Source: Chitinophaga pinensis
Lineage (GTDB): Bacteria; Bacteroidota; Bacteroidia; SXHM01
Length of the DNA: 64,000 nt
Direction: 5' to 3'
Assembly (NCBI GenBank): GCA_945889235.1
Contig: CAMDBK010000002.1
Location: 245 to 64,244, forward strand
The notes beneath the pieces are model-generated. The model ran no database searches. It was not told where the DNA came from and worked only from the letters and a program-made list of their open reading frames with translations. Of the stretch, positions 1 to 64,000 are shown piece by piece. How positions within the stretch are numbered: position 1 is the stretch's first letter; every line of letters begins with the position of its first letter. The position numbers and the translations under genes were made by a program.

Positions 1-329
1 CGTTTCTTAGTCACGAAAAAATCAGGCAATTCTATTCAGCTGCAGATGCAGGCTTGTGGGTTAAAGCTGCAATAAGCATACAGGAGTCGATGGGCACAGG
101 CTTGCAGGTTCTTCTTGAAAATAAACAAAGTGTAAGTCATTTGGTTCAGGAAAATGTTACAGGATGGTATTATGAAAAAGACACTATGGAGAAAACAATT
201 GAAAAAGCATATAACGAAGTTAGAAAAAACAATAAAACAATAAAACTCGAAAACCGCAAAAACAGGATAATTTCGACATCACAATGGCTTTCGTATGATG
301 CAATTTCAAAAAAAATAATTCAATTATAA
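1..329 (+). CDS. Glycosyltransferase family 1/4, C-terminal fragment (5' end outside window)
   Basis: Frame 3 is open from the window edge (FLSHEKIRQFYSAADAGLWVKAAISIQESMGTGLQVLLENKQSV...). This fits the C-terminal donor-binding region pattern of GT-B glycosyltransferases. The track ORF 54..329 is only the part downstream of an internal Met. Confidence 0.6.
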   Translation, partial: FLSHEKIRQFYSAADAGLWVKAAISIQESMGTGLQVLLENKQSVSHLVQENVTGWYYEKDTMEKTIEKAYNEVRKNNKTIKLENRKNRIISTSQWLSYDAISKKIIQL

Positions 330-336
330 TTTTGTT

Positions 337-1617
337 TTGACATTTAAAAATTGGTATGCCTGGTTAAAACAATTACAATGGTCACGAAAGTGGTTTGTCA
401 TTCTCGTTCTCATCAGACCAATTATTGATTTATTTCATGGGTTGAAAGGTGTTTCGCCATTTCTATCACCGCTATATATTGTAGGGGTTGCAACTCCATT
501 TTTAATAATTGCAAGCAGTCTTTCGGGAAAATTGAAAGAGAAAAAATCATTAGAACCGGATAAATTATTCTTCGGATTTGGAATTCTTGTTTTTTTAAAT
601 TCAGCGCTTATGTTACCCTTGTATTTTTCACTAGATGTTATGGGAGAAGTAATCAAGTACATATCCCCAATTATGTTATTTTTCTACCTGAGGAGGTTTA
701 TCAATTCATATAAAGATTTTGAAGGAATTTTACAAACTTTTCTTATTTCATGCACAGTTCCGTACCTGATGATTTTTTATGAATTTTTTTTTAACCCCAT
801 AGCATTTGAATATCTTGCCGAAGGCAGGGGGGGGGCCATGCGGCTACAGGGCGGCTATGCAGATATAATGTCCTATGCCATTTATATTTTGTGCGGATTT
901 ATTTCGGCTTCTTATTTTTTTATAAAAGCAGCAGCTACTGAAAAGCCATATATAAAAACAGGAATAGTTTTCATGGCTGCTATTCTGGGATTGGTGGCAA
1001 TAAAACAAGTTTCGTCATGGGGCGTTTTTCTGTGCTCTCTTATTATTTTTTCCTATTTTTTCAGCAAAAAAAAACAAGGATTCATTTTCGTCATCTTAAT
1101 TGCTACAGTAATTGCAACTGTATTTGCTCCTGAGATTTATAATACACAAATTAATCCCTTAATAGAAAAAGAAATTGCGGTTGCAGCAGGCGAAAAAGAT
1201 GTTAACTATGCTTTTAACGGAAGAATGACCCGATGGAATAATTATTTCTCCATTTGGGATGAAATGCCTCTGTATTCAAAAATATTTGGCGTTTCAACCT
1301 CAGGATTTGATGAAGTGCCGGTGATGACTGGTTTGGGGATGCATAGTGATTATATTCGTATTTTATTTATGACCGGGGTTATGGGCATAATTATCTACCT
1401 GCTTTTTTTCTTATCACTAATGTTTAAATATCCCAAACTGCAAACAAAAGACCGATACTTATTATTAGCTTCAGTTGTCGTTGTGTTATTATATTCCATT
1501 TCTACGCTTCCTACGTTGTATATGCCAATGATGTATTTGATATTATCAACTTATGCGTATTATTCTCTTCCCTTACAATACATTTATCCAAAGGTATTAA
1601 ATGAAAAAGCAGTATAA
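337..1617 (+). CDS. O-antigen polymerase/ligase-like (Wzy_C-type) polytopic membrane protein
   Basis: 426-aa ORF with about 10 hydrophobic spans. A large loop (GRMTRWNNYF...GLGMHSDYIRILFMTGVMG) resembles the Wzy_C/O-antigen ligase signature. It lies in a polysaccharide locus. The TTG start is uncertain. Confidence 0.7.
   Translation: MTFKNWYAWLKQLQWSRKWFVILVLIRPIIDLFHGLKGVSPFLSPLYIVGVATPFLIIASSLSGKLKEKKSLEPDKLFFGFGILVFLNSALMLPLYFSLDVMGEVIKYISPIMLFFYLRRFINSYKDFEGILQTFLISCTVPYLMIFYEFFFNPIAFEYLAEGRGGAMRLQGGYADIMSYAIYILCGFISASYFFIKAAATEKPYIKTGIVFMAAILGLVAIKQVSSWGVFLCSLIIFSYFFSKKKQGFIFVILIATVIATVFAPEIYNTQINPLIEKEIAVAAGEKDVNYAFNGRMTRWNNYFSIWDEMPLYSKIFGVSTSGFDEVPVMTGLGMHSDYIRILFMTGVMGIIIYLLFFLSLMFKYPKLQTKDRYLLLASVVVVLLYSISTLPTLYMPMMYLILSTYAYYSLPLQYIYPKVLNEKAV
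827..835 (+). repeat. G9 homopolymer inside the Wzy-like CDS
   Basis: Counted directly: ggc agg ggg ggg gcc, encoding G-R-G-G-A at about codon 163-167. The same gene also carries T9 (784-792) and A9 (1066-1074). Confidence 0.9.
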
Positions 1618-1629
1618 CCTGTTAACTGA

Positions 1630-2724
1630 ATGAAAAGTATATTGTTAATCGGTAAACTGCCCCCACCTTATTACGGACCGGCAATTGCCACCCAGATTAT
1701 TCTCAATTCTACAATTAAGAACAATTTCAAACTTTCTTTTTTTGATACCAAGCTGAATAAATCGGTTGAAGGACTCGGCAAATTCGGCTGGAAAAAAATA
1801 TTCACCACACTAAATAAATACATCCTTTATTCTAATACAGTAAAAAGTGAAAAGCCTGAGGTAATTCTAATTCCCATAAGCCAGTCCACAATTGGATTTA
1901 TTAAAGATGCTGGCTATATCTGGATAGGTGTTTTAAAAGGTTCAAAAGTTGTAATCCATTTGCGCGGCAGCCAATTTTTGAACTGGTATAATGCTGCGTT
2001 TGGTATAACCAAATACTTTATTCGAAAAACCCTGCGCTCAACTTCAGGAGTTATTGTGCTTGGAAATTCACTGAGGTATTTGTTTGATTCTTTTTATAAC
2101 CCCGAAGAAATTTTTGTTGTTCCCAATGGGGGTAATTTCAAAATTCCTGTAATAGAAAAAAACAAAATAATCATAACTTACATTGCCAATTATAAGGCAT
2201 CAAAGGGTTTTGGTGTTTTTCTCGAAGCAATAGCATTATTACCTGCTGAAATAAAAAACTCAGTTGAGATTCATGCGCTTGGACAATGGTCTGATTTGAA
2301 TTTTAAAGATACCTGCGAAGCCTCTATTAAATCAAATGGGTTGAACATCATTTTTCATGACCCTAAAATTGCTGACGATAAATTTCAACTGCTTGCAAAA
2401 ACATCTGTCTTCGTTTTTACGCCTATAGCTCCCGAAGGGCATCCCTGGGTTATAGTTGAAGCAATGGCAGCAGGCTTGCCGGTTATTGCTACCGACCAGG
2501 GAGCAATAAAAGAATCAGTGATTGATAATTATAATGGTTTTATTATTCCTGCCGGCAATAGCAAAGTCTTGTGCGAAAAATTGATTCTTCTCATAAATGA
2601 CGCTGCGCTCAGAAAAAGCATGGGCGAAAATTCAAAGCTGCGTTACCTTGAAAATTTTACCGAAGATAAAATGGTAGAAAACCTCTCTGGTGTAATAAAC
2701 ACTGTATTAAACAACCATAAATAG
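1630..2724 (+). CDS. Glycosyltransferase family 4 (GT-B fold)
   Basis: 364 aa. The C-terminal motif EGHPWVIVEAMAAGLPVIATDQGAIKESVIDNYNGFII is the classic GT4 E-x7-E region. Confidence 0.85.
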   Translation: MKSILLIGKLPPPYYGPAIATQIILNSTIKNNFKLSFFDTKLNKSVEGLGKFGWKKIFTTLNKYILYSNTVKSEKPEVILIPISQSTIGFIKDAGYIWIGVLKGSKVVIHLRGSQFLNWYNAAFGITKYFIRKTLRSTSGVIVLGNSLRYLFDSFYNPEEIFVVPNGGNFKIPVIEKNKIIITYIANYKASKGFGVFLEAIALLPAEIKNSVEIHALGQWSDLNFKDTCEASIKSNGLNIIFHDPKIADDKFQLLAKTSVFVFTPIAPEGHPWVIVEAMAAGLPVIATDQGAIKESVIDNYNGFIIPAGNSKVLCEKLILLINDAALRKSMGENSKLRYLENFTEDKMVENLSGVINTVLNNHK

Positions 2725-2774
2725 GTTTCTAATCCGGGTTATTATCTATTTTTGAAAAAAAATTCAATCCATTT

Positions 2775-4895
2775 TTGGAACAACTTATACAATACCTGAA
2801 AGACGGAAAGATGCAATTACTTGAAGTTCCGTTTCCGGCTCTTCAAAGCGGTTGTGTGCTGGTGCGGAATCACTATTCATTGATCAGTGCAGGCACCGAA
2901 GGTAAAACAGTGAAGGATGCACGTCTCAGTTATATTGGTAAAGCAAGAGCAAGAAAAGATGAAGTAAAAAAAGTAGTGGACGCTGCTAAAACATTTGGTT
3001 TGCTCAACACCTACAACATGGTGATGAACAAACTGGATGCACCATCCTCTCTTGGCTATAGTTGTGCGGGTGAAGTAATTGCTGTAGCAGATAATGTTTC
3101 AGGATTTCAGGTTGGCGATAGGGTAGCTTGTGGCGGAGCAGGTGCTGTTCATGCCGAAGTTGTTTCAGTGTCCGAAAATCTCTGTGTTAAAATACCCGAT
3201 GCAGTAAATGAACAAAGTGCTGCATTTACAACACTTGCTTCTATTGCTTTGCAGGGTGTTCGTCAGGCAGATTTACGTTTAGCTGAAAATTGTGTTGTAA
3301 TTGGTTTAGGCCTGGTTGGTCAGTTAACCATTCAGTTTTTAAAAGCTGCCGGAATAAAAACCATAGGCATTGACATTGACGAAAAAATGGTTGCCTTAGC
3401 CCTGCAGAGTGGTGCAGATGTTGCCATCAACCGCAACCGCGAAGATTTAGAACAAATTATTTCTGCAGAAACAAATGGCTTTGGCGCTGATGCAGTAATT
3501 ATTACTGCCGGAACATCATCAACCGACCCGGTTGATTTAGCCGGAGCTTTATGCAGGCAAAAAGGTAAAGTAATAATTGTTGGTGCGGTGCCAACAGGTT
3601 TTAAACGTCCCAACTATTTCAAAAAAGAATTAGACCTGCGCATGTCCTGCTCTTATGGTCCCGGGCGCTACGATATGGATTATGAAGAGCTTGGCTTGGA
3701 TTACCCGATTGGTTATGTGCGCTGGACAGAAAACCGCAATATGCAGGCTTATGTAGCGTTGGTAAACGACAAAAAAATAAATACAGAACCCTTAATTACT
3801 CACGTATTTGATTTTAAGGACGCAGAAAAAGCCTACGACCTTATACTAAATCGCACCGAACCATTTGTAGGTGTTTTGCTGAAATACGATGTTTCTAAAA
3901 AACTGACCAACAAGGTTTCCTTTACTTCAAAATCATTCAGCAGTTCAAAGGCAAATGTGGGGTTAATAGGTGCCGGTTCATTCGGACAAAATTTTCTTTT
4001 ACCCGCCATGAAGGGGCATTGCAATTTTACCGGGGTAGCAACTGCGCGCGCAAACAATTCCAGAAATATAGCTGATAAATACGGCTTCAACTATTGCACA
4101 GGAAATGCTGCTGAAATTTTCAGCGATACAAAAACCGATACCGTTTTCATTGCCACCCGTCATGATTCACATGCAGCGTATGTGATTGAAGGTTTGAAAA
4201 ACGGAAAAAATATTTTTGTTGAAAAACCGCTGTGCATGAACGAAGCGCAGCTCGAAGAAATAAAACAACTGTATGAAAAAAACGGTAAACACCTGATGGT
4301 CGGTTTCAACCGCAGGTTTGCTCCGTTAGTAAAAAAACTGAAAGAAACATTTAACGGTGATTATCCCAAAGCAATTAATTACCGTATCAATGCAGGCTTT
4401 ATCCCTTCCGAACATTGGATACACGATAAAACAATTGGTGGCGGCAGAATCATTGGCGAAGTTTGTCACTTTATTGACCTGTGCAGTTTTATTGCAGGCA
4501 GCAAAATAACCTCCGTTGCTGCACAAGTCTTAAATACTTCGCCAAACCTCAACGATACTGTTGCCATTAATTTGTCATTCGCAAATGGAAGCATTGCCAG
4601 CATCTCCTATTTTTCAAATGGCAACAAAAATTTATCTAAAGAATATTTGGAGGTTTTTGGCTCGGGAATAGCCACAGTATTGGATGATTTTAAAGAACTT
4701 AAAATCTACGGGCGCGAAGAGCGAAGCCATAAATCTGCGCAGGATAAAGGACACAAAACAGAAGTAGCAGAATTTTTGAAAGCAGTAAAATCGGGTGGCC
4801 CCACGCCCATACCTTTTGAACAAACGTATTCCTCTACCCTTGCTACATTCAAAGTGCTGGAGTCAATTGCATTGAATGGGGCGGCAGTGAAATAA
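2775..4895 (+). CDS. Bi-domain oxidoreductase (N-terminal MDR/Zn-alcohol-dehydrogenase fold + C-terminal Gfo/Idh/MocA NAD-binding fold)
   Basis: 706 aa. The N-half has an MDR-like GLGLVGQ Rossmann motif. The C-half has VGLIGAGSFG plus EKPL, typical of Gfo/Idh/MocA. The TTG start is supported by a family-typical N-terminus (MEQLIQYLKDGKMQLLEVPFP). Confidence 0.8.
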   Translation: MEQLIQYLKDGKMQLLEVPFPALQSGCVLVRNHYSLISAGTEGKTVKDARLSYIGKARARKDEVKKVVDAAKTFGLLNTYNMVMNKLDAPSSLGYSCAGEVIAVADNVSGFQVGDRVACGGAGAVHAEVVSVSENLCVKIPDAVNEQSAAFTTLASIALQGVRQADLRLAENCVVIGLGLVGQLTIQFLKAAGIKTIGIDIDEKMVALALQSGADVAINRNREDLEQIISAETNGFGADAVIITAGTSSTDPVDLAGALCRQKGKVIIVGAVPTGFKRPNYFKKELDLRMSCSYGPGRYDMDYEELGLDYPIGYVRWTENRNMQAYVALVNDKKINTEPLITHVFDFKDAEKAYDLILNRTEPFVGVLLKYDVSKKLTNKVSFTSKSFSSSKANVGLIGAGSFGQNFLLPAMKGHCNFTGVATARANNSRNIADKYGFNYCTGNAAEIFSDTKTDTVFIATRHDSHAAYVIEGLKNGKNIFVEKPLCMNEAQLEEIKQLYEKNGKHLMVGFNRRFAPLVKKLKETFNGDYPKAINYRINAGFIPSEHWIHDKTIGGGRIIGEVCHFIDLCSFIAGSKITSVAAQVLNTSPNLNDTVAINLSFANGSIASISYFSNGNKNLSKEYLEVFGSGIATVLDDFKELKIYGREERSHKSAQDKGHKTEVAEFLKAVKSGGPTPIPFEQTYSSTLATFKVLESIALNGAAVK

Positions 4896-4943
4896 ACAGG
4901 TAGTATAATTACCCCGCTCGCCCGAATGTTCATCACGTTGACC

Positions 4944-4981
4944 CTGAGCGGTCTCGCCTGAGGCGAGATTTTGCCGCTCAG
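4944..4981. repeat. Nested hairpin (CTGAGCGG[TCTCGCC-tga-GGCGAGA]ttttgCCGCTCAG) downstream of the oxidoreductase gene
   Basis: Base pairing checked by hand. It shares the 5' flank ..accctgagcg.. with the hairpin at 18799-18858. Confidence 0.7.
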
Positions 4982-4988
4982 AACATCA

Positions 4989-5031
4989 GCCAATTTATAA
5001 TTGGCTCCCGCTGGTCGGGATTTATAATCCC
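4989..5031. repeat. Two adjacent small hairpins sharing an ATT-TAT-AAT core
   Basis: GCCAATT-tat-AATTGGC at 4989-5005 and GGGATT-tat-AATCCC at 5017-5031. The second overlaps the left copy of the direct repeat. Confidence 0.7.
5012..5031 (+). repeat. Left copy of 20-nt direct repeat tggtcGggatttAtaatccc
   Basis: 18/20 identical to 6366-6385. Confidence 0.8.
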
Positions 5032-5071
5032 ATGAAACAATTCAGCTTCTAAGTCTTTAGCGTCCTTTTAG

Positions 5072-5385
5072 TCCTAATTTCCTAATAATCAATCAAATCA
5101 AAACTTAACGGAAACAAAATTAATAATACCATAATCAAAACTAAATCTATCATTAATAATAATAATAATAACATTTATAAAATCATAAATAACTAAATTA
5201 AAATTAGTAATACCATAAATAATAATATAATTAACAATATTAAAATTAATACTAACCATATTAATTTTAGTATCATCAAAACTAAAACTAAAACTAACTA
5301 AACTAAAAATAAGAACATCGTTAATAAAAACTTAATTAACAAAATTAAAATCAATACTAACAATAAAAAAATTACCCCTACCTTC
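5072..5385 (+). other. Almost G-free, AT-rich low-complexity tract
   Basis: Hand count gives only 6 G in 314 nt (5110, 5111, 5207, 5270, 5313, 5320). Contains (TAA)6 at 5154-5171. Degenerate internal repeats are present: 5116-5134 vs 5200-5218 at 18/19, and 5239-5256 vs 5344-5361 at 17/18. Confidence 0.9.
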
Positions 5386-5457
5386 GCCACAATTAACCCG
5401 CAAACCTCAAAAAACCCTTAGCGTCTTTGCGCCTTTGCGAGCAAAACCTAATAAAAA

Positions 5458-6381
5458 ATGCAAAACCGCGATACCAACTCCATCAACATGCTCCGCGCCA
5501 CCATCACCTGGTGCAATAACAACAGTGCAGCCACAGCAGCCATCCCCGCATTTGCCGCAGCAAAAACCACAGTCGAAAACAAACTCACCCTCATTGACGA
5601 ATACACCCAAACCGCCCTGCGCGCCACTAAAGGCACCACAACCGACACCAAAAACATCCGAGCAGCCATGCAAAACATCGCGCACAAATGCGCCAGCGCA
5701 CTCTCAGCCTATGCCGCTACCCAAAAAAACAACACCCTTCGGGCAAAAGTCAATTACTCCCTCAATGCAATGTCCGCAAAAAAGAAAGAAGAAATAGACG
5801 ACATCTGCCAAACCATCCATGACGAAGCAAATAGCAACATCGCCTCCGCAACACCCTTTGGCTACAACGCCTCCGATGTCTCCGACCTCAGCGCAGCCAT
5901 CGCCCTCTACCGCCAGAAAATGCAAGACCCTCGCCAGGCAATCATCTCCCGCGCCACAGCCCTTCTCAGCCTCCGCACACAACTCCGCGAAATAAAAACA
6001 ATTCACCTCAAACAAATAATCGACAGCATGGTCAGCACCCTGCGCCTCACCAATCCCACGTTTGTCAGCGGCTATTTCCAGGCACGCCAAATCATAGACC
6101 TCGGCTCCACCTCCGCAAAACTCCGCGGCATCATCACCTCAGCAGACGGAAGCTACCTCACCGGTGCAACCATCTCCATCCGCAAAACAGCCACCACCCA
6201 AATACTGCACGAAACAAAAACAGGCTCCGATGGCAAATTCGGCATCTACAATATCACACCCGGTGATTACGATTTTCTTTACACCCACACCACCCACCAA
6301 CCCAAAACCGAAACCAATATCCACATCAGTGCCGGAAAAGAAATCAAACGCAGAATAACACTTGTTGGTCAGGATTTGTAA
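5458..6381 (+). CDS. Hypothetical protein; helical N-region + C-terminal CarboxypepD_reg-like beta-sandwich
   Basis: 307-codon ORF in strongly skewed sequence. The C-terminal LRGIITSADGSYLTGATISIRK...TKTGSDGKFGIYNITPGDYDFLYTH...IHISAGKE fits the G-x-V-x-D..G.P..GA.V...T.TD..G.F....PG.Y pattern of carboxypeptidase-regulatory-like domains. No signal peptide is evident. Confidence 0.55.
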   Translation: MQNRDTNSINMLRATITWCNNNSAATAAIPAFAAAKTTVENKLTLIDEYTQTALRATKGTTTDTKNIRAAMQNIAHKCASALSAYAATQKNNTLRAKVNYSLNAMSAKKKEEIDDICQTIHDEANSNIASATPFGYNASDVSDLSAAIALYRQKMQDPRQAIISRATALLSLRTQLREIKTIHLKQIIDSMVSTLRLTNPTFVSGYFQARQIIDLGSTSAKLRGIITSADGSYLTGATISIRKTATTQILHETKTGSDGKFGIYNITPGDYDFLYTHTTHQPKTETNIHISAGKEIKRRITLVGQDL

Positions 6382-6389
6382 TCCCGACC
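6366..6389 (+). repeat. Right copy of the 20-nt direct repeat, forming hairpin GGTCAGGATT-tgt-AATCCCGACC
   Basis: 6366-6385 matches 5012-5031 at 18/20. The stem is 10 bp with one mismatch. It overlaps the stop codon of the 307-aa ORF. Confidence 0.8.
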
Positions 6390-6403
6390 TTTGAGAATAA
6401 ATT

Positions 6404-6411
6404 TACTTTTG
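6404..6411 (+). promoter_or_regulatory. Candidate Bacteroidota -7 box (TACTTTTG)
   Basis: Matches TAnnTTTG and ends 8 nt before the ATG at 6419. This would give a nearly leaderless mRNA. Confidence 0.35.
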
Positions 6412-6418
6412 CCCCACC

Positions 6419-7570
6419 ATGCTCCAAGCGGCACTTCAAAAACTCCAATCATACATCGAATCCGAAAACTACCGCGGTTACGACCCCTATGATGCACTTA
6501 AATCACCTCTCTTCACACTTCCCCTTTTCAAATCAAACAAGCTTTTACGTTTTGGTTTTCAGCAGTTGGTAAAACGCAGCCCGGTTAATTTAAGGCCATT
6601 GCTGCTTGTTCCCAAAGGTTGCAACCCTGTTACACTTGGGCTATGCATACAGGGCTATGCAAACCTGGCAATAGCTTACCCGGCAAAAAAAAATGAATAC
6701 ACCGTAAAAATAAATTCATTGATTGATGAATTGGAACGTCTTATTCCCTTAGGTTTCAGTGGCGCCTGCTGGGGTTACGACTTTGATTGGGAAGCGCGCT
6801 ACTCAAAAATTCCTGCTTACCAGCCCACAATAGTTGCTACGGGTATTATTACCAATGCCTTATTTACAGCCTTTAAAAAAACAGGCAACAAAAAAGCGTT
6901 GGAACTTTGTATAAGTGCAGCAGATTTTATCCTTACTGATATTCATAAAACAGTTGATAAAGACGGAACATTTTGTTTCTCCTATTCTCCGTTTGATAAG
7001 CAGGTAGTTTTTAATGCAAGCATGAAAGGTGTCCGTTTGCTTGCCCAGGTTTATTCCGAAACTAAAAATGAAAAGCTCAGAGAAGAAGCCAAAAAAGCTG
7101 TAGCATTTGTAATGAAAAACCAGCGCAACGATGGCGCATGGATATATTCAAAAAGCAACGCAGGAGGCTGGATTGACAACTACCACACGGGCTATGTTCT
7201 CGATTGTCTTGATGAATACATCCATTGCTGCAACGATAATACATTCAGTAAAAACCTCGAACGCGGCTACCAATTCTACCGCAATAATTTTTTTACAAAA
7301 GAATATATTCCTAAATTCTTCGATAAAAAAACGTTCCCTGTTGATTCTACTGCTGCGGCTCAATCAATTTTAACACTTTCGCGCTTCAAAGATTTTCAGC
7401 TTGCACAAAACGTAGCCGAATGGACCATACAAAACATGCAGGATGAAAAAGGGTATTTCTATTATCAGAAACATAAACTTTATACGAGTAAAACATCGTT
7501 TATGCGTTGGTCAAACGCCTGGCTCTTTGCAGGTTTAACAGAACTGATGGCTGCAAAATCATTGAACTGA
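6419..7570 (+). CDS. Hypothetical alpha/alpha-toroid-like protein of polysaccharide loci (function unknown)
   Basis: 383 aa, soluble, with repeated aromatic/acidic helical-hairpin pattern (WGYDFDW, DGAWIYS, NYHTGYVLD). It is tightly packed with the downstream DUF354 and wecB genes. Confidence 0.6.
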   Translation: MLQAALQKLQSYIESENYRGYDPYDALKSPLFTLPLFKSNKLLRFGFQQLVKRSPVNLRPLLLVPKGCNPVTLGLCIQGYANLAIAYPAKKNEYTVKINSLIDELERLIPLGFSGACWGYDFDWEARYSKIPAYQPTIVATGIITNALFTAFKKTGNKKALELCISAADFILTDIHKTVDKDGTFCFSYSPFDKQVVFNASMKGVRLLAQVYSETKNEKLREEAKKAVAFVMKNQRNDGAWIYSKSNAGGWIDNYHTGYVLDCLDEYIHCCNDNTFSKNLERGYQFYRNNFFTKEYIPKFFDKKTFPVDSTAAAQSILTLSRFKDFQLAQNVAEWTIQNMQDEKGYFYYQKHKLYTSKTSFMRWSNAWLFAGLTELMAAKSLN

Positions 7571-7573
7571 AAC

Positions 7574-8668
7574 ATGCGGATTCTCTTCTACATAGGCCAT
7601 CCGGCACATTATCACAACATCTCCCATGTTGCTCCTATGCTTGAAAAAGAAGGACATCAGATTTTGCTCGCTGCCCGAAATAAAGATGTAGTTCTCGACC
7701 TGTTGGAAAATGTGCGACTTAAAAAAGTAATCGTTGCACACACTGAGGGTGGTGAAGGAAAAATCTCAAAGGCATGGGCAATATTCAAACGTGAGTTCGC
7801 CATGCTAAAAGTAATTCTGTCTTTCCGCCCCCAACTCATGGCAGGAACAGATATAGTAATTACCCACCTCGGAAAACTGTTTGGCATACCTTCCGTAATT
7901 ATTAATGAAGACGATGCTCCCGAAGTTCCGCTCTTTGCAAAACTCGGAATGAAATACGCCACCTGCATGCTCTCGCCCCTTTCCTGCAATGTTCATCCAT
8001 ACGAAAATAAAAACATCACCTACCCCGGCTACCAGGAACTTGCCTACCTGCATCCCAATTATTTCAAACCCGATCGCGAAAAAATAAAACAACTGTTCAA
8101 TAACTGCGAACGCTATTTCATCATACGCTTTGCAAAACTCACTGCACATCACGATGCAGGCAAAACAGGAATAACCAAACAACTTGCACATGAGATGATC
8201 AACATTCTTTCTCCTCAGGGCAAGGTTTATATTACATCAGAGCGTGAGCTTGAACCTGAGTTTGAACAGTACCGCATAAAAATTCATCCGTGCGATATGC
8301 ACCATGCCATGTATTTTGCCGATTTATATATTGGCGATAGTCAAACCATGGCTGCTGAAGCAGCTGTGCTTGGTACACCTTCTATCCGTTTCAATGATTT
8401 TGTTGGCAGGTTAGGATATTTAGAAGAACTGGAACATAAATACGGGCTCACGTTTGGAATAAAAACCAATGAACCCGAAAAGTTACTCGGGAAAGTAAAA
8501 GAATTAAGTTTGCTCACCGGATTAAAAAATGAATGGCAGAAACGAAAACAATTTATGCTTGAAAATTCTGTTGATGTTGCCCGATTATGGGTATGGTTTT
8601 TTGCAAACTATCCGCAAAGTGCAAACGATTTAAAATCAAATCCCGAAAAAATTCAGCAGTTCATATGA
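7574..8668 (+). CDS. DUF354 family protein (GT-B/epimerase-like)
   Basis: The N-terminus MRILFYIGHPAHYHNISHVAPMLEKEGHQILLAARNKD matches the DUF354 pattern (MKIw.di.h.ahvhff..ii..L...GHev.itaR). Its stop overlaps the wecB ATG (ATGA). Confidence 0.75.
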   Translation: MRILFYIGHPAHYHNISHVAPMLEKEGHQILLAARNKDVVLDLLENVRLKKVIVAHTEGGEGKISKAWAIFKREFAMLKVILSFRPQLMAGTDIVITHLGKLFGIPSVIINEDDAPEVPLFAKLGMKYATCMLSPLSCNVHPYENKNITYPGYQELAYLHPNYFKPDREKIKQLFNNCERYFIIRFAKLTAHHDAGKTGITKQLAHEMINILSPQGKVYITSERELEPEFEQYRIKIHPCDMHHAMYFADLYIGDSQTMAAEAAVLGTPSIRFNDFVGRLGYLEELEHKYGLTFGIKTNEPEKLLGKVKELSLLTGLKNEWQKRKQFMLENSVDVARLWVWFFANYPQSANDLKSNPEKIQQFI

Positions 8669-9825
8669 AGATATTGTCAGTAGTAGGTGCCCGTCCCAAC
8701 TTTATGAAAATTGCTCCTTTTATTAGGGCAATTGATGAACACAACAACACCGCTCAGCAAAAAGTGGAACACAAACTTGTGCACACCGGGCAGCACTATG
8801 ACCAGCGCATGTCACACACCTTTTTTCACGAACTCGGAATTCCTGAGCCCGATATAAATCTTGAAATCGGTTCGGGTTCTCATGCTGAACAAGTTGGACA
8901 AACAATGATTGAATTTGAAAAAGTTCTGCTGAGTGAAAAACCTGATTGGGTGGTGGTGGTGGGTGATGTTAATGCTACACTTGCCTGTTCCGTTACTGCA
9001 AAAAAACTCTGCATCAAATGCTGCCATATTGAAGCCGGTCTGCGCTCGGGTGATACTAACATGCCCGAAGAAATAAATCGCCTTGTTACCGACCGCATTT
9101 CTGATTTGCTCCTTACACCCGACCGCATTTCATCTGAAAACCTGCGCAAAGAAGGAACACCGGAAAGTAAGATTGTTTTTGTTGGAAACATTATGATTGA
9201 TACACTTGAGGATAATCGCGAAAAAGCAAAAGGCCTTGCATTCTCCGAAATACTCAAATCAAATTTGGTTGAAAAACAAACAGCAGAAAAATACGACCGC
9301 ATTTCAAAAATTGAACACTATGGTTTAATAACCATGCACCGCCCATCTAATGTTGATAACAAACAGGTTCTGGAATCAATTATCAATTGGTTTGTAAACG
9401 AAGCAACGCAAAAAATATCCTTGATTTGGGCCATACATCCGCGAACCATAAAACAATTACAATCATTTGGTTTATGGAAAACTTTACTGAGCTGCGATAA
9501 CATGTTATTGCTCTATCCTATCGGTTATCTTGATATGCTTAAACTGAATATGGGCGCAAAAATAATGCTTACCGACAGCGGAGGATTGCAGGAAGAATGT
9601 TGCGTACTTGGCACTCCATTCCTTACCCTGCGCTGGAATACGGAACGTCCTGTAACATTGCTTGAATATGGAGGTGCCGGTTACCTGGTTGGAAATAACA
9701 TTGAAAATATCAGAAGAGATTTCAATAAAATACTGAACGAAAAACGCAGCCCGAAAACGCCTGAACTCTGGGACGGGAAAAGTGCGCACAGATGCTTACA
9801 GGCCATTCTCTCCGGCAGCCAATAA
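8665..9825 (+). CDS. wecB: UDP-N-acetylglucosamine 2-epimerase (non-hydrolysing)
   Basis: MKILSVVGARPNFMKIAPF...HTGQHYD...GSGSHAEQ...VVGDVNATLA...EAGLRS are canonical WecB motifs. I chose the start at 8665 (ATGA overlap), not the track start at 8587. Confidence 0.9.
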   Translation: MKILSVVGARPNFMKIAPFIRAIDEHNNTAQQKVEHKLVHTGQHYDQRMSHTFFHELGIPEPDINLEIGSGSHAEQVGQTMIEFEKVLLSEKPDWVVVVGDVNATLACSVTAKKLCIKCCHIEAGLRSGDTNMPEEINRLVTDRISDLLLTPDRISSENLRKEGTPESKIVFVGNIMIDTLEDNREKAKGLAFSEILKSNLVEKQTAEKYDRISKIEHYGLITMHRPSNVDNKQVLESIINWFVNEATQKISLIWAIHPRTIKQLQSFGLWKTLLSCDNMLLLYPIGYLDMLKLNMGAKIMLTDSGGLQEECCVLGTPFLTLRWNTERPVTLLEYGGAGYLVGNNIENIRRDFNKILNEKRSPKTPELWDGKSAHRCLQAILSGSQ

Positions 9826-9844
9826 TTTCACCTATTTTTAAACC

Positions 9845-11545
9845 GTGAAAAAACTACAGAAACCTTTATTTCTAATTTCATTCTTTATTCTTCATTCTTC
9901 ATTCTTCGTTTTTTCTCAAACGGTCTACGAACATATTTCTTCTTCAGGCATTTATTCTTTTCTGGATGAAATGGCAAACGAGAAACTGATTACACTTAAC
10001 ACAGCTGTAAAACCATACTCAAGAAAATTAATTGCAGAAAAATTAGAAACTCTTTTACAAAAGCAGGAGCAACTAAACAAGAGGCAAAGAGCAGATTTAA
10101 AATTCTTTTTGCGTGAGTATTATATTGAGATTGAAAACGATTCGACTTTATCACAACCATTAAAGCCATTCAGACAAAAACAAGGACACACTCTTAGTCT
10201 GTTACCTCCTGTTTATGCTTATAAAAGCAATCCTTTCAGTATCAACTTCCGCCCCATTGGCGGTGGTGCCGGATACGCTAACTCAAATAACAAAATTTAC
10301 AACAGCTACTTTGGTGGCAGCCTCTTTATGTATGGCTGGAAAAACCTGGGCATCTACGCCAATTACCGAGATGCATATCAGGCAAAAGAAGTGCTTGCTT
10401 TGCCAACCTACCTCACCCAAACAATGGGAGCAAACTATAAGCTCGGCAATGGTAACAGATCAGGAGGTGATTATTCGGAAATGCGTGGAGGAATTACCGG
10501 AACCTATAAATGGTTTTCACTCGAACTCATCAAAGACCACATTCAGTGGGGAAACAATTACAACGGCTCAAATATCTTCAGCGGACGCACACCTTCTTTT
10601 GCTATGATTAAAATGCGCGCCAAACCAACCAAATGGTTTGAGTTAAATTATTTTCATGGTTGGCTCAACTCCGAAGTTCTTGATTCTGCCCGCACTTATA
10701 ACCCCGGCACAGGGTCGGTAAGAAAAGTTTACAGGGATAAATATATTGCAGCCAATTTCATCACCATTGGCCCCTTAAAAGGCGTAGCACTCTCTTTCGG
10801 CAATTCTATTATTTACAGCGATATGAATGTACAACCTGCTTATTTTATTCCTTTCCTTTTTTACAAATCAGTTGATCATACCATTAATCATGGCGCTGAT
10901 AACCAAAACTCACAAATCTTCTTCGACCTCAGCATCCGAATCGTAAAACATCTTCATGTTTACAGTTCCCTTTACATTGATGAGTTTTCAATTACCAGGA
11001 TAAAAGATAAAGACAGGCGCAATTTTTATAGTATTAAAGCAGGATTCAAGGTCAATAATTTTCCTTTTAATAATGTTTCTTATTTCTTTGAGTTTACTGA
11101 ATCTACTCCGCTAACCTACACTCATCGTGTGCCTTCGCTTACTTATGCCTCCAACAAATTCAATATGGGGCATTATTTAGGTGATAATGCACGTGAATAC
11201 GCAGCTGGAATAAGTTATAAGCCTTTAAGAGGATTATTTTTCACCGCATCCTATTCACTTGCCATGAAAGGAAAAGAAAACCCTTACGCCTTCATTCCGG
11301 GCGGTACACCAGTTGACATGTACCCCTTCCTTGACACTATCGTTTGGAGCAGTCAGCAAATTTCGCTCAATGCAAGCTGGGAGTTCGCTTACAATTGCAG
11401 AATTGATTTAGGCTACATTTATAACAACATATCCGCAAAAAATGCAGACAACAAAACTGCCGATTATTATCTTGAACGGTTTTCTCCCGCATTTTTCAAC
11501 GGAAGAACCAATACCATTAGACTCGGTCTCCATTTCGGGTTTTAA
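9845..11545 (+). CDS. Outer-membrane beta-barrel protein, capsule-assembly Wzi-like
   Basis: Signal peptide MKKLQKPLFLISFFILHSSFFVFSQ (GTG start). The N-terminal helical segment (YSFLDEMANEKLITLNTAVKPYSRKLIAEKL) is typical of Wzi. The C-terminus ends in aromatic beta-strands (LGLHFGF). Confidence 0.6.
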   Translation: MKKLQKPLFLISFFILHSSFFVFSQTVYEHISSSGIYSFLDEMANEKLITLNTAVKPYSRKLIAEKLETLLQKQEQLNKRQRADLKFFLREYYIEIENDSTLSQPLKPFRQKQGHTLSLLPPVYAYKSNPFSINFRPIGGGAGYANSNNKIYNSYFGGSLFMYGWKNLGIYANYRDAYQAKEVLALPTYLTQTMGANYKLGNGNRSGGDYSEMRGGITGTYKWFSLELIKDHIQWGNNYNGSNIFSGRTPSFAMIKMRAKPTKWFELNYFHGWLNSEVLDSARTYNPGTGSVRKVYRDKYIAANFITIGPLKGVALSFGNSIIYSDMNVQPAYFIPFLFYKSVDHTINHGADNQNSQIFFDLSIRIVKHLHVYSSLYIDEFSITRIKDKDRRNFYSIKAGFKVNNFPFNNVSYFFEFTESTPLTYTHRVPSLTYASNKFNMGHYLGDNAREYAAGISYKPLRGLFFTASYSLAMKGKENPYAFIPGGTPVDMYPFLDTIVWSSQQISLNASWEFAYNCRIDLGYIYNNISAKNADNKTADYYLERFSPAFFNGRTNTIRLGLHFGF

Positions 11546-11621
11546 TAGACAGTTTTACTCTGTTAATAACCCCGGTTAATAAAATGGACGAATTAATACA
11601 ATTTTAATATTTAAAAATATA

Positions 11622-11629
11622 TACTTTTG
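11622..11629 (+). promoter_or_regulatory. Candidate -7 box (TACTTTTG)
   Basis: Matches TAnnTTTG and ends 14 nt upstream of the ATG at 11643. Confidence 0.45.
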
Positions 11630-11642
11630 CCCGACAAAATAA

Positions 11643-12704
11643 ATGTTAGCAGAAGCAATATATCTCCAGAGAGAACAACTTATTAAAGATGAGTTTGGTG
11701 ATGATGTATTTAACCTTATTGGAAATTATTCAGACTTAAACAGTAAACACACAGCTGTTCAACAGACGCATTCACGTTTTGAGGTAAAATCGCTTGAAGA
11801 AGAATATTACGACACGTATATCAACCTTGAGCGAATAAATGATATTCAACACATCAATAAATTTTTTGAAACAGTAAATGAAAAGCTTCCATTGGATGGA
11901 ATTTTTATCGGTTGTGTTGAAACAAGCAGATTACGAAAAGCAAGAATTCTGAAAAAATATCCTCGCGGGATCAGTGACGTATATTATTTTTTCGACTATT
12001 TGTTAAAAAGAGTTTTTCCGAAAATTTCGTTTACCAAAAAACTGTATTTCTTAATTACAGCTGGTCGTAATCGCGTGATGTCAAGGTCCGAAATTATTGG
12101 CCGCCTATACTCATGCGGGTTTGAAATGCTTCTTGAAAAAACAATCGGAAGCAATCTTTATTTTTTCGTGAAAAAAAATAGCAAGCCAACATATGATTCA
12201 AATGCTTCATACGGCCCGCTTTTTAAAATGAAAAGAATTGGGAAAGATGGCAAACAGATTTTTGTATACAAGTTGAGAACCATGTCGGCCTATGCTGAAT
12301 ATGCGCAGGAATATGTTTACCAGAAAAACAAACTGGCAGACGGTGGAAAAATAAAAGACGATTTCCGTATTACCACGCTTGGAAAATTTTTGCGCAAATT
12401 CTGGCTGGATGAATTACCTATGATTTACAACCTGTTTAAAGGTGATTTAAAATTAGTAGGAGTAAGACCGCTAAGCCAACACTATCTGAGCCTCTATACC
12501 TTAGATATAAGGGCAAGACGTTTAAAATACACACCCGGATTAGTTCCCCCTTTTTATGCCGATATGCCTAAAACATTTGAACAAATTCTGGAATCTGAAC
12601 GCAATTATTTTGATGCCTACGATAAGTCTCCTTTGCTTACCGACATAAAATATTTCTTCAAAGCATTTTATAACATCATTTTCAAAAGAGCACGCAGCAA
12701 ATAA
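11643..12704 (+). CDS. Bacterial sugar transferase (phosphoglycosyl transferase catalytic core) with atypical soluble N-domain
   Basis: GPLFKMKRIGKDGKQIFVYKLRTM and LDELPMIYNLFKGDLKLVGVRP match PglC/WbaP-type core motifs, including the D-E dyad. The 185 aa preceding the core are not hydrophobic. Confidence 0.8.
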   Translation: MLAEAIYLQREQLIKDEFGDDVFNLIGNYSDLNSKHTAVQQTHSRFEVKSLEEEYYDTYINLERINDIQHINKFFETVNEKLPLDGIFIGCVETSRLRKARILKKYPRGISDVYYFFDYLLKRVFPKISFTKKLYFLITAGRNRVMSRSEIIGRLYSCGFEMLLEKTIGSNLYFFVKKNSKPTYDSNASYGPLFKMKRIGKDGKQIFVYKLRTMSAYAEYAQEYVYQKNKLADGGKIKDDFRITTLGKFLRKFWLDELPMIYNLFKGDLKLVGVRPLSQHYLSLYTLDIRARRLKYTPGLVPPFYADMPKTFEQILESERNYFDAYDKSPLLTDIKYFFKAFYNIIFKRARSK

Positions 12705-12748
12705 ACCTTGCGCATTTCTGCAATAAGGTTTTTCTACCTTTACGCGGG

Positions 12749-14332
12749 ATGAAAAAATTTCTTATACTTTTTTTGTTTTGTTTCCCTGTTATTGGGTTTG
12801 CGCAGCAAACCAATATTCCGCATAACCATGCTAACTACTATGGTTTTGAAGGCGAGCTGAACAAACCCGGAGTTGATTTCCATACTTCAATTCGCCCGTT
12901 TATGGAAGGCGAAGTGCGTGCTGTTACAAACTACGATTCTCTTTCACGTTTTGGTTATACCAACAAAAAATTTGCGAATAGTATGGTTGGAAAAAAATTG
13001 TTGAAGCAATATTTTTTTCAAACAAAAGGCGAAGATTATTTTCTTGAACTGAGCCCGCTTTTTGATTTACAATACGGTAAAGATTTTTCTAACGACAGTT
13101 CACTTTCTGTCAATACACGCGGTGTTCAGGTCAGCGGAAGCATCGGAAAAAAACTTTCGTTCTATTCTTCGTTTTATGAGAATCAGGCAAAGTTTCCGGA
13201 TTATATAAGCGACTATGCAAAAGAAAAACAAATTGTTCCCGGTCAGGGAAGAATAAAAGCGTTCAAAGGCTCAGGCTTTGACTTTTCGCAAGCCTTCGGA
13301 TATATTTCTTACACTCCGGTAAAACAGTTTAATGTTCAGCTCGGACATGGAAAAAATTTTATCGGGGATGGCTATCGCTCTCTTTTGTTATCTGATTTTG
13401 CTTACAGCTATCCTTTCCTGAAACTAACAACTACCTTTTGGAAAATCAGGTATGTTAATCTTTTTACAGCTTTTCAAAGTAACGTAACGCTCAATGATAA
13501 TCTTGCAAGTTACCCGCGGAAATACGGAAGTTTTCAATACTTCGATATTACAATCCTGAAAAGAATTCAGTTGGGTTTGTTTGAAGGAATTATCTGGCAG
13601 GCAAATGATATCCACCTCAATTATCTTAATCCTTTGATTTTTTATCGCCCCATTGCATCTTCATTGAATGCAACAAACAATGCTGTTATAGGAGCAAACC
13701 TGAAAATTAAAATTTTAAAACAAACACAGGTTTACGGACAGTTTGTTCTTGACGATATTGATTTTAAAAAAATAAAAGAAGGAAAAGGATATTTCAGCCA
13801 GAAATATGGTTACCAGATTGGAGTAAAAAGTTTCAATGTATTTGGCGTAAAAAATTTGTATGTGCAGGCAGAATACAATCAGGTGCGTCCATATGTTTAC
13901 AGTCATAACAAACCGTTACAAAGTTACTCGCATTACAACGAACCGCTGGCTCATCCGCTTGGAGCAAATTTCAGAGAAGCCATCGGAATCATTGGCTACC
14001 GCTGGAAAGATTTATCGGCAGAATTGAAATTTAATTACGCTGTCTATGGTGCAGATACCGCCATGTATAGCTACGGAAAAAACATTTTTACTTCTGATTA
14101 CAACGCAGTAAACGGAATTTATTCTTTTGGTAATTCCATTGGACAGGGAGTTAAAACCACATTGATTTATGCACAGTTTCGGTTGTCGTATCTCATCAAC
14201 CCAAAAACAAACTGGAATATTTTTATTGAATATACAAACAGAAAACAATCAACAGAATATGGCGAACATACCAACAGTATTTTCAACATAGGAATGCGAA
14301 CAAGTTTAAGAAATCTGTACTATGATTTTTAA
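12749..14332 (+). CDS. Outer-membrane beta-barrel protein (Wzi-like), paralog 1
   Basis: Signal peptide MKKFLILFLFCFPVIGFAQQ and a C-terminal aromatic end (NLYYDF). Colinear similarity to the next ORF (GYISYTP.K.FNVQ.GH.K.FIGDGYR.LLL...WKI.Y.NL). Confidence 0.6.
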   Translation: MKKFLILFLFCFPVIGFAQQTNIPHNHANYYGFEGELNKPGVDFHTSIRPFMEGEVRAVTNYDSLSRFGYTNKKFANSMVGKKLLKQYFFQTKGEDYFLELSPLFDLQYGKDFSNDSSLSVNTRGVQVSGSIGKKLSFYSSFYENQAKFPDYISDYAKEKQIVPGQGRIKAFKGSGFDFSQAFGYISYTPVKQFNVQLGHGKNFIGDGYRSLLLSDFAYSYPFLKLTTTFWKIRYVNLFTAFQSNVTLNDNLASYPRKYGSFQYFDITILKRIQLGLFEGIIWQANDIHLNYLNPLIFYRPIASSLNATNNAVIGANLKIKILKQTQVYGQFVLDDIDFKKIKEGKGYFSQKYGYQIGVKSFNVFGVKNLYVQAEYNQVRPYVYSHNKPLQSYSHYNEPLAHPLGANFREAIGIIGYRWKDLSAELKFNYAVYGADTAMYSYGKNIFTSDYNAVNGIYSFGNSIGQGVKTTLIYAQFRLSYLINPKTNWNIFIEYTNRKQSTEYGEHTNSIFNIGMRTSLRNLYYDF

Positions 14333-15929
14333 AATCCGGATTCCTCTTTTAATAAAACTTTGTGCTTTTGTGTCTTTGTGGCAAGTCCTTTCTGTTTCTG
14401 CACAGGAGTTAAACATCAATACCGATTTACAGACTCAAACCATTTATGATAATGTTGTTTACAACAAAAACACCAATGCACATTCTTCCATAAAACCTTT
14501 TCGGTATACAGATTTCAATGAAGAGTTAATGGATTCTATAAAGCAATCGTTGAACAAAAATAAACTGTTTAACAAGAACAGATTTCTTACCACACACGCA
14601 GTCCAGCTTGCCACACCAAAATCATTAATTTTCCTGGACCCGCTTTTTAATTATACTCATTACAGTAAACTGAAAGCTAAAATGCCCGGCTACGAAGCTT
14701 CACTTGGTGCTCGTTTAGGTTTCAGCATTTTCAAAAAAATCGGTGGTGAAATAAATGTGTTGTTTTCCAATTCAAAGTTTCCGGATTACATCAACGAAAA
14801 AATTCTTCAGACCAATGTGGTGCCCGGTCAGGGTTACGCCTTTGCCATGAGTAATGGCGGCTACCGCTATTTCACAGGCTCGGGTTATATTTCCTACACT
14901 CCTTCCAAACATTTCAATGTTCAGGTTGGTCACGATAAACAATTTATTGGTGATGGTTACCGTACGTTGTTATTAGGCAATACCGCCAACAATTATGATT
15001 TTGTAAAAATCACTACAACTGTCTGGAAAATCAAATACATAAATCTCTACACCAAGTTTCGTGAAGTAGGAAATTCACTGGGCGACCGCACAAAATACCA
15101 TGCAAAGTTCGGCACGTTCCACTACCTCGATATTCCTTTGCTGAAAAGGGTTTCAATCGGTTTGTTTGAAAGTGTAATCTGGAACAGCCGCGATTCAGTT
15201 ACCGACCGCGGCTTTGATGTCAGCTATCTCAATCCCATTATTTTTTTCCGCCCGGTTGAGTTCTCTATCGGTTCACCGGACAATGTGTTGTTAGGTTTCA
15301 ATATTAAAATCCGCCACTTCGGTCAGAATTTTCTTTATGGTCAATTATTACTGGATGAATTTCTGCTCTCTGAAGTTAAGGCAGGCAATGGCTGGTGGGG
15401 AAATAAACAAGGTATTCAGGTGGGAATGAAAGGCTTTGATTTGTTTGGTGTAAAAAATCTTTATTACCAGGGCGAGTTTAATTTTGTGCGTCCTTACACT
15501 TACACGCACGTAACGCTTGAAACCAATTACGGACATTTCAACGAGCCTCTTGCACATCCGCGTGGCGCTAATTTTATGGAAGGTCTGGGAATTATTCGTT
15601 ACCGGTTCAACAAATTTTATGTTGAAGGAAAAATGACTTATTGCGTTTACGGAACCGATGATTCACCCGGCATCAGCTATGGTGGTGATGTTTATAAATC
15701 ATATCTGTTGCGCCCTTCGGAGTATGGTCATAAAACATTGCAGGGTGTTAGAAACACCTTACTTTACACCGAACTAAAAATGTCTTACCTCTTAAACCCG
15801 GCAATGAATTTAAGACTGGAAGGCGGAGTAACCATAAGAAAACACAGCCTTGCCGGAGTGCCTGATAATGGCGTTTATGTTTTTGTTGGAATCAGAACTT
15901 CGCTGATGAATAATTATTATGATTACTGA
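14322..15929 (+). CDS. Outer-membrane beta-barrel protein (Wzi-like), paralog 2
   Basis: 535 aa with a signal peptide. It overlaps the previous CDS by 11 nt. The motif order matches paralog 1 and it ends in NNYYDY. Confidence 0.6.
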   Translation: MIFKIRIPLLIKLCAFVSLWQVLSVSAQELNINTDLQTQTIYDNVVYNKNTNAHSSIKPFRYTDFNEELMDSIKQSLNKNKLFNKNRFLTTHAVQLATPKSLIFLDPLFNYTHYSKLKAKMPGYEASLGARLGFSIFKKIGGEINVLFSNSKFPDYINEKILQTNVVPGQGYAFAMSNGGYRYFTGSGYISYTPSKHFNVQVGHDKQFIGDGYRTLLLGNTANNYDFVKITTTVWKIKYINLYTKFREVGNSLGDRTKYHAKFGTFHYLDIPLLKRVSIGLFESVIWNSRDSVTDRGFDVSYLNPIIFFRPVEFSIGSPDNVLLGFNIKIRHFGQNFLYGQLLLDEFLLSEVKAGNGWWGNKQGIQVGMKGFDLFGVKNLYYQGEFNFVRPYTYTHVTLETNYGHFNEPLAHPRGANFMEGLGIIRYRFNKFYVEGKMTYCVYGTDDSPGISYGGDVYKSYLLRPSEYGHKTLQGVRNTLLYTELKMSYLLNPAMNLRLEGGVTIRKHSLAGVPDNGVYVFVGIRTSLMNNYYDY

Positions 15930-15971
15930 TAGAATTCTTTTTCCAACTTTGCAACGCTAAAAAATAAATCA

Positions 15972-17282
15972 TTGAAACAATCCTTTAATATCCTTTTGCT
16001 CGGTTCCGGTGGCCGTGAACATGCCTTTGCCTGGAAAATAAGTCAGAGCAAACACCTCGGTAAATTGTACATCGCACCCGGAAATGCAGGCACCCCTGCA
16101 TATGGCACCAATGTAAATATAGACCCGCTTGATTTTGAAGCGGTAAAAGTTTTTGTGCGCGAAAATGGAATCCATATGGTGGTGGTAGGTCCGGAGGCTC
16201 CTTTGGTAGCTGGTATACATGATTTTTTTCTTAATGATTCGGTGCTGAAATATATTCCCGTAATTGGTCCGCAAAAAGAAGGAGCGCAATTAGAAGGCAG
16301 CAAAGATTTTTCAAAAGCATTTATGCTGCGGCATAATATTCCAACGGCTGCCTACAGCAGTTTTACTGCCGAAACATTAAGTGAAGGATTAGCATTTATA
16401 GAAACATTGGATGCTCCATACGTTTTAAAAGCGGATGGTCTGGCTGCCGGAAAAGGCGTTATCATCAGTGAAGATGAGGTGGAAGCAAAACTGGAGTTGA
16501 CCGAAATGTTGATGGAAGAAAAGTTTGGTGAAGCAAGTCGCAAAGTAGTAATTGAAGAATTTTTGCACGGCATTGAGCTTTCTGTTTTTGTGCTTACTGA
16601 TGGAGTGAATTATAAAATTCTTCCTGCCGCAAAAGATTACAAAAGAGTAGGAGAGGGTGATACCGGCCTTAATACAGGCGGCATGGGAGCAATTTCACCC
16701 GTTCCTTTTGCAACAGATGAGTTTCTGAAAAAAGTGGAAGAGCGCGTTGTAATTCCAACTGTTAATGGTTTGAAAAAAGATAACATTCCTTACACCGGTT
16801 TTATTTTCATCGGCCTGATGAATGTGGATGGTGAACCTTTTGTTATTGAATACAACTGCCGCATGGGCGACCCCGAAACCGAAGTAGTTATTCCGCGCAT
16901 AAAAACCGATTTACTTGAGTTGTTTGAAGGGGTTGCTAATCAAACCCTGGATGAAGTTAATTTAGAAATTGAAAATAATACTGCCGTTACAGTAATGATG
17001 GTAGCAGATGGTTATCCCGGCAATTACGAGAAAGGAAAAGTAATTACCGGCTTGGATGAAGTGGAAGACAGCCTTGTTTTTCATGCCGGAACCAAACTTC
17101 TAAACGGACAAGCTGTTACAAATGGAGGAAGAGTATTGGCTGTAACTTCAGTTGGCGCAAGCATGAACAATGCGCTGGGCAAGTCATACCGCAACATCAG
17201 GCAAATAGAATATGATGGAAAATATTACCGCAAGGACATAGGCTTCGACCTGCGGGAAGATGTGATAGAAGAACGGGAATAA
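15972..17282 (+). CDS. purD: Phosphoribosylamine-glycine ligase
   Basis: ILLLGSGGREHAFAWKI, ATP-grasp motifs and the C-terminal GGRVLAVT are present over the full length. The start appears to be TTG. Confidence 0.95.
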   Translation: MKQSFNILLLGSGGREHAFAWKISQSKHLGKLYIAPGNAGTPAYGTNVNIDPLDFEAVKVFVRENGIHMVVVGPEAPLVAGIHDFFLNDSVLKYIPVIGPQKEGAQLEGSKDFSKAFMLRHNIPTAAYSSFTAETLSEGLAFIETLDAPYVLKADGLAAGKGVIISEDEVEAKLELTEMLMEEKFGEASRKVVIEEFLHGIELSVFVLTDGVNYKILPAAKDYKRVGEGDTGLNTGGMGAISPVPFATDEFLKKVEERVVIPTVNGLKKDNIPYTGFIFIGLMNVDGEPFVIEYNCRMGDPETEVVIPRIKTDLLELFEGVANQTLDEVNLEIENNTAVTVMMVADGYPGNYEKGKVITGLDEVEDSLVFHAGTKLLNGQAVTNGGRVLAVTSVGASMNNALGKSYRNIRQIEYDGKYYRKDIGFDLREDVIEERE

Positions 17283-17453
17283 TTACCTGTTGTTAACTTC
17301 TTTGCCTTCGTATTTCAGCATTAAGCCAATCCAGATCGCTCCTGAAACTGCTCCCATAATCATTAAAGCAAGGTTCATGGTATCGCCTATTTTAGGCATA
17401 TAAGTAAAGGATGCTTCAAAAAGGTCGCGGATAGGAAATAAGATGTAGCCCAT
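17283..17453 (-). CDS. Small (56-aa) membrane protein, below the ORF-track cutoff
   Basis: My translation is MGYILFPIRDLFEASFTYMPKIGDTMNLALMIMGAVSGAIWIGLMLKYEGKEVNNR, with one clear TM helix. A -7 box lies 23 nt upstream. Confidence 0.45.
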   Translation of the reverse strand: MGYILFPIRDLFEASFTYMPKIGDTMNLALMIMGAVSGAIWIGLMLKYEGKEVNNR

Positions 17454-17475
17454 AGTTTTTTTATTTTTTGCAGCG

Positions 17476-17483
17476 CAAACCTA
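17476..17483 (-). promoter_or_regulatory. Candidate -7 box (CAAACCTA on + strand = TAGGTTTG on - strand)
   Basis: TAnnTTTG match upstream of the 56-aa ORF. Confidence 0.4.
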
Positions 17484-17507
17484 CATCATTTACATTAAAT
17501 CACAAAA

Positions 17508-18782
17508 CTATGCTGTAACTTTTTTCCTGTAAAAATAGCCCAGTGCAAGCAGCGTAAACAAAGTTCCAAATACGGCAATCAGATAACAGGCATTGGTGAA
17601 AAGACTTAGCCAACTCACTTCCGACAGAAAAAAATCTTTATAAAATAAAACGCCAACGCTGCATAAATAACCAAATGAATCGGCAACGTAAATCAGGAAA
17701 CCTGCATTGCTCACGTATTTAAAAGCGGCAATCAGTCGCTCAAACAAAATGCAGTTAAAAGGAATGTAAGCGGTGTATGCGCCAAAGCCACTCAGCATAA
17801 TCCAACCCACAGGACTCAACCATCCACTGTGAAAAGCAAATGCGCTCAATCCTGTAATCAAACAACCTGCAGCAATCACAAGATGATTGATCATCAACGC
17901 TTTCTTATTGTCTTTGATGAACATGATAAAACCCAGCAAAACCAATACGCCAAGTGTAACTGGGATTTCAGTCTGCGTAAAAATTTCAGGTTTCTTTTCA
18001 AAGCCAAGTGCATTTAAAATCTCTGCCATAAAGTTGTCGCGGAAATCACGGAACGCTGTCAGAAACATATAGGTAATCACTAGTAAAATCAAGCCCGGAG
18101 CAAATGCTTTAAAGAAACTCCAGCGCTGTTCTGAGTTCATCGGTTCGCGTTTGGTACGCAGCGTTTCATCTTCTTTTGTCGGGTCGGGAATATTACTCAG
18201 CATCCAGACAAAAAACAAAAGTGGAAGAAAAAAAACTCCGCCTGTTGCTACCGGCATCCAGAATTCTGAAACGCCCATCAGCATTAAATTTCCGCCAACT
18301 GTTTTTACAAAACCTGAAGCAAAAGCAAAGCTCGCACATAAGCCTGCGCCCATGGCTTCTGTAAATCTTCTGCCTTCCAGAAAAGAAAAAACCAAACCCC
18401 ATACCATACCAAGTGGAAGACCATTAAGAAAAAGAAAAGTAAGTTTAAAATGGTTGGGAACAACCGCAAAACCAAGCAAGGCAAGTTCTGCAATACCTAC
18501 CAGCACAATGATTCCAATTGCCCGTTTGCTCTTCCCCATTTCGGAAACAACTTTTATTCCGATGAATTTTGAGAGCATGTAACCAATCGCCTGAGAAATG
18601 ACCAAAATGGATTTGAACTTCAATCCCCACATATCACCCACATCAGCAAAACCCGCTGCCGAAAAAGGTTTTCGGAAAGCGTACATACACGAGTATGTGC
18701 AGAAAGCTGCAAGTGTTGCATATAACGGAAGCACAAAACCGTTGGAATTAGAAAGATATTTTTTGATTGGGTTTTCAGACAT
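17508..18782 (-). CDS. Polytopic membrane protein, MFS-like transporter fold (DUF5690-like)
   Basis: 424 aa with about 12 hydrophobic spans. The family assignment is from memory only. Confidence 0.5.
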   Translation of the reverse strand: MSENPIKKYLSNSNGFVLPLYATLAAFCTYSCMYAFRKPFSAAGFADVGDMWGLKFKSILVISQAIGYMLSKFIGIKVVSEMGKSKRAIGIIVLVGIAELALLGFAVVPNHFKLTFLFLNGLPLGMVWGLVFSFLEGRRFTEAMGAGLCASFAFASGFVKTVGGNLMLMGVSEFWMPVATGGVFFLPLLFFVWMLSNIPDPTKEDETLRTKREPMNSEQRWSFFKAFAPGLILLVITYMFLTAFRDFRDNFMAEILNALGFEKKPEIFTQTEIPVTLGVLVLLGFIMFIKDNKKALMINHLVIAAGCLITGLSAFAFHSGWLSPVGWIMLSGFGAYTAYIPFNCILFERLIAAFKYVSNAGFLIYVADSFGYLCSVGVLFYKDFFLSEVSWLSLFTNACYLIAVFGTLFTLLALGYFYRKKVTA

Positions 18783-18798
18783 TAATCAGGCAGATTGT

Positions 18799-18858
18799 GT
18801 CACCCTGAGCGTAGTCGAAGGGCAATAATAAAAATGCTTCGACTATGCTCAACAGGAC
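18799..18858. repeat. Intergenic hairpin repeat (GTCACCCTGA-type flank; 14-bp stem 18807-18820 / 18837-18850)
   Basis: GAGCGTAGTCGAAG pairs with CTTCGACTATGCTC, with one G-U pair. The flank gtcaccctga is shared with 50690 and 4936. Confidence 0.7.
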
Positions 18859-18862
18859 AATC

Positions 18863-19750
18863 TTATACATTAGTACTTTGAATTGCGTTGGTGTTTAATC
18901 CTCTTTCCGTGAAAGAAAAATCCTGCCACTTGTTGTCAATAAAAGATTTCACAGTTTCAAAACCTACTTCTTTTAACAAAGTACTCGCGGTTTCAAACTC
19001 TGCAGTTATTTCTTTCGGGTGATGCGAATCAGAATTTATCATCACCGGAATTTTCCGTTTCAGAATTTCACCAAGCATCCATTTTCCGGGATAGGGTTCA
19101 GTTGTTTTTTTCTTATAAATCCCCCGCGTGTTAACTTCAACAATGGCTTTTGTTCCGGCAATAGCATCAAGCGTTTTCAGAACTTCTGTTCTATACCAAT
19201 CTTCATCTTCTGAAAAATATTTGTTATCCGGATTCTGCATTTTTATTTTATCAATGTGCCCGATAACATCAGGACATTCTTCGCGCACCATCATTCTCGT
19301 CAACTCATAATAACGTGTAACCGCTTTGCGGATATCACCTCCGAAAATTTGTTGCAATCCTTCTTCAAATATTAATGCTTTACCGTCAATTTCCCAATGC
19401 CTGCCATCGGCAAACTGATTAACAAAATGAATGGAACCAATGGTGTAATCTAAGTTTGCTTCTTTAATGAATTGACTTTGCGGACCAACAACATTCGGGA
19501 TGTAATCAATTTCTAAACTTCTGTAAATCTGCAAACGTTCTGCAAATTCTTTTTTCAGTTTTTCAATTTCAGTGGTGTAAGCAGCAAGATTTTCCATCTT
19601 CATACTCCATGCACAAAAAAAAGGCATGGGAACATGAGAAGAAAATCCGTAAGCCAACATTCCCTGTGCAGCAGCAGTTTCGGCATATAATCTTGCTTCA
19701 TCGCTGCCATCACAAAAATTACAGTGGCTGTGGTAGTTTGTCCAGGACAT
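18863..19750 (-). CDS. PHP-domain histidinol-phosphatase (HisJ) family protein
   Basis: The N-terminal YHSHCNFCDGS and later H/D metal ligands are typical of the PHP/HisJ family. Confidence 0.75.
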   Translation of the reverse strand: MSWTNYHSHCNFCDGSDEARLYAETAAAQGMLAYGFSSHVPMPFFCAWSMKMENLAAYTTEIEKLKKEFAERLQIYRSLEIDYIPNVVGPQSQFIKEANLDYTIGSIHFVNQFADGRHWEIDGKALIFEEGLQQIFGGDIRKAVTRYYELTRMMVREECPDVIGHIDKIKMQNPDNKYFSEDEDWYRTEVLKTLDAIAGTKAIVEVNTRGIYKKKTTEPYPGKWMLGEILKRKIPVMINSDSHHPKEITAEFETASTLLKEVGFETVKSFIDNKWQDFSFTERGLNTNAIQSTNV

Positions 19751-19829
19751 TAGTTATGATAAATCACGAAAGTAGTAGATTTTGTTAATCAGGCAGGTAA
19801 GTCTTCGTTTAAGTTTTTATTAATTCGTG

Positions 19830-19837
19830 TAAGTTTG
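19830..19837 (+). promoter_or_regulatory. Candidate -7 box (TAAGTTTG)
   Basis: TAnnTTTG match ending 11 nt upstream of the ATG at 19848. Confidence 0.45.
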
Positions 19838-19847
19838 CCGTTCATAA

Positions 19848-22800
19848 ATGAAAACAGAGAACAACTTATTTTCTTTTCGCAGCGTAATTATTTTGTTGTT
19901 TGTTTTATGCTGTAAAACAAATTACGCGCAAACTTACTTTTTCAAAAACTTTACCGTTGAAAATGGTTTACCGCAATCACAAGTACTTTGTGTTTTTCAG
20001 GACCAGAGCGGCAGGTTGTGGATAGGAACCAACCAGGGTGGTATCGCACTCTATGATGGAACACGCTATGATGGTAAATCATTTGAAAATATTACCGAAA
20101 CCAACGGACTTGCAAGTAACGTTGTGTTCAGCATTACACAAAGTAAAACAGGACTTTTTTATTTAGCCACTTACAACGGACTGAGTATTTATGATGGAAA
20201 GAAATTTAAAAACCTGACCACCGAAAACGGTCTTAACAGCAATAATGTTTTAAAAGTGCTGGAAGACAAGAAGGGAAAAATATGGCTGGGCACAGGTAAA
20301 GGTGTTTGCTATTTTGAAAACGATTCAATTATTAAACTGAGTGGTGATACACTGCTTGACCAGTCAGTGGTTTTAAATATAGTGGAAGACAGCAAAGGTA
20401 ACCTGTGGTTCTGCACAACAACAAATGGATTATTCCAATATAATAAAGGCACTATAAAAAACTACAACACTAAAAACGGACTGGGTTCAGATTATGTATC
20501 TTCTATTATTCAGCGCGGAACCGAAAGCTACTGGGTATCTACCTACGAAGGATTGTTTGAACTCAATGGCGAAAAAATCACACCAGTAAAAATTCCGAGC
20601 GAGCATTTTGATATTCCCTTCTACGAATTTTGTAAAGACGACATCGGCAATTTGTGGGTGGGCAGCAGCGAAGGGGTTTTTAAACTTCATAATGGTGAGT
20701 TTACCAAGTTTAAAAAATCAAACGGTCTGGTGGATAATAACATTTGGAAAATTATTCAGGACCGTGAAGGCAATATGTGGTTTGCTTCCAAAACCAACGG
20801 TCTGAGCAAGCTGAATAATGAAATGTTTTTGAGCTACAGTATAAAAGACAGTTTACCCGATGACGGAATTGAGGCTGTTTTTCAGGACAGCGCAGGACTT
20901 TACTGGATTGGCACCAAGCGCGGAGCCACAACATTTAACGGCAAAAACTTTAAAAATTATAAAATAAAAAACGGACTGGGCAGCGAATGGGTTACTTGTT
21001 TTGAACAGGAAAAAAACGGCAACATTCTTATTGGCACCGGTCGCGGTATTACAAATTACGATGGCAAAAAATTTACCCAACTGCCGGCTGAAGACAAAGC
21101 GTTATTCCATATTCAGGATATTCTGGTTGAAGAAAACGGAACTGTTTGGCTCGCAACCTGGGGTGGCATTGCAAAAGTGGAAAACAAAAAAATTATTCCT
21201 TTTAAACTGGCTGAAAAGTTTACTGACAAAACCTATTGTATTTATAAAGACAGCGAAGGAATAATATGGTTTGGATATGAAGATGGTGTGTTGCGCTACA
21301 ACGGAACAAGTGTGCAGCACATGAACAGGCAAAACGGTTTTATCGGAGGCCGGGTACGCTGCATTGATGAAGACGAAAACTGGGAACTGTGGTTTGGTAC
21401 CAATGACGGTTTATACCGTTACAACCGCAGATACCCTACACATTTTTCTGAAAAGGAAGGGTTGAAATCAAGCGCCATTTATTCGTTGGTGTTTGACAAA
21501 TTCAACAGCATCTGGCTGGGAATGGCTAAAGGTATTAATCACATAACCGTGAAAGGTGATGTGCTGAACCGTAACCGCTACTACGGTATTGAAGATGGTT
21601 TTCCGGGCGGCTGCAGTAACAACGCAATGCTTATTGACAAAGAAGGAAAAATCTGGATAGGCACGGCAAATGGTTTGGTGGTTTATCAGCCTGAATATGA
21701 TAAACCGGAAAATAATGAACCCATAACAGTTATCAAAAACATACGTCTTGAATCGCAACCAACAACCGACTGGAAATTGTTTGCCGATAGTGTGGACAGC
21801 AAAAATATACCCTACAACCTTGTTTTGGATTACAACCGCAACCACCTTACCTTTGATTTTGTAGGAATAAGTTTAACCAATCCCCACGAAATTGCTTACC
21901 AATATTACCTGAAAGGCTTTGATAATAATTGGCTTCCCATAACCTACAAAACTGAAGTACCGTACTCAAATTTGCCTCCCGGGCATTACGAGTTTCTTGT
22001 AAAATCAGGAACAGAAGAGGAGTTGCCTACGGCCAAACCGGTTTCATTTAAATTTGTGATTGAACCCCCTTTCTGGCAGCGCGGATGGTTTTATCTGCTC
22101 TGTGCCTCTATAGTGGCAGCAGCTATTTACAACTATGTGCGTATCCGAAGAGCCAACAAACAAATCACTTTTCAAAAGGAAGAAATCTCCAAACAAAAAG
22201 ATATTATTGAAGACAAAAACCGTGACATCACCGACAGTATAAATTATGCAAAAACTTTGCAGGAAGCAGTGCTTCCTCCACAACAGATTTTTAAAAAATA
22301 CCTGAGCGATTCATTTATTATTTACATGCCCAAAGCAATTGTAAGCGGTGATTTTTACTGGATTGAAAAACGCGGTGATTTAGTGCTTATGAGTGTGGTG
22401 GACTGCACCGGACATGGTGTTCCCGGGGCTTTTATGAGCATCATTGGTCACAACGGATTAAATCAGGCGGTGAATGAACACCGCTTGCTCAAGCCCTCCA
22501 TTATTCTCAATTACCTCAACCTTTCTGTAAACGAAACTTTGCACAAAGCCACTGAAGGCACTTCCGTTCGTGATGGTATGGATATGGCACTCTGTGTTTT
22601 TAACACCAAAACACTGGAGCTCGATTATTCAGGTGCACACAACCCGGTATTTATTATCAGCAAAGGTGAACTTACCGAACTCAAAGCTGACCACATGGCA
22701 ATAGGTCAGTTTACTGATGAACCCAAAAGCTTCAGCAATCATACCGTTCAGCTTCAAAAGGGCGACACCTTTTATATGTTCTCCGATGGAATTGTTGACC

Positions 22801-22976
22801 AGTTTGGTGGAGCAAGAGGTAAAAAATTCAAAAAAGCCCAGTTGCGTGAACTGCTAAAAACAGTTGGTCATCTTCCCATGGAGGAACAAAAAACCCGCAT
22901 CCTTACCCACTACAAACAATGGATGGGCAACCTTGAACAGGTAGATGATATGTGTTTGATAGGAGTGAAGGCGTAG
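19848..22976 (+). CDS. Sensor protein: periplasmic two-component-regulator propeller repeats + Y_Y_Y domain + TM helix + cytoplasmic PP2C/SpoIIE phosphatase
   Basis: Repeated G(L/I)xxNxVxxIxxDxxGxxW(I/F)GT blades. A TM helix (WFYLLCASIVAAAIYNY). The C-terminal SGDFYW...VDCTGHGVPGAFMS...DGMDMAL...FSDGIVDQ is a SpoIIE-type PP2C. Confidence 0.8.
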   Translation: MKTENNLFSFRSVIILLFVLCCKTNYAQTYFFKNFTVENGLPQSQVLCVFQDQSGRLWIGTNQGGIALYDGTRYDGKSFENITETNGLASNVVFSITQSKTGLFYLATYNGLSIYDGKKFKNLTTENGLNSNNVLKVLEDKKGKIWLGTGKGVCYFENDSIIKLSGDTLLDQSVVLNIVEDSKGNLWFCTTTNGLFQYNKGTIKNYNTKNGLGSDYVSSIIQRGTESYWVSTYEGLFELNGEKITPVKIPSEHFDIPFYEFCKDDIGNLWVGSSEGVFKLHNGEFTKFKKSNGLVDNNIWKIIQDREGNMWFASKTNGLSKLNNEMFLSYSIKDSLPDDGIEAVFQDSAGLYWIGTKRGATTFNGKNFKNYKIKNGLGSEWVTCFEQEKNGNILIGTGRGITNYDGKKFTQLPAEDKALFHIQDILVEENGTVWLATWGGIAKVENKKIIPFKLAEKFTDKTYCIYKDSEGIIWFGYEDGVLRYNGTSVQHMNRQNGFIGGRVRCIDEDENWELWFGTNDGLYRYNRRYPTHFSEKEGLKSSAIYSLVFDKFNSIWLGMAKGINHITVKGDVLNRNRYYGIEDGFPGGCSNNAMLIDKEGKIWIGTANGLVVYQPEYDKPENNEPITVIKNIRLESQPTTDWKLFADSVDSKNIPYNLVLDYNRNHLTFDFVGISLTNPHEIAYQYYLKGFDNNWLPITYKTEVPYSNLPPGHYEFLVKSGTEEELPTAKPVSFKFVIEPPFWQRGWFYLLCASIVAAAIYNYVRIRRANKQITFQKEEISKQKDIIEDKNRDITDSINYAKTLQEAVLPPQQIFKKYLSDSFIIYMPKAIVSGDFYWIEKRGDLVLMSVVDCTGHGVPGAFMSIIGHNGLNQAVNEHRLLKPSIILNYLNLSVNETLHKATEGTSVRDGMDMALCVFNTKTLELDYSGAHNPVFIISKGELTELKADHMAIGQFTDEPKSFSNHTVQLQKGDTFYMFSDGIVDQFGGARGKKFKKAQLRELLKTVGHLPMEEQKTRILTHYKQWMGNLEQVDDMCLIGVKA

Positions 22977-23101
22977 CTTCAAGGTTGAGCGATGGCAGCC
23001 AAATGCAAATGTGCCAACTGTGAGAGGGCAACTTCGATTTTTCGTGCGGTGGCAAAAAAATAAAAATACTGGTTTCAGGGATTTCAACTAACGGAAAGCG
23101 A

Positions 23102-24400
23102 TTACTTTCCGGAATATTTGTTTTTATACTTTGCGAAAAGTTGCTTCTGCATATTATCAAGGTCGAGTTTTTTGCCTTTGATAAAAGCCAGTTCAACATT
23201 ATTGGTGCGCATGTCGAGTGCATCGCCTGAAGAAACAAAAAGTGTTGCATCTTTTCCGCCTTCGAGGGTTCCGGCCTTGTCATCAATGCCCAGAATTTTA
23301 GCGGTGTTGAGTGTAATTGCAGAAAGGGCTTGTTCCTGGGTTAAGCCATAGGCAACGGCAGTTCCGGCAGTGAAGGGAAGGTTGCGCATGCCGGCTGTTT
23401 CCATTCCACCGCGGTAACTGAGGCAATACAAGACACCTGCATCCTGCAATTGTTTCGGGGTTTTGAAAGGCTGGTCAATATCTCGGTCGGGCGAAACGGG
23501 CAAATCATGAACACGGTCGAGCACCACTGCCACATTATTGATTTTTAAAATATCGGTAACAAGGTATGCTTCGCGTGCACCCACCAACACCAAATGCGGA
23601 ATACCAAATTGTTTGGCAAAATAAACCACTTCAATAATGTCTTTGGCAAGATCAACATTGATGAATAATCTTTTCTCGCCACTGAAAATATCTTTCATGG
23701 CTTCCATGCGGATGTCTGTTTCGGTTTGTCCTTTCTGGCTGTAGGCTTTTGCATCGGCAAAAAATTTCTGAAGCGATGCCAGTGTTTTTTCAAAGTTTTC
23801 GTTTTTCTTTAATGGTTCGGGTTCAGCCCACCAACCACCACCCGAAAACCGTGTGGGCCAATTGATGTGAATGCCGTCATCGGTTTTGCAAACAGCATCT
23901 TCCCAGTTCCAGCCATCCAATGCAAACACAGAAGAAGTGCCTGAAATCAATCCACCGCGCGGACAAACCTGTGCCAGTAAAATTCCGTTGGTGCGGATGG
24001 TAGGCGTTATTTTAGAATCGGTGTTGTAAGAAATTTCGGCACGTACATGGGGATTGATAAAACCTACATCATCAAAATCGCGGGTAGAGCGTACGGCTTC
24101 AATTTCCACCAGTCCGAGTGTAGTGGAAGGCGCAATAAAGCCGGGGTACACTTGTTTACCGGTGATGTCAATTATGTCATCCGTATATTGTATTTCATAT
24201 TCTCTTACATCACTTACAAAAGTTATTTCACCGTTGTCGAATCCGATGGCTGATTTTTGGATGATGGTTCCGTTGCCAATATGTGCTGTTCCGTTGAGAA
24301 GTACAATTTGTTTTTTTTGTGATTTGGCTGGGGTTTGGGAAACAGCCGCAAATGCAAAAATTAAAAATAAAAATGTAAAAATATTTTTCATGTTCGTCAT
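23102..24400 (-). CDS. Secreted amidohydrolase-superfamily protein (about 430 aa)
   Basis: Signal peptide plus amidohydrolase fold pattern (GFIAPST...; C-terminal GTLEGGKDATLFV). Confidence 0.75.
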   Translation of the reverse strand: MTNMKNIFTFLFLIFAFAAVSQTPAKSQKKQIVLLNGTAHIGNGTIIQKSAIGFDNGEITFVSDVREYEIQYTDDIIDITGKQVYPGFIAPSTTLGLVEIEAVRSTRDFDDVGFINPHVRAEISYNTDSKITPTIRTNGILLAQVCPRGGLISGTSSVFALDGWNWEDAVCKTDDGIHINWPTRFSGGGWWAEPEPLKKNENFEKTLASLQKFFADAKAYSQKGQTETDIRMEAMKDIFSGEKRLFINVDLAKDIIEVVYFAKQFGIPHLVLVGAREAYLVTDILKINNVAVVLDRVHDLPVSPDRDIDQPFKTPKQLQDAGVLYCLSYRGGMETAGMRNLPFTAGTAVAYGLTQEQALSAITLNTAKILGIDDKAGTLEGGKDATLFVSSGDALDMRTNNVELAFIKGKKLDLDNMQKQLFAKYKNKYSGK

Positions 24401-24435
24401 TCAATTATCAATTTACAATTATCAATTATCAATTC
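24401..24435. repeat. Tandem heptamer tract (CAATTAT-like x5) between the two amidohydrolase genes
   Basis: tcaattatcaatttacaattatcaattatcaattc, read directly. Confidence 0.7.
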
Positions 24436-27404
24436 TGTTCTTCCATGGTATCGCAGTGATACAGTTTGTCTTCTTTCTTTTCAGGTTTTTGAGTTTTTTC
24501 TCCACCTTTTTTTGCGGCAATCATTTTCTGAATCAGGCGTGCACGTTCTTTCCGTACTTCATCGCGCAGCAGCAAATCATTTTCTGAATCGTAATAGCAA
24601 ACGCCATCTACAAACGTTTTTTCTGCACGGGCATAAATCGAAAGCGGATTATCGGACCACAGCACAACATCAGCATCTTTGCCTTCTTTGATGCTACCCA
24701 TGTGACTGTCTAAATGCAGGAGTTTTGCCGGATTGAGCGTTACCATTTTCAAAGCATCTTCTTCTGACATGCCACCATACTTTACTGATTTTGCTGCTTC
24801 CTGATTCAGTCTTCTTCCCATTTCGGCATCATCGGAATTGATGGCGGTTGTAACACCTTGTTCAGTTAAAATAGAAGCGTTGTAAGGAATGGCTTCCATC
24901 ACCTCATATTTATAAGCCCACCAGTCAGCAAATGTAGAAGCGCCTACACCGTGTGCTTTCATTTTGTCAGCCACTTTATAGCCTTCCAGAATGTGTGTAA
25001 AGGTGTTTACTTTAAAGCCCATTGAATCTGCAACGTGCATGAGCATATTTATTTCGCTTTGCACATACGAGTGACAGGTAATGAAACGTTTTTTGTTCAA
25101 AATTTCAACAATTGCATCAAGGTCTAAATCCCTGCGCTCAGTACCTGCGCTTAATTTTTTCTCATATTCTTTTGCGCGGATAAATGCATCGTAATATACT
25201 TGTTCAACGCCCATTCTTGTTTGCGGGAAACGTACGGTGCTGTTATCGCCCCAGTTGCTTTGTTTCACATTTTCGCCCAGCGCAAATTTTATAAAACCAT
25301 CTGCATTTTCTATTTTCATTTTCTCAGGTACGAGTCCCCAACGCAGTTTTATTAAAGCGCTTTGACCGCCAATAGGATTTGCAGAACCGTGCAGCAATTG
25401 CGAAGCCACCACACCGCCTGAAAGCTGACGGTAAATATTTATGTCTTCAGAATTTACTACATCGCCAATTCGCACCTCAGCAGATGAAGCCTGTGTACCT
25501 TCGTTCACGCCTTTGCTGATGGCGATGTGCGAATGTTCGTCAATGATTCCTGTTGTAAGATGTTTGCCTGTTCCGTCAATCACTTTTGCATTTACAACAC
25601 CTGCAATATTTTTACCTACAATTTTTATTTTTCCGTTTTCAATCAGCACATCGGTGCCTTCCATTTTTCCCAAGATCTCGTTGGTCCAGACTGTGGCATT
25701 TTTTATCAGAACCGTTTCTTGTTTTGGTTGTTCGCTCCATCCGAAAGCTGTAAAAGGATAAACCAGTTTCCCGATTTCTTTGGGCTTATTATCGGTGCTG
25801 TCTTTCTTTGGTTTCTCAACAAAGGCATCTTTGTAAGTTGCTTTCCAGTCGGTCCATGTTCCTGCAGGAAGCTGGCATCTGCCGCTCAATTCTTTTCCTT
25901 CGGCAACACCAGTCATACGAATGAGGTCGGTTTTTCCTTTTTCAACAGGAAAAGAAAGTGTAATAAATTTTCTTTCAACAACAATATCAGCAGGAATTGA
26001 AACGGTATCAGTAAAAAATATTTTTGCTGTTGGCTTTCTTTCTTCTCCCTCAATATTTAGTTTATAGTTGATGGTTCCGGCAATGCTGAGGTTATAAATA
26101 CCGCGGATATCCTGCACATCCAGCGTGTTTACTTTGTAGGAAATTCCGTCAACCCAGTTTTCAAGAATTATATTTTTCTTATCAAATAGATTAGTTGATG
26201 TAATAAGAAAGTTGGCTTTTAGGCCGGGTTTCAGACTGCCTACAACATTTTCCATTCCTGTTATTTGAGCAGGAGAATACGTAATTGCTTTGAGCGCTGC
26301 AGTCTCGGAAAGCCCTAGTTCAATGGATTTGCGGAGGTTTTTCCAGAATTTAGTCTGGTCTTTTAATCCATCAGCAGTAATAGCAAACTGAATATTATTT
26401 TTTTCAAAAGCTGAGGGATTTGTTGGTGCCATTTCCCAATGTTTTAAATCATTAAGGTTGACAAGAAGTGCATCAAACGGGTCTTCCACATCATACGGGT
26501 CAGGAAAATTTATTGGTAAAATGAACGAAGCGTTGGTAGCTTTTATTTCATCCATTCTGCGGTATTCGGTTCCGCTTCCTTTGATAATGTATTGCTTGGA
26601 AAACTCATCACCCAGTTTATCGGCACGAAGCGCAGAAAGGAAATCATCGGCATCAAAAATCTGAGGAAGTGATTGTATATCATTCCATGATTGCAGAGAA
26701 AGATTTTTTTCTACTTTATTAGTTAGCGCATACCATTGTGCATCAAAATATGTTTGGCGTAAAAGTGCAATGGAACCCATCTGCGAAGAAGGATAATCCT
26801 GAGTTGAATTTCCTTTTTTGAATGAATAACAAGCTGTTGTTTTTTCCTTCAGTAATAGTTTATTTTCTTTTTCATCTGCCAGCAAAACAAATGCGGAAGT
26901 GCCGCGAGCAATACCATCTTGCTGTAAAGTAAGCACCGAACCAAAACCATTTTTTCTAAGTTCCTCTGCTTTTTTTGCATCAGCAGCAAACACCGATGAA
27001 GCATTGAATTCAGGCTTCAGCGCCTGATTCCAGGCATAAGCGCCTTTGGTTTTACTTTCTATCTGCGGTCCTTGTCCTGCACTTTCTTTTTTTGGTTCGG
27101 GCAAACCATACGAAGTGTAAACATCTACCAGCGAAGGATAAATAAACTTGCCTTTCAGATTAGTAATTACAGCACCTTCCGGAATGTTTATGCCTTTACC
27201 TGCGGCTTCAATTTTTCCTTCTTTTATAAGTAAAGTTGCGCTGTCAATTCTGGTTTGGTAATCAGTGAAAATGGTGGCGTTGGTAAACGCATAATACAAT
27301 TTATTATTCTCGCGTGTTCCGTTAACAGGAAAAGTTTCCTGTGAAAACGAATGGAAAATGAATAATGGAAAATTGAAAAGGAATGCAAGTATGATTTTCT
27401 TCAT
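24429..27404 (-). CDS. Secreted amidohydrolase-superfamily protein (991 aa, duplicated/extended architecture)
   Basis: Signal peptide, HSHIA metal-binding motif, and C-terminal GSIKEGKDADVVLW. Confidence 0.75.
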   Translation of the reverse strand: MKKIILAFLFNFPLFIFHSFSQETFPVNGTRENNKLYYAFTNATIFTDYQTRIDSATLLIKEGKIEAAGKGINIPEGAVITNLKGKFIYPSLVDVYTSYGLPEPKKESAGQGPQIESKTKGAYAWNQALKPEFNASSVFAADAKKAEELRKNGFGSVLTLQQDGIARGTSAFVLLADEKENKLLLKEKTTACYSFKKGNSTQDYPSSQMGSIALLRQTYFDAQWYALTNKVEKNLSLQSWNDIQSLPQIFDADDFLSALRADKLGDEFSKQYIIKGSGTEYRRMDEIKATNASFILPINFPDPYDVEDPFDALLVNLNDLKHWEMAPTNPSAFEKNNIQFAITADGLKDQTKFWKNLRKSIELGLSETAALKAITYSPAQITGMENVVGSLKPGLKANFLITSTNLFDKKNIILENWVDGISYKVNTLDVQDIRGIYNLSIAGTINYKLNIEGEERKPTAKIFFTDTVSIPADIVVERKFITLSFPVEKGKTDLIRMTGVAEGKELSGRCQLPAGTWTDWKATYKDAFVEKPKKDSTDNKPKEIGKLVYPFTAFGWSEQPKQETVLIKNATVWTNEILGKMEGTDVLIENGKIKIVGKNIAGVVNAKVIDGTGKHLTTGIIDEHSHIAISKGVNEGTQASSAEVRIGDVVNSEDINIYRQLSGGVVASQLLHGSANPIGGQSALIKLRWGLVPEKMKIENADGFIKFALGENVKQSNWGDNSTVRFPQTRMGVEQVYYDAFIRAKEYEKKLSAGTERRDLDLDAIVEILNKKRFITCHSYVQSEINMLMHVADSMGFKVNTFTHILEGYKVADKMKAHGVGASTFADWWAYKYEVMEAIPYNASILTEQGVTTAINSDDAEMGRRLNQEAAKSVKYGGMSEEDALKMVTLNPAKLLHLDSHMGSIKEGKDADVVLWSDNPLSIYARAEKTFVDGVCYYDSENDLLLRDEVRKERARLIQKMIAAKKGGEKTQKPEKKEDKLYHCDTMEEQN

Positions 27405-27424
27405 CAGGGAATAAATTGAAAAGC

Positions 27425-27432
27425 CAAAGATA
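27425..27432 (-). promoter_or_regulatory. Candidate -7 box (CAAAGATA on + strand)
   Basis: Reverse-complement TATCTTTG matches TAnnTTTG, 21 nt upstream of the start at 27404. Confidence 0.45.
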
Positions 27433-27467
27433 GAATTTGAGAGGAATTGAAGGTTGTTAAATAATGC

Positions 27468-27501
27468 AAAAAACCTTTACCGGTATTAGTAAAGGTTTTT
27501 T
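27468..27501. terminator. Bidirectional intrinsic terminator-like hairpin
   Basis: A 13-bp stem AAAAAACCTTTAC / GTAAAGGTTTTTT with an 8-nt loop. A/T runs on both sides. It lies just downstream of queA. Confidence 0.65.
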
Positions 27502-27525
27502 GCAAATAGTTGATTAGTATAAAAA

Positions 27526-28575
27526 TTACAGAATGAGCATCGCATCACCATACGTGAAGAAACGATACTTTTCTTTTACAGCTTGTTTGTAGGCTTCCAT
27601 CAGAAAATCAAATCCTGCAAATGCTGAAACCATCATCAACAGGGTTGATTGTGGCGTATGAAAGTTAGTAACCATGCAGTTTGCAACACTGAAATCATAT
27701 GGAGGAAAAATGAATTTGCTGGTCCATCCGTCATAAGGTTTAACGTGACCGGTAGTAGCAACCGATGATTCAATGGCGCGCATAACGGTAGTTCCAACTG
27801 CGCAAACTTTTTTCTTGTTGTCTTTTGATTTATTGATGATATCGCAGGCTTCCTGAGAGATGATTATTTGCTCGGAATCCATTTTATGTTTGGTTAAATC
27901 TTCTACTTCCACAGGACGGAAAGTACCCAACCCAACGTGCAATGTTATTTCAGCAAAGTTCACACCTTTCAGTTCAAGACGTTTCAACAGTTCACGGCTG
28001 AAGTGCAAACCGGCAGTAGGAGCAGCAACAGCACCTTCGTGCTTTGCAAACACAGTCTGGTAGCGGTCTTTATCATCTTCTTCGGGTTTGCGTTTGATGT
28101 ATTTAGGAAGTGGTGTTTGTCCTAAAGCTTCTATTGTTTTTTTGAATTCAGGATATTCTCCGTCAAAAAGAAAACGCAGTGTTCTTCCGCGTGAAGTAGT
28201 GTTGTCAATTACCTCAGCAACCAATGAATCATCATCACCGAAATAGAGTTTATTTCCGATACGGATTTTACGTGCAGGGTCAACTAAAACGTCCCACAGG
28301 CGGCTTTCGCGGTTGAGTTCGCGCAAAAGAAACACTTCAATATTGGCACCGGTTTTTTCTTTGTTACCATAAAGGCGGGCAGGAAAAACTTTAGTGTTGT
28401 TTAAAATTATTGAGTCACCATCTTTGAAATATTCCTTGATGTCTTTGAACTGTTTGTGCTCAATAGTTTTCTTTGCGCGGTTAAGAACCATCAGGCGTGA
28501 TTCATCCCTGTTTTTGGCAGGGTGCATGGCAATAAGGTCGTTGTTAAATTTGTATTTAAATTGTGAAAGCTTCAT
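27526..28575 (-). CDS. queA: S-adenosylmethionine:tRNA ribosyltransferase-isomerase
   Basis: Full-length match to the QueA pattern ([13 protein letters not shown]...RD.SRLMV; VGTT..R.LES). Confidence 0.95.
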
Positions 28576-28675
28576 ATTAAGTTACGGCTTAATTTATAGG
28601 TGAGTAATTTTTGAAAAGGGGTGCGAAGATAATACAAGAAAAAGCCGATGGCGGAAATATTTTATAATCTGCTTA

Positions 28676-29374
28676 TTAGGCAGTAGTTACAGTTAGATTT
28701 TGCCTGAAATCATCCATAGAAATGGCATTTTCAAGCCTGAAATTTCCTGAGCGGGTACGGCATAAATTTTCGAGGTAGGCACCCGAGTTTAAAGCATAGC
28801 CAAAATCAAACGCGAGCGATCGGATATAAGTGCCTTTGCTGCACACCACACGAAAATCTGTTTTTATTAGTTTTTCTTCTCTGCGGATTGAAACAATCTC
28901 AAATTCTTTGATGGTAATTTTACGCGCTTCCAGTTTTGCTTCTTTGCCTTTACGTGCTAATTCATAAGCACGTTCACCGTCAATTTTTTTTGCTGAAAAG
29001 ATAGGAGGCATTTGTTCTATTTCACCCAAAAACAGGTTAGTGGCAGCATAAATTTTTTCATCGGTGATATGTTCAGTCGGAAACCATTTATCAATAAGTT
29101 TTTCCAAATCATAACAAGGTGTAGTCGCTCCAATAGAAAATGTTCCGGTATATTCTTTTTCGTCTGCCTGATATTTGTCTGCGTTCTTGGTTTCTTTTCC
29201 GGTGCAAACAATCAGAACTCCGGTGGCAAGCGGGTCTAATGTTCCGGCATGACCAACTTTTATTTTGGGATTTTTGCCGATGAGGTTGCGAACTTTATGA
29301 ACTACATCAAAGGATGTCCAGCCCAAAGGTTTGTTGATAATAATAACTGCGCCTTCTCTGTAATTGACAGGCAT
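28676..29374 (-). CDS. truB: tRNA pseudouridine(55) synthase
   Basis: The KP.GWTSFDVV..VR and GHAGTLDP.A.GVL catalytic Asp motif are present. Confidence 0.95.
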   Translation of the reverse strand: MPVNYREGAVIIINKPLGWTSFDVVHKVRNLIGKNPKIKVGHAGTLDPLATGVLIVCTGKETKNADKYQADEKEYTGTFSIGATTPCYDLEKLIDKWFPTEHITDEKIYAATNLFLGEIEQMPPIFSAKKIDGERAYELARKGKEAKLEARKITIKEFEIVSIRREEKLIKTDFRVVCSKGTYIRSLAFDFGYALNSGAYLENLCRTRSGNFRLENAISMDDFRQNLTVTTA

Positions 29375-30180
29375 TACATGATTTTTAATTCGTGTCCTGT
29401 GGCAAGGAGAGCAAGCAAAAATAAACCAAGAGCAATCCTGTACCAGCCAAAAAATTTGAACCCGTATTTGGTAAGAAACGAAATGAAAAATTTGATGGCA
29501 AGCATGGCAACTATAAAGGCGACAAGGTTTCCGAAAAGAAGAATGTCGAGATTATCAGCTGTTATTTCTTTGTAGCCTTTCAGCATTTTATAAGCTGATG
29601 CGGCAAACATGGTGGGTACAGCAAGAAAGAAAGAAAACTCAGCAGCTGTTTTGCGATTTAGCTTTTGTGCCATTCCACCAATAATGGTTGCTGCTGAACG
29701 GGAAACTCCGGGTATCATGGCAATGCACTGAAACAAACCGATGTAAAGCGCTTTTTTGTAATCCACTTTTTCTTCGGGATTTTCTCCCTCTCCTTTGGAG
29801 AGGGTTGGGGAGAGGCTAAACCATTTGTCAACAAACAAAAGAATAACACCGCCTATTAATAAGGAGGAAGCAACCACCCAAACATTTTCCAGTAAGCTGT
29901 CAATAAAATCACCGAGTAGAAAGCCAATTACAGCAGCAGGAATAAAGGCAACCAAAAGTTTGTAATAAAAATCAAGCGACTGAAAGAAGCGTTTCCAGTA
30001 CAAAACCACAACTGAAAGAATTGCTCCAAACTGAATATTGACTTCAAAGATTTTAACGAACGGACTTTCGTTGATGCCCATGAATGCCGAAGCAATAATC
30101 ATGTGTCCTGTTGAGGAAACCGGAATAAATTCGGTTATTCCTTCTACAATGGCGAGAATGAGGGCTTGGAGGAAAGACAA
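29374..30180 (-). CDS. uppP: Undecaprenyl-diphosphate phosphatase
   Basis: [14 protein letters not shown] and [10 protein letters not shown] are BacA/UppP signatures. Its stop overlaps the truB start by 1 nt. Confidence 0.95.
29784..29816. repeat. GEG-type palindromic element, copy inside uppP (33 nt, in frame)
   Basis: ctccctctcctttggagagggttggggagaggc. It closely matches 49332-49364 and is translated as [12 protein letters not shown] in UppP. Confidence 0.8.
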
Positions 30181-30187
30181 GGTTTTT

Positions 30188-30255
30188 GGGTAATTGGGTG
30201 ATTAAGGTAATCAGGTAATTCAGGTTTGACCAATTACCGTAATTACCAAGTTACC
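30188..30255. repeat. Heptamer-built hairpin (GGTAATT-type units, then inverted AATTACC units)
   Basis: gggtaattgggtgattaaggtaatcaggtaattcaggtttgaccaattaccgtaattaccaagttacc. It lies between uppP and the DUF3098 gene. Confidence 0.7.
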
Positions 30256-30263
30256 ATTATAAA

Positions 30264-30512
30264 CTAATCCTTAGGTTTTTTCATGATTGCGAAAATCTCA
30301 ATCACAAAACCGGTGATAACAATAATAGGTGCAAGTGTAATTCTGCGGAAAGAAAAAATTTCTTCGCTGAAAACATTGGGGTCGTTAGAACCACCGCCTG
30401 TCATAAGTATAAATCCTACAACTATAAATGCAAGACCTGCAAGCATGAGAATATAATTTTCTTTCCCGAAGGCAAGGTCTGTTTTTTTAGTTTCCGTTTT
30501 TTGTGTGCTCAT
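30264..30512 (-). CDS. DUF3098-like small membrane protein
   Basis: 82 aa with two TM helices. It occupies the conserved position between ftsX and uppP in Bacteroidota. Confidence 0.65.
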   Translation of the reverse strand: MSTQKTETKKTDLAFGKENYILMLAGLAFIVVGFILMTGGGSNDPNVFSEEIFSFRRITLAPIIVITGFVIEIFAIMKKPKD

Positions 30513-30523
30513 GTTTTAGTGTA

Positions 30524-31399
30524 TTAATAATATAAATCGTCTCCTTTCAGTTTTAAATATTTACGGACTGCGAATGTAGTGGAAAGCCATGAAATAAGTG
30601 CACCGGCTGCAATTACTCCTGTAAATAATATTGCAGTAATAATAAATTCCTGTAAGGCAAAAAGTTCAGGTGCTTCTTTCCGTACAAAAAGAATTACAAA
30701 TAACAACATGATGTTTGCTATTCCTGCGCCAATTAAACCTCTTATGATTCCGCTGATTACAAAAGGCTTGCGGATGAATTCCTGTGTAGCGCCAACCAAT
30801 TGCATACTCTTTATAATAAAGCGTTTTGAGTAGACCGAAAGACGGATGGTATTATTAATAAGCGCGATGGCAACAATGCTTAACAACGCACAAAAAATTA
30901 AAATAATCAATCCCATTTTACGCACGTTGCGGTTGATGACTTCAACTAATGATTTTTGATAATACACTTCATGAACTTTAGGATCTTTCATTAATTCTGT
31001 TTCCAGTTTTGCAAGACTGTCGGGTGTTGCATACGCAGCTTTCAGGCGCACATCAATGGAAGGCAACAACGGGTTGTATCCTAAAAAGTCAACAAAGTCT
31101 TCACCCAAATCTTCTTTCAGGCGTTTGGCCGCCTCATCTTTGCTGATAAATTCGGTTGACTTTACATTGGGACTTGCATCCATAAATTTCTGCATTTTCA
31201 GAATATCCACTTCTTTGGTATTGTCTTTCATAATCACCGATAGCCCAATATTTTCTTTCACATAAATAGAAAGCGTTTGTGCATAGAGCATAATCAGTCC
31301 GAGTATTCCGATAAGGAATAAAACCAATGAAATACTTACTACTGCCGAGATATTTGAATTGCGGACTTTTCGCTTGTGCGCTATTTCTTCGTCTGTCAT
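30524..31399 (-). CDS. ftsX: Cell-division permease-like protein FtsX
   Basis: 291 aa with N-terminal TM, periplasmic domain and 3 C-terminal TMs, the FtsX-like permease pattern. Confidence 0.8.
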   Translation of the reverse strand: MTDEEIAHKRKVRNSNISAVVSISLVLFLIGILGLIMLYAQTLSIYVKENIGLSVIMKDNTKEVDILKMQKFMDASPNVKSTEFISKDEAAKRLKEDLGEDFVDFLGYNPLLPSIDVRLKAAYATPDSLAKLETELMKDPKVHEVYYQKSLVEVINRNVRKMGLIILIFCALLSIVAIALINNTIRLSVYSKRFIIKSMQLVGATQEFIRKPFVISGIIRGLIGAGIANIMLLFVILFVRKEAPELFALQEFIITAILFTGVIAAGALISWLSTTFAVRKYLKLKGDDLYY

Positions 31400-31423
31400 T
31401 TATTTTTTGAAAGCGCGGCTAAA

Positions 31424-32830
31424 TTAGTTGTTTTGCGAAACAAAATCAGACTTAGGGATATTGGTTTTTGCAATGGCATTAAAGCCACCGCCAATTTCGG
31501 TAAAGTTGCGGTAGCCCCGTGCCTGCAGAATACTTGCTGCTATCATGCTGCGGTAACCTCCTGCGCAGTGCATGAAAAAATGTTCACCGGGATTTATGTC
31601 CTTTACCCAGTCATTAATAGTTGCCAGGGGTTTGTTTTCTGCATCGCTTATATGCGCTGAGGCATATTCTGTTTCTCTGCGGATGTCCACTATTTTACTT
31701 TCACCATTCTTAAATTTTGCAGCAAATTCATCAGGAGTAATGCGGTTAACAGTATCTGTTTCTTTTCCTGAATCAATCCATGTTTTTATTCCGCCCTTCA
31801 AATGTCCGAGTAAATTATCAAAACCAACGCGGCTTAAACGGGTAACACTTTCTTCTTCTTTTCCCAAATCTGTTACAAGAAGCAAAGGCTGATTTACATT
31901 GGCTAACAATGCGCCCACCCAGGGAGCAAATTCACCGTTCAACCCAATGCTTATTGATTGCGGAATAAAGCCTTTCCAGAATTCATTATTGCTGCGTGTG
32001 TCCAGAATAAGTGCGCCTGCTGTTTCGGCTTCTGCTTCAAATTCTGCGGCTGACAGGGCTTTCATGCCGTGATTAAGTACGCTTTCAAAACTTTCGTATC
32101 CTTTTTTATTCATGGCTACATTCATTCCAAAATAGGCAGGAGGAGGAAGCAAACCATCAGTAACTTCTTTTATAAACTCTGCTTCAGTCATGTTAGCACG
32201 CAGCGCATAATTAAATTGTTTCTGATTGCCGATTGTTGAAACAGTTTCTTTGCTCATGTTTTTTCCGCAAGCGCTTCCCGCACCGTGTGCAGGGTACACA
32301 ATCACCTCATCGGGAAGAGTCATTATTTTATCGCGCAGTGAATGATACAATATTCCTGCAAGTTGTTCCTGAGTCATATTGGTGGCTTTCTGCGCCAGAT
32401 CAGGACGACCAACATCACCGATAAAAAGTGTATCACCCGAAAAAATGGCGTGCTCTTTTCCATTTTCGTCAATCAATAAATAGGTAGTGCTTTCCATGGT
32501 ATGACCGGGAGTGTGCAGCACTTTTATTTTGAGTTTTCCAAGTTCAAATAGTTGTCCGTCAGTTGCGCTTATGCAATCAAACTCGCAGGCGGCATTGGGT
32601 CCATAAACAATGGGAGCGGATGTTTTGCGACTGAGGTCAACATGTCCGCTAACAAAGTCGGCATGAAAATGTGTTTCAAAAATGTATTTCAGTTTTACGC
32701 CATCACGTTGAAGGCGGTCAAGGTAAGGTTGTATTTCGCGCAGCGGGTCAATGATTGCGGCTTCGTCATTATCGGTAATATAATAGGCGCCTTGCGCAAG
32801 GCAGCCGGTGTAGATTTGTTCTATGGTCAT
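31424..32830 (-). CDS. MBL-fold hydrolase (persulfide-dioxygenase-like) fused to two rhodanese domains
   Basis: THFHADFVSGH metallo-beta-lactamase motif, followed by two rhodanese-like modules. The second has the active-site loop CAGGYRS. Confidence 0.85.
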   Translation of the reverse strand: MTIEQIYTGCLAQGAYYITDNDEAAIIDPLREIQPYLDRLQRDGVKLKYIFETHFHADFVSGHVDLSRKTSAPIVYGPNAACEFDCISATDGQLFELGKLKIKVLHTPGHTMESTTYLLIDENGKEHAIFSGDTLFIGDVGRPDLAQKATNMTQEQLAGILYHSLRDKIMTLPDEVIVYPAHGAGSACGKNMSKETVSTIGNQKQFNYALRANMTEAEFIKEVTDGLLPPPAYFGMNVAMNKKGYESFESVLNHGMKALSAAEFEAEAETAGALILDTRSNNEFWKGFIPQSISIGLNGEFAPWVGALLANVNQPLLLVTDLGKEEESVTRLSRVGFDNLLGHLKGGIKTWIDSGKETDTVNRITPDEFAAKFKNGESKIVDIRRETEYASAHISDAENKPLATINDWVKDINPGEHFFMHCAGGYRSMIAASILQARGYRNFTEIGGGFNAIAKTNIPKSDFVSQNN

Positions 32831-33050
32831 TGCTCAATAATCTTTTGAACAACAAAGATGCAAAGATGTTTTGGAATAAAATACATTTCGTTCTCTTCTG
32901 AATTTTCAGAAAGGTTTGTGTTTAAAATTTTTCAGAAAAAAGAGTTGCCTTTCAGAGAAACGCTGAAGTAGAAAAAATCCCTCTTTCCAAATTTTTTCTT
33001 TTCTTTGCCTGCCAGCCAACCAGAAAGGCAATCCACAAAGAAAAACCAAA

Positions 33051-35858
33051 ATGAAGCGACTGAGTTTATTAGCCTTATTAATTAGTGCATCCGTTCAACT
33101 TTTTGCCCAGAATATTACTGGCGTTATCAAAGACCAGAAATCGGGTGAGTCACTTATAGGTGCAAGCGTTGTTATTAAAGGCACAAGCATAGGAGCTGTT
33201 ACCGATTTTGACGGCAAATTTTCGTTCAATCCCAAAGACCAGAAAGCGCCTTACACCCTTATAATTTCTTATATCGGATACGATAGCCAGGAAAAAGTTT
33301 TGCAATCTGCATCCACACCGCTCAACATAAATTTAGGCAGCAGTAAAATTGCCCTGAAAGAAGCTACCAAAATAGAACAACGCATTTCTGAAAAACAAAA
33401 AGAAAGCGCGCTAACGGTGGAGAGTATGGATGTAATTGCCATTAAAGAAACTCCTGCCGCTAATTTTTACGAAGGGCTGGGAGCCCTGAAAGGGGTTGAC
33501 CTTACCAGCGCAAGTATTGGGTTTAAAATCATTAACACACGGGGCTTTAATAGTACCTCGCCCGTGCGTTCACTTCAAATTATTGATGGCGTTGATAACC
33601 AAAGTCCGGGTTTGAATTTTTCGCTCGGGAATTTTTTGGGCGCTTCTGATTTAGATGTATTGAAAGTAGATATTATACAAGGTGCGAGCTCTGCTTTTTA
33701 CGGACCCAATGCTTTTAACGGAGTGCTGAGTATGACTACTAAAAATCCGTTTATAAAACCCGGACTTGCAATACAGTTTAAAGCCGGTGAACGCGGCTTA
33801 CTGGAAACAGCGGTGCGTTTTGCAGAGGTTTTTAAAAACAAAGCAGGTGTTGATAAATTCGCATACAAGATAAACCTGTTTTACATGCAGGCTCACGACT
33901 GGGAAGCCACCAACAGCGACCCTTCTACCTCAAGTCGTGTGGGAAAAGAAAATTCCGGAGGTTATGATGCAGTGAACCGTTATGGTGATGAAAACCTGAC
34001 CAGCGGAATAAACAATGCAACAAGTATAGGGCAGCAGCGCGACTTCCCCGGCCTGGGATTATGGCACCGTGATGGTTACTGGGAAAAAGATTTGGTAAGC
34101 TATGATGCCAAAAATCTGAAAGCTTCATTGGCCATGCACTATAAAATTAAAGACGATGTGGAATTAATTGTTGCCTCTAATTTCGGAACGGGAACCACCG
34201 TTTACCAGGGCGATAACCGCTACAGCCTGAAAGACATTTTGTTTTTTCAAAACCGACTGGAGATTAATAAACGTGATAAATATTTTCTTCGCTTTTATGC
34301 TACTAATGAAGATGCAGGAAAAAGTTATGATGCTGTATTTACTGCCTACCTGATGCAGAATGCCGCAAAAGATAATAACGAGTGGAGTCGTGATTACCGC
34401 AACTTCTGGAGCATTTATGTAAAGAACGATGTGCGCGCACTTCCCGGTTTTCCGCCCACTACTTTTCCGTATGATACTACGGGCGCAAATGCTGTGATGA
34501 ATATGTACATCGATTCTCTTAACAACTGGCATCAGCAGGCGCGTGATTATGCAAACTCTGTCAATACAGTTACAGGTGGAGGAGCTTATTATCAGCCCGG
34601 AACAGCATCGTTTGATAGTTTGAAAAATTCAATTATTTCACGCAATTCTTTTGGTGAGGGCGGCACACGTTTTTATGATAAATCGGCTTTATACCACGTT
34701 CATGGCGAATACAAATTCAAACCTTCTTTTATGGATATTACTGTTGGTGCAAACGGAAGATTGTATACCCCGAATTCACAGGGAACTATTTTCAGCGATA
34801 CCTTGAATAAAGACAGCAGCCGCATAAAAATTTACAATTACGAATATGGTATTTATCTTGGCCTTGAAAAGAAACTGAAAGAAGACAAATGGAAATTTAA
34901 TATTACAGTACGCATGGATAAAAACAGGAATTTTAATTACCTGTTTTCTCCCGCTGCATCAATAATCTGGAACCCGCATAAAAATCATACGTTGCGTGTT
35001 TCTTTCTCAGCTGCTATCCGAAATCCCACGCTGGCCGACCAATACCTGTATTATAATGTAGGCCGCGCAATCCTTATCGGAAACGTAACAGGATATGATT
35101 CACTCATTACACTTCCTTCGCTTCAGAATTATTTTAACTCAACAAGTCTGGATAAAGGGTTGCTTGAATATTTTCATATTGACCCTATACGCCCTGAAAA
35201 AGTTAAGACTGCTGAGATAGGTTACCGCACCTCTTTATTTAACCGATTGTTTTTTGACCTGAATTATTATTTCAGTTATTACACAGATTTTATCGGTTAC
35301 AAACTGGCAGCCGTTGCGCGATTTGACACCATGTTCACTAACCAGATTAATTATTTGCAGGCCTACCGTATTGCATCCAATGCTACAGGTGCTGTAACTA
35401 CACAGGGATTTTCAATTGGTGGAAATTTATTTTTCGCGAAGAATTTTTCATTCAATGCAAATTATTCATGGAACGTATTGAACGAATCATCCGCTTCAAA
35501 AGACCCGATTATTCCTGCATTTAATACACCTGAACATAAATACAATGTTGGAGTAAGCGGTCGTGATTTTGACCTTAATCTCTTCGGCTGGAAAACCAGT
35601 CACTGGGGTTTTAATACCAATTACAAATGGGTAAAAGGATTTGATTACACCGGAAGTCCACAGTTTACGGGCTTTGTACCTTCTTACTATATGGTAGATG
35701 CACAGGTAAATAAATTCATTCCAAAAATTCATTGCACATTTAAAGTAGGAGCTTCAAACCTTACCAATAACAAACAGTTTCAGGTTTATGGCGGACCAAG
35801 AATTGGAAGGATGGCCTACATTTCTATCTTGTTTGAGTTAGAGAAAAAACCAAAATAA
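33051..35858 (+). CDS. TonB-dependent receptor with N-terminal CarboxypepD_reg domain
   Basis: Signal peptide, GVIKDQKSGESLIGASVVIKGTSIGAVTDFDGKFSF, a plug region, and a C-terminal beta-barrel ending in an aromatic residue pattern. Confidence 0.85.
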   Translation: MKRLSLLALLISASVQLFAQNITGVIKDQKSGESLIGASVVIKGTSIGAVTDFDGKFSFNPKDQKAPYTLIISYIGYDSQEKVLQSASTPLNINLGSSKIALKEATKIEQRISEKQKESALTVESMDVIAIKETPAANFYEGLGALKGVDLTSASIGFKIINTRGFNSTSPVRSLQIIDGVDNQSPGLNFSLGNFLGASDLDVLKVDIIQGASSAFYGPNAFNGVLSMTTKNPFIKPGLAIQFKAGERGLLETAVRFAEVFKNKAGVDKFAYKINLFYMQAHDWEATNSDPSTSSRVGKENSGGYDAVNRYGDENLTSGINNATSIGQQRDFPGLGLWHRDGYWEKDLVSYDAKNLKASLAMHYKIKDDVELIVASNFGTGTTVYQGDNRYSLKDILFFQNRLEINKRDKYFLRFYATNEDAGKSYDAVFTAYLMQNAAKDNNEWSRDYRNFWSIYVKNDVRALPGFPPTTFPYDTTGANAVMNMYIDSLNNWHQQARDYANSVNTVTGGGAYYQPGTASFDSLKNSIISRNSFGEGGTRFYDKSALYHVHGEYKFKPSFMDITVGANGRLYTPNSQGTIFSDTLNKDSSRIKIYNYEYGIYLGLEKKLKEDKWKFNITVRMDKNRNFNYLFSPAASIIWNPHKNHTLRVSFSAAIRNPTLADQYLYYNVGRAILIGNVTGYDSLITLPSLQNYFNSTSLDKGLLEYFHIDPIRPEKVKTAEIGYRTSLFNRLFFDLNYYFSYYTDFIGYKLAAVARFDTMFTNQINYLQAYRIASNATGAVTTQGFSIGGNLFFAKNFSFNANYSWNVLNESSASKDPIIPAFNTPEHKYNVGVSGRDFDLNLFGWKTSHWGFNTNYKWVKGFDYTGSPQFTGFVPSYYMVDAQVNKFIPKIHCTFKVGASNLTNNKQFQVYGGPRIGRMAYISILFELEKKPK

Positions 35859-36544
35859 TGTTTAGCAAAGAAATCGGAAACAAAGGAATTCTGATTGCTG
35901 CAATTATTCTTCTTTTGTGGTTTGCGGTTTTTGGTTTTGCACTTTTTCAGCCACTTGATTTATTGGGTTTCTGGGCACTGCCTCTTATTCTTTTGCTCAC
36001 CGAATTATTTACCGGAGTTTTTATTACCGCGCATGATTCTATTCACGGAGTAGTTTACCCTGCCAATAAAAAAATCAATCAGTTCATTGGTGTTTTGTGC
36101 TCGTCATTATTCGCGTTCAATTCTTACGAGCGAATGTACAATAATCATCATGCTCATCATATCAACACGCTTGGAGATGATGATCCTGATTTTCATCACA
36201 GCCGGAAATTTCTGCCCTGGTTTTATTCATTCATCCGGCATTACATCGGCTGGAAACAATTTTTATTTACAGCCATATTCTTTAACCTGATGATGTTTGT
36301 ACTGAAAATAGATGTCGCCAATCTCTTGCTGTTTTATGTGTTGCCCATGTGCCTCAGCACCGTTCAGTTATTTTATTTCGGAACGTATCAGCCGCATAGC
36401 GACATCCATAACAATATCCACAAAAGCGGAACGCAAAACAAAAATCACCTGTGGGCGTTTGTAAGCTGTTTCTTTTTCGGCTATCATTATGAGCATCACG
36501 ATAATCCTTCGGTTCCGTGGTGGAGGATGTACAAGACGAAGTGA
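35858..36544 (+). CDS. crtW: Beta-carotene ketolase-like membrane desaturase
   Basis: Three His boxes in CrtW order and spacing: HDSIHG, HHAHH(x)..DDDPDFHH, and YHYEHHDNPSVPWWRM. The ATG overlaps the TBDR stop by 1 nt. Confidence 0.75.
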   Translation: MFSKEIGNKGILIAAIILLLWFAVFGFALFQPLDLLGFWALPLILLLTELFTGVFITAHDSIHGVVYPANKKINQFIGVLCSSLFAFNSYERMYNNHHAHHINTLGDDDPDFHHSRKFLPWFYSFIRHYIGWKQFLFTAIFFNLMMFVLKIDVANLLLFYVLPMCLSTVQLFYFGTYQPHSDIHNNIHKSGTQNKNHLWAFVSCFFFGYHYEHHDNPSVPWWRMYKTK

Positions 36545-38056
36545 CTATTGTTCCGGCCGCATCTGCGGAAAAAACAAAACTTCCTGAATGCTTTCCTGAT
36601 TAGTCATCAGCATGGTGAGGCGGTCAATTCCAATTCCCATTCCTGAAGTTGGCGGCATTCCGTATTCCAAGGCGCGAAGAAAATCCTGATCAATAAGCAT
36701 TGCTTCGTCATCACCTTTTTCTGAAAGTTTCATTTGTTCTTCAAAGCGCTCACGTTGGTCAATCGGGTCGTTGAGCTCGGTGTAAGCATTTGCAATTTCT
36801 TTTCCGTTCACCATTAATTCAAAGCGCTCAACTAATCCTGATTTGCTTCTGTGCTTTTTGCAAAGCGGTGACATCTCAATCGGATAATCAATAATGAAAG
36901 TTGGCTGAATAAAATTCTTTTCGCACTTCGCTCCGAAAATTTCATCAATCATTTTGCCCTTGCCCATGCTCGGATCCGTCTCGATATGTAATTGTTTGCA
37001 AGCATCACGTAATTGACTTTCATCCATTACAGAAATATCAATGCCGGTGTATTCTTTTATAGCATCATACATACTAATGCGTTTAAAAGGCGGCTTGAAA
37101 TCAATTACTTTTTCACCAACTTTTACCTCAGTTTGTCCATGCAAATCCATTGCAATTTTTTCCAAAAGTGTTTCTGTAAAATCCATCATCCAGAAATAAT
37201 CTTTGTAGGCCACATAAATTTCCAAGACGGTAAATTCAGGATTGTGTGTGCGGTCCATTCCTTCATTTCTAAAATCTTTTGCGAATTCATACACACCGTC
37301 AAAGCCGCCTACAATCAGCCTTTTGAGATACAGTTCATTCGCAATTCTCAGGTAAAGAGGAATGTCGAGAGCATTGTGATGTGTTGTAAAAGGTCGTGCA
37401 GCAGCGCCACCGGGAATGGGTTGCAGAATAGGAGTTTCAACTTCCAGATATCCATTCTTATTAAATATTTCGCGCATGGAATTGATGAGTTGAGTGCGTT
37501 TGATAAATGTATCACGCACTCCTTTATTCACCACCAGATCAACGTATCGCTGACGATAACGCAACTCAGGATTTCCAAAAGCATCGTGCACATTTCCATC
37601 TGCATCTGTTTTTACAACAGGCAGTGGTTTCAATGACTTGCTGAGAAGTTTCAGCGTTTTTACGTGAATAGAAATTTCACCAACCTGTGTGATGAAAACA
37701 TATCCGGTAACACCGATAAAATCTCCGAGGTCAAGATATTTTTTAAAAACATCGTTATATAAAGCCTTGTCTTCACCCGGACAAATTTCATCACGGTTCA
37801 TGTATAGCTGAATTTTTCCGCTGCTATCCTGCAACTCAGCAAAACTTGCTTTGCCCATAATGCGCTTGCCCATCAATCTTCCGGCAATACTTACGTTAGT
37901 ATAGTTAGTTGAATCGGCTGTGTAATGCTGATGAATATCGGCAGCCGAAACATTCACTTCATACATTTCCTGCGGATACGGGTTAATGCCTAATGCTTTT
38001 ATTTTTTCCAACGAATCTCTGCGCTGTATCTCAAGTTCTGTAAGTTCTTTACTCAT
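36545..38056 (-). CDS. lysS: Lysine-tRNA ligase (class II)
   Basis: Full-length LysRS pattern with an OB-fold N-domain and class II motifs (FRNEG, GIGIDRL). Confidence 0.95.
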
Positions 38057-38067
38057 TCTGTTTTTTT

Positions 38068-38075
38068 CAAATATA
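38068..38075 (-). promoter_or_regulatory. Candidate -7 box (CAAATATA on + strand)
   Basis: Reverse-complement TATATTTG matches TAnnTTTG, 12 nt upstream of the lysS ATG. Confidence 0.45.
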
Positions 38076-38079
38076 TATT

Positions 38080-38559
38080 CTAATGCAATGCTTTTTCAGA
38101 AATAACAATGCCATCTTCATCTGCATATAAAAAATGTCCCGGAATAAAATTCACGCCTGCAAAACGAACCGTAATGTTTGTTTGTCCTTCACCACGTTTT
38201 ACACTTTTCATCGGACAAGTTCCGATTGCTTTTACCCCAATATCAATTCCCGAAATTTCTTCACTGTCACGGATGCAGCCAAAGACAAGTATTCCCGCCC
38301 AGTTATTTTTTTTGGCAAGCACTCCAATTAATCCACCCACCAATGCGCAACGTTGTGAACCTCCGCCATCAACTACTAAAACTTTTTCTTGTCCGTTTTG
38401 TTCAAGGGCAGTTCTGACAAGACTATTATCTTCAAAAACTTTGACTGTAACAATCTCCCCGTTAAAGGTTTTTCTTCCGCCAAAATCATTAAAAATGTCG
38501 TCAGCAATTTGAAGCTTTTCTATGTGTTCATCACACAAATCAGCTGTTTTAACACTCAT
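38080..38559 (-). CDS. rraA: RraA family protein (RNase E regulator / HMG-CHA aldolase fold)
   Basis: TADLCDE...FGGR..F.G.I.TVK.FEDN..V...L...G...[14 protein letters not shown] are canonical RraA motifs. Confidence 0.85.
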
Positions 38560-38651
38560 TATAAATTTTTTTTACCGTGCGAAAATACAAAAAGCAAAAT
38601 CAGGGAGTTAATTCAAATTCAAAACAAATTGGTTTTATGCGGTTTCTGACT

Positions 38652-38659
38652 TATATTTG
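38652..38659 (+). promoter_or_regulatory. Candidate -7 box (TATATTTG)
   Basis: TAnnTTTG match. Its last base is the G of the track's GTG start, which argues for the downstream TTG start at 38701. Confidence 0.45.
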
Positions 38660-38700
38660 TGCACAATGTTTCTAATTACAATTTATTAAGGGAGTACATT

Positions 38701-41700
38701 TTGAAAGCAAAATTAGTTCTCGCTTTTAGTATCTGCCTTGGCTTTCAGTCATTTTATTCAGTAAATGCACAAACTGGTTGTGATATTGCAGCAATCAGAG
38801 CAGCATTTGCAGCTCCCGGCTACTATACAGAATTAACCGGTGTTGCGGGGCAACCCTGCAGCATGTATTTCATTAATAATCTTTCACAAGATGCTGCAAC
38901 CAGCGAAGCGCAGGCGCAGACATTGGGTGCACACACTGTAGTATTTAATGATGCTGCCGAAAACACCAATGTTGTTGCAGCACTGAATGCAATCGGTTTT
39001 CCGGGTGGCTCTGTTTGGATTGGTTATCACCGAACAGGAACAGGTGCGGGTACTTTTTATGCATTAGATGGAACAACAGGTAATTTTCCTGTACCTTCAG
39101 GAGGAGGGGTTTATCAAAATTGGGCAGGGGGTGAGCCAAATAATAATGGGTATCAGTCAGGGTGCTTTCCATGGTTTGACTGTGGTTCTTGTAGTGATTC
39201 ATATCGTTGTGACTGGGGCGAACAATGTGTTCAGATTTATTCAGATGGGCAATGGAATGATTTACCTTGCGACCGTACAAGCATTTCATTAATTGAGGTT
39301 AACCTTTGCCCCCAAACTACTGCTGATCCCGATATTACAATCTGTGAGGGAGATCCTTTAACACTAAACACTTCTAATTCTTTATTGGGTTCTGGCCCAT
39401 ATACTTATTCTTGGGCACCAACTTTATTTATACCCAGCCCAAATACCCAGAGTGTAGATGCATACCCTGATGTAACCACAACATTTACTGTGACTACAAC
39501 AGATCGTTACACCTGTCAAGGAACTTCAGACATGATAGTAACGGTAAATCCTGCACCTACACCTGATGCAGGGCCTGATGTTACTATTTGTCCGGGTTCA
39601 TCAACTCAACTTAACGCTTCTGGAGGTGCAACTTATTCATGGGCTCCAACAACAGGTTTAAGCAACCCTAACATTGCAAATCCAATTGCCTCCCCTGCAA
39701 GCACAACTGCTTACTTTGTTACTGTTACTGCCGCAGGCGGCTGTACTCAGGTAGATTTTGTTACAGTGTCAGTTTCAATGGTTCTAAATGTAAATGCTGG
39801 TGCAGATGCATCATCTTGTGCAGGACAAGGAACAACATTAAACGCAACCGGTGCAACTAATTATACATGGACGCCAGCAACAGGACTTAGCGATCCGAAT
39901 ATTTTTAATCCTGTTGCTGCTCCGGCAACAACAACAACCTACACAGTTACAGGCACTGATGGAAATGGTTGTTCTGGTACAGATGCTGTAGTAGTTACTG
40001 TTAACAATGCCCCCACGGCAAATGCAGGAGCTGATGCTGCTGTTTGCGTTGGATTATCAACTACGCTAAATGGTACAGGTGGTGTTTCATATTCATGGTC
40101 ACCGGTAGCAGGATTAAGCGACCCTGCTATATTTAACCCTGTTGCTACTTCTGCTGCAACAACAACGTATACACTTACCGTAACAGATGCAAACGGTTGT
40201 ACAGATACTGATGATATGATTGTAACGGTTAATCCGTTGCCTCCTGCTTCTGCGGGGCCAGATATGCCTGTTTGCACAGGGTCTTCAGTAACGATTACTG
40301 CATCGGGCGGAACACAATATTTATGGACTCCTGTTACTGAACTTAGCAATGCGAATGTAGCTGCTCCGGTTTGCACTCCAACTGCTGCCAGAACTTATAC
40401 TGTAACTGTTACTGATGTTAACGGATGCGTTGCTACCGATGATATGGATGTAACAATTAACCCGCTACCGATTGCTAATGCCGGTGCTGATGTAACAATT
40501 TGCCAGAATTCAACAACTACACTTGGAGCTTCAGGTGGTGTAAGTTATTCATGGAGTCCGGTTACAGGATTAAGTGATCCATTAATAGTTAATCCGGATG
40601 CAAGTCCTGCTGCTACTACTACTTATACGGTAACTGCAACCGATGCAAATTCATGTTCTTCAACAGATGATGTGGATGTGATTGTTACTCCATCTGCTCC
40701 GGTTAATGCGGGAATTGATGGAGAAGCCTGCCTAGGAGGTTCTGTTTCCCTGAGTGCTACAGGAAACGGAGTATCGTTTTCATGGAGTCCTGCATTGGGA
40801 TTAGACAACGCTAATATTGCGACACCTGTTGCGACACCTGCAAGCACTACACAATATACTGTTACCATGACGGATGCTAATAACTGCACCAGCTCGGATG
40901 ATGTAACAGTAACTATTAATCCAATTCCTGTGGCTGCTTTTTCTGCAGCTTCGGTTTGCAATGGTATACCAACAGTTTTTACAAATCAAAGTACTGTTAG
41001 TTCGGGAACTATAGCCACCTATAACTGGGATTTTGGTGATGGTAATACTTCAGCAGTAACAAGCCCAAGCAACACGTATTCACTTCCGGGAACTTATTCT
41101 GTTCAGCTTGATATTGTTTCTGATAAAGGCTGCGTGAATTCAACTACACAAAATATTACAGTTTATCCGTTACCGGTTGTGGATTTTGAAGCGGTACCGA
41201 CAAGTGGTTGTGCACCGCTGGATGTACAATTGAATGACCTCAGCACCATTGCATCGGGCAATAATGTTTCGTGGTTGTGGAATATTGAATCAGTGGGAAC
41301 AGTGAATGGGCAAACTACCTCACAAAGCTTTTCAAATGTAGGCTTGTATGATGTTACATTAACAGTTACTTCTGATCAAGGCTGCCAAACTATACTGACA
41401 CAAACTGATTTTATTACGGTTGATCCAAAACCTGTGGCTCAGTTTTTTGCTAATCCTGATTACACCGAAATACTTTATCCGGAAGTTGTTTTTACAGACC
41501 TTTCAACAGGTGCTCCAACTCAATGGAACTGGGATTTCGGAACAGGTGATGTTTCTACAGTGCAAAGCCCAACATATAGCTTTCCTGATACAGGAGTTTT
41601 TACTGTTCTTCTGGAAATTTTCAATCAGTATGGATGCAGCGATACAGTAAGTCACACCGTTGTTATTACTCCGTCATTCACTATTTATGTTCCTAATGCT

Positions 41701-41955
41701 TTTACTCCCGATGGCGATGGAATAAATGATGTTTTTCTGCCAAAAGGAATGGGCTGGAGAGATTATGAACTGCGGGTTTACAGCCGTTCCGGAACCCAGA
41801 TTTTCAGCACTTTTGACCCTTTAGAAGGTTGGGACGGAACTGTAAATCATAAAGGAAAAATTACCATAGCCGATGTATATGTTTGGCGCATTTATGTGCG
41901 AGACAAAAATAATCGCAAACAGGATTATAAGGGAATTGTTACGCTGGTGAGATAA
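38701..41955 (+). CDS. T9SS-secreted adhesin: C-type lectin domain + 7 tandem approx 80-aa Ig-like repeats + 3 PKD domains + type-B (gliding-motility-associated) C-terminal domain
   Basis: Signal peptide (M)KAKLVLAFSICLGFQSFYSVNAQ from an in-frame TTG. CTLD motifs EPN (39133-39141) and WND (39253-39261). Repeats follow the pattern AGxDxxxCxGxSxxLxAxGGxxYSWSPxxGLS. WDFGDG PKD motifs. The C-terminal VPNAFTPDGDGINDVF...W is the type-B T9SS CTD. Confidence 0.85.
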   Translation: MKAKLVLAFSICLGFQSFYSVNAQTGCDIAAIRAAFAAPGYYTELTGVAGQPCSMYFINNLSQDAATSEAQAQTLGAHTVVFNDAAENTNVVAALNAIGFPGGSVWIGYHRTGTGAGTFYALDGTTGNFPVPSGGGVYQNWAGGEPNNNGYQSGCFPWFDCGSCSDSYRCDWGEQCVQIYSDGQWNDLPCDRTSISLIEVNLCPQTTADPDITICEGDPLTLNTSNSLLGSGPYTYSWAPTLFIPSPNTQSVDAYPDVTTTFTVTTTDRYTCQGTSDMIVTVNPAPTPDAGPDVTICPGSSTQLNASGGATYSWAPTTGLSNPNIANPIASPASTTAYFVTVTAAGGCTQVDFVTVSVSMVLNVNAGADASSCAGQGTTLNATGATNYTWTPATGLSDPNIFNPVAAPATTTTYTVTGTDGNGCSGTDAVVVTVNNAPTANAGADAAVCVGLSTTLNGTGGVSYSWSPVAGLSDPAIFNPVATSAATTTYTLTVTDANGCTDTDDMIVTVNPLPPASAGPDMPVCTGSSVTITASGGTQYLWTPVTELSNANVAAPVCTPTAARTYTVTVTDVNGCVATDDMDVTINPLPIANAGADVTICQNSTTTLGASGGVSYSWSPVTGLSDPLIVNPDASPAATTTYTVTATDANSCSSTDDVDVIVTPSAPVNAGIDGEACLGGSVSLSATGNGVSFSWSPALGLDNANIATPVATPASTTQYTVTMTDANNCTSSDDVTVTINPIPVAAFSAASVCNGIPTVFTNQSTVSSGTIATYNWDFGDGNTSAVTSPSNTYSLPGTYSVQLDIVSDKGCVNSTTQNITVYPLPVVDFEAVPTSGCAPLDVQLNDLSTIASGNNVSWLWNIESVGTVNGQTTSQSFSNVGLYDVTLTVTSDQGCQTILTQTDFITVDPKPVAQFFANPDYTEILYPEVVFTDLSTGAPTQWNWDFGTGDVSTVQSPTYSFPDTGVFTVLLEIFNQYGCSDTVSHTVVITPSFTIYVPNAFTPDGDGINDVFLPKGMGWRDYELRVYSRSGTQIFSTFDPLEGWDGTVNHKGKITIADVYVWRIYVRDKNNRKQDYKGIVTLVR

Positions 41956-41997
41956 AGCCTCATCCCCGACCCTTCTCCAAAGGAGAAGGGAGCAGAG
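41956..41997. repeat. GEG-type palindromic element, intergenic copy between convergent genes
   Basis: agcctcatccccgacccttctccaaaggagaagggagcagag. Stem of 9 bp, CCCTTCTCC-aaa-GGAGAAGGG. It differs by one base from 49272-49312. Confidence 0.85.
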
Positions 41998-41999
41998 TT

Positions 42000-43337
42000 T
42001 TACAACAACTCATTCGCCAAATTCGCCAACTCACTTCTCTCACCTTTCTCTAACGTAATGTGCGCGCAAATCGGGTGATTGCGGATTTTATCTATCAGGT
42101 AAGAAAGCCCGTTACTCTGCGTATCTAAGTAAGGCGTATCAATCTGAAAAATATCACCGGTAAAAATAATTTTGGTGTTTTCACCAGCGCGGGTAATAAT
42201 GGTTTTTACTTCGTGCGGAGTAAGATTTTGTGCTTCATCCACAATAAAGAAAATATTGGAAAGGCTGCGCCCGCGAATGTATGCAAGTGGTGTGATGACT
42301 AATTTTTCGTTATCCACCAAATCCTGAATTTTTTTGAATTCTTTCCCACCTTCAGGAAACTGGTTCTGAATAAATTTCAGATTATCCCACAGCGGTTCCA
42401 TGTATGGATTGATTTTAGATTTGATGTCGCCCGGCAGAAAACCAATGTCTTTATTACTAAGCGGAACAATTGGTCGCGCTAAATAAATCTGGCGGAATTC
42501 CCTTTTTTGCTCCAGCGCACCTGCCAGTGCCAGTAATGTTTTTCCGGTTCCTGCAACACCTTGTATAGTTACTAAACTAATGCGCGGATTCATAATTGCA
42601 TTCAATGCAAAAACCTGTTCTGCATTCAATGCTTTAACTCCAAACGCACTGTTTTTTTCAACGCGATCCAGCATTTTTGATTCCGGATTATAGCAAGTCA
42701 TTGCTGACGTTTTTCCGTTGCGCAAAATGTAGTAGTGATTGTTGAGCGGCTCTTTTATTCCCGCTTCTTCTGCTTCACAACTTCCGGTTTCGTAAACTTT
42801 ATTGATTGCTTCGGTGGTGCTTTTTTCAACAATTGTTCTGCCGGTGTAAAGCGTATCAACATTTTTTATTTTTCCTGTTTCAAAATCTTCCGCGGGAAGA
42901 TTTAATGATTTTGCTTTTAGGCGAAGATTGATGTCTTTTGAAACCAGAATTACTTTGCGATCAGGAAATTCATTCATCAGTGACAAAGCTGAATTCAGAA
43001 TTTTGTGATCAGCTTTTTTCTCGCCAAAAATTTTGTCGGCATCTACGGTGCTGTACCCGTTCATCACTACTTTAAACTTTCCTTTTTTGTCGGAACCATT
43101 CAGGTTTACCCACTCCTGCAACGTGTGGTGTTCAGAGAGTCCATCCACCATGCGAATAAATTCGCGGGCAGAAAAATTCTTCATGTCATTGCCCTTTTTG
43201 AAGTTGTCTAACTCCTCAAGAACTGTTATTGGAATAGCGACATCATGTTCCTGAAAACTTTGGATTGCATTGTGGTCGTAGAGGATTACTGATGTGTCGA
43301 GGACGAATATTTTTTTGTTTTTGTCTTTTGGCGGCAT
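42000..43337 (-). CDS. PhoH2-type protein (N-terminal PIN domain + PhoH ATPase)
   Basis: FVLDTSVILYD (PIN) and GVAGTGKT Walker A plus the PhoH C-terminal region. I moved the start to MPPKDKNKKIF. Confidence 0.85.
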   Translation of the reverse strand: MPPKDKNKKIFVLDTSVILYDHNAIQSFQEHDVAIPITVLEELDNFKKGNDMKNFSAREFIRMVDGLSEHHTLQEWVNLNGSDKKGKFKVVMNGYSTVDADKIFGEKKADHKILNSALSLMNEFPDRKVILVSKDINLRLKAKSLNLPAEDFETGKIKNVDTLYTGRTIVEKSTTEAINKVYETGSCEAEEAGIKEPLNNHYYILRNGKTSAMTCYNPESKMLDRVEKNSAFGVKALNAEQVFALNAIMNPRISLVTIQGVAGTGKTLLALAGALEQKREFRQIYLARPIVPLSNKDIGFLPGDIKSKINPYMEPLWDNLKFIQNQFPEGGKEFKKIQDLVDNEKLVITPLAYIRGRSLSNIFFIVDEAQNLTPHEVKTIITRAGENTKIIFTGDIFQIDTPYLDTQSNGLSYLIDKIRNHPICAHITLEKGERSELANLANELL

Positions 43338-43447
43338 ACTCGATGCTGGGGGGATGGTACGCAACGAAAGTATGTTTTGGAATCACAGCAAAAAGAATCA
43401 ATCGACTCGATTTTTAAACAAGTTACTGTTACTAAATATTTTTTCGG

Positions 43448-44647
43448 TCAGAATAAAAACTTTTCGAACGGGTAACGCTTTACGTGAATCGTTTTTACCT
43501 GCGCGTAAATTTTCTCTTTGAATTCATCTATGTTTATTTTTTTTTCGGCAGAAATAAAAACACAATTATTTCCCAGTCGCGACATCCAGCTTTCACGTAA
43601 ATCATCTAATGATAGATTCTCTTTTGTTGCCGGCAATAAATCATCTTCCTCTTTTTTTGTGTAAGTAAATGCATCAATTTTATTGAACACCACAATCACC
43701 TCTTTATCCTTTGCGCCAATCTCAATCAACGTTTCATTCACTACACGCATCTGGTCTTCAAACTCAGGATGTGAAATATCAACAACATGCAACAACACAT
43801 CGGCTTCACGCACTTCATCCAATGTTGATTTAAATGATTCCACCAATTGGTGAGGCAGTTTGCGGATAAAACCAACGGTGTCGGTCAGCAAGAAAGGAAG
43901 ATTCTCAATCACCACTTTTCTTACTGTTGTGTCAAGCGTTGCAAATAATTTATTTTCTGCAAACACTTCGCTCTTGCTCATCACATTCATGATGGTAGAT
44001 TTTCCAACGTTGGTGTAACCTACTAATGCAACACGCACCAAAGCACCGCGGTTCTTGCGTTGTGTGGCCATTTGTTTGTCAATGGTTTCTAATTTTTTCT
44101 TCAGCAGAACAATTTTATCGCGGATAATTCGCCTGTCAGTTTCAATTTCTGATTCACCGGGACCGCGCATTCCGATACCACCTTTTTGTCGTTCCAGGTG
44201 AGTCCACATACGTGTTAATCGCGGAAGCAGATATTCGTATTGGGCAAGTTCCACCTGGGTTCTGGCATGTGCAGTTTGCGCGTGTGCAGCAAAAATATCA
44301 AGGATAAGATTGTTGCGGTCAAGAATTCTGCACTCCAGAATTTTTTCAATATTCCGTAATTGCGAAGGACTTAATTCATCATCAAAAATGGCGATATCGA
44401 TTCCATTTTCTTTGATATAGTTTTTTATCTCATTTATTTTTCCTGAGCCAAGAAACGTTGCAGAATCAGGTTTATCCATTTTCTGAGTAAACCGTTTTAC
44501 TGGCAATGCTCCGGCAGTTTCGGTGAGGAAAGCAAGTTCATCCATGTATTCTTTCACCTTCTTTTCATTCTGATGTTGATTAATCATTCCGATAAGAATA
44601 GCGGACTCTTGCTTTTTTGCTGTATCAAATAATTGTTTCTTGCTCAT
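43448..44647 (-). CDS. hflX: GTPase HflX
   Basis: HflX N-domain, then G-motifs (GYTNVGKST, DTVGF, NKID). The start MSKKQLF is supported by a -7 box at 44664-44671. Confidence 0.9.
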   Translation of the reverse strand: MSKKQLFDTAKKQESAILIGMINQHQNEKKVKEYMDELAFLTETAGALPVKRFTQKMDKPDSATFLGSGKINEIKNYIKENGIDIAIFDDELSPSQLRNIEKILECRILDRNNLILDIFAAHAQTAHARTQVELAQYEYLLPRLTRMWTHLERQKGGIGMRGPGESEIETDRRIIRDKIVLLKKKLETIDKQMATQRKNRGALVRVALVGYTNVGKSTIMNVMSKSEVFAENKLFATLDTTVRKVVIENLPFLLTDTVGFIRKLPHQLVESFKSTLDEVREADVLLHVVDISHPEFEDQMRVVNETLIEIGAKDKEVIVVFNKIDAFTYTKKEEDDLLPATKENLSLDDLRESWMSRLGNNCVFISAEKKINIDEFKEKIYAQVKTIHVKRYPFEKFLF

Positions 44648-44663
44648 TTTATTTTGTGGCCGA

Positions 44664-44671
44664 CAAAAATA
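44664..44671 (-). promoter_or_regulatory. Candidate -7 box (CAAAAATA on + strand)
   Basis: Reverse-complement TATTTTTG matches TAnnTTTG, 17 nt upstream of the hflX ATG. Confidence 0.45.
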
Positions 44672-44741
44672 GACATTTAAGATTTTAACATTATTTAATA
44701 ATTCCTGAAAGCAGCAATCAGTCACATTACAAGCTAATGAT

Positions 44742-44749
44742 TAAATTTG
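44742..44749 (+). promoter_or_regulatory. Candidate -7 box (TAAATTTG)
   Basis: TAnnTTTG match. It lies inside the track's N-terminal extension, which favours the ATG at 44791. Confidence 0.45.
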
Positions 44750-44790
44750 CCGCCAATTCTAAAAAAGCTAATGCTTTTAATACCCAAAAG

Positions 44791-46218
44791 ATGAATCAAA
44801 AAATTCAAAAAATAGTTCTGGTTGTTTTTACCTTTTTATCGTTTAAGGTAAATGCGCAGGAAACATGGTCGATACAGAAGTGCATTGAGTATGCGCTTGA
44901 AAATAATATCTCCGTAAAACAAAATGAACTGAATGCTGATCTGGCAAAAGAAAATTATAACCAGAGTATCGCAAACCTGCTTCCATCGCTGAATGCAGGA
45001 GCATCACACTCCTACAACTGGGGACAACGTATTGACCCGTTTACTAATCAGTTTGCAACCAACCGCGTTCGTTCAAACAATTTTTTTCTTGGTTCGCAGG
45101 TAACACTTTTCAGTGGGATGCAATTGCAAAACACGCTTCAGCAAAATAGTTTAAACTATCTCGCAGGCAAGTATGATGTGGACAAGATGAAGAACGATAT
45201 TGCATTGAATGTTGCAACCTCTTACCTTAATGTATTGTTTGCTGAGGAATTGTTGACTGTTGCAAAAAATCAAAAACAAATAACAGAAACTCAGGTTAGC
45301 CGCACACAAAAATTAGTAGATGCCGGTTCTGTTTCGCAGGGAAGTTTGCTTGATCTTGAAGCACAACTTGCTGCTGATGAGTTGCAAATAATAAATTATG
45401 AGAATCAGTTGAACATGGCGAACCTCACACTTGTTCAACTCATGAACTTAGACAAGCCTCAAGGATTTCAAATCATGAGACCATTAGTTGAATTACCTGC
45501 TGACCCAACGCTGGCAAGCACGCCCGAACAAATTTATCAGTTTGCTGTAAATAACCAGCCTGTAATTAAAAGTGCTGAGACAAAAATTCTGAGTGCTGAC
45601 AGAGGTGTGAAAATTGCGAAAGGAACCAGCTATCCAAGTATTACTATGAGTGGTTCAATAGGAACAGGTTATTCAGGTTTAAGTAAAAAAGTAGTGGGTT
45701 ATGAATATGGAACACCAAGTATTATAGGATATACCGCTGACACTGTTGCTGTATATTCCATTGCTTCTTCCGTTGTTCCAATTCTTGAAAAAACACCATT
45801 TGGCGAACAGTTTAAAGACAACATAAATAAAAATTTAGGGTTCAATATGAACATCCCCATTTTCAACGGATGGCAAAGCCATAACTCTATAAGCCGCGCA
45901 AAAATTTCGCGACAGAATGCAGAGTTGACGCTTGAATTAAATAAGCAAAATCTGCAAAAAACAATTGAGCAGGCATTCTTGGATGCGCAGTCAGCACTGA
46001 AACAATATTACGCAACTAAAAAATCGGTTGATGCGCTGGAAAATGCTTTTTCGTATTCAGAGAAAAGATTTGATGTGGGAGCGCTGAACGGAACGGACTA
46101 TAATACAGCCAAAAACAAGCTTTCCAACGCTCAGGCAGATTTGCTCCGGAACAAGTACAACTTTATTTTCAAATCCAAAGTTCTGGATTTTTACATGGGC
46201 AAGCCGATTACGTTGTAA
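44791..46218 (+). CDS. TolC-family outer-membrane efflux protein
   Basis: Signal peptide MNQKIQKIVLVVFTFLSFKVNAQ and a duplicated OEP repeat pattern (L.L...I..AL.NN). Confidence 0.85.
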   Translation: MNQKIQKIVLVVFTFLSFKVNAQETWSIQKCIEYALENNISVKQNELNADLAKENYNQSIANLLPSLNAGASHSYNWGQRIDPFTNQFATNRVRSNNFFLGSQVTLFSGMQLQNTLQQNSLNYLAGKYDVDKMKNDIALNVATSYLNVLFAEELLTVAKNQKQITETQVSRTQKLVDAGSVSQGSLLDLEAQLAADELQIINYENQLNMANLTLVQLMNLDKPQGFQIMRPLVELPADPTLASTPEQIYQFAVNNQPVIKSAETKILSADRGVKIAKGTSYPSITMSGSIGTGYSGLSKKVVGYEYGTPSIIGYTADTVAVYSIASSVVPILEKTPFGEQFKDNINKNLGFNMNIPIFNGWQSHNSISRAKISRQNAELTLELNKQNLQKTIEQAFLDAQSALKQYYATKKSVDALENAFSYSEKRFDVGALNGTDYNTAKNKLSNAQADLLRNKYNFIFKSKVLDFYMGKPITL

Positions 46219-46257
46219 TCATCATTACATTTGCCTGCGGTTTAAAAAAATATTTTC

Positions 46258-47643
46258 ATGAAGAACAATAAACTTTTGATTGTTGCAGGTATTGCAACTG
46301 TCATTCTTATTATAGCTTTAGTCGTTGGAAAAAAGCAAGGCTGGCTTGGTAAAAGCGATGCCACTGAAGTGAGCATTGAAAAAGTTACCAAACGTACCAT
46401 CATTGAAACCGTTGCTGCCAGCGGAAAAGTTCAGCCTGAGGCGGAAGTAAAAATTTCGCCTGATGTTCCCGGAGAAATTATTGAACTTACTGTAAAGGAA
46501 GGCGACAAAGTAACCGCAGGACAATTGCTGGTGCGTATTGATCCGGATATTCAGCGTTCAAATGTTGAGCGTTTAGAAGCCGGTCTTAACACAGCAAAAG
46601 CATCGCTTGCTAACGCCAGATCACGGAAAGCGCAGGTTGATGCTCAGTTTACAAATGCAAAAGCATTATATGAACGCAACAAAAAACTGTATGAACAAAA
46701 AGTGCTTTCAGAGCAGGAATTTGATGCTGCAACTTCAACATATGAAGTAGCAAAAAACGAAGTGGAAGCCTCAAAGCAAAGTGCAAGTGGTGCTGAATTT
46801 AGCGTAAAAAGCGCACAGGCAGCCTTACAGGAAGCACAGAAAAATTTAACAAAGACCACAATTTTTTCGCCTGTGAACGGAACAATTTCTAAACTTTCGG
46901 TAGAGAAGGGGGAGCGTGTTGTAGGAACTTCACAAATGGCAGGAACAGAAATTATGACCATTGCCAACCTCAATGAAATGGAGGTTAATGTTGATGTAAA
47001 TGAAAATGATATTGTACGTGTTGGTATTGGTGACAGCGCAGAAATTGAAGTGGATGCCTACATCGGAAGAAAGTTTCGCGGAGTGGTTACAAGCATTGCT
47101 AATTCTGCAAATGTTACAGGTGCCTTGGTTGATCAGGTAACTAATTTTGAAGTGAAGATTCGTATTCTTCAAGAGTCATACAAAGATCTTGTGAACGAAA
47201 AACAACCTTTGCTTTCTCCCTTCCGTCCGGGAATGTCGGCAACGGTTGAGATACGAACTAAAATAGCTAAGGGAATTTTATCTGTACCCATTCAGGCTGT
47301 AACATCGCGGAGTGAAGGTGATACATTGGATTCAAAAGATAAGAAATTTAAAAAACAGGAATTTGCAGATGGAAATGAAGATATGCAACCCGAGAAAAAA
47401 ACAGTTGTAGAAGTGTTGGAAGATGTAAAAGAATGCGTGTTTGTTTTGGAAAACGGAAAAGCAAAACTTGTATATGTAAAAACGGGAGTTCAGGATAATA
47501 ATTACATTGAAATAATTTCAGGTTTACAGGAAAATACGGAAGTAATTACAGCTCCTTACAGTCAGGTTTCTAAACTATTGAAAGAAGGAGATGAAGTTCA
47601 GGTGGTGGAAGAAAAAGAACTTTACGGGAAAAAGAAAAAGTAA
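46258..47643 (+). CDS. Efflux periplasmic adaptor (HlyD/MFP family, MacA-like)
   Basis: N-terminal TM, a biotinyl-lipoyl-like motif (G.I.EL.VKEGD.V..GQLL), a long coiled coil, and beta-barrel domains. Confidence 0.85.
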   Translation: MKNNKLLIVAGIATVILIIALVVGKKQGWLGKSDATEVSIEKVTKRTIIETVAASGKVQPEAEVKISPDVPGEIIELTVKEGDKVTAGQLLVRIDPDIQRSNVERLEAGLNTAKASLANARSRKAQVDAQFTNAKALYERNKKLYEQKVLSEQEFDAATSTYEVAKNEVEASKQSASGAEFSVKSAQAALQEAQKNLTKTTIFSPVNGTISKLSVEKGERVVGTSQMAGTEIMTIANLNEMEVNVDVNENDIVRVGIGDSAEIEVDAYIGRKFRGVVTSIANSANVTGALVDQVTNFEVKIRILQESYKDLVNEKQPLLSPFRPGMSATVEIRTKIAKGILSVPIQAVTSRSEGDTLDSKDKKFKKQEFADGNEDMQPEKKTVVEVLEDVKECVFVLENGKAKLVYVKTGVQDNNYIEIISGLQENTEVITAPYSQVSKLLKEGDEVQVVEEKELYGKKKK

Positions 47644-47644
47644 T

Positions 47645-47678
47645 CACCCCTCTCCCAACCTCTCCCCCAAAGGGAGAG
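47645..47678. repeat. GEG-type palindromic element variant, immediately after the MFP stop codon
   Basis: cacccctctcccaacctctcccccaaagggagag, with a local 7-bp hairpin CTCTCCC/GGGAGAG. It is the inverted partner of 47780-47817. Confidence 0.85.
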
Positions 47679-47703
47679 AAGCAAAGAAATAAGAAATAAA
47701 TTT

Positions 47704-50685
47704 ATGGAATACAATCATAAAGAGGTTGAACATTACTGGCAGGAATACTGGAAAAAAAATAAAACCTATGCAGTCAAAACCCCCTCTCCCCTTGGGGGAG
47801 AGGACAGGAGAGGGGTGCCAAAATATTATGTGCTGGACATGTTCCCTTATCCTTCCGGTGCGGGCTTGCACGTGGGACATCCGCTGGGCTACATTGCTTC
47901 CGATATTTATTCACGATACAAACGCTCACAGGGGTTTAATGTATTGCATCCGATGGGCTATGATTCATTTGGCTTGCCTGCGGAACAATATGCAATTCAA
48001 ACGGGACAACATCCTGCAGTAACAACCGAACAAAACATTAAACGCTACCGCGAACAATTAGATAAACTTGGTTTTTCATTTGACTGGGACAGACAGGTGA
48101 AAACTTCTGATCCGAGTTATTACAAATGGACTCAATGGATATTTCTGCAACTCTTTAATTCGTGGTATAATCCGGAGACAAATAAAGCGGAAGCGATTGA
48201 AACTTTGATTCAGAAATTGGAGACTGAAAGAACTAACTGGAAAACTTTATCTGAAAAAGAAAAGAGCGATGAACTGATGGAATATCGCATTGCTTATTTG
48301 GGTGAAGCATTTGTGAACTGGTGTCCTGCTTTGGGAACTGTGTTAGCGAATGATGAAGTGAAAGACGGTGTTTCGGAACGTGGTGGCTATCCTGTGGAGC
48401 GCAAGCTGATGAAGCAATGGAGCATGCGAATCACTGACTATGCAGAAAGATTACTGACCGGTTTGGATTCTATTGACTGGAGTGAATCAATTAAAGAAGC
48501 GCAACGGAATTGGATTGGAAAAAGCGTGGGCGCTTCGCTGCAATTTAAAATGGACAATGGAGAATGGACAATTGAAGTGTTTACTACGCGACCAGATACA
48601 CTTTTTGGAATTACTTTTTTAACGCTTGCTCCCGAGCACGAATTGGTTTCTAAAATCACAACAGAAGAAAATAAACAAGCTATTGAAGCCTATTTAAATT
48701 ACGCCAAAAATCGCAGTGAGCGTGAGCGTCAGGCTGATGTAAAAAAAATAACAGGACAGTTTACAGGTGCTTATGCAATTCATCCTTTTACCGGAAAACA
48801 AATTCCGGTGTGGGTGGGAGATTATGTTCTGGCAGGTTACGGAACAGGCGCTGTGATGGCTGTTCCGGGTGGCGACCAGCGCGACTGGAGTTTTGCAAAA
48901 CATTTTAGATTGCCTATTATTCCTGTGATTGAGAATAGCGACATCGAAAAAGAAGCCAACGAAAGCAAGGAAGGAAAAATGATCAACTCAGATTTTCTGA
49001 ATGGCTTGCAGGTGAAAGAAGCAATCAAAAGAATAATTGCTGAAATAGAAAAGCGCGGACTTGGAAAAGGCAAAATAAATTTCCGTTTGCGTGATGCTGC
49101 CTTTGGCCGCCAACGCTATTGGGGCGAGCCTATTCCTATTTATTACAAGGATGGAATTCCTTACGCAGTGGATGAAAAAGACCTGCCCGTTGTATTGCCT
49201 GAAGTGGATAAATTTTTACCAACCGAAGATGGTGAACCACCATTGGCGCGCGCCAAAGACTGGACATATACGCCTCATCCCCAACCCTTCTCCAAAGGAG
49301 AAGGGAGCAGAGACGCAAGCACAGCTAACGACTCCCTCTCCTTTGGAGAGGGTCGGGGTGAGGCTTATCCTCTCGAATCTACCACTATGCCCGGCTGGGC
49401 AGGAAGCTCATGGTATTATCTGCGCTACATGGACCCGCACAATGACAAAGAGTTTGTTTCCAAAGCAGCAGCAGATTACTGGAAAGATGTTGATTTTTAT
49501 TTAGGTGGCTCTGAACACGCAACAGGACATTTATTGTATGTACGCTTCTGGACAAAATTTTTGAAAGACCGCGGATTTATTTCTATTGAAGAGCCTGCAA
49601 AGAAGCTGGTAAATCAGGGGATGATACAGGGGGTTTCACAATTTATTCATCCATTGATTTTAAGCCCAGGACCTATAATGGACGATAATGTTGATTATCT
49701 GGAACCAAATTATTTCCCACGGGTTTTTATTTCGAAATCATGGGCCGATGATTTGCATGATGGAAATTTATCTATAGAAAGACAAACACTAATTAATAAT
49801 GAATTAGAAAAAATAAAACTTGATTTAGAAAAGAAATATCCCATCAAGCGAGCGTCATTAAATTATTCCTTAAGAGTAGGGGCATATAGAGTTGATATAA
49901 AATTTGTCAATAATGGAATACTAAATATCGAAGAGGTAAGAGATTGGAATGAGGAAACCAAAACCGCAATATTTATTACAGATGAAGAAGATGAAATAAA
50001 ATGCACTTCTGAAGTTGAAAAAATGTCCAAGTCAAAATGGAATGTTGTAAATCCAGATGAGTTGGTAGAAAAATACGGAGCAGATACTTTACGCATGTAT
50101 GAAATGTTCCTTGGTCCGCTTGAGCAAAGCAAGCCCTGGAACACCAATGGAATTACAGGAGTTTCAGGATTTCTGAAAAAATTCTGGAAGCTGTATCAAA
50201 ATGTTTCTGAAGAAAAAGCAAGCAAAGCAGAATTAAAAGTTCTTCACAAAACCATTAAGAAAATCACAGATGATATTGAGAAACTTTCGTTCAATACCTG
50301 TGTGAGCACCTTTATGATTTGCGTGAATGAACTCACCGATTTGAGATGCAACAAGCGTGAAATCTTAGAACCTTTGGTTGTTTTGATTGCACCTTTAGCT
50401 CCGCACATTGCTGAAGAGTTGTGGAAAAACTTCGGTCACACTGAAAGCGTAACGATTGCAAAATGGCCAGAATACAAAGAGGAATACACCGTTGAGAATT
50501 CATTCAGCTATCCTGTTTCATTCAATGGTAAAACACGTTTCTTTCAGGAGTTTGATGCTTCACTTTCAAAAGAAGATGTGGAAAAAGAAGTGATGGCACT
50601 GGAGCAAACACAGAAATACTTAGAAGGCAAACAACCGAAAAAAGTGATTGTTGTTCCGAAGAAGATAGTGAATATTGTTGTGTAA
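47704..50685 (+). CDS. leuS: Leucine-tRNA ligase
   Basis: Full-length LeuRS: HVGHPLGY (HIGH), CP1 editing domain, KMSKSK. It carries three repeat-element copies in frame. Confidence 0.97.
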   Translation: MEYNHKEVEHYWQEYWKKNKTYAVKTPSPLGGEDRRGVPKYYVLDMFPYPSGAGLHVGHPLGYIASDIYSRYKRSQGFNVLHPMGYDSFGLPAEQYAIQTGQHPAVTTEQNIKRYREQLDKLGFSFDWDRQVKTSDPSYYKWTQWIFLQLFNSWYNPETNKAEAIETLIQKLETERTNWKTLSEKEKSDELMEYRIAYLGEAFVNWCPALGTVLANDEVKDGVSERGGYPVERKLMKQWSMRITDYAERLLTGLDSIDWSESIKEAQRNWIGKSVGASLQFKMDNGEWTIEVFTTRPDTLFGITFLTLAPEHELVSKITTEENKQAIEAYLNYAKNRSERERQADVKKITGQFTGAYAIHPFTGKQIPVWVGDYVLAGYGTGAVMAVPGGDQRDWSFAKHFRLPIIPVIENSDIEKEANESKEGKMINSDFLNGLQVKEAIKRIIAEIEKRGLGKGKINFRLRDAAFGRQRYWGEPIPIYYKDGIPYAVDEKDLPVVLPEVDKFLPTEDGEPPLARAKDWTYTPHPQPFSKGEGSRDASTANDSLSFGEGRGEAYPLESTTMPGWAGSSWYYLRYMDPHNDKEFVSKAAADYWKDVDFYLGGSEHATGHLLYVRFWTKFLKDRGFISIEEPAKKLVNQGMIQGVSQFIHPLILSPGPIMDDNVDYLEPNYFPRVFISKSWADDLHDGNLSIERQTLINNELEKIKLDLEKKYPIKRASLNYSLRVGAYRVDIKFVNNGILNIEEVRDWNEETKTAIFITDEEDEIKCTSEVEKMSKSKWNVVNPDELVEKYGADTLRMYEMFLGPLEQSKPWNTNGITGVSGFLKKFWKLYQNVSEEKASKAELKVLHKTIKKITDDIEKLSFNTCVSTFMICVNELTDLRCNKREILEPLVVLIAPLAPHIAEELWKNFGHTESVTIAKWPEYKEEYTVENSFSYPVSFNGKTRFFQEFDASLSKEDVEKEVMALEQTQKYLEGKQPKKVIVVPKKIVNIVV
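47780..47817. repeat. GEG-type palindromic element variant inside the leuS 5' end
   Basis: ccccctctccccttgggggagaggacaggagaggggtg. Translated as PSPLGGEDRRGV, just upstream of the HIGH region. Confidence 0.85.
49272..49364. repeat. Head-to-head dimer of GEG-type elements inside leuS (93 nt = 31 codons)
   Basis: 49272-49312 is a forward copy, 1 mismatch to 41957-41997. 49332-49364 is an inverted copy resembling 29784-29816. Translated as PHPQPFSKGEGSRDASTANDSLSFGEGRGEA. Confidence 0.9.
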
Positions 50686-50689
50686 ATCA

Positions 50690-50752
50690 CGTCACCCTGA
50701 ATTTATTTCAGGGTCTTAAGAGTGAGATGCTGAAACAAGTTCAGCATGACGA
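50690..50752. repeat. Double-hairpin repeat B1 at the convergent leuS / PAP2-like gene junction
   Basis: cgtCACCCTGAAtttatTTCAGGGTcttaagagtgagATGCTGAActtgTTCAGCATgacga-type structure, read as 50690-50752. Likely a bidirectional terminator. Confidence 0.75.
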
Positions 50753-50755
50753 GAA

Positions 50756-51367
50756 CTACACAAAGAAGACAATCCCGGCCATCAACGCAGTTCCTACAAC
50801 AAATCCGGAATACACCTGTGCAGGCGTGTGTGCATAGAGTTTCAGTCGCGCATAACCAACAAATCCTGCAAGCAGAACAACGAGATAAATCGGCAGAATA
50901 AAATCTGCACCCAAGCGGATTGACAAGCCCAGCAGGCTACCGATAACTCCGCCAACAGCAATCATGTGAATACTTATTTTCCAAATCATTGTGATGAAAA
51001 AACAAATCACGATGGATAAAATTGTTCCGAGTAACAATAAATAAACTATTCCGGGAAGCGCGAGTTTGCGCAGCAAATAATACAACGCAAAATAGAGAAT
51101 AATGGAAACGAGAAAAGGAATTCTGCGCTCCGATGCTTCAGGCATTTCAAGGCTGGAAATAATTCCGCGTTTAATAAGAGTGAGGAAAATCAACGTGGGC
51201 AGCACAACAGTAAACGTGATGAACATTATGTAAATTGCAATCTTAGCTTCGCTGCTGATGCTGAAAGCAATGTAGGTATTGCTGTTGAACAAAATCAACA
51301 AGGTGAGCAGCGGCATCATCAACGGCTGAAAAATGATTGAAATTATTTTGGCAAATTTTATTTCCAT
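50756..51367 (-). CDS. PAP2-superfamily-like membrane protein
   Basis: Six hydrophobic spans and degenerate PAP2 motifs (ERRIP; SIH; ARLKLYAHTPAQVYSG). I moved the start to MEIKF because the track extension runs into a palindrome. Confidence 0.5.
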   Translation of the reverse strand: MEIKFAKIISIIFQPLMMPLLTLLILFNSNTYIAFSISSEAKIAIYIMFITFTVVLPTLIFLTLIKRGIISSLEMPEASERRIPFLVSIILYFALYYLLRKLALPGIVYLLLLGTILSIVICFFITMIWKISIHMIAVGGVIGSLLGLSIRLGADFILPIYLVVLLAGFVGYARLKLYAHTPAQVYSGFVVGTALMAGIVFFV

Positions 51368-51376
51368 AGGTTTTGT

Positions 51377-51445
51377 GCCACAGATTACACAGATTTTCAC
51401 TGATTAATTCGAAGCAAATCTGTGTGAATTTGTGTAATCTGTGGC
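51377..51445. repeat. Heptamer-built hairpin D1 (ACAGATT units; outer 15-bp perfect stem GCCACAGATTACACA)
   Basis: gccacagattacacagattttcactgattaattcgaagcaaatctgtgtgaatttgtgtaatctgtggc. Confidence 0.8.
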
Positions 51446-51453
51446 TACTATTT

Positions 51454-52230
51454 TCATTTTAGTTCAAAATCATCGGCATCCATTGCAGCAGGAAACTTCT
51501 CACGGTACTCCTGCAAAAAATTCCATGTAAGCGTAATAGTTTCATGTTTATTTTCATTCTGTTTTATTGTGCTCATTTTTTCTCCGAGTGGATTATAAAC
51601 TACACTGTCGCCTGAATAATCAACATCGTATCCGTCAGCTCCGATGCGGTTTACAGCAAGAACATAACTTTGGTTTTCAACCGCACGCGCAGGAAGTAAT
51701 GTGTTCCATGCAAGGCTTCTTCTTGATGGCCAGTTGGCAACATAAATCAAAACATCATAATCAAAATTTTTATTTCTGCTCCAAACAGGGAATCGTAAAT
51801 CGTAACAAATCAGCGGACAAATTTTCCAACCTTTTAATGTTGTAATCAATTTGTTTTCTCCTGCGGTAAAATGATTTTGTTCGTTTGCCATTCGGAAAAG
51901 ATGGCGTTTATCATACGTTTGAAATTTTCCGTCAGGCTGCATCCAGATTAAGCGATTATAGTTTTTTCCGTTTTCGGTAATCATCAGACTGCCGGTAATC
52001 ACGCAGTTTTTTTCTTGCGCTTTTTCTTTCAGCCATTCTATTGATTTACCACTCATACTTTCAGCAACCGCAGTGTTCATTGTAAAACCTGTGCTGAACA
52101 TTTCAGGTAAAATTATCAAGTCTGTTTGCTCTTTAACTTTGTTCAGTATTTCATTAAACATGGAAATATTCTCTTCCACATTTTCCCAGTGAAGTTGTGT
52201 TTGAACCGATGTTATTTTTAAATCTTCCAT
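51454..52230 (-). CDS. Carbon-nitrogen hydrolase family protein (omega-amidase/YafV-like)
   Basis: E-K-C nitrilase-superfamily pattern: ILPEMF, RLIWMQPDGK..YDKRHLF, ICPLICYDLRFP. Confidence 0.85.
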   Translation of the reverse strand: MEDLKITSVQTQLHWENVEENISMFNEILNKVKEQTDLIILPEMFSTGFTMNTAVAESMSGKSIEWLKEKAQEKNCVITGSLMITENGKNYNRLIWMQPDGKFQTYDKRHLFRMANEQNHFTAGENKLITTLKGWKICPLICYDLRFPVWSRNKNFDYDVLIYVANWPSRRSLAWNTLLPARAVENQSYVLAVNRIGADGYDVDYSGDSVVYNPLGEKMSTIKQNENKHETITLTWNFLQEYREKFPAAMDADDFELK

Positions 52231-53385
52231 TTATATTTTACAGAGTTTTTCTGCAGCAGCAGTAAGCACTTCCTCGGTTTTCGCAAAACAAAAACGAATG
52301 TATTTGTTGTCCACTCCACCGTGATAAAAAACCGAGATAGGAATAGACGCTACTTTATTTTCTTTGGTAATGCGCACAGCAAAATCCGTGTCTTTCTCTT
52401 GTGAGATGCTATCGTATTTTACCAACTGAAAATATGTTCCTGCACTTGGCAGAAAACTAAATCGCGAATTTTTTATCAGTGAATTAAAGTAATCCCGTTT
52501 CTGCTGATAAAATTTTGGCAGACTTAAATAGTTGTTTTCTTCTTTCAGAAAATCTGCGAGTGCCATTTGTATAGGTGTGTTGCAAGTGAACACAATATAC
52601 TGATGTGCTTTGCGATATTCAGCCATTAAATTTTCAGGACCTAAGACATAACCCATTTTCCAACCCGTGTTGTGAAATGTTTTTCCGAATGAAAAAACTG
52701 CAAGACTTCTTTCTGCCAGGTTTGGAAACCTGCACACACTCTGGTGTTCACGCCCATCAAAAATAATATGCTCATACACTTCATCGCTCAATATTATGAT
52801 ACCGGTGTTCTTTGTTATATTTTCAAGTTCCTGCATATCAACTGCACTTAACACACTGCCTGTTGGGTTATGCGGAGTATTGATGATAATCATCTTCGTG
52901 CGCGGAGAAATTAATTTCCTCACCTCATTCCAGTCGATATGAAAGTCAGGTTGCTTCAATTGAACGTAAATCGGAATTCCACCATTCAATTCTATGGAAG
53001 GCGTATAACTATCATAAGCCGGCTCAAATAAAATCACTTCATCTCCCTGATTAATCAAAGCTGCTATGGCTGTGTAGATGGCAAGAGTAGCACCGGCTGT
53101 AATTGTAACTTCAGAGTCGGGATTATATTTTGTTGAATATAATTTTTCAATTTTTTCTGCAATGGCTTCACGCAAACCAATAAAACCGGGCATTGGTGCG
53201 TACTGGTTGAAACCCTTTTTCATGTAATGATGCACCTTGTCAAACAAATCCTGTGAGCTGCTATAATCCGGAAACCCCTGCGAAAGATTAGTTGCGCCAA
53301 CTTCGGCAGCCAATTTTGACATCACCGTAAATATAGTAGTTCCTGTTTTTTGTAGTCGTGATTGTATGTCTCCGGGGAATTGCAT
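52231..53385 (-). CDS. PLP-dependent aminotransferase class I/II (methionine/glutamine aminotransferase YbdL-like)
   Basis: NLSQGFPD, YAPMPG, the PHNPTG motif and SFGKTFHNTGWKMGY (PLP lysine) are present. Confidence 0.9.
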   Translation of the reverse strand: MQFPGDIQSRLQKTGTTIFTVMSKLAAEVGATNLSQGFPDYSSSQDLFDKVHHYMKKGFNQYAPMPGFIGLREAIAEKIEKLYSTKYNPDSEVTITAGATLAIYTAIAALINQGDEVILFEPAYDSYTPSIELNGGIPIYVQLKQPDFHIDWNEVRKLISPRTKMIIINTPHNPTGSVLSAVDMQELENITKNTGIIILSDEVYEHIIFDGREHQSVCRFPNLAERSLAVFSFGKTFHNTGWKMGYVLGPENLMAEYRKAHQYIVFTCNTPIQMALADFLKEENNYLSLPKFYQQKRDYFNSLIKNSRFSFLPSAGTYFQLVKYDSISQEKDTDFAVRITKENKVASIPISVFYHGGVDNKYIRFCFAKTEEVLTAAAEKLCKI

Positions 53386-53420
53386 CGGTGGTTTTGTTTC
53401 GGGAATAAAAGTAGGAACAA

Positions 53421-53478
53421 GCCACTAATTACACTAATTTACACTAATTAATTCGTACTAATTTGTGAAATTAGTGGC
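53421..53478. repeat. Heptamer-built hairpin D2 (ACTAATT units; same architecture and AATTCG centre as D1)
   Basis: gccactaattacactaatttacactaattaattcgtactaatttgtgaaattagtggc. Confidence 0.8.
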
Positions 53479-53521
53479 GAAAGAAAAAAAGTACTATCTA
53501 TGCAAAAAATTTCAAAAAAAG

Positions 53522-54037
53522 ATGAAAATCACAACAAACTCAGTAGTGTCAGTTACCTATAAACTGAATTCAAAACCGGAAGGCGGAGAAGAGAAATTTA
53601 TTGAAGAGGCGGGGAAAAATAACCCACTTACTTTTCTCTTTGGAGTAGGCGGAATGATTGCAGGGTTTGAAATAAATCTTGACGGACTTGCCGTTGGCGA
53701 TAAATTTAATTTCAGTGTTAAACCTGCAGATGCTTATGGTGAAAAGCATCCTGATAATTTGGTTGACCTTCCTATTGAGGCTTTTAAAAACGAGAAAGGC
53801 GAAGTTCAACGTGATATGCTGAAAATCGGAGCTATTATTCCGATGCAGGATAACGAAGGTCATCACATGCGTGGTATTGTTACAAAAGTTGGAATCAATG
53901 AGGTAACCATGGATTTTAATCATCCGCTTGCAGGAAACCATTTGCGTTTTGAAGGCGAAGTGCTTGCAGTAAGAACCGCTACTGCTGATGAATTAGCGCA
54001 TGGTCACGTTCACGGACCGGGCGGACATCACCACTAA
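53522..54037 (+). CDS. slyD: FKBP-type peptidyl-prolyl isomerase SlyD with His-rich tail
   Basis: VVSVTYKL...FLFG.G..I.GFE..L.G...GD.F plus IF-domain insert and the C-terminal HGHVHGPGGHHH. I chose the start at MKITTN. Confidence 0.9.
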   Translation: MKITTNSVVSVTYKLNSKPEGGEEKFIEEAGKNNPLTFLFGVGGMIAGFEINLDGLAVGDKFNFSVKPADAYGEKHPDNLVDLPIEAFKNEKGEVQRDMLKIGAIIPMQDNEGHHMRGIVTKVGINEVTMDFNHPLAGNHLRFEGEVLAVRTATADELAHGHVHGPGGHHH

Positions 54038-54040
54038 TTT

Positions 54041-54103
54041 TCGTCATGCTGAACTCGTTTCAGCATCTTAATTATGAGACCCTGAAACAAGTTCAGGGTG
54101 ACG
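54041..54103. repeat. Double-hairpin repeat B2 (inverted copy of B1) at the convergent slyD / DUF5686 junction
   Basis: tcgtcatgctgaactcgtttcagcatcttaattatgagaccctgaaacaagttcagggtgacg. The reverse complement of B1 aligns along its whole length, with differences mainly in loops and linker. Confidence 0.8.
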
Positions 54104-56569
54104 TTAAAATCCTAAACTGATTCGTATTGCAGTACGGGCCTTGTGGTTGTTTTCAAAAGCGGCTATAAAATCCACTCTGCCTATTTTAAAGATGTGTTCC
54201 AGTCCGGCAGTTACTTCAACATACTGATGGTTATTTCTGAAATCCCAGAGAAAATGCGAACCGGCAACAGGCTGCCATCCTAACTTTTTCCAGACGGGAA
54301 TGGTTCCGAAAAGAAAACCATTGAAGTGATGTTCGTAATGCGCTTCAAGGTATTCACCGGATGTGCTTAAACGATAATATGGCATAGCACGGAAAGCTGA
54401 TAAACGTTGAGGTGCAAGAATAACTTCACTTGTCATAAAATGCCTATAATCTATAAAGGGAAGATTATTTTTATTGAAATATTTGCCAACGCTGACGGTA
54501 TATTCCGAAGTTCCGAACACACCTAACTTCATATCGTCTTCCACTGAGATTTTTACAAAATCAAAATTAGTTTTGCTTTGAAAAATTCCTGCAATTCCTT
54601 TTTCATAAGCAATTCTGATAATCGGATACACGGAAGATGAATTGAATTTTTCATGTGGATATAAATAATATTTCTGGCCGAAACGAATACGCAGACTGGC
54701 ATTAAAGGTGAAGGCTCTGTAACCAACAAACGCAGCAATATCACTTTCGGGATATTCAGGATTGTTGGAAGTAAACTCATTGTTTTTCCTGTCAACATAA
54801 ATTGCGCTCAGATCTGTTGCGTTTAATAACGGTTTGCGTGCGGCATATTCAAAACCGGTGTTGAGTGTAACACCGTTGAAAATTTCCATTCCCCAACCCG
54901 CATTCAAAAAAGTTTTTTCAAAAATTTTCAGATAATTCTTTTCTAAAAAGATTGTGTAAAGCGTATTGATAAAGGGCGCAATAGGATTTGCTTCGTTATA
55001 TTGACTTACAAATTTTCCAAAGTTTGCATAAATATTCATGCGGTTAATCGCGTTGAAACGGTAATTGAATCCGGCTTTACCGTAAAATTTCTGACTGGAA
55101 AAACCATAACGAAACGTGTTATCAAAACGAAAACGTTTTTTCAATTCTTTGTGCTCCCATTCCAGACTGTACGTAGGATTTAGCACAATTCCTTCCACTG
55201 TGTTGAATTGTAAAATTTCAAACAGCGTTGGAATATTCCATTCCACATTTTTGAAAGAATTTTTTAGCCTGTAACCAAAAATAAAATTTGAAACGTGATA
55301 CTTGTTTTTCTTAATGTCGATGGAATCCATGTACACTTTACTATCCTTCAAAACCTCAATACTGTCTTTCTTCTGATAGTCCTGAACTTCAAGCGCTGTA
55401 AGGGGAACAAGGCGCACATCGTTCCAGTATTCTTCACTTCGCTTGTTGGAGTTTTCTTCCACCTTTACTTTCTCTGCCTTGAAGAATTTTTTATTGAACT
55501 CAGGACCTAAATCGTATTTGGAATAAACTCCGGTGAAATAACCGTTGCCTTTAAATCCAAGCAGTTTCACATCAAATTTGAAATTGAAATTCTGTGTTCC
55601 CTTCATCCAAATATCATTAGTAACGGGAATAAAAACCTGTTCAATCCGCAGCGTATCAAGAAACTCAATATTTGATTCGCGGGTTAGGTAAAGTTCAACA
55701 CTGTGTATGCGCCAGGTATTTTCCTGAATGTAAATAAACCCGTTATAAACAGGCGCACCTTTTACCCTCGGAATAATTTCAATCTTGTTTACCAACACAC
55801 TGTCTTCATAATAAGCGCCCACTAATTTGTAGCGGTAGTGCAGCATTGCTGATGGCGCTATGGGCGAAATGAAATTGCGTTCGGCAAAACTTACTTCAAT
55901 GTTGGGCTCATAAAAATTGAAATCAAAATCAATGGCGCTGTTCCAGGTAAATGCCTGTGATTTTCCGCTTACTTTAGAAGAGATAATGGTTTCTTTCCGT
56001 TTGTTTGGCGCTTCAAAATACATGCGCGAAACCGATTCGCTGAGGTAAACAATTCCGCTGCGGCTGGCATCCAGCCCATCAACTTCAATGTTTTGACCTA
56101 GAATACTTTTAGGAATATTTTCTGCATAATTCATTCCTTTGATGTACACATTGCAGGAATATTTTTTTACCTGGCTGAGGTAAAACTTCCTCATCTCCTG
56201 TGCATGGCGGATAATATCATAAGCAGGGTCTTCACCATTTCCATTCACATCTGCCTCAGTCAATACAATTGCCTGAGTTTCCATTTTTACATCCAGTGTA
56301 ACATCGTCCCCACGTATTTCCACATTTCGTGTTTCGGTGCGGTAACCGATGTAGCGAAATACTACGTGATAAAAACCATCTTTCAGTTCCAGAAAATATT
56401 CACCATTGGTATTGGTTTGGGTGCTGATAGTAGTGCCTTCAATATAAACGGTGAGAAAACCGAGGGGCTCATTTTCTTTATCAGACACGCGGCCGGAAAG
56501 TTTTGCTGCAAAAGAATTAACTGCAAAAAAAGTTGCGGTAAATAGGAATATGAATTTTTTGAAAAACAT
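54104..56569 (-). CDS. CarboxypepD_reg + DUF5686-like large outer-membrane-associated protein
   Basis: Signal peptide MFFKKFIFLFTATFFAVNSFA, then GRVSDKENEPLGFLTVYIEGT..TNTNGEYF. The remainder is long and beta-rich. The DUF5686 assignment is from memory. Confidence 0.7.
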   Translation of the reverse strand: MFFKKFIFLFTATFFAVNSFAAKLSGRVSDKENEPLGFLTVYIEGTTISTQTNTNGEYFLELKDGFYHVVFRYIGYRTETRNVEIRGDDVTLDVKMETQAIVLTEADVNGNGEDPAYDIIRHAQEMRKFYLSQVKKYSCNVYIKGMNYAENIPKSILGQNIEVDGLDASRSGIVYLSESVSRMYFEAPNKRKETIISSKVSGKSQAFTWNSAIDFDFNFYEPNIEVSFAERNFISPIAPSAMLHYRYKLVGAYYEDSVLVNKIEIIPRVKGAPVYNGFIYIQENTWRIHSVELYLTRESNIEFLDTLRIEQVFIPVTNDIWMKGTQNFNFKFDVKLLGFKGNGYFTGVYSKYDLGPEFNKKFFKAEKVKVEENSNKRSEEYWNDVRLVPLTALEVQDYQKKDSIEVLKDSKVYMDSIDIKKNKYHVSNFIFGYRLKNSFKNVEWNIPTLFEILQFNTVEGIVLNPTYSLEWEHKELKKRFRFDNTFRYGFSSQKFYGKAGFNYRFNAINRMNIYANFGKFVSQYNEANPIAPFINTLYTIFLEKNYLKIFEKTFLNAGWGMEIFNGVTLNTGFEYAARKPLLNATDLSAIYVDRKNNEFTSNNPEYPESDIAAFVGYRAFTFNASLRIRFGQKYYLYPHEKFNSSSVYPIIRIAYEKGIAGIFQSKTNFDFVKISVEDDMKLGVFGTSEYTVSVGKYFNKNNLPFIDYRHFMTSEVILAPQRLSAFRAMPYYRLSTSGEYLEAHYEHHFNGFLFGTIPVWKKLGWQPVAGSHFLWDFRNNHQYVEVTAGLEHIFKIGRVDFIAAFENNHKARTAIRISLGF

Positions 56570-56679
56570 TTGAAGGGCGGTAAATTTAAGGATTAACTCT
56601 TCACACGTTTTTGAAACTTCTGTATAGTAGCCTAAACCTATTAAAAATTTAACAAGCCTCAGGTTATTCATAGGCCTTT

Positions 56680-59600
56680 CTACAACGCCTCCCCCGGCTT
56701 AACAACCTTCACCCACTTACCCGCTTTGCGTGCATTGATGTGTCCATCATACATGGCTTCACAACTTTGCGCAGGCAGATAAAACTCACCGAGGTATGCA
56801 GCGTTAAGCAACACACGGAACGTAACCACTTTTTGTACACCGATATTAAAGTAAGTGAAAACCCTGTCGTCACGGATGTCCTGGTAGGTAGGCAGCGTTG
56901 TGTTTTCTAAATGCACATTTTCGGTCTCATCCATTCGTGTGTTGTGAATTTCCCAGCCCGAAGGAAATATCTGCGACAAAGCCATGTTCTGGTAATACGA
57001 TGTTATAGTTGGGTTGGTGATACTTACTTCCGCCATAAAATCGGTTCCCTGGTCAAGGCGACTGATGTCAATCACTTCGCCTTTCATGTTCTTATAGGTG
57101 ATGTTCATTTTCAGATTATTCTCTGCTGAAGTTTCGTTGCCGACAGCGGGAATTCCTTCCAATGTCATGCGCACATACAAGATGCCTTCGCCCTGATTGA
57201 TGACTTTCAGCTTGCCACCTGCATCGCCTTTTACCTTCATGTCCACCTGCGAAACAGGAAGCTTTGAGGTGATGGTTTCGGAAGAAGCTCCCTGCCCGAC
57301 TGCGTCATTCAGGCGGGCGTTGAGCACATACTGGTATTTCATCTGCGAGGAAGTTCCGCTTGTTCCTGCAAACTTGCTCATGGCGATAAGGCTGTAAGCG
57401 GTTTCCTGCGTTGACATCCAGCGCTGGCCCGAGAGGGCAGACGATATTTTTTTCATCAGCGGAATGGCTTCATTCCTGCGGTTGAGCATCACCATCGTTT
57501 CCAGTATCATTGCTTCATCACGCGTGCCGCTTCCATAGGAATAGGCCATCTCGGTATAGTCGGGAACATATATATTCTGGTCTTTGACCAGCTGCGTGGC
57601 AACTTCGGGTTGACCGGCAAGAATATAAGCGGCAGCCAGCCTCCAGCGTGCCTGTTGTGTAAGCGCAGGACGCTCACGCAAACGGTTCATAGCCGAAAGT
57701 TCAGGAGCTTTTGCAAGCGCAAGCGTATAGAGCCTGTAAGCCTGCACATAGTCATCATAGCGGTAATAATATGCCGATCTTGAATCGGTAATTGCCGACC
57801 AGTTTCTTGCCACGCGGCTCTGATATGTTTTCCATTTTGCTTTCATTCCTTCGGGCCATGCATAGCCTTTTGCTTCTGCTTCCAGCAGGAAATGCCCGGC
57901 ATACGAAGTGCCCCAGTCGCTTGATTCCGTGCCATTAGGCCAGTATGCAAGTCCGCCATCAGAATACTGAAAGCTTCGCAGGCGGTGAATTGCAGCCTTG
58001 ATGTTTTCCTCAATTTTAGGCTTGAACCTGTTATCCAGTTCCATTACATCCGAAAGAAACAACTGCGGAAATACAGATGAAGTGGTTTGCTCCACGCAGC
58101 CGTGAGGATATTCAATCAGGTCTTGCAGCCTTCTGCCAAGGTCAAGCGGAGGCATGTTTGAAAACTCAATTGTGCCTTTGTTTGTGCCATCCACTCCCAA
58201 CAATGTATAAGCGCTTTCCCAGGTTTTTCCTGCTTCCACAACAGCTTCCACATAGCTCACTTGTTTAGGATTTGGGTTACGCACATCAATCTCAATGTTG
58301 TATTCCGCACGCTCGTTTCCACTGGTGGCAACCACTTTTACTTTTCCGACACCAACAGTTTTAACAACGTCCAGCTCAAACGTGATCACATCATCACCCG
58401 GCTCCGCGAATGCAATAGTTTTTGTTTTGCTTCCATTGATGATGAATTTCTCGTTCACTGAAACTTCCACCTTCACATTCTTGATATTTTTTTCCATCGC
58501 GAAAACGGTAACAGGAAGTTTTACCGACTCGCCCGGACCAACCACACGCGGCAGGGTAGCTAACACCATCACGGGTTTACGGACAGGTGTAGTTTTTTCA
58601 TCAGTGCCGTAAGCGCCATCTTGTTCTGCGATTAACATCGTGCGCACAGAGCCAACATAGTTCGGCATTTTATAACTATGCGAAGCGCTTTTTCCTTTCT
58701 CCAATTTAAAAGGACCAAGGAATTTTACAACCGGTTTAAAACGGTTGGCTGTGTTTTTTCCTTTGCCGTTAATTCCTTCATCACCGCCAATCGCGAAAGC
58801 CTGCTCAATTTTTCCGCCATACGCGCCCAGCACCAGATCATACATATCCCAGGTTTTTACGCCCAGCGCTTCACGCGCATAGAAAGAACTCCAGGGGTCA
58901 GGTGTTTTAAAACGCGTAAGGTCAAGCAAGCCTTCATCCACCACAGCAATGGTATACGTCATTGCTTTGCCGTTTTTCTCTTTCACTTTAATTGTAACAT
59001 CCTGTTCAGGAGCCAGCACTTCAGGCATGCTCATTTCAGGATCCAGTTTTGTGTTGGGGTCTTCCACAAAGATTGGTATAACACCATACATACGTATCGG
59101 TAAATCATTAGCAGTTTGTGAATGCGGTTGCAGTAAGGTTACATGCGCATACACATTTGGCGCCATCTCAGGAGTAATCTTAAACTGGAAAGTAGTTTCA
59201 CCTTTTTTCGCTTCTACCCAATTCATTTGCAATACTTTTTTACCGGATTCAATACTTACCAATGCACGCCCCTGCGCACCGGTCGGTATAGTAAGCGTGG
59301 CTAATTCACCTACATTGTATTTGTCTTTATCGCAGGAAAAAGAAAGAATATTTGCGCCTGAATTATCTTCATACGAGCGACTTGCCCAACCGGGCCAGTC
59401 AAGATAAATGGGTGCTCCGGCACTGTGTCCGCCTTCCAGATCTGTTACGCGAATCATAAATCTTCCCCATTCCGGATATTCAATTTTGAAATCGTATTTA
59501 CCTTTTCCGGCTGCATCGGTGGTAATGGTATCGCGGTAAAATAACTTGTTGTTATAACTGCCTGCGTAGTATCCATAATAGTTAGCGCTTTCCCACCACC

Positions 59601-62340
59601 AGTTCCACTGCACTTTATAAATTTCAATCTGCACATTGCGTTTTGGCAACACTTTTCCTTCAGGACTTACCGAAACAAAATTTACACTGTGAGTAGAATC
59701 AACTAACAACATGTTGTGATACTTGTCACCTGTGGGAACTTTTAATCCCATGTAACACTCATAAGGAGAATAAGGAATACTGAAACGGTCAATGCTGTAA
59801 TCACCACCTTCTTCAAACACACGGTTTACAAAACTTGCTTTCAACATTCCGGGAGCGGCATCGTGAACGGTAAGAGCGGGTTTTATTTTCGCTTCACCTT
59901 TCTCGTTGATTTTTGAATCGAAGATTATTTGCTCCTCTGAACTGAAGCTTTTCACAGGATCGTCAAAAACATATTCTTTGAATTTCTCAAATGAAGTATA
60001 GCTCTGCGTCAATGTTACAGCAACTGTTGCACGAAGATTTCTTGCAGTAGCACCATGCAACCATTTCACAGAAAGCAAACCTTCCTGGTCGGGCTTATCC
60101 ACCGAAAGTATTTCTGTTCCGAAATCTAATTTCAGTTTCAGGCGATTGGGCTTGATAGCTTCCACACGCAGGTTTTTGCTGAACAAAGCGCCACCCACGC
60201 GCACATTGGCTGTCCAGTTTCCGGTAGGCGCATCCTTGTCAGTGGCAGTAGCCATATTGTATAAGCCATTGACACCATTAGACTGTGTCAGGCGTTTAAC
60301 AATCTGCCCTTGCGGGTTTACCAGGTCCATGGTTACCGGGTGGTTCACCGGCAGCACTTTTTCCTTGTCTTCCAAAATGAACACCAGGAATAATGAATCA
60401 CCAGGCCTCCAGACACCACGCTCACCATAGATAAATCCTTTCAAGCCTTTCTGCACCGGCTGCCCGGAAATATCAAACTTGCTGAGCGAAAGCGATGAGC
60501 CATCATCTAATTTCAGGTAGCCACGTTGCCTGCCATTTTTAGCAATTAACAGAAATGGCTTGCGCGAAACTTCAACTTCTGCAATTCCATTGTTATTGGT
60601 TTTTACAGAGGTAATTAGTTGCTGCTGGAAATCATAAACCTCAAGCGTAATGCCGCGAAGCGGGTTTGCTGTGCGCAGGTCAGTAACTGCAAAGCTTATT
60701 GTTTTTGCAGAGCCCACTTTGGCAATTATTCCCAAATCAGAAGCAAGGATGTTGCGGCTTACATTGCGGTTGCTGTTGTAATATGCAGCATTACATGGAT
60801 TATCACGCTGACGATAGTCATAGTCACCGTAGTAATCACCATCATAATACTCGTCTTCGTAATCGTTATAGTAGTAATCATCGTAATAATAATCACCATA
60901 ATAACTGTCTTCATCCTCGTCTTCCTCTTCTTCCTCCAAAGGTTGCAACTCTTTATTTTTCTTCTCATCGCCATCACAGGTGTAGAGCGAGTAATCCTGT
61001 TTGAAGCCAAGTTCTATTTTATAGATAGCGCCCGGCTCGGTTTCTATCAGTTCAGCAAGGTCGAGCGAGAAGGCATTCCACTTTCCGTAATCAGTTTTGT
61101 TCAGTGTTTTTAAATCCACTTTTTTCTTGAACACAGTTCTTCCAACGCGTTTCAACTGGCTGCTTCCATCTAAGCGGTTTACTTGTAAAAACTGCGCGAT
61201 GTTATTTTCATAGATGCGGATAACTTTTACATCCACCGCGCTCAGATTCACTGCTTCAAATGGAAATATCAAACCGCTTGAATTAGGAAGGATAACTCCA
61301 TCTCCCAACAGGCGCACAGCGGGTTTTACTTCTTCGAAACGAACATCCAACACTTCTTTTACCTCGCATTTATAACCGGCAATATTTTTTATTCCCGGCT
61401 CGATGATGATGTTTTTAACACCGCGCAAACGTGATGTCGGGTAAACACGCACTTCGTTATTTTCAATAATAAACCGAACGGGACTGTCATCCGAAAAACG
61501 GATAAGACCATCTAAGTTTTGTGTGCTGAGCAAGGGATCGGAAAAGAGCAGACGCACATATTGTTCTCCGTTTTGTTCCAGATAATGTTCTACATAACGG
61601 AAATCTTTCAGGCCGGGAATTGTGATGGTATCGCTGCCGCTGCCTTTGATGCCGATAGCATTGCCATCCCAGGTAACGATAATTTTCTGTTCGTATTCGA
61701 GGCGCTGAATGCTGTCGATATCAAAGTTGTGTTTTCTGCGGTCGGCATTGTGAGTCCATTTGATGGGAAGATTTTTACCGTTCTGTTTTGCAGAAAGTAT
61801 TTTCTCAAAACTTTCGTTGTCACTGAAATCGGAAGTGGTCATAAAACCATATGCTTTATACCATGAAAGATTATCGTTGTTGAGTGGTTTAAATCCATCG
61901 CGGTAATAACCGACCGTTTGCTCAATGATGGTAAAATAAAACTCAAAGGTTTCCAAACCATCGGGCATTTTCATCAATTTAGAGATGAAGAAACTGGCGG
62001 TGTAGTCAACACCGGAAGGCAGAGGAGCATCGGGTTTAAAGCGGATGGTGCGTTTATCGTCCCAATAGGTTTTGCCGCTGATGCCGGGCGAGAAATCAAA
62101 AAGTTCTCCTTTAATTACTTCACCGGGAATACCGGCTTTCTCATAATCACTGGTGAGGCGAATGATGATACCGGATTCGGAAGAGATGAGGCCGGAGGTG
62201 AAGGCAGAGATGTAGGGCGCAAACTCAGGATTTACACGCTGCACTTCATGTGTTTTTGCATTGTAACGGATAATTATAACAATGAACAGAGTGAATGCCG
62301 CAGCGGCTGCCAGCAGCTTGATAATTTTTTTGTTTGACAT
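56680..62340 (-). CDS. Bacterial alpha-2-macroglobulin family protein (thioester type)
   Basis: 1886 aa with an N-terminal TM anchor and multiple MG-like domains. The thioester motif GCVEQ is at 58087-58101. The following region (SDGGLAYWP...) resembles an alpha-helical TED. Confidence 0.9.
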   Translation of the reverse strand: MSNKKIIKLLAAAAAFTLFIVIIIRYNAKTHEVQRVNPEFAPYISAFTSGLISSESGIIIRLTSDYEKAGIPGEVIKGELFDFSPGISGKTYWDDKRTIRFKPDAPLPSGVDYTASFFISKLMKMPDGLETFEFYFTIIEQTVGYYRDGFKPLNNDNLSWYKAYGFMTTSDFSDNESFEKILSAKQNGKNLPIKWTHNADRRKHNFDIDSIQRLEYEQKIIVTWDGNAIGIKGSGSDTITIPGLKDFRYVEHYLEQNGEQYVRLLFSDPLLSTQNLDGLIRFSDDSPVRFIIENNEVRVYPTSRLRGVKNIIIEPGIKNIAGYKCEVKEVLDVRFEEVKPAVRLLGDGVILPNSSGLIFPFEAVNLSAVDVKVIRIYENNIAQFLQVNRLDGSSQLKRVGRTVFKKKVDLKTLNKTDYGKWNAFSLDLAELIETEPGAIYKIELGFKQDYSLYTCDGDEKKNKELQPLEEEEEDEDEDSYYGDYYYDDYYYNDYEDEYYDGDYYGDYDYRQRDNPCNAAYYNSNRNVSRNILASDLGIIAKVGSAKTISFAVTDLRTANPLRGITLEVYDFQQQLITSVKTNNNGIAEVEVSRKPFLLIAKNGRQRGYLKLDDGSSLSLSKFDISGQPVQKGLKGFIYGERGVWRPGDSLFLVFILEDKEKVLPVNHPVTMDLVNPQGQIVKRLTQSNGVNGLYNMATATDKDAPTGNWTANVRVGGALFSKNLRVEAIKPNRLKLKLDFGTEILSVDKPDQEGLLSVKWLHGATARNLRATVAVTLTQSYTSFEKFKEYVFDDPVKSFSSEEQIIFDSKINEKGEAKIKPALTVHDAAPGMLKASFVNRVFEEGGDYSIDRFSIPYSPYECYMGLKVPTGDKYHNMLLVDSTHSVNFVSVSPEGKVLPKRNVQIEIYKVQWNWWWESANYYGYYAGSYNNKLFYRDTITTDAAGKGKYDFKIEYPEWGRFMIRVTDLEGGHSAGAPIYLDWPGWASRSYEDNSGANILSFSCDKDKYNVGELATLTIPTGAQGRALVSIESGKKVLQMNWVEAKKGETTFQFKITPEMAPNVYAHVTLLQPHSQTANDLPIRMYGVIPIFVEDPNTKLDPEMSMPEVLAPEQDVTIKVKEKNGKAMTYTIAVVDEGLLDLTRFKTPDPWSSFYAREALGVKTWDMYDLVLGAYGGKIEQAFAIGGDEGINGKGKNTANRFKPVVKFLGPFKLEKGKSASHSYKMPNYVGSVRTMLIAEQDGAYGTDEKTTPVRKPVMVLATLPRVVGPGESVKLPVTVFAMEKNIKNVKVEVSVNEKFIINGSKTKTIAFAEPGDDVITFELDVVKTVGVGKVKVVATSGNERAEYNIEIDVRNPNPKQVSYVEAVVEAGKTWESAYTLLGVDGTNKGTIEFSNMPPLDLGRRLQDLIEYPHGCVEQTTSSVFPQLFLSDVMELDNRFKPKIEENIKAAIHRLRSFQYSDGGLAYWPNGTESSDWGTSYAGHFLLEAEAKGYAWPEGMKAKWKTYQSRVARNWSAITDSRSAYYYRYDDYVQAYRLYTLALAKAPELSAMNRLRERPALTQQARWRLAAAYILAGQPEVATQLVKDQNIYVPDYTEMAYSYGSGTRDEAMILETMVMLNRRNEAIPLMKKISSALSGQRWMSTQETAYSLIAMSKFAGTSGTSSQMKYQYVLNARLNDAVGQGASSETITSKLPVSQVDMKVKGDAGGKLKVINQGEGILYVRMTLEGIPAVGNETSAENNLKMNITYKNMKGEVIDISRLDQGTDFMAEVSITNPTITSYYQNMALSQIFPSGWEIHNTRMDETENVHLENTTLPTYQDIRDDRVFTYFNIGVQKVVTFRVLLNAAYLGEFYLPAQSCEAMYDGHINARKAGKWVKVVKPGEAL

Positions 62341-62374
62341 GGTTTTGAGAGAAATGGTGAGCGTAGCGTTGTTA

Positions 62375-62382
62375 CAAATTTA
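62375..62382 (-). promoter_or_regulatory. Candidate -7 box (CAAATTTA on + strand)
   Basis: Reverse-complement TAAATTTG matches TAnnTTTG, 35 nt upstream of the A2M start. Confidence 0.4.
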
Positions 62383-62476
62383 GAAGATTGGTTGATAGGA
62401 TAACGGGGCAGTGAGGAATTTATTTTGCGTGCCAGAAAATATTTTACCACTCCATATCAAACCAAAGAAACCGACC

Positions 62477-63361
62477 CTAAAACACCATATACTCCTGCGG
62501 GTTCACCGGTTTTCCGTTATGCCATAGCTCAAAATGTAAATGCGGACCCGAAGTCATTTCGCCTGTGTTACCAACAATGGCAATCACTTCTCCTGCTTTA
62601 ACGTAGGTGCCTGTTTTTTTCAGCAAGGCTGAGTTGTGTTTATACATAGAAACAAGATTGTTTTCGTGCTGAATGCCGATGACATAGCCTGTGTCGGATG
62701 TCCAGCTTGAGAAAAGAACCGTTCCATCCAATGCAGCTTTTATAGGCTCGTTGGAGGGTGAAACAATATCAATTCCAAAATGACTTTGAAGAAGATTATA
62801 CTTTTCTGAAACCATGCCTTTCAAAGGCGAGAAGAAAAAAATGTTGCTCAAACCCTGATCCTGCTTTTGTCCTGTGCGCTGGGCTGGCGAAAGGTTATAG
62901 CGTCCCTCCTCTTCCACTTCAGCTCTAAGAAGTGAGTCTTCTTTAGAAACATTCATATTCAACTGTTTGTTTTTTGACAGGGTATCGGGTTTCATTGTTA
63001 TGCTGTCAGCCGGGGTCTGACCAAGTAAGATTTTTTTAAGATTTTCTATATATCTGTTTTTAGTGTCAAGTTCCATTTGCAATGAATCAGCTTTCATAAC
63101 ATTCATGTGATATTGTCTGCGGGTTGTTCCGTCAGGGTATCCCGGAATGTACTCACGCAACGGGGTAAAAGCAATAATATAGATAGTAAGTGTAACCAGA
63201 AAAATAATCACAGAACCGAATACTGTAATAACATTCATAGGGGTAAGTGTGAGTGAAGCCTTTTCTTCAAAAGTATCCACATTCATAATTACCAGCCTGT
63301 ATTTATTAATCAGCCGGCTGTATAGCTTTTTCTTACGATGCTCATTTTTTTCTTTTGCCAT
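62477..63361 (-). CDS. M23 family metallopeptidase with N-terminal membrane anchor
   Basis: HFGIDI...GNTGEMTSGPHLHFELW is the LytM/M23 signature. The start MAKEKNEH is supported by a -7 box at 63379-63386. Confidence 0.85.
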   Translation of the reverse strand: MAKEKNEHRKKKLYSRLINKYRLVIMNVDTFEEKASLTLTPMNVITVFGSVIIFLVTLTIYIIAFTPLREYIPGYPDGTTRRQYHMNVMKADSLQMELDTKNRYIENLKKILLGQTPADSITMKPDTLSKNKQLNMNVSKEDSLLRAEVEEEGRYNLSPAQRTGQKQDQGLSNIFFFSPLKGMVSEKYNLLQSHFGIDIVSPSNEPIKAALDGTVLFSSWTSDTGYVIGIQHENNLVSMYKHNSALLKKTGTYVKAGEVIAIVGNTGEMTSGPHLHFELWHNGKPVNPQEYMVF

Positions 63362-63378
63362 AACGCTATAGATTTGTG

Positions 63379-63386
63379 CAAAGTTA
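63379..63386 (-). promoter_or_regulatory. Candidate -7 box (CAAAGTTA on + strand)
   Basis: Reverse-complement TAACTTTG matches TAnnTTTG, 18 nt upstream of the ATG at 63361. Confidence 0.45.
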
Positions 63387-63469
63387 GCAATATGGAAAGG
63401 GTGAAAAAACAGCGTCATAACGAAGTAAGAAAAAATATATTTTACAACTCGTCCTACTGATATGCTCAC

Positions 63470-63477
63470 TATATTTG
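63470..63477 (+). promoter_or_regulatory. Candidate -7 box (TATATTTG)
   Basis: TAnnTTTG match ending 23 nt upstream of the ATG at 63500. Confidence 0.45.
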
Positions 63478-63499
63478 ATGCAAAATAAAGACAGGCACT

Positions 63500-64000
63500 A
63501 TGAAAAAGGCACAATTACTTTTACCAATTCTATTGTTGCTGACGGTTTTCAGCACAAAAACGCAGGCGCAATTTATAGGAACATTTTCCATTGACAGCTT
63601 AGTAGGGCTGCCCGATACGGTGAATGCAAATTCATCATATATGTTTGGTTTTAAAGTACGAAACGCAGGGAATACTACCTATTCAGGCAGTTTTAGTTTT
63701 GATTTTTTTGTTGACACAATGAATGGGGCTATCTCTTCATTCGGGGCCGGACAAACAGGCAGTTTTTTTCCGGGTGATACCATCACAATTCCGGTTTCAT
63801 ATCAGTTCAGTATTAGTAACAACACCTTCAATATAGGTGATAATGTGGTTGTGGTCTGGCCGCGTGCACTGCCGGGAAGCACTGTGTTAGATTCTCTTAC
63901 TTTTCATGTTTACGTAACCAACTTAAACGGAATTGACGAAAACGGGAAGACTAATTCAGACCTGAAAGTATTTCCTAATCCTGCAAAAGATTTTGTGAGT
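63500..64000 (+). CDS. Secreted protein with beginning of a type-A T9SS C-terminal sorting domain (3' end outside window)
   Basis: I translated it by hand: MKKAQLLLPILLLLTVFSTKTQAQ signal peptide, with no stop through 64000. It ends ...DLKVFPNPAKDFVS, the typical start of a Por/T9SS CTD. It is not in the ORF track. Confidence 0.6.
   Translation, partial: MKKAQLLLPILLLLTVFSTKTQAQFIGTFSIDSLVGLPDTVNANSSYMFGFKVRNAGNTTYSGSFSFDFFVDTMNGAISSFGAGQTGSFFPGDTITIPVSYQFSISNNTFNIGDNVVVVWPRALPGSTVLDSLTFHVYVTNLNGIDENGKTNSDLKVFPNPAKDFVS

Follow-up and report, generated by a model that had tools for sequence, protein, structure and literature searches.

How does a chromosomal polysaccharide locus come to hold about 1.5 kb of DNA whose plus strand is crowded with A and C, bracketed by two copies of a 20-nt sequence, and is such a segment foreign to its surroundings? 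The original prediction for this locus described a cassette-like horizontal insertion, and its account of the composition was accurate. In the window, by which is meant the whole 64-kb stretch of DNA analysed here, the plus strand at 5040-6540 contains A 557, C 462, T 302 and G 180 (A+C = 0.68), and sliding windows of 500 nt reach an A+C peak of 0.714 against a window-wide mean of 0.505 (sd 0.041, thus ~5 sd). The hand counts given earlier for 5461-5520, 5941-6000 and 6541-6600 were exact on recount, and the onset of the skew near 5040 is confirmed, as is its tail of ~120 nt in the next coding sequence, where the first 122 nt (6419-6540) still have only 9.8% G. The leader (5040-5457) has a mere 4.8% G, and the coding sequence that follows, named X here (5458-6381), is composed of C 36, A 33, G 15.6 and T 15.3%; the C/G ratios are 3.75 and 2.3, respectively. 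Avoidance of T is confined to coding sequence, the leader not being T-poor. The bias in X is greatest at codon third positions (AC3 0.82, C3 0.56, G3 0.06, vs AC1 0.62 and AC2 0.63), with C 0.66, A 0.23, T 0.07 and G 0.04 at 4-fold sites. Among the ORFs of at least 150 aa in the 64 kb, X alone has a third-position bias of this kind; the others have AC3 of 0.41-0.58 and C3 of 0.11-0.37, or 0.11-0.28 without three short ORFs nested in longer genes. The second-ranked A+C region (17.4-18.3 kb, 0.61) is complementary to a T-rich gene for a membrane protein on the minus strand.

The skewed segment has a definite anatomy (Table 1) and its flanks are chromosomal polysaccharide genes. No integrase, transposase or Rep gene lies inside, as the original prediction stated, and the only other ORF in the module is a 53-aa minus-strand frame within the low-complexity array. 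Residues 222-302 of X match Pfam PF13620 CarboxypepD_reg (44.6 bits vs a cut-off of 32.3), and this C-terminal domain is predicted to form a 7-strand beta sandwich, the model giving a target-normalised TM-score of 0.84 to 5aq0. The PF13620 match spans the C-terminal quarter of X alone and is uninformative on function. The N-terminal domain has no Pfam, NCBIfam or PHROG match, a PDB profile search with residues 1-215 returned nothing significant, and the best E-value from Foldseek with a model of pLDDT 82 was 0.73. Foldseek was run with two AlphaFold models, both against the PDB and the full-length one also against BFVD. No signal peptide is evident in X. The Pec_lyase-like gene that follows is not a fusion, since it is homologous along its full length to its counterpart in a related locus (L006).

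Table 1. Coordinates of the module and its borders in the 64-kb window.
Feature	Position	Strand	Description
Nested strong hairpin	4942..4982	+	After oxidoreductase stop, 5' of module; CTGAGCGG-TCTCGCC-tga-GGCGAGA-ttttg-CCGCTCAG; terminator- or insulator-like
Left 20-mer copy	5012..5031	+	6-bp palindrome GGGATT-tat-AATCCC kept
Leader, 5' part	5040..5102	+	Boxes TAAGTCT (5050-5056) and TTTTAGTCC (5066-5074) common to closest relatives; candidate promoter/leader start
21-nt array	5103..5375	+	~13 degenerate units with 42/63-nt super-periods; A 54%, T 28%, C 15%, G 2%
Post-array box	5377..5392	+	CCTACCTTCGCCACAA; identical in L009, 1 mismatch each in L004 and L011, more diverged in L006
Short tandem motif	5421..5439	+	GCGTCTTT-GCGCCTTT-GCG, just 5' of A-rich start region
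Gene X	5458..6381	+	307 aa; ~215-aa all-helical N-terminal domain and C-terminal transthyretin-like CarboxypepD_reg
Right 20-mer copy, extended	6366..6389	+	Near-perfect 10-bp hairpin GGTCAGGATT-tgt-AATCCCGACC; putative terminator/insulator and rearrangement junction
Next gene, first ~120 nt	6419..6540	+	383 aa, Pec_lyase-like; residual G depletion

The leader is dominated by the array, whose autocorrelation peaks at 0.57-0.60 at lags of 21, 42 and 63 against a mean of 0.40; TRF reports the same three periods and no other notable tandem repeat in 64 kb. The first unit retains the family core ACGGAAAC (GGAAAC at 5110-5115), and later units read TTAACA(g)AA..AAAAT. The boxes of the 5' leader were defined by alignment of five leaders, and one of them, TTTTAGTC, recurs in L056 between the array and the ATG. 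In L004 and L006, the CTTTGCG repeats of the short tandem motif lie 3' of the X stop, before Wzi. The predicted leader RNA would be C-rich, G-poor and weakly folded (-25.7 kcal/mol over 381 nt), a composition like that of a candidate rut leader, and the leader of another locus, L045, folds no better than its shuffles (z +0.75). A sigma-70 promoter scan stayed at chance level, with one 10/12 match overlapping the left 20-mer, and the Bacteroidetes -7 box TAnnTTTG has no consistent plus-strand position; its minus-strand matches inside A-rich arrays are probably compositional. Rfam gave nothing relevant over 4600-6900 at E<=1, the only hit being a minus-strand PhrS match (15.8 vs a gathering score of 37 bits, E 0.46), and no match at gathering score in five related loci. 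A coding heptad-repeat array was rejected, the window array having stops in every plus-strand frame (19, 1 and 3) and several other family arrays having them in all six frames; where frames are open elsewhere, they agree with chance expectation for repeated 21-mers and imply unrelated peptides. A CRISPR array was likewise rejected, the units being contiguous and without spacers.

Homologues of X number 37 by single-sequence search and 86 by profile search (~90 clusters), all from Bacteroidota MAGs or metagenomes and none annotated, also after the profile search, often with several paralogues per genome and up to 4-5 in one MAG. In the closest relatives the module sits in the same kind of polysaccharide locus, adjoining Wzi and Bac_transf, and relatives at 57-70% X protein identity share the gene, the leader architecture, the skew and homologous loci, which argues that the bias has been maintained in place over long times. 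In five loci (L004, L006, L009, L011 and L050) AC3 of X is 0.85-0.93, each with an AT-rich, G-poor leader. Arrays whose period is 21 or a multiple of it occur in 34/37 loci of the genomes and the first set, and in the majority of those metagenome loci that extend far enough upstream (~60 loci overall); in nearly all examined loci this 21/42/63-nt array lies 50-600 nt upstream of X. Genes judged by eye to encode XRE-, LuxR- and AraC-like HTH proteins adjoin the arrays in some paralogous loci; the window has no such gene. Comparison of these loci shows that the stretch 5040-6390, made up of the G-poor leader with its array, the conserved post-array box, an A/C-rich linker and X, belongs to an uncharacterised Bacteroidota family as a resident module inherited vertically, and its A+C excess is a family trait rather than the scar of a foreign origin. 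A full-text literature search found no description of the module or of a strand bias that tracks an array.

The 20-mer TGGTCRGGATTTRTAATCCC, reported in the original prediction at 5012 and 6366, is indeed present in two copies (5012-5031 and 6366-6385) and in no others with up to 3 mismatches in the 64 kb, nor in any of 100 shuffles. Folding of both copies bears out a near-complete hairpin on the right (GGTC.GGATT-tgt-AATCC.GACC) and a truncated one on the left; the predicted fold of 4896-5102, which takes in the nested hairpin at 4942-4982, reaches -53.4 kcal/mol. The left compositional edge is sharp, the skew starting ~10 nt 3' of the left copy. The right copy supplies the final five codons and the stop of X, so that the protein ends in ...ITLVGQDL in the window and in ...ITLIPL in relatives; the hairpin thus overlaps the 3' end of X, as attC might in an integron cassette. 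Relatives have neither flanking repeats like the 20-mer pair nor the hairpin. The repeat is specific to the window lineage and probably marks a rearrangement inside the locus, which would have put the module between the oxidoreductase and Pec_lyase-like genes, and the two hairpin copies bracket, and probably insulate, the module. At the epimerase/Wzi junction of the window no relic of the module was detected, the Wzi start motif alone being present. Both 120-nt junctions are identical across the ENA assemblies ERZ27280297, ERZ27280223 and ERZ27280328, and the right junction is present too in the Logan assembly ERR5863107. The whole 1645-nt module is the same in ERZ27280297 and ERZ27280223 except for a TAA indel in the array; strain polymorphism across assemblies amounts to this indel and one SNP outside the module, too little to yield a mutation spectrum.

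The sign of the bias is not constant in the family. AC3 of X runs from 0.93 to 0.17, against 0.41-0.56 in ordinary genes, and distant family members have weaker or reversed skew. GGAAAC-type arrays accompany A+C-rich X genes, and inverted GTTTCC-type arrays accompany G+T-rich ones. Array, linker and flanks take the same sign as X across ~70 loci, and AC3 of X correlates with the A+C content of the array, the linker and both 400-nt flanks (Spearman 0.75-0.83, n=32-34). The inversion itself stands out from a composition-preserving null, with a mean z of ~2 (maximum 4-6.6) for the reverse complement and ~0.2 for the forward orientation. Two paralogues of a single MAG, Bin_39, are opposite (AC3 0.93 in L009 and 0.35 in L022), and among sister lineages L056 has an inverted array and AC3 of 0.40 while L079 and L027 have forward arrays and AC3 of 0.62 and 0.56, a second switch. 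When forward and inverted arrays of a single genome were compared by eye for pairing, they matched over only ~9 nt. The 4-fold spectra are mirror images between the signs (C.73, A.23 vs G.6, T.2), and first and second codon positions, hence amino-acid content, are shifted as well. The G+T-rich clade has a conserved TGGAAT-N(~13)-GCATCT box between the array and the ATG, and its array sense RNA is strongly structured (z -4.7 in L022). Array units match at just 60-70% in the loci of strongest skew, the window among them, and the GG of the core is lost there beyond the first unit or units, being replaced by AG or AA. Such decay suggests that some pressure, of which mutation bias would be an example, overrides the function of the array. 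The sign of the bias thus appears to track array orientation through at least 2 apparent switches, counted on an NJ tree of a short alignment; since the phylogeny is largely two clades, the coupling of the polarities rests on ~2-3 independent switches.

Neighbouring genes on the same strand share the bias of X gene by gene, in steps rather than smoothly with distance. The AC3 series in L004 runs 0.53, 0.91 for X, ~0.78 for Wzi over 1.7 kb, ~0.63, 0.58 and 0.52; the biased neighbours are the epimerase in L006 and Wzi in L004, L009 and L011. Where the leader directly adjoins the genes 5' of it, with no hairpin in between (L006, L009), those genes are biased; with hairpins in between (the window, L004), they are not. 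There is an exception in L046, whose same-strand downstream gene is unbiased though no strong hairpin is evident in between, and in the G+T-rich clade spill-over into neighbours is nil. In L006, plus-strand AC3 is slightly elevated (0.60 vs ~0.53) in a gene encoded on the minus strand at a distance of 1.9-4 kb, which weakly favours an effect on the DNA strand over one on the transcript. Third positions of flanking genes provided no usable background skew for a test of replication direction. Genes unrelated to the module are unbiased, among them the LeuRS and TonB-dependent receptor genes of the window and the ribosomal protein and EF-G genes of a related genome. Within every lineage, array, linker, X and co-oriented neighbours have a common polarity, A+C-rich or G+T-rich, which matches the orientation of the array core.

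What, then, maintains the bias? The reading that is tentatively preferred, at somewhat short of an even chance, is a resident module whose transcription unit is under selection for its base composition; such selection is considered the likeliest cause, ahead of ancestry and of mutation pressure. The sense RNA of the window lineage would be kept nearly free of G and, at synonymous sites, of U. Being C-rich and G-poor over its whole length, it could then pair neither with itself nor with its 300-nt A-rich repeat leader. Co-transcribed genes would be drawn to the same composition and genes separated by hairpins would not. The array would be a putative array of protein-binding sites that works in either orientation, a view suggested by the 21-bp phasing, equal to two helical turns, and by the regulators beside paralogous arrays. 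Plain mutation pressure is countered by equilibrium compositions that are sharply different, with A at.54, T at.28, C at.15 and G at.02 in the non-coding array, as against C at.66-.75, A at.21-.27, T at.02-.07 and G at.00-.04 in 4-fold positions. The stepwise bias of neighbours and its dependence on hairpins also speak against it. Ordinary expression-linked codon bias is disfavoured by the unbiased ribosomal, EF-G, LeuRS and TonB genes and by opposite paralogues in one MAG. In the G+T-rich clade the array may lie outside the mRNA, given the box between it and the ATG, and selection on the transcript would then leave the shared polarity unexplained; the structured array sense RNA of L022 means that "unstructured RNA" is not a family-wide property.

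A possible, if rather doubtful, rival holds that the array starts a strand-specific mutational process, via a bound protein, a persistent R-loop or a replication/transcription slow zone. The strand reading TTTnGTTTCC would be exposed or error-prone for ~1-3 kb and drift to G+T, and its complement to A+C, so that the strand encoding X depends only on array orientation. Such a process would be a bacterial counterpart of mitochondrial H/L asymmetry or of immunoglobulin switch regions, whose tandem repeats are prone to R-loops. It would account for a polarity that follows the array rather than the coding strand, for both signs with their mirror-image 4-fold spectra, for the shift at codon positions 1 and 2 and for the decay of GG to AG or AA. 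It would also fit a bias that extends to non-coding parts and to any genes that happen to adjoin, including 120 nt in the window and, slightly, the minus-strand neighbour in L006. However, the C/T ratio is 0.5 in the non-coding array and 10-30 at 4-fold sites, neighbours form per-gene plateaus with no bias beyond hairpins, and the G+T-rich clade has zero spill-over. The A+C-rich loci are opposite in sign to what non-template exposure by sense transcription would give, models of the origin or break-resection type are excluded because the sign does not change across the array, and spontaneous deamination of ssDNA should yield T > G on the exposed strand, whereas the 4-fold sites there are dominated by G. 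It is more speculative, and judged unlikely, that the 21-bp array is the control site of an undescribed strand-directed DNA process that imposes a hypermutation-like bias on one strand. It might take the form of targeted deamination, of an R-loop that is stabilised or of exposed ssDNA, and would rewrite the synonymous sites of X and its neighbours to as much as 93% A+C or 83% G+T, array orientation deciding between the two. Codon-level translational selection on X and its operon partners, with leader composition independent, is improbable. One clade would prefer codons ending in C or A and the other codons ending in G or T, so that translation is controlled separately for each paralogue through the tRNA pool or its modification state, and the A-rich, G-poor leader would extend the usual Bacteroidota preference for an unstructured, SD-less 5' UTR. 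The excess at third positions agrees with this, as do plateaus that resemble expression-graded codon bias and a shunning of T in coding sequence alone. Yet the same tRNAs decode NNC and NNU, and a share of 0.5-0.6 for 4-fold codons ending in G matches no known optimal-codon pattern when the genome is AT-rich. A related genome has no such bias in EF-G or its ribosomal protein genes, array, linker and flanks share the sign of X, and positions 1 and 2 also shift.

The readings that invoke an outside source or a faulty assembly fare worse. A recent cassette-like horizontal insertion, with a composition acquired in ssDNA or rolling-circle life and the 20-mer as a duplicated target hairpin, would explain the unique direct repeat and the sharp left boundary, and is very improbable. 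An "empty" site does exist in one relative, L006, where the oxidoreductase and Pec_lyase-like genes overlap by 4 nt with nothing between, but the module is present in that locus, before Wzi instead. What survives of the original prediction is a discrete unit whose position in the locus varies between relatives; a recent horizontal import does not, given the same skew in homologous loci at 57-70% identity, a multi-copy chromosomal family with members of opposite bias, and resident neighbours that take on the bias. Its further suggestion of an ssDNA or rolling-circle source fails on the same orthologues and on the absence of Rep, integrase, transposase, PHROG match, Rfam match and any nick-site-like element. 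An integrated ssDNA phage or replicon was rejected, X being the only real ORF, without a phage-family match and between chromosomal flanks, as was a transposon or IS, there being no transposase and no terminal inverted repeats and the ends being 20-nt direct repeats that are themselves hairpins. An integron cassette was rejected too: intI and a cassette array are both absent, the module has its own 400-nt leader, and relatives are without the hairpin. End repeats could in principle mislead an assembler, but a sequencing artefact or an assembly chimera at the repeat, the latter being the other explanation offered originally, is scarcely credible and is excluded by junctions that recur unchanged in three to four assemblies made independently and by orthologous modules in dozens of unrelated ones.

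Strong local strand asymmetry is usually put down to replication, transcription or foreign origin, none of which fits simply here. If selection is responsible, the nucleotide content of a whole transcript is tuned, possibly for Rho, RNase or the avoidance of pairing, in bacteria without Shine-Dalgarno initiation, and selection of such strength would reshape protein sequences. If mutation is responsible, bacteria would have a site-directed, strand-specific mutational process. In either case an array, one gene and a hairpin form a compact, testable system, and the locus is a warning that local compositional anomalies in metagenome-assembled genomes are not automatically horizontal transfer.

The module resembles the heavy/light-strand asymmetry of mitochondria and the replication skew of bacteria in having a G+T-rich and an A+C-rich strand, with third positions and amino acids following the strand and G the rarest 4-fold base on the A+C strand. 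Unlike these, its domain covers 1.5-6 kb in an unskewed chromosome and is centred on one gene family, both signs occur in one genome, and it tracks a local array rather than a replication origin. By analogy, rut regions and the leaders of polysaccharide operons (JUMPStart/ops-RfaH; Bacteroides UpxY) may offer a parallel, being long untranslated leaders in polysaccharide loci as here. Rho loads on poorly structured RNA in which C exceeds G, and the module RNA would be of this kind, strongly C>G and poorly structured with the downstream operon genes affected. A rut site is ~80 nt, whereas the C>G region of the module covers ~1.5 kb including a translated gene, and the sister clade is G>C; no ops element or UpxY/NusG-like gene was seen beside the module. 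Iteron- and centromere-like arrays (R6K, 7x22 bp; F sopC, 12x43 bp) and LytTR sites (21-bp spacing) are head-to-tail and helically phased, as are module units of 21 bp or doublets of 42 bp, equal to two helical turns, in ~13-17 copies, homogenised within arrays and divergent between them, with DNA-binding genes beside some. Unlike iterons, the array has no Rep or Par genes and always lies 50-600 nt upstream of one gene family, and unlike operators, the window units are too decayed (G 2%) to look specific. Immunoglobulin class-switch regions, as an analogy only, also combine tandem repeats with strong strand asymmetry; there a transcription-dependent R-loop exposes one strand to deamination, whereas the window lineage has its G-rich strand as template. 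The nearest published item is the TAACTGA-type heptamer direct repeats of 5' regions (PMC4679880), found in Beggiatoaceae, Cyanobacteria and a few Bacteroidetes and suggested to bind a post-transcriptional regulator. These are non-coding tandem direct repeats 5' of start codons, with some long arrays in Bacteroidetes, like the module; they have a fixed 7-nt unit before many unrelated genes (PMC4679880), whereas the module combines a 21-nt unit and a GGAAAC core with one gene family and a strand skew.

Among ORFs of at least 150 aa in the 64 kb, gene X alone is extreme at third codon positions (A+C share, AC3, 0.82; C 0.56, G 0.06); the others lie at 0.41-0.58, among them those for type IX secretion cargo, LeuRS and a TonB-dependent receptor. 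Between 5040 and 6540 the plus strand holds 557 A, 462 C, 302 T and 180 G, with a GC skew of about -0.4 and an AT skew of +0.23 to +0.50. The A+C-rich stretch of the original prediction is borne out by a peak of 0.714 in 500-nt windows against a window-wide mean of 0.505 (sd 0.041), and its three hand base counts all proved exact on recount. The runner-up stretch is the complement of a T-rich gene and is unrelated to the skew of the module, i.e. the G-poor repeat leader, the post-array box and X.

Coordinates of features in the window and in loci of X homologues from other genomes or metagenomes (L numbers)
Locus	Position	Strand	Feature
Window	4942-4982		Strong hairpin upstream of the leader
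Window	5001-5028		Sigma-70-like match, 10/12 (TTGGCT-16-TATAAT)
Window	5012-5031		Left 20-mer copy, strong hairpin upstream of the leader
Window	5103-5375		Repeat array
Window	5154		(TAA)n tract of the array
Window	5230-5275		15-bp AT-only hairpin inside the array, AAUAUUAAAAUUAAUA...UAUUAAUUUUAGUAU
Window	5377-5392		Post-array box, conserved, CCTACCTTCGCCACAA
Window	5421-5439		Short tandem CTTTGCG-type motifs
Window	5458-6381	+	X, 307 aa
Window	6366-6385		Right 20-mer copy
Window	9846		Probable GTG start of the Wzi-like gene (GTGAAAAAACT), rather than ATG 9971
Window	17400-18300	+	Runner-up A+C-rich stretch, 0.61-0.62
Window	17508-18782	-	T-rich gene, DUF5690 in relatives
L004	10919-10979		CTTTGCG-type motifs
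L006	downstream of 10930		CTTTGCG-type motifs
L045	9196-9909		Putative DNA-binding protein gene
L040	4125-4487		Putative DNA-binding protein gene
L015	1815-2072		Putative DNA-binding protein gene
L020	9052-9402		Putative DNA-binding protein gene

X is a real gene. A CarboxypepD_reg match covers residues 222-302, and the AlphaFold model (29 homologues, pLDDT 84) pairs a helical N-domain of ~215 aa with a C-terminal seven-strand sandwich that resembles transthyretin-like domains by structure match. The N-domain matches nothing in Pfam, NCBIfam, PHROGs or PDB sequences and, modelled alone (pLDDT 82), no PDB structure (best E-value 0.73). A single-sequence search yields 37 homologues and a profile search 86, every one from Bacteroidota MAGs or metagenomes, with up to four or five paralogues per MAG and no named protein among them. 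One (L032, CAMTUN010000010.1, AC3 0.73) lies at a contig end; the contig has 61% G+C and was assigned to an "uncultured beta proteobacterium" bin, which probably reflects chimeric assembly or misbinning, or else a rare transfer.

The sequence upstream of X is not random AT-rich spacer. Identity rises to 0.57-0.60 at lags of 21, 42 and 63 nt (mean 0.40), TRF reports the same periods as the sole notable tandem repeat in the window, and the 21-nt register holds ~13 degenerate units, beginning with ACTTAACGGAAACAAAATTAA. Almost all loci examined, from genomes and metagenomes alike, have a 21-nt-periodic array at a distance of 50-600 nt upstream of X; periods are 21, 42, 63 or 84 and units, usually 10-17, are alike within one array and unlike between arrays, most sharing a core like (T/C)GGAAAC and then an A-rich stretch. 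A coding array was ruled out by stops in all frames in many cases and by unrelated peptides from the open frames, and the module has no Rfam match. The window leader folds better than its shuffles (z -2.97), albeit with very weak overall energy, because of the AT-only hairpin. The (TAA)n tract is longer by one TAA in a single one of the three ENA assemblies (loci: window, L003); the samples do not otherwise differ within the module, so array length is polymorphic in the population.

Other elements were seen around the module. The -10 hexamer of the sigma-70-like match falls within the loop formed by the left 20-mer copy; such matches occur at chance level in the region, and their consensus differs from the one Bacteroidota use. 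The CTTTGCG-type motifs lie just 5' of the X start codon in the window and 3' of the X stop, before Wzi, in L004 and L006, a place occupied by ATCTGTG-type repeats in L009 and L011; these repeats may act in translation or attenuation as a movable element ahead of a start codon. The motif CCGTGAAAAAACT is also found 5' of Wzi in L004, L006 and L009, and the Wzi-like protein of the window would have a signal-peptide-like N-terminus from its probable GTG start. Many moderately skewed paralogous loci (the four in the table, L012-L014, L017 and L041) have a putative small DNA-binding protein gene directly 5' of the array, by eye XRE-like, LuxR/GerE-like, a conserved 115-aa protein or the end of an AraC-type gene; the L012-L014 products have 115-121 aa, and the XRE-like ORF of L045 extends into the array. 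No such gene lies beside the array in the window.

The segment had been proposed as a foreign cassette, but it is a conserved, resident module of the family: in the closest relatives (57-70% identity) X lies in a polysaccharide locus of the same kind, immediately ahead of Wzi, Bac_transf and purD, with the same ~350-nt G-poor AT-rich leader, A+C-rich X and bias into the next gene. The predicted 20-mer pair, TGGTCRGGATTTRTAATCCC, does exist and is unique, with no further copy in 64 kb at three mismatches and none in shuffles; as had been described, the right copy forms a near-perfect hairpin and the left one a truncated hairpin. The right copy gives X its C-terminus (...ITLVGQDL-stop versus ...ITLIPL-stop in the family), and no repeat of this type brackets the module in relatives. 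Gene order in the window is oxidoreductase, module, Pec_lyase-like, DUF354, epimerase, Wzi; L006 has the module after the epimerase and ahead of Wzi, and its oxidoreductase and Pec_lyase-like genes overlap by 4 nt. This junction is empty in a locus that houses the module elsewhere. We infer a rearrangement specific to this lineage, with a hairpin copy at either junction; Pfam matches reveal no recombinase gene in the 10 kb to each side. The suggested assembly chimera is ruled out, its probability being negligible: three ENA assemblies agree exactly at the two junctions, and the right-hand one recurs in a Logan assembly.

The bias has persisted over long times, is local, occurs with both signs and follows array orientation. 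Over about 70 loci the AC3 of X ranges between 0.17 (L042) and 0.93 (L009), with ordinary genes of these loci at 0.41-0.56. At 4-fold sites the A+C-rich extreme has C 0.64-0.75, A 0.21-0.27, T 0.02-0.07 and G 0.00-0.04, and the G+T-rich extreme, roughly its complement, C 0.03-0.09, A 0.12-0.20, T 0.14-0.28 and G 0.53-0.61. AC3 of X correlates with the A+C of array, linker and both 400-nt flanks (Spearman 0.75-0.83), and GGAAAC-type arrays accompany A+C-rich loci and their reverse complement G+T-rich loci (for instance L045, CGGGCTGGAAACACAAA, and L022, whose reverse complement reads CTCGGCTGGAAACCAAAA). The inversion holds against a column-shuffle null that preserves composition: reverse-complement comparisons reached a mean z of about 2 and a maximum of 4-6.6 (9/13 arrays), versus about 0.2 in forward orientation. 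An NJ tree has A+C-rich distant outgroups and mostly two clades, with exceptions: L056 (inverted array TTTTCGTTTCCAAAG, AC3 0.40) is sister to L079 and L027 (array TTGGAAACCAAAA, AC3 0.62 and 0.56), and L035 forms a separate branch. The apparent switches behind this coupling thus number at least two, but not many. In the G+T-rich clade a conserved TGGAAT-N(~13)-GCATCT box, ECF-sigma promoter-like by eye, lies 50-95 nt 5' of the X start (L019, L021, L022, L026, L028, L034, L037, L042), followed by a small hairpin and an A-rich start region.

Neighbouring genes in A+C-rich polysaccharide loci are biased stepwise by gene, not smoothly with distance. In L004 the upstream T9SS gene stays at AC3 0.53 even in its last 240 nt, and values downstream run from 0.91 in X through 0.70-0.84 over 1.7 kb of Wzi and about 0.63 in Bac_transf to 0.58 and 0.52. 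Upstream genes are unbiased behind strong hairpins (window, L004) and biased where no hairpin precedes the leader, as in L006 (epimerase, 0.82-0.86; a 52-nt gap of zero folding energy) and L009 (about 0.80). Neighbours in the window are essentially unbiased except for ~120 nt of the next gene, an extension already predicted and now confirmed, that gene being homologous throughout to its L006 counterpart. One minus-strand gene of L006 has a slightly raised plus-strand AC3 (0.60 versus about 0.53), and G+T-rich loci show no spill-over into neighbours.

Ordinary expression-linked codon bias was ruled out by unbiased ribosomal protein and EF-G genes in a related genome, and is also countered by opposite signs among paralogues of one MAG; codon-level selection alone is an improbable cause. 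Selection acting on transcription-unit composition is tentatively favoured, at slightly less than even odds. RNA made of A and C is a textbook Rho substrate, and an A+C-only RNA would be unable to pair with itself or with the 300-nt A-rich repeat leader. This selection is supported by the plateaus of bias per gene, by its ending at hairpins, by the weak folding of the window and L045 leaders, and by the fact that array (A.54, T.28, C.15) and synonymous sites (C.7, A.23, T.05) have only G avoidance in common. Against it, the TGGAAT-N13-GCATCT box between array and ATG suggests that in the G+T-rich clade the array may lie 5' of the promoter, the sense RNA of that clade's array is strongly structured, and the array core has decayed (GG to AG or AA) in those loci that are most biased.

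The main rival, an array-initiated, strand-specific mutational process, gives the most natural account of that decay, of the polarity coupling with its mirror-image spectra and of non-coding involvement, although it fits poorly with the per-gene plateaus, the composition mismatch, the sign with respect to sense transcription and the lack of spill-over in one clade, and is rather unlikely. Descent of the segment from a single-stranded DNA element, originally offered as one hypothesis for the strand bias, is very improbable for a resident module whose bias is bipolar.

A full-text literature search found no description of this module combination; phylogenetic replication of the phenomenon is thin. 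Its nearest analogies are mitochondrial H/L strand asymmetry, the rut-like, C>G leaders of polysaccharide operons and, for the array, iteron or sopC-type phased repeats and the TAACTGA heptamer repeats that occur upstream of genes (PMC4679880); immunoglobulin switch regions are a mechanistic analogy only. None of these systems combines what defines the module: a single gene family, an obligatory 21-nt phased array upstream of it, and a strand-composition domain on the kilobase scale whose sign, of either kind, follows array orientation.

Follow-up and report, generated by a model that had tools for sequence, protein, structure and literature searches.

Ever since the Rickettsia palindromic elements (RPEs) became known, palindromic repeats lying in frame in essential genes have counted as a curiosity; RPEs of the RPE-1 type are single units of about 100-150 bp, and fungal mitochondria carry GC-rich palindromic clusters as well as double-hairpin elements. 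We know of no enzyme partner of the RPEs and, to our knowledge, PD-(D/E)XK nucleases alone are not known transposases. The RPEs reportedly go back to Ogata et al. 2000, and REPINs with their RAYT transposases are said to have been described by Bertels & Rainey 2011. The CGTC-tagged REPs include RPE-4 and RPE-6, and there is a formal description of REP dimers lying in frame in other phyla (Di Nocera 2013, on GTAG/CGTC-tagged REPs; PMC3733652). Bacteroidetes also have Y1 transposases of the RAYT type whose flanking structures are atypical (Quentin 2018, on RAYT transposases; PMC6006769). In-frame palindromic repeats are already known, both as Rickettsia RPEs and as GTAG/CGTC-tagged REPs, and what is new here is the link of such units to a DUF559 endonuclease.

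Comparison with described elements

The locus is a 93-nt dimer of palindromic units in leuS, found in a 64-kb stretch of Bacteroidia DNA (the window). As with RPEs, the units are dispersed palindromes lying both between genes and in frame in functional, often essential, protein genes, where they are predicted to be translated as extra surface peptides. Their presence differs between close relatives, and an RPE-type insertion into functional ORFs was indeed found. However, the present units belong to another phylum, with no sequence relationship claimed, are only 33-36 nt long, are untagged, and constitute the two ends of an endonuclease cassette. The RPE comparison drawn in the sequence-only reading was fair as an analogy but does not extend to membership, as the lengths of unit and dimer, the lack of a CGTC tag and the Bacteroidia host set the element apart from the RPEs as described.

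REPs and REPINs are likewise imperfect palindromes of 20-40 nt which commonly form inverted dimers and sit after genes and between convergent genes. A minority are intragenic, often as dimers encoding 20-30 aa, tRNA synthetase genes included, and repeats of the same kind lie on both sides of a single-copy enzyme gene. The unit described here is also a dispersed, many-copy imperfect palindrome in this size range with frequent inverted dimers, but its consensus, NCCTCWCCCCRACCC(C)TCTCC-AAA-GGAGA(G)GGGAG (that is, NCCTCWCCCCRACCC(C)TCTCCAAAGGAGA(G)GGGAG), holds neither a GTAG nor a CGTC tag, and a crude HUH...Y motif scan of 1.5 Mb of unit-bearing loci found no repeat-flanked RAYT. The enzyme flanked here is instead a PD-(D/E)XK DUF559 nuclease, not an HUH Y1 transposase, its gene is carried in frame inside host proteins, and the intragenic fraction is far higher (about 27%).

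Like a MITE, the leuS dimer is a short ORF-less element sharing its inverted ends with a longer coding element, namely the DUF559 cassettes of loci L152 and L185, and dispersed within and between genomes. It differs from MITEs in that its ends are self-complementary hairpins, that no target-site duplication was found in four comparisons and that the protein encoded by the longer element is no recognised transposase. The nuclease domain is homologous to that of the EDxHD (Vsr-like) homing endonucleases, e.g. I-Bth0305I (PMC3239194; PMC2677866), and the same conserved positions of essential genes are reoccupied in non-sister lineages. The known enzymes are encoded within group I introns or inteins or stand free, while most cassettes here lie in frame in host ORFs with no splicing element. 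Hairpin repeats then delimit the nuclease, which is read as a domain inside the host protein, and several nuclease lineages share one site. Judged by sequence, Vsr-like homology with catalytic residues applies to the full cassettes and not to the ORF-less leuS dimer, at which neither intein junction residues nor Hint-domain blocks were found. The GC clusters of fungal mitochondria (compare PMC7218506) are also small GC-rich hairpin repeats, contrast with a genome richer in AT and may lie in frame within protein genes, but they are organellar, unrelated in sequence and without a nuclease cassette.

Anatomy of the leuS insert and its copies in the window

The insert (49272-49364) consists of two inverted hairpin units in frame, as was recognised in the sequence-only reading and borne out by direct reading of the sequence, which puts the units 24 nt apart (Table 1). 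Its length had been given as exactly 31 codons; the count holds, while the interval was off by one base, the codon phase being 49273-49365. The insert is predicted to be translated as ...PHPQPFSKGEGSRDASTANDSLSFGEGRGEA..., the leuS ORF reads ...TYTPHPQPFSKGEGSRDASTANDSLSFGEGRGEAYPLE... across the segment, and DASTANDSLSFGEGR is the peptide predicted from the insert region, with the junctions lying between WTY and TPHP and between GEA and YPLE. Each half has its own hairpin, a 9-bp stem (49285-49293/49297-49305) in the left unit, translated as PHPQPFSKGEGS, and an 8-bp stem (49334-49341/49345-49352) in the right unit, translated as SLSFGEGRGEA. The two units can also pair with each other over about 35 bp, so that the two junctions meet, and the dimer folds as a single long hairpin (RNA, -61.3 kcal/mol, z -7.6; DNA, -31.1 kcal/mol, z -6.6).

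Table 1. Position of leuS, the parts of its dimer and the further unit copies in the window.
Feature	Position	Strand	Sequence, reading or basis
Host gene leuS, leucyl-tRNA synthetase, 993 aa	47704..50685	+	ORF list; Pfam tRNA-synt_1, tRNA-synt_1_2, Anticodon_1 on identical protein
Dimer left unit, type 1	49272..49307	+	GCCTCATCCCCAACCCTTCTCCAAAGGAGAAGGGAG; equal to GCCTCATCCCCAACCCTTCTCC-AAA-GGAGAAGGGAG
Dimer spacer, 24 nt	49308..49331	+	CAGAGACGCAAGCACAGCTAACGA, translated RDASTAND
Dimer right unit, inverted	49332..49364	-	CTCCCTCTCCTTTGGAGAGGGTCGGGGTGAGGC; reverse complement GCCTCACCCCGACCCTCTCC-AAA-GGAGAGGGAG
Divergent unit, in frame near leuS N-terminus	47780..47817	-	TPSPLGGEDRRGV; net +24 nt vs empty orthologues
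Divergent unit, between upstream efflux-adaptor gene and leuS ATG	47646..47686	+	Sequence comparison, nhmmer
Type-1 single unit	41957..41997	+	40/41 identical to 49272-49312
Single unit in frame in uppP/bacA (ORF 29374..30180, minus strand)	29784..29816	-	12-residue reading

Besides the dimer, the window holds five further copies, one more in leuS (which has three in-frame unit copies), one in uppP and three in tiny intergenic gaps, two of the latter being given in Table 1. The single-nucleotide difference noticed earlier between the left part of the dimer and the type-1 intergenic copy was confirmed, as was the resemblance of the right half to the uppP copy (90% identity, 49332-49370 vs 29784-29822); the two divergent units in and just upstream of leuS had been missed. 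The type-1 single unit fills the gap between the convergent ORFs 38659..41955(+) and 42000..43364(-), which measures 44 nt in the window vs 4 nt in the closest orthologous locus (L002), and the spacer between the efflux-adaptor gene and leuS is 60 nt vs 6 nt in L002. The uppP unit is a loop insertion relative to BacA of Mucilaginibacter galii. A chance origin of these copies is excluded, since the core pattern has 4 matches vs 0.01 expected, polypyrimidine hairpins have 22 matches vs 0.04 in shuffles, and nhmmer E-values for six copies range from 1e-9 to 2e-5. Rfam matched no family in the window at gathering thresholds, and a tRNA scan found nothing. A second repeat family in the window is CGTC-tagged.

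An insertion at a reoccupied LeuRS site

The 93-nt segment is an insertion, because the closest orthologues are without it: in the nearest LeuRS proteins (P0002 and P0003, 86-89% identity), as in the majority of other LeuRS from Bacteroidia, the site holds no more than KDWKYKGQYDYES. The empty allele in L002 reads TGG AAA TAC AAA GGA CAA TAC GAT TAC GAA, and L002 is empty also at the other three leuS-region sites. As about 9 nt of the original loop (KGQ) have been replaced, the net gain is 87 nt (29 aa). Neither of the two outcomes named beforehand as speaking against a mobile palindromic element, a non-palindromic peptide shared at this site and a lack of further copies, was found. The site aligns with the CPKCGG segment of Thermus thermophilus LeuRS 1H3N, and this sequence alignment supports a position in a variable surface hairpin, in keeping with the tolerant surface loop proposed earlier. 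The placement relied on 1H3N because an AlphaFold2 model of the 993-aa LeuRS from a 31-sequence alignment was unusable for mapping the insert (mean pLDDT 48, pTM 0.28).

Among the 120 closest LeuRS, the site is empty in 90, holds units only in 19 and units with DUF559 in 11, and many unrelated unit subfamilies share the loop. It has been filled in non-sister lineages, the dimer carriers being monophyletic in 0/200 bootstraps and the sister of each being empty with good support (96-97.5%). In L187 the same dimer recurs at LeuRS residue 832 together with its spacer, while the spacer is variable in L004 and L005. The insert has been retained in three lineages with a common right-flank change (YPLE). 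Over 20 codons of the right flank only, filled alleles are 85-90% alike vs 78% to their empty sisters, which may represent a recombination tract, a suggestive but weak indication; no such tract was found in the left flank. Like the filling of the site in non-sister lineages, this stretch is at most an indirect sign of homing. None of the four empty/filled comparisons revealed a target-site duplication, a few target bases being replaced instead, so that neither classical transposition nor clean homing fits. No microhomology was consistent across the four pairs; the string CAAAGGA is common to the empty LeuRS site and the hairpin loop and is absent at the other sites.

A unit family spread through Bacteroidota

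The exact 27-29-nt core is present in at least 120 genome stretches, from Flavobacterium, Mucilaginibacter, Chitinophagaceae, Prevotellaceae, Paludibacter, Capnocytophaga, Cytophagales and Ignavibacteriales, and the unit boundaries are sharp. Only 12 stretches with the unit were on viral contigs, suggesting that phage carriage is rare at best. Among 123 units, 84 were single, 29 had a head-to-head and one a tail-to-tail partner (spacers 8-95 nt), and the left and right units of dimers differ systematically. Long ORFs contained 49 of 180 sampled units, in proteins including IleRS, LeuRS, alpha-2-macroglobulin, multicopper oxidase and the Lhr helicase. The codon phase of the hairpin loop in these coding copies was 0, 1 and 2 in 32, 5 and 12 cases respectively, a significant bias which strongly favours the reading S-K/F-G-E-G and agrees with the Gly-Glu-Gly core noted earlier in both orientations. 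The repeat sequence was not found in any paper of the collection searched.

DUF559 cassettes share the ends of the dimer

The earlier reading, a head-to-head dimer of a dispersed palindromic unit with further copies within and between genes, is supported, but it proved incomplete: its left half is one end, and its right half the other, of a family of DUF559-endonuclease cassettes. An in-frame cassette for a DUF559 (PF04480, Vsr-like) endonuclease is enclosed by this pair of units in LeuRS (at this and at a second site), methylmalonyl-CoA mutase, CoA-transferase, TruB and UvrD. Over 35 nt, all but its first base, the left unit equals the left cassette end in L152, L178 and L185, the right unit matches the right end in L152 and L185, and the spacer lies where full cassettes hold a DUF559 ORF of about 375-410 nt. 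Both ends of the L152 cassette are as in the leuS dimer, with the type-1 left unit followed by 407 nt and then GACTCCCTCTCC..GGGGTGAGGCT. Nine DUF559 finds lay beside seeded units, and 27/27 recovered DUF559 occurrences were bracketed by inverted units. The majority of cassettes share the reading frame of a host ORF, with free-standing examples in L071 and L128.

The sole product encoded by the cassette is a DUF559 PD-(D/E)XK nuclease domain (about 115 aa), with Pfam PF04480 E-values of 1e-32 to 1e-36, profile matches to PDB 3hrl (1.6e-29) and to I-Bth0305I (3r3p, 2.5e-5), and invariant catalytic residues (D, E.DG..H, D..R). DUF559 clades track the flanking unit subfamily, and the lineages at one LeuRS site are polyphyletic, which argues against simple site-specific homing. 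No DUF559 gene is present in the window or in L001-L005, and a trans-acting partner elsewhere in this genome is therefore assumed. Either direction of change is possible because the spacer has no convincing homology to cassette interiors: the leuS dimer may be what a deletion left of a cassette, or the cassette may have arisen when a nuclease gene entered a dimer. Among the papers searched, none was found that links DUF559 to repeats or to in-frame insertion, nor any description of recurrent LeuRS hot spots. Existing records misname DUF559 ORFs as 'leucyl-tRNA synthetase', 'methionine synthase' and 'RecG', and one LeuRS as valine-tRNA ligase.

Origin of the insert

The 93-nt segment is probably a non-autonomous, ORF-less, two-ended (MITE/REPIN-like) copy of a selfish Bacteroidota element, the full form of which would run from a left hairpin unit through a Vsr-like DUF559 ORF to a right hairpin unit in inverted orientation. 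As a full cassette, a dimer or a solo unit, it would insert into intergenic gaps and, in frame and stop-free, into tolerant surface loops of housekeeping proteins. The dimer described here would occupy the tip of a LeuRS beta-hairpin, without a dedicated host role, and be transcribed and translated as a predicted loop of about 31 aa, rich in Pro, Gly, Glu and Ser, that LeuRS tolerates. Mobilisation would take place in trans, through a DUF559 nuclease encoded elsewhere in the genome, with breaks at palindromic units or target sites followed by homing-like recombinational copying, and the unit-encoded peptides may act as flexible linkers that render in-frame carriage harmless.

An explanation that we regard as unlikely, yet with a good deal in its favour, is that the units form an independent REP/REPIN-like family, moved by another enzyme (e.g. 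a Bacteroidetes RAYT) or maintained by the host, for instance for stabilising transcript 3' ends between convergent genes, and that the DUF559 genes are secondary parasites homing into dimers, of which the leuS dimer is an unoccupied target. Single units do outnumber dimers and cassettes, two window copies are exactly intergenic, one of them between convergent genes in the manner typical of REPs (PMC3733652), and inverted REP dimers are the normal form of REPINs. The polyphyly of DUF559 per site also fits, the pseudopalindromic targets recognised by homodimers of the I-Bth0305I type (PMC3239194) accord well with a palindromic dimer, and RAYT subclasses 2.4 and 2.6 with atypical flanking structures occur in Bacteroidetes (PMC6006769). 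The untagged unit speaks against it, however, as does the lack of any HUH...Y ORF in the crude scan of 1.5 Mb as opposed to the nine DUF559 finds. Moreover, the distinct left and right units of dimers match the respective cassette ends, and DUF559 clades and unit subfamilies vary together, which is the pattern to be expected of cognate ends.

We give very little credence to the idea that the peptide is an adaptive LeuRS-specific module, such as a new interaction or regulatory loop, with incidental palindromy: it is in frame, stop-free and kept in the three YPLE lineages, but the closest orthologues and 90 of 120 relatives lack it, the same DNA unit recurs in intergenic gaps and unrelated proteins, the same dimer has another LeuRS position in L187, and unrelated subfamilies fill the same loop. 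Removal before the mature protein, as a novel hairpin-bounded intervening sequence or intein-like element, is conceivable from the stem that joins the junctions, yet equally improbable, as the net lengths are multiples of three (87, 96, 105 and 24 nt) in stop-free inserts, the reading frame is biased and the DUF559 ORF is in the host frame in every coding cassette. The junctions also lack an N-terminal Cys/Ser/Thr and a C-terminal His-Asn, cassettes read in frame have no intein or intron features (Pfam gives LeuRS domains only, joined where present by PF04480 and PF18741, and no Hint domain), and Rfam gave no match for seven cassette loci at E<=1. Although the source is an assembly of an uncultured organism, an assembly or binning artefact is effectively refuted: an identical LeuRS with all four leuS-region copies lies on an independent ENA metagenome contig (L001), so that the insert is no assembly artefact, homologous dimers occur in JGI and NCBI assemblies, and cassettes are found in the isolate genomes of Mucilaginibacter galii and Hymenobacter radiodurans CP037922.

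Significance

Beyond the reading of the leuS segment as a mobilised copy of a selfish element, we tentatively suggest, at a little less than an even chance, that hairpin-bounded DUF559 cassettes constitute an undescribed class of selfish elements. A Vsr-like homing or transposing endonuclease would here be carried by conserved essential proteins (LeuRS, IleRS, TruB, UvrD and methylmalonyl-CoA mutase), its palindromic ends doubling as cognate DNA sites of the nuclease and as Pro/Gly-rich peptide linkers. Neither intron nor intein would be needed, because the endonuclease would be expressed as an in-frame domain in tolerant loops, and ORF-less dimers and solo units, the leuS insert included, would be MITE-like progeny across the phylum Bacteroidota. 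The repeat gains a candidate enzyme partner, a small DUF559 nuclease that always lies between the same pair of ends, and defined hot spots in two LeuRS loops, which are filled in about one in four related genomes. It thereby becomes testable how such repeats move, why proteins tolerate them, and whether a homing-type endonuclease may persist without a splicing element, translated within a host protein. The inserts also inflate and fragment gene calls and mislead annotation, and they mark permissive insertion sites in aminoacyl-tRNA synthetases.

The dimer in leuS is an insertion

The palindromic segment lies within an ORF of 993 aa (47704..50685 in the ORF list) that Pfam domains and thousands of homologues identify as leucyl-tRNA synthetase (LeuRS), and consists of two inverted hairpin repeats ("units") separated by a short spacer (see the table). 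The reading frame continues through it as ...DWTYTPHPQPFSKGEGSRDASTANDSLSFGEGRGEAYPLESTTMPGW..., and the predicted insert-encoded peptides include DASTANDSLSFGEGR and GEAYPLESTTMPGWAGSSWYYLR. The length of 31 codons proposed in the sequence-only reading stands, but the codon phase is 49273-49365, one base away from the interval first given. Each half forms a single hairpin with an 8-9-bp stem, at about -17 to -19 kcal/mol for RNA, and the halves also pair with each other, as had been proposed, since the whole dimer folds into one long hairpin (RNA -61.3 kcal/mol, z = -7.6; DNA -31.1 kcal/mol, z = -6.6). The resemblances noted earlier were likewise recovered, the left half being identical to the intergenic copy 41957-41997 at 40/41 positions and the right half sharing 90% identity with 29784-29822 in uppP. 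In all, the window holds six unit copies, counting both dimer halves. Four occurrences of the core pattern compare with 0.01 expected, a profile built from the copies finds exactly the six sites (E-values 1e-9 to 2e-5), and polypyrimidine hairpins of this kind give 22 matches against 0.04 in shuffles, all confined to the same sites; together these exclude a chance origin. An assembly artefact is unlikely as well, because an independent metagenome assembly contains an identical LeuRS gene together with all four nearby unit copies.

At the dimer position, the LeuRS proteins P0002 and P0003, which are the nearest homologues (86-89% identity), have KDWKYKGQYDYESTTMPGW, and both are also without the N-terminal insert; the empty target site is TGGAAATACAAAGGACAATACGATTACGAA. 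At the DNA level, the closest orthologue's locus (L002) reads TGG AAA TAC AAA GGA CAA TAC GAT TAC GAA and the filled allele in the window TGG ACA TAT AC/GCCTC...GAGGC/T TAT CCT CTC GAA, a net gain of 87 nt, which bears out the earlier claim of an insertion. The N-terminal leuS site is empty in L002 and 24 nt longer (net) in the window, the spacer upstream of leuS measures 60 nt in the window versus 6 nt in L002, and the convergent PKD and PhoH genes are 44 nt apart in the window versus 4 nt in L002. No unit was found over the 22.9 kb of L002 searched, and none of the compared empty/filled sites shows a target-site duplication, a few target bases being replaced instead.

The insertion site aligns with the short CPKCGG hairpin of Thermus thermophilus LeuRS (1H3N, residues ~476-493), the second zinc knuckle of that enzyme. 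The segment is variable and, judged by this alignment, surface-exposed, in agreement with the tolerant surface loop suggested before. An AlphaFold model for placing the insert was too poor (mean pLDDT 48) and was dropped. Elsewhere in the protein, residues ~650-770 (window 49650-50000) are hypervariable among otherwise 85-90% identical orthologues; nucleotide identity is 52-78%, with many indels, at 60-160 codons beyond the right end of the insert, as though an entire inserted domain had been swapped or were evolving rapidly. A small recurrent insert (VGSWKIEGD, AGSWKLDGDK or SWKLEGDKK) follows residue 173-177 (window numbering) in several relatives in alignment A1, which comprises 31 close LeuRS homologues; it is absent from the window protein and may represent a further mini-element family.

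Units in the window and sites of DUF559 cassettes
Feature	Position or site	Sequence or setting	Basis or loci
Dimer left unit, 36 nt	49272-49307	GCCTCATCCCCAACCCTTCTCC-AAA-GGAGAAGGGAG	direct sequence reading
Dimer spacer, 24 nt	49308-49331		direct sequence reading
Dimer right unit, 33 nt, inverted	49332-49364	reverse complement GCCTCACCCCGACCCTCTCC-AAA-GGAGAGGGAG	direct sequence reading
Unit copy	29784-29816	in frame in uppP	
Unit copy	41957-41997	intergenic	
Unit copy	47646-47686	upstream of leuS	
Unit copy	47780-47817	in frame, close to leuS N-terminus	
Cassette	second LeuRS site, after residue 285		L119, L068, P0016, P0037, P0054, L152, L178
Cassette		methylmalonyl-CoA mutase/MeaB fusion	L012
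Cassette		CoA-transferase	L121
Cassette	TruB C-terminus	isolate Mucilaginibacter galii	L126
Cassette	between two halves of UvrD-like helicase	Hymenobacter radiodurans	L127
Cassette		free-standing genes flanked by units	L071 (P0121), L128 (P0156)

A dispersed repeat of Bacteroidota

Beyond the window the unit is widespread between and within genes: a search for the exact pattern, with each species represented by one genome, recovered at least 120 stretches that carry it. The matches listed come from Flavobacterium, Mucilaginibacter, Chitinophagaceae, Prevotellaceae, Paludibacter, Capnocytophaga, Cytophagales, Ignavibacteriales/Kapaibacteria and others, and 123 aligned copies among them give the consensus NCCTC[A/T](C)CCCCRACCC(C)TCTCC-AAA-GGAGA(G)GGGAG with sharp edges and unrelated flanks. 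Complete genomes with units include Hymenobacter radiodurans (CP037922.1), a member of the Sphingobacteriales (CP096135.1), Mucilaginibacter NZ_OZ241747.1 and M. galii. Among these listed copies, 84/123 stand alone, 29 are followed at 8-95 nt by a head-to-head partner and just one has a tail-to-tail partner, so that leuS shows the standard dimer arrangement; as the partner mostly belongs to a variant that differs systematically, dimers have distinct left and right ends. The exact type-1 unit (the subfamily of the dimer's left half) was found in 56 further copies in a metagenome scan.

About a quarter of the unit copies (49/180, 27%) fall within open frames of at least 150 codons, with the hairpin loop in codon phase 0, 1 or 2 in 32, 5 and 12 cases. 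The favoured frame encodes S-K-G-E-G in one direction and S-F-G-E-G in the other, consistent with the Gly-Glu-Gly core described earlier for both orientations, and the unit lacks stops in five of six frames. Pfam-confirmed hosts include IleRS, the LeuRS of Mucilaginibacter gilvus, alpha-2-macroglobulin, a multicopper oxidase, an Lhr helicase and an aldolase-dehydrogenase fusion. The lengths in multiples of three, the lack of stops and the frame bias indicate that coding copies are translated, and removal of the insert at the RNA or protein level is therefore unlikely.

Some contigs assigned to MAGs of Candidatus Saccharibacteria, Hyphomicrobiales and Bifidobacterium breve hold exact copies as well (L026, L071, L082/L096); these are probably mis-binned Bacteroidota, and would otherwise be evidence of transfer beyond the phylum. 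In IMG/VR, the unit is present in only 12 stretches from 11 of 2.9 million predicted viral contigs (L188-L199), which may stem from carried-over prophage or host DNA or from a phage that occasionally serves as a vehicle.

DUF559 endonuclease cassettes share the ends of the dimer

At exactly the dimer site, the LeuRS of locus L093 carries a left unit (TPHPQPLSKGEGS), ~190 aa and an inverted right unit (TPLSPGEGSGVR). Such cassettes, with a PF04480 (DUF559) domain between two unit-encoded peptides, occupy this site in 11 of the 120 closest LeuRS, and inverted units bracket all 27 recovered DUF559 occurrences, including a GC-rich variant unit (Hymenobacter) and a CCCCCAAATGGGGG variant (Paludibacter). 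DUF559 itself is a nuclease of the Vsr-like PD-(D/E)XK type (Pfam E-values 1e-32 to 1e-36), and its profile matches PDB entries 3hrl (1.6e-29) and the homing endonuclease I-Bth0305I (3r3p, 2.5e-5). No variation occurs at the catalytic D, E-x-D-G-x-x-H and D-x-x-R positions among copies that are just 42-66% identical. A profile search returned more than 7,500 DUF559 relatives, mostly named as small 'endonuclease domain-containing' proteins.

In many LeuRS of Bacteroidia (1047-1177 aa, including P0016, P0025, P0028 and P0037), a complete DUF559 domain lies in frame at one of two loops, after residues 285 and 523 in the numbering of the window protein (loci L093, L119, L152, L178, L187). In L126 (JBHUJR010000001.1, 2263-3528) the truB frame is free of stops through unit, DUF559 and second unit to the stop codon, and the DUF559 part is annotated as a separate 176-aa gene in the Mucilaginibacter galii record. 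An annotation artefact is the name 'Valine--tRNA ligase' given at NCBI to the dimer-carrying LeuRS P0005. Short DUF559 ORFs bear host names ('leucyl-tRNA synthetase', 'methylmalonyl-CoA mutase', 'methionine synthase', 'RecG'; P0122, P0129, P0139, P0173, P0193, P0209, P0216), presumably because the database hosts carry the domain in frame, and these names hint at further host genes (metH, recG).

The L152 cassette comprises CCTCATCCCCGACCCTTCTCCAAAGGAGAAGGGAG, 407 nt encoding DUF559 and GACTCCCTCTCCTCTGGAGAGGGCTGGGGTGAGGCT; that of L185 is equivalent, with an interior of 374 nt. The window dimer has the same left and right ends with only 24 nt between them. In L187, the contig of P0016 (LeuRS 84% identical to that of the window), a match to the dimer over its full length, including the spacer CAGAGAG..ACAGCTAACGAC, follows residue 832, and the same leuS has a full cassette at site 285; the dimer thus behaves as one unit. 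DUF559 clades co-vary with the flanking-unit subfamily, as expected for an enzyme and its cognate ends. The leuS dimer is most likely an ORF-less form of the DUF559 cassette.

Repeated invasion of tolerant LeuRS loops

Among the 120 closest LeuRS, the dimer loop is empty in 90 and filled by units only in 19, the latter from several unrelated subfamilies and partly in tandem arrays; the remainder are the cassette carriers. LeuRS with this very dimer (the window, P0004, P0005) are not monophyletic (0/200 bootstraps), P0004 being sister to the empty P0011 (96%) and P0005 to the empty P0012 (97.5%). On the right flank, all three have YPLE in place of YDYE, and within the 20 codons that follow the insert the identity among filled alleles is 85-90%, versus only 78% with their empty sisters, the reverse of the gene-wide relation. 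This short tract, which is modest evidence, suggests that a filled allele spread through recombination or that the insert was gained repeatedly in a site-specific manner. At any one LeuRS site the DUF559 lineages are polyphyletic, interspersed with lineages from other hosts, so that the hot spots reflect repeated independent invasions of tolerant loops, possibly with a shared target preference, and not one homing lineage.

Origin of the leuS segment

On balance, the segment is probably a non-autonomous, two-ended copy of a DUF559 cassette that was mobilised in trans and fixed in a permissive LeuRS loop. A DUF559-type nuclease would mobilise the dimer, and breaks at palindromes or targets, followed by repair copying, would move it. 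The insert would be translated as a flexible Pro/Gly/Glu/Ser-rich peptide without function for the host, and unit-encoded peptides would serve as linkers; that it is instead an adaptive LeuRS module is unlikely. The main rival, which is less likely, is that the units form a REP/REPIN-like family of their own into whose dimers DUF559 genes home. RAYT-type transposases with atypical flanks are present in Bacteroidetes (PMC6006769), but a crude motif scan covering 1.5 Mb of DNA with units turned up none.

Other repeats in the window

A second family, unrelated to the unit, is a CGTC-tagged double hairpin of ~63 nt (CGTCACCCTGAAyTTrTTTCAGGGTC-N10-ATGCTGAAACAAGTTCAGCATGACG) at 50686-50750 and 54040-54102, both exactly between convergent ORFs and the first directly after the leuS stop codon. 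In relatives it lies in frame in leuS at site 285, read as RHPELVSGSDNEMLKQVQHD (P0005, P0010, P0017, P0019; DNA checked in L005), and it fits the CGTC REP superfamily (PMC3733652). An AT-rich stretch at 5101-5354 holds nine overlapping copies of a periodic 21-nt (and 15/27-nt) direct repeat. At 51377-51445, a 29-nt inverted repeat (GCCACAGATTACACAGATTTTCACTGATT / AATCTGTGTGAATTTGTGTAATCTGTGGC, 86% complementary, 11-nt gap) straddles the beginning of ORF 50756..51400(-) and the small gap that separates it from ORF 51454..52230(-).

Relation to known elements

In-frame palindromic repeats are established, for instance the Rickettsia RPEs. Among the GTAG/CGTC REPs (Di Nocera et al., PMC3733652), intragenic copies occur, more than half of these as dimers or grouped repeats, and intragenic inserts encode 20-30 aa, some in tRNA-synthetase genes. 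The leuS element works like both but belongs to neither; its unit bears neither a GTAG nor a CGTC tag, no RAYT turned up in the 1.5 Mb scanned, and the phylum is a different one. It differs from MITEs in having neither target-site duplication nor transposase. The cassette nuclease falls among the homing endonucleases of the Vsr-like EDxHD type (PMC2677866, PMC3239194) but, unlike known members, resides in neither an intron nor an intein. No Rfam family matches, and in the literature searched the repeat sequence appears in no paper and DUF559 is tied to repeats or in-frame carriage in none. Taken as a whole, the cassette system may well constitute a new class of selfish element.
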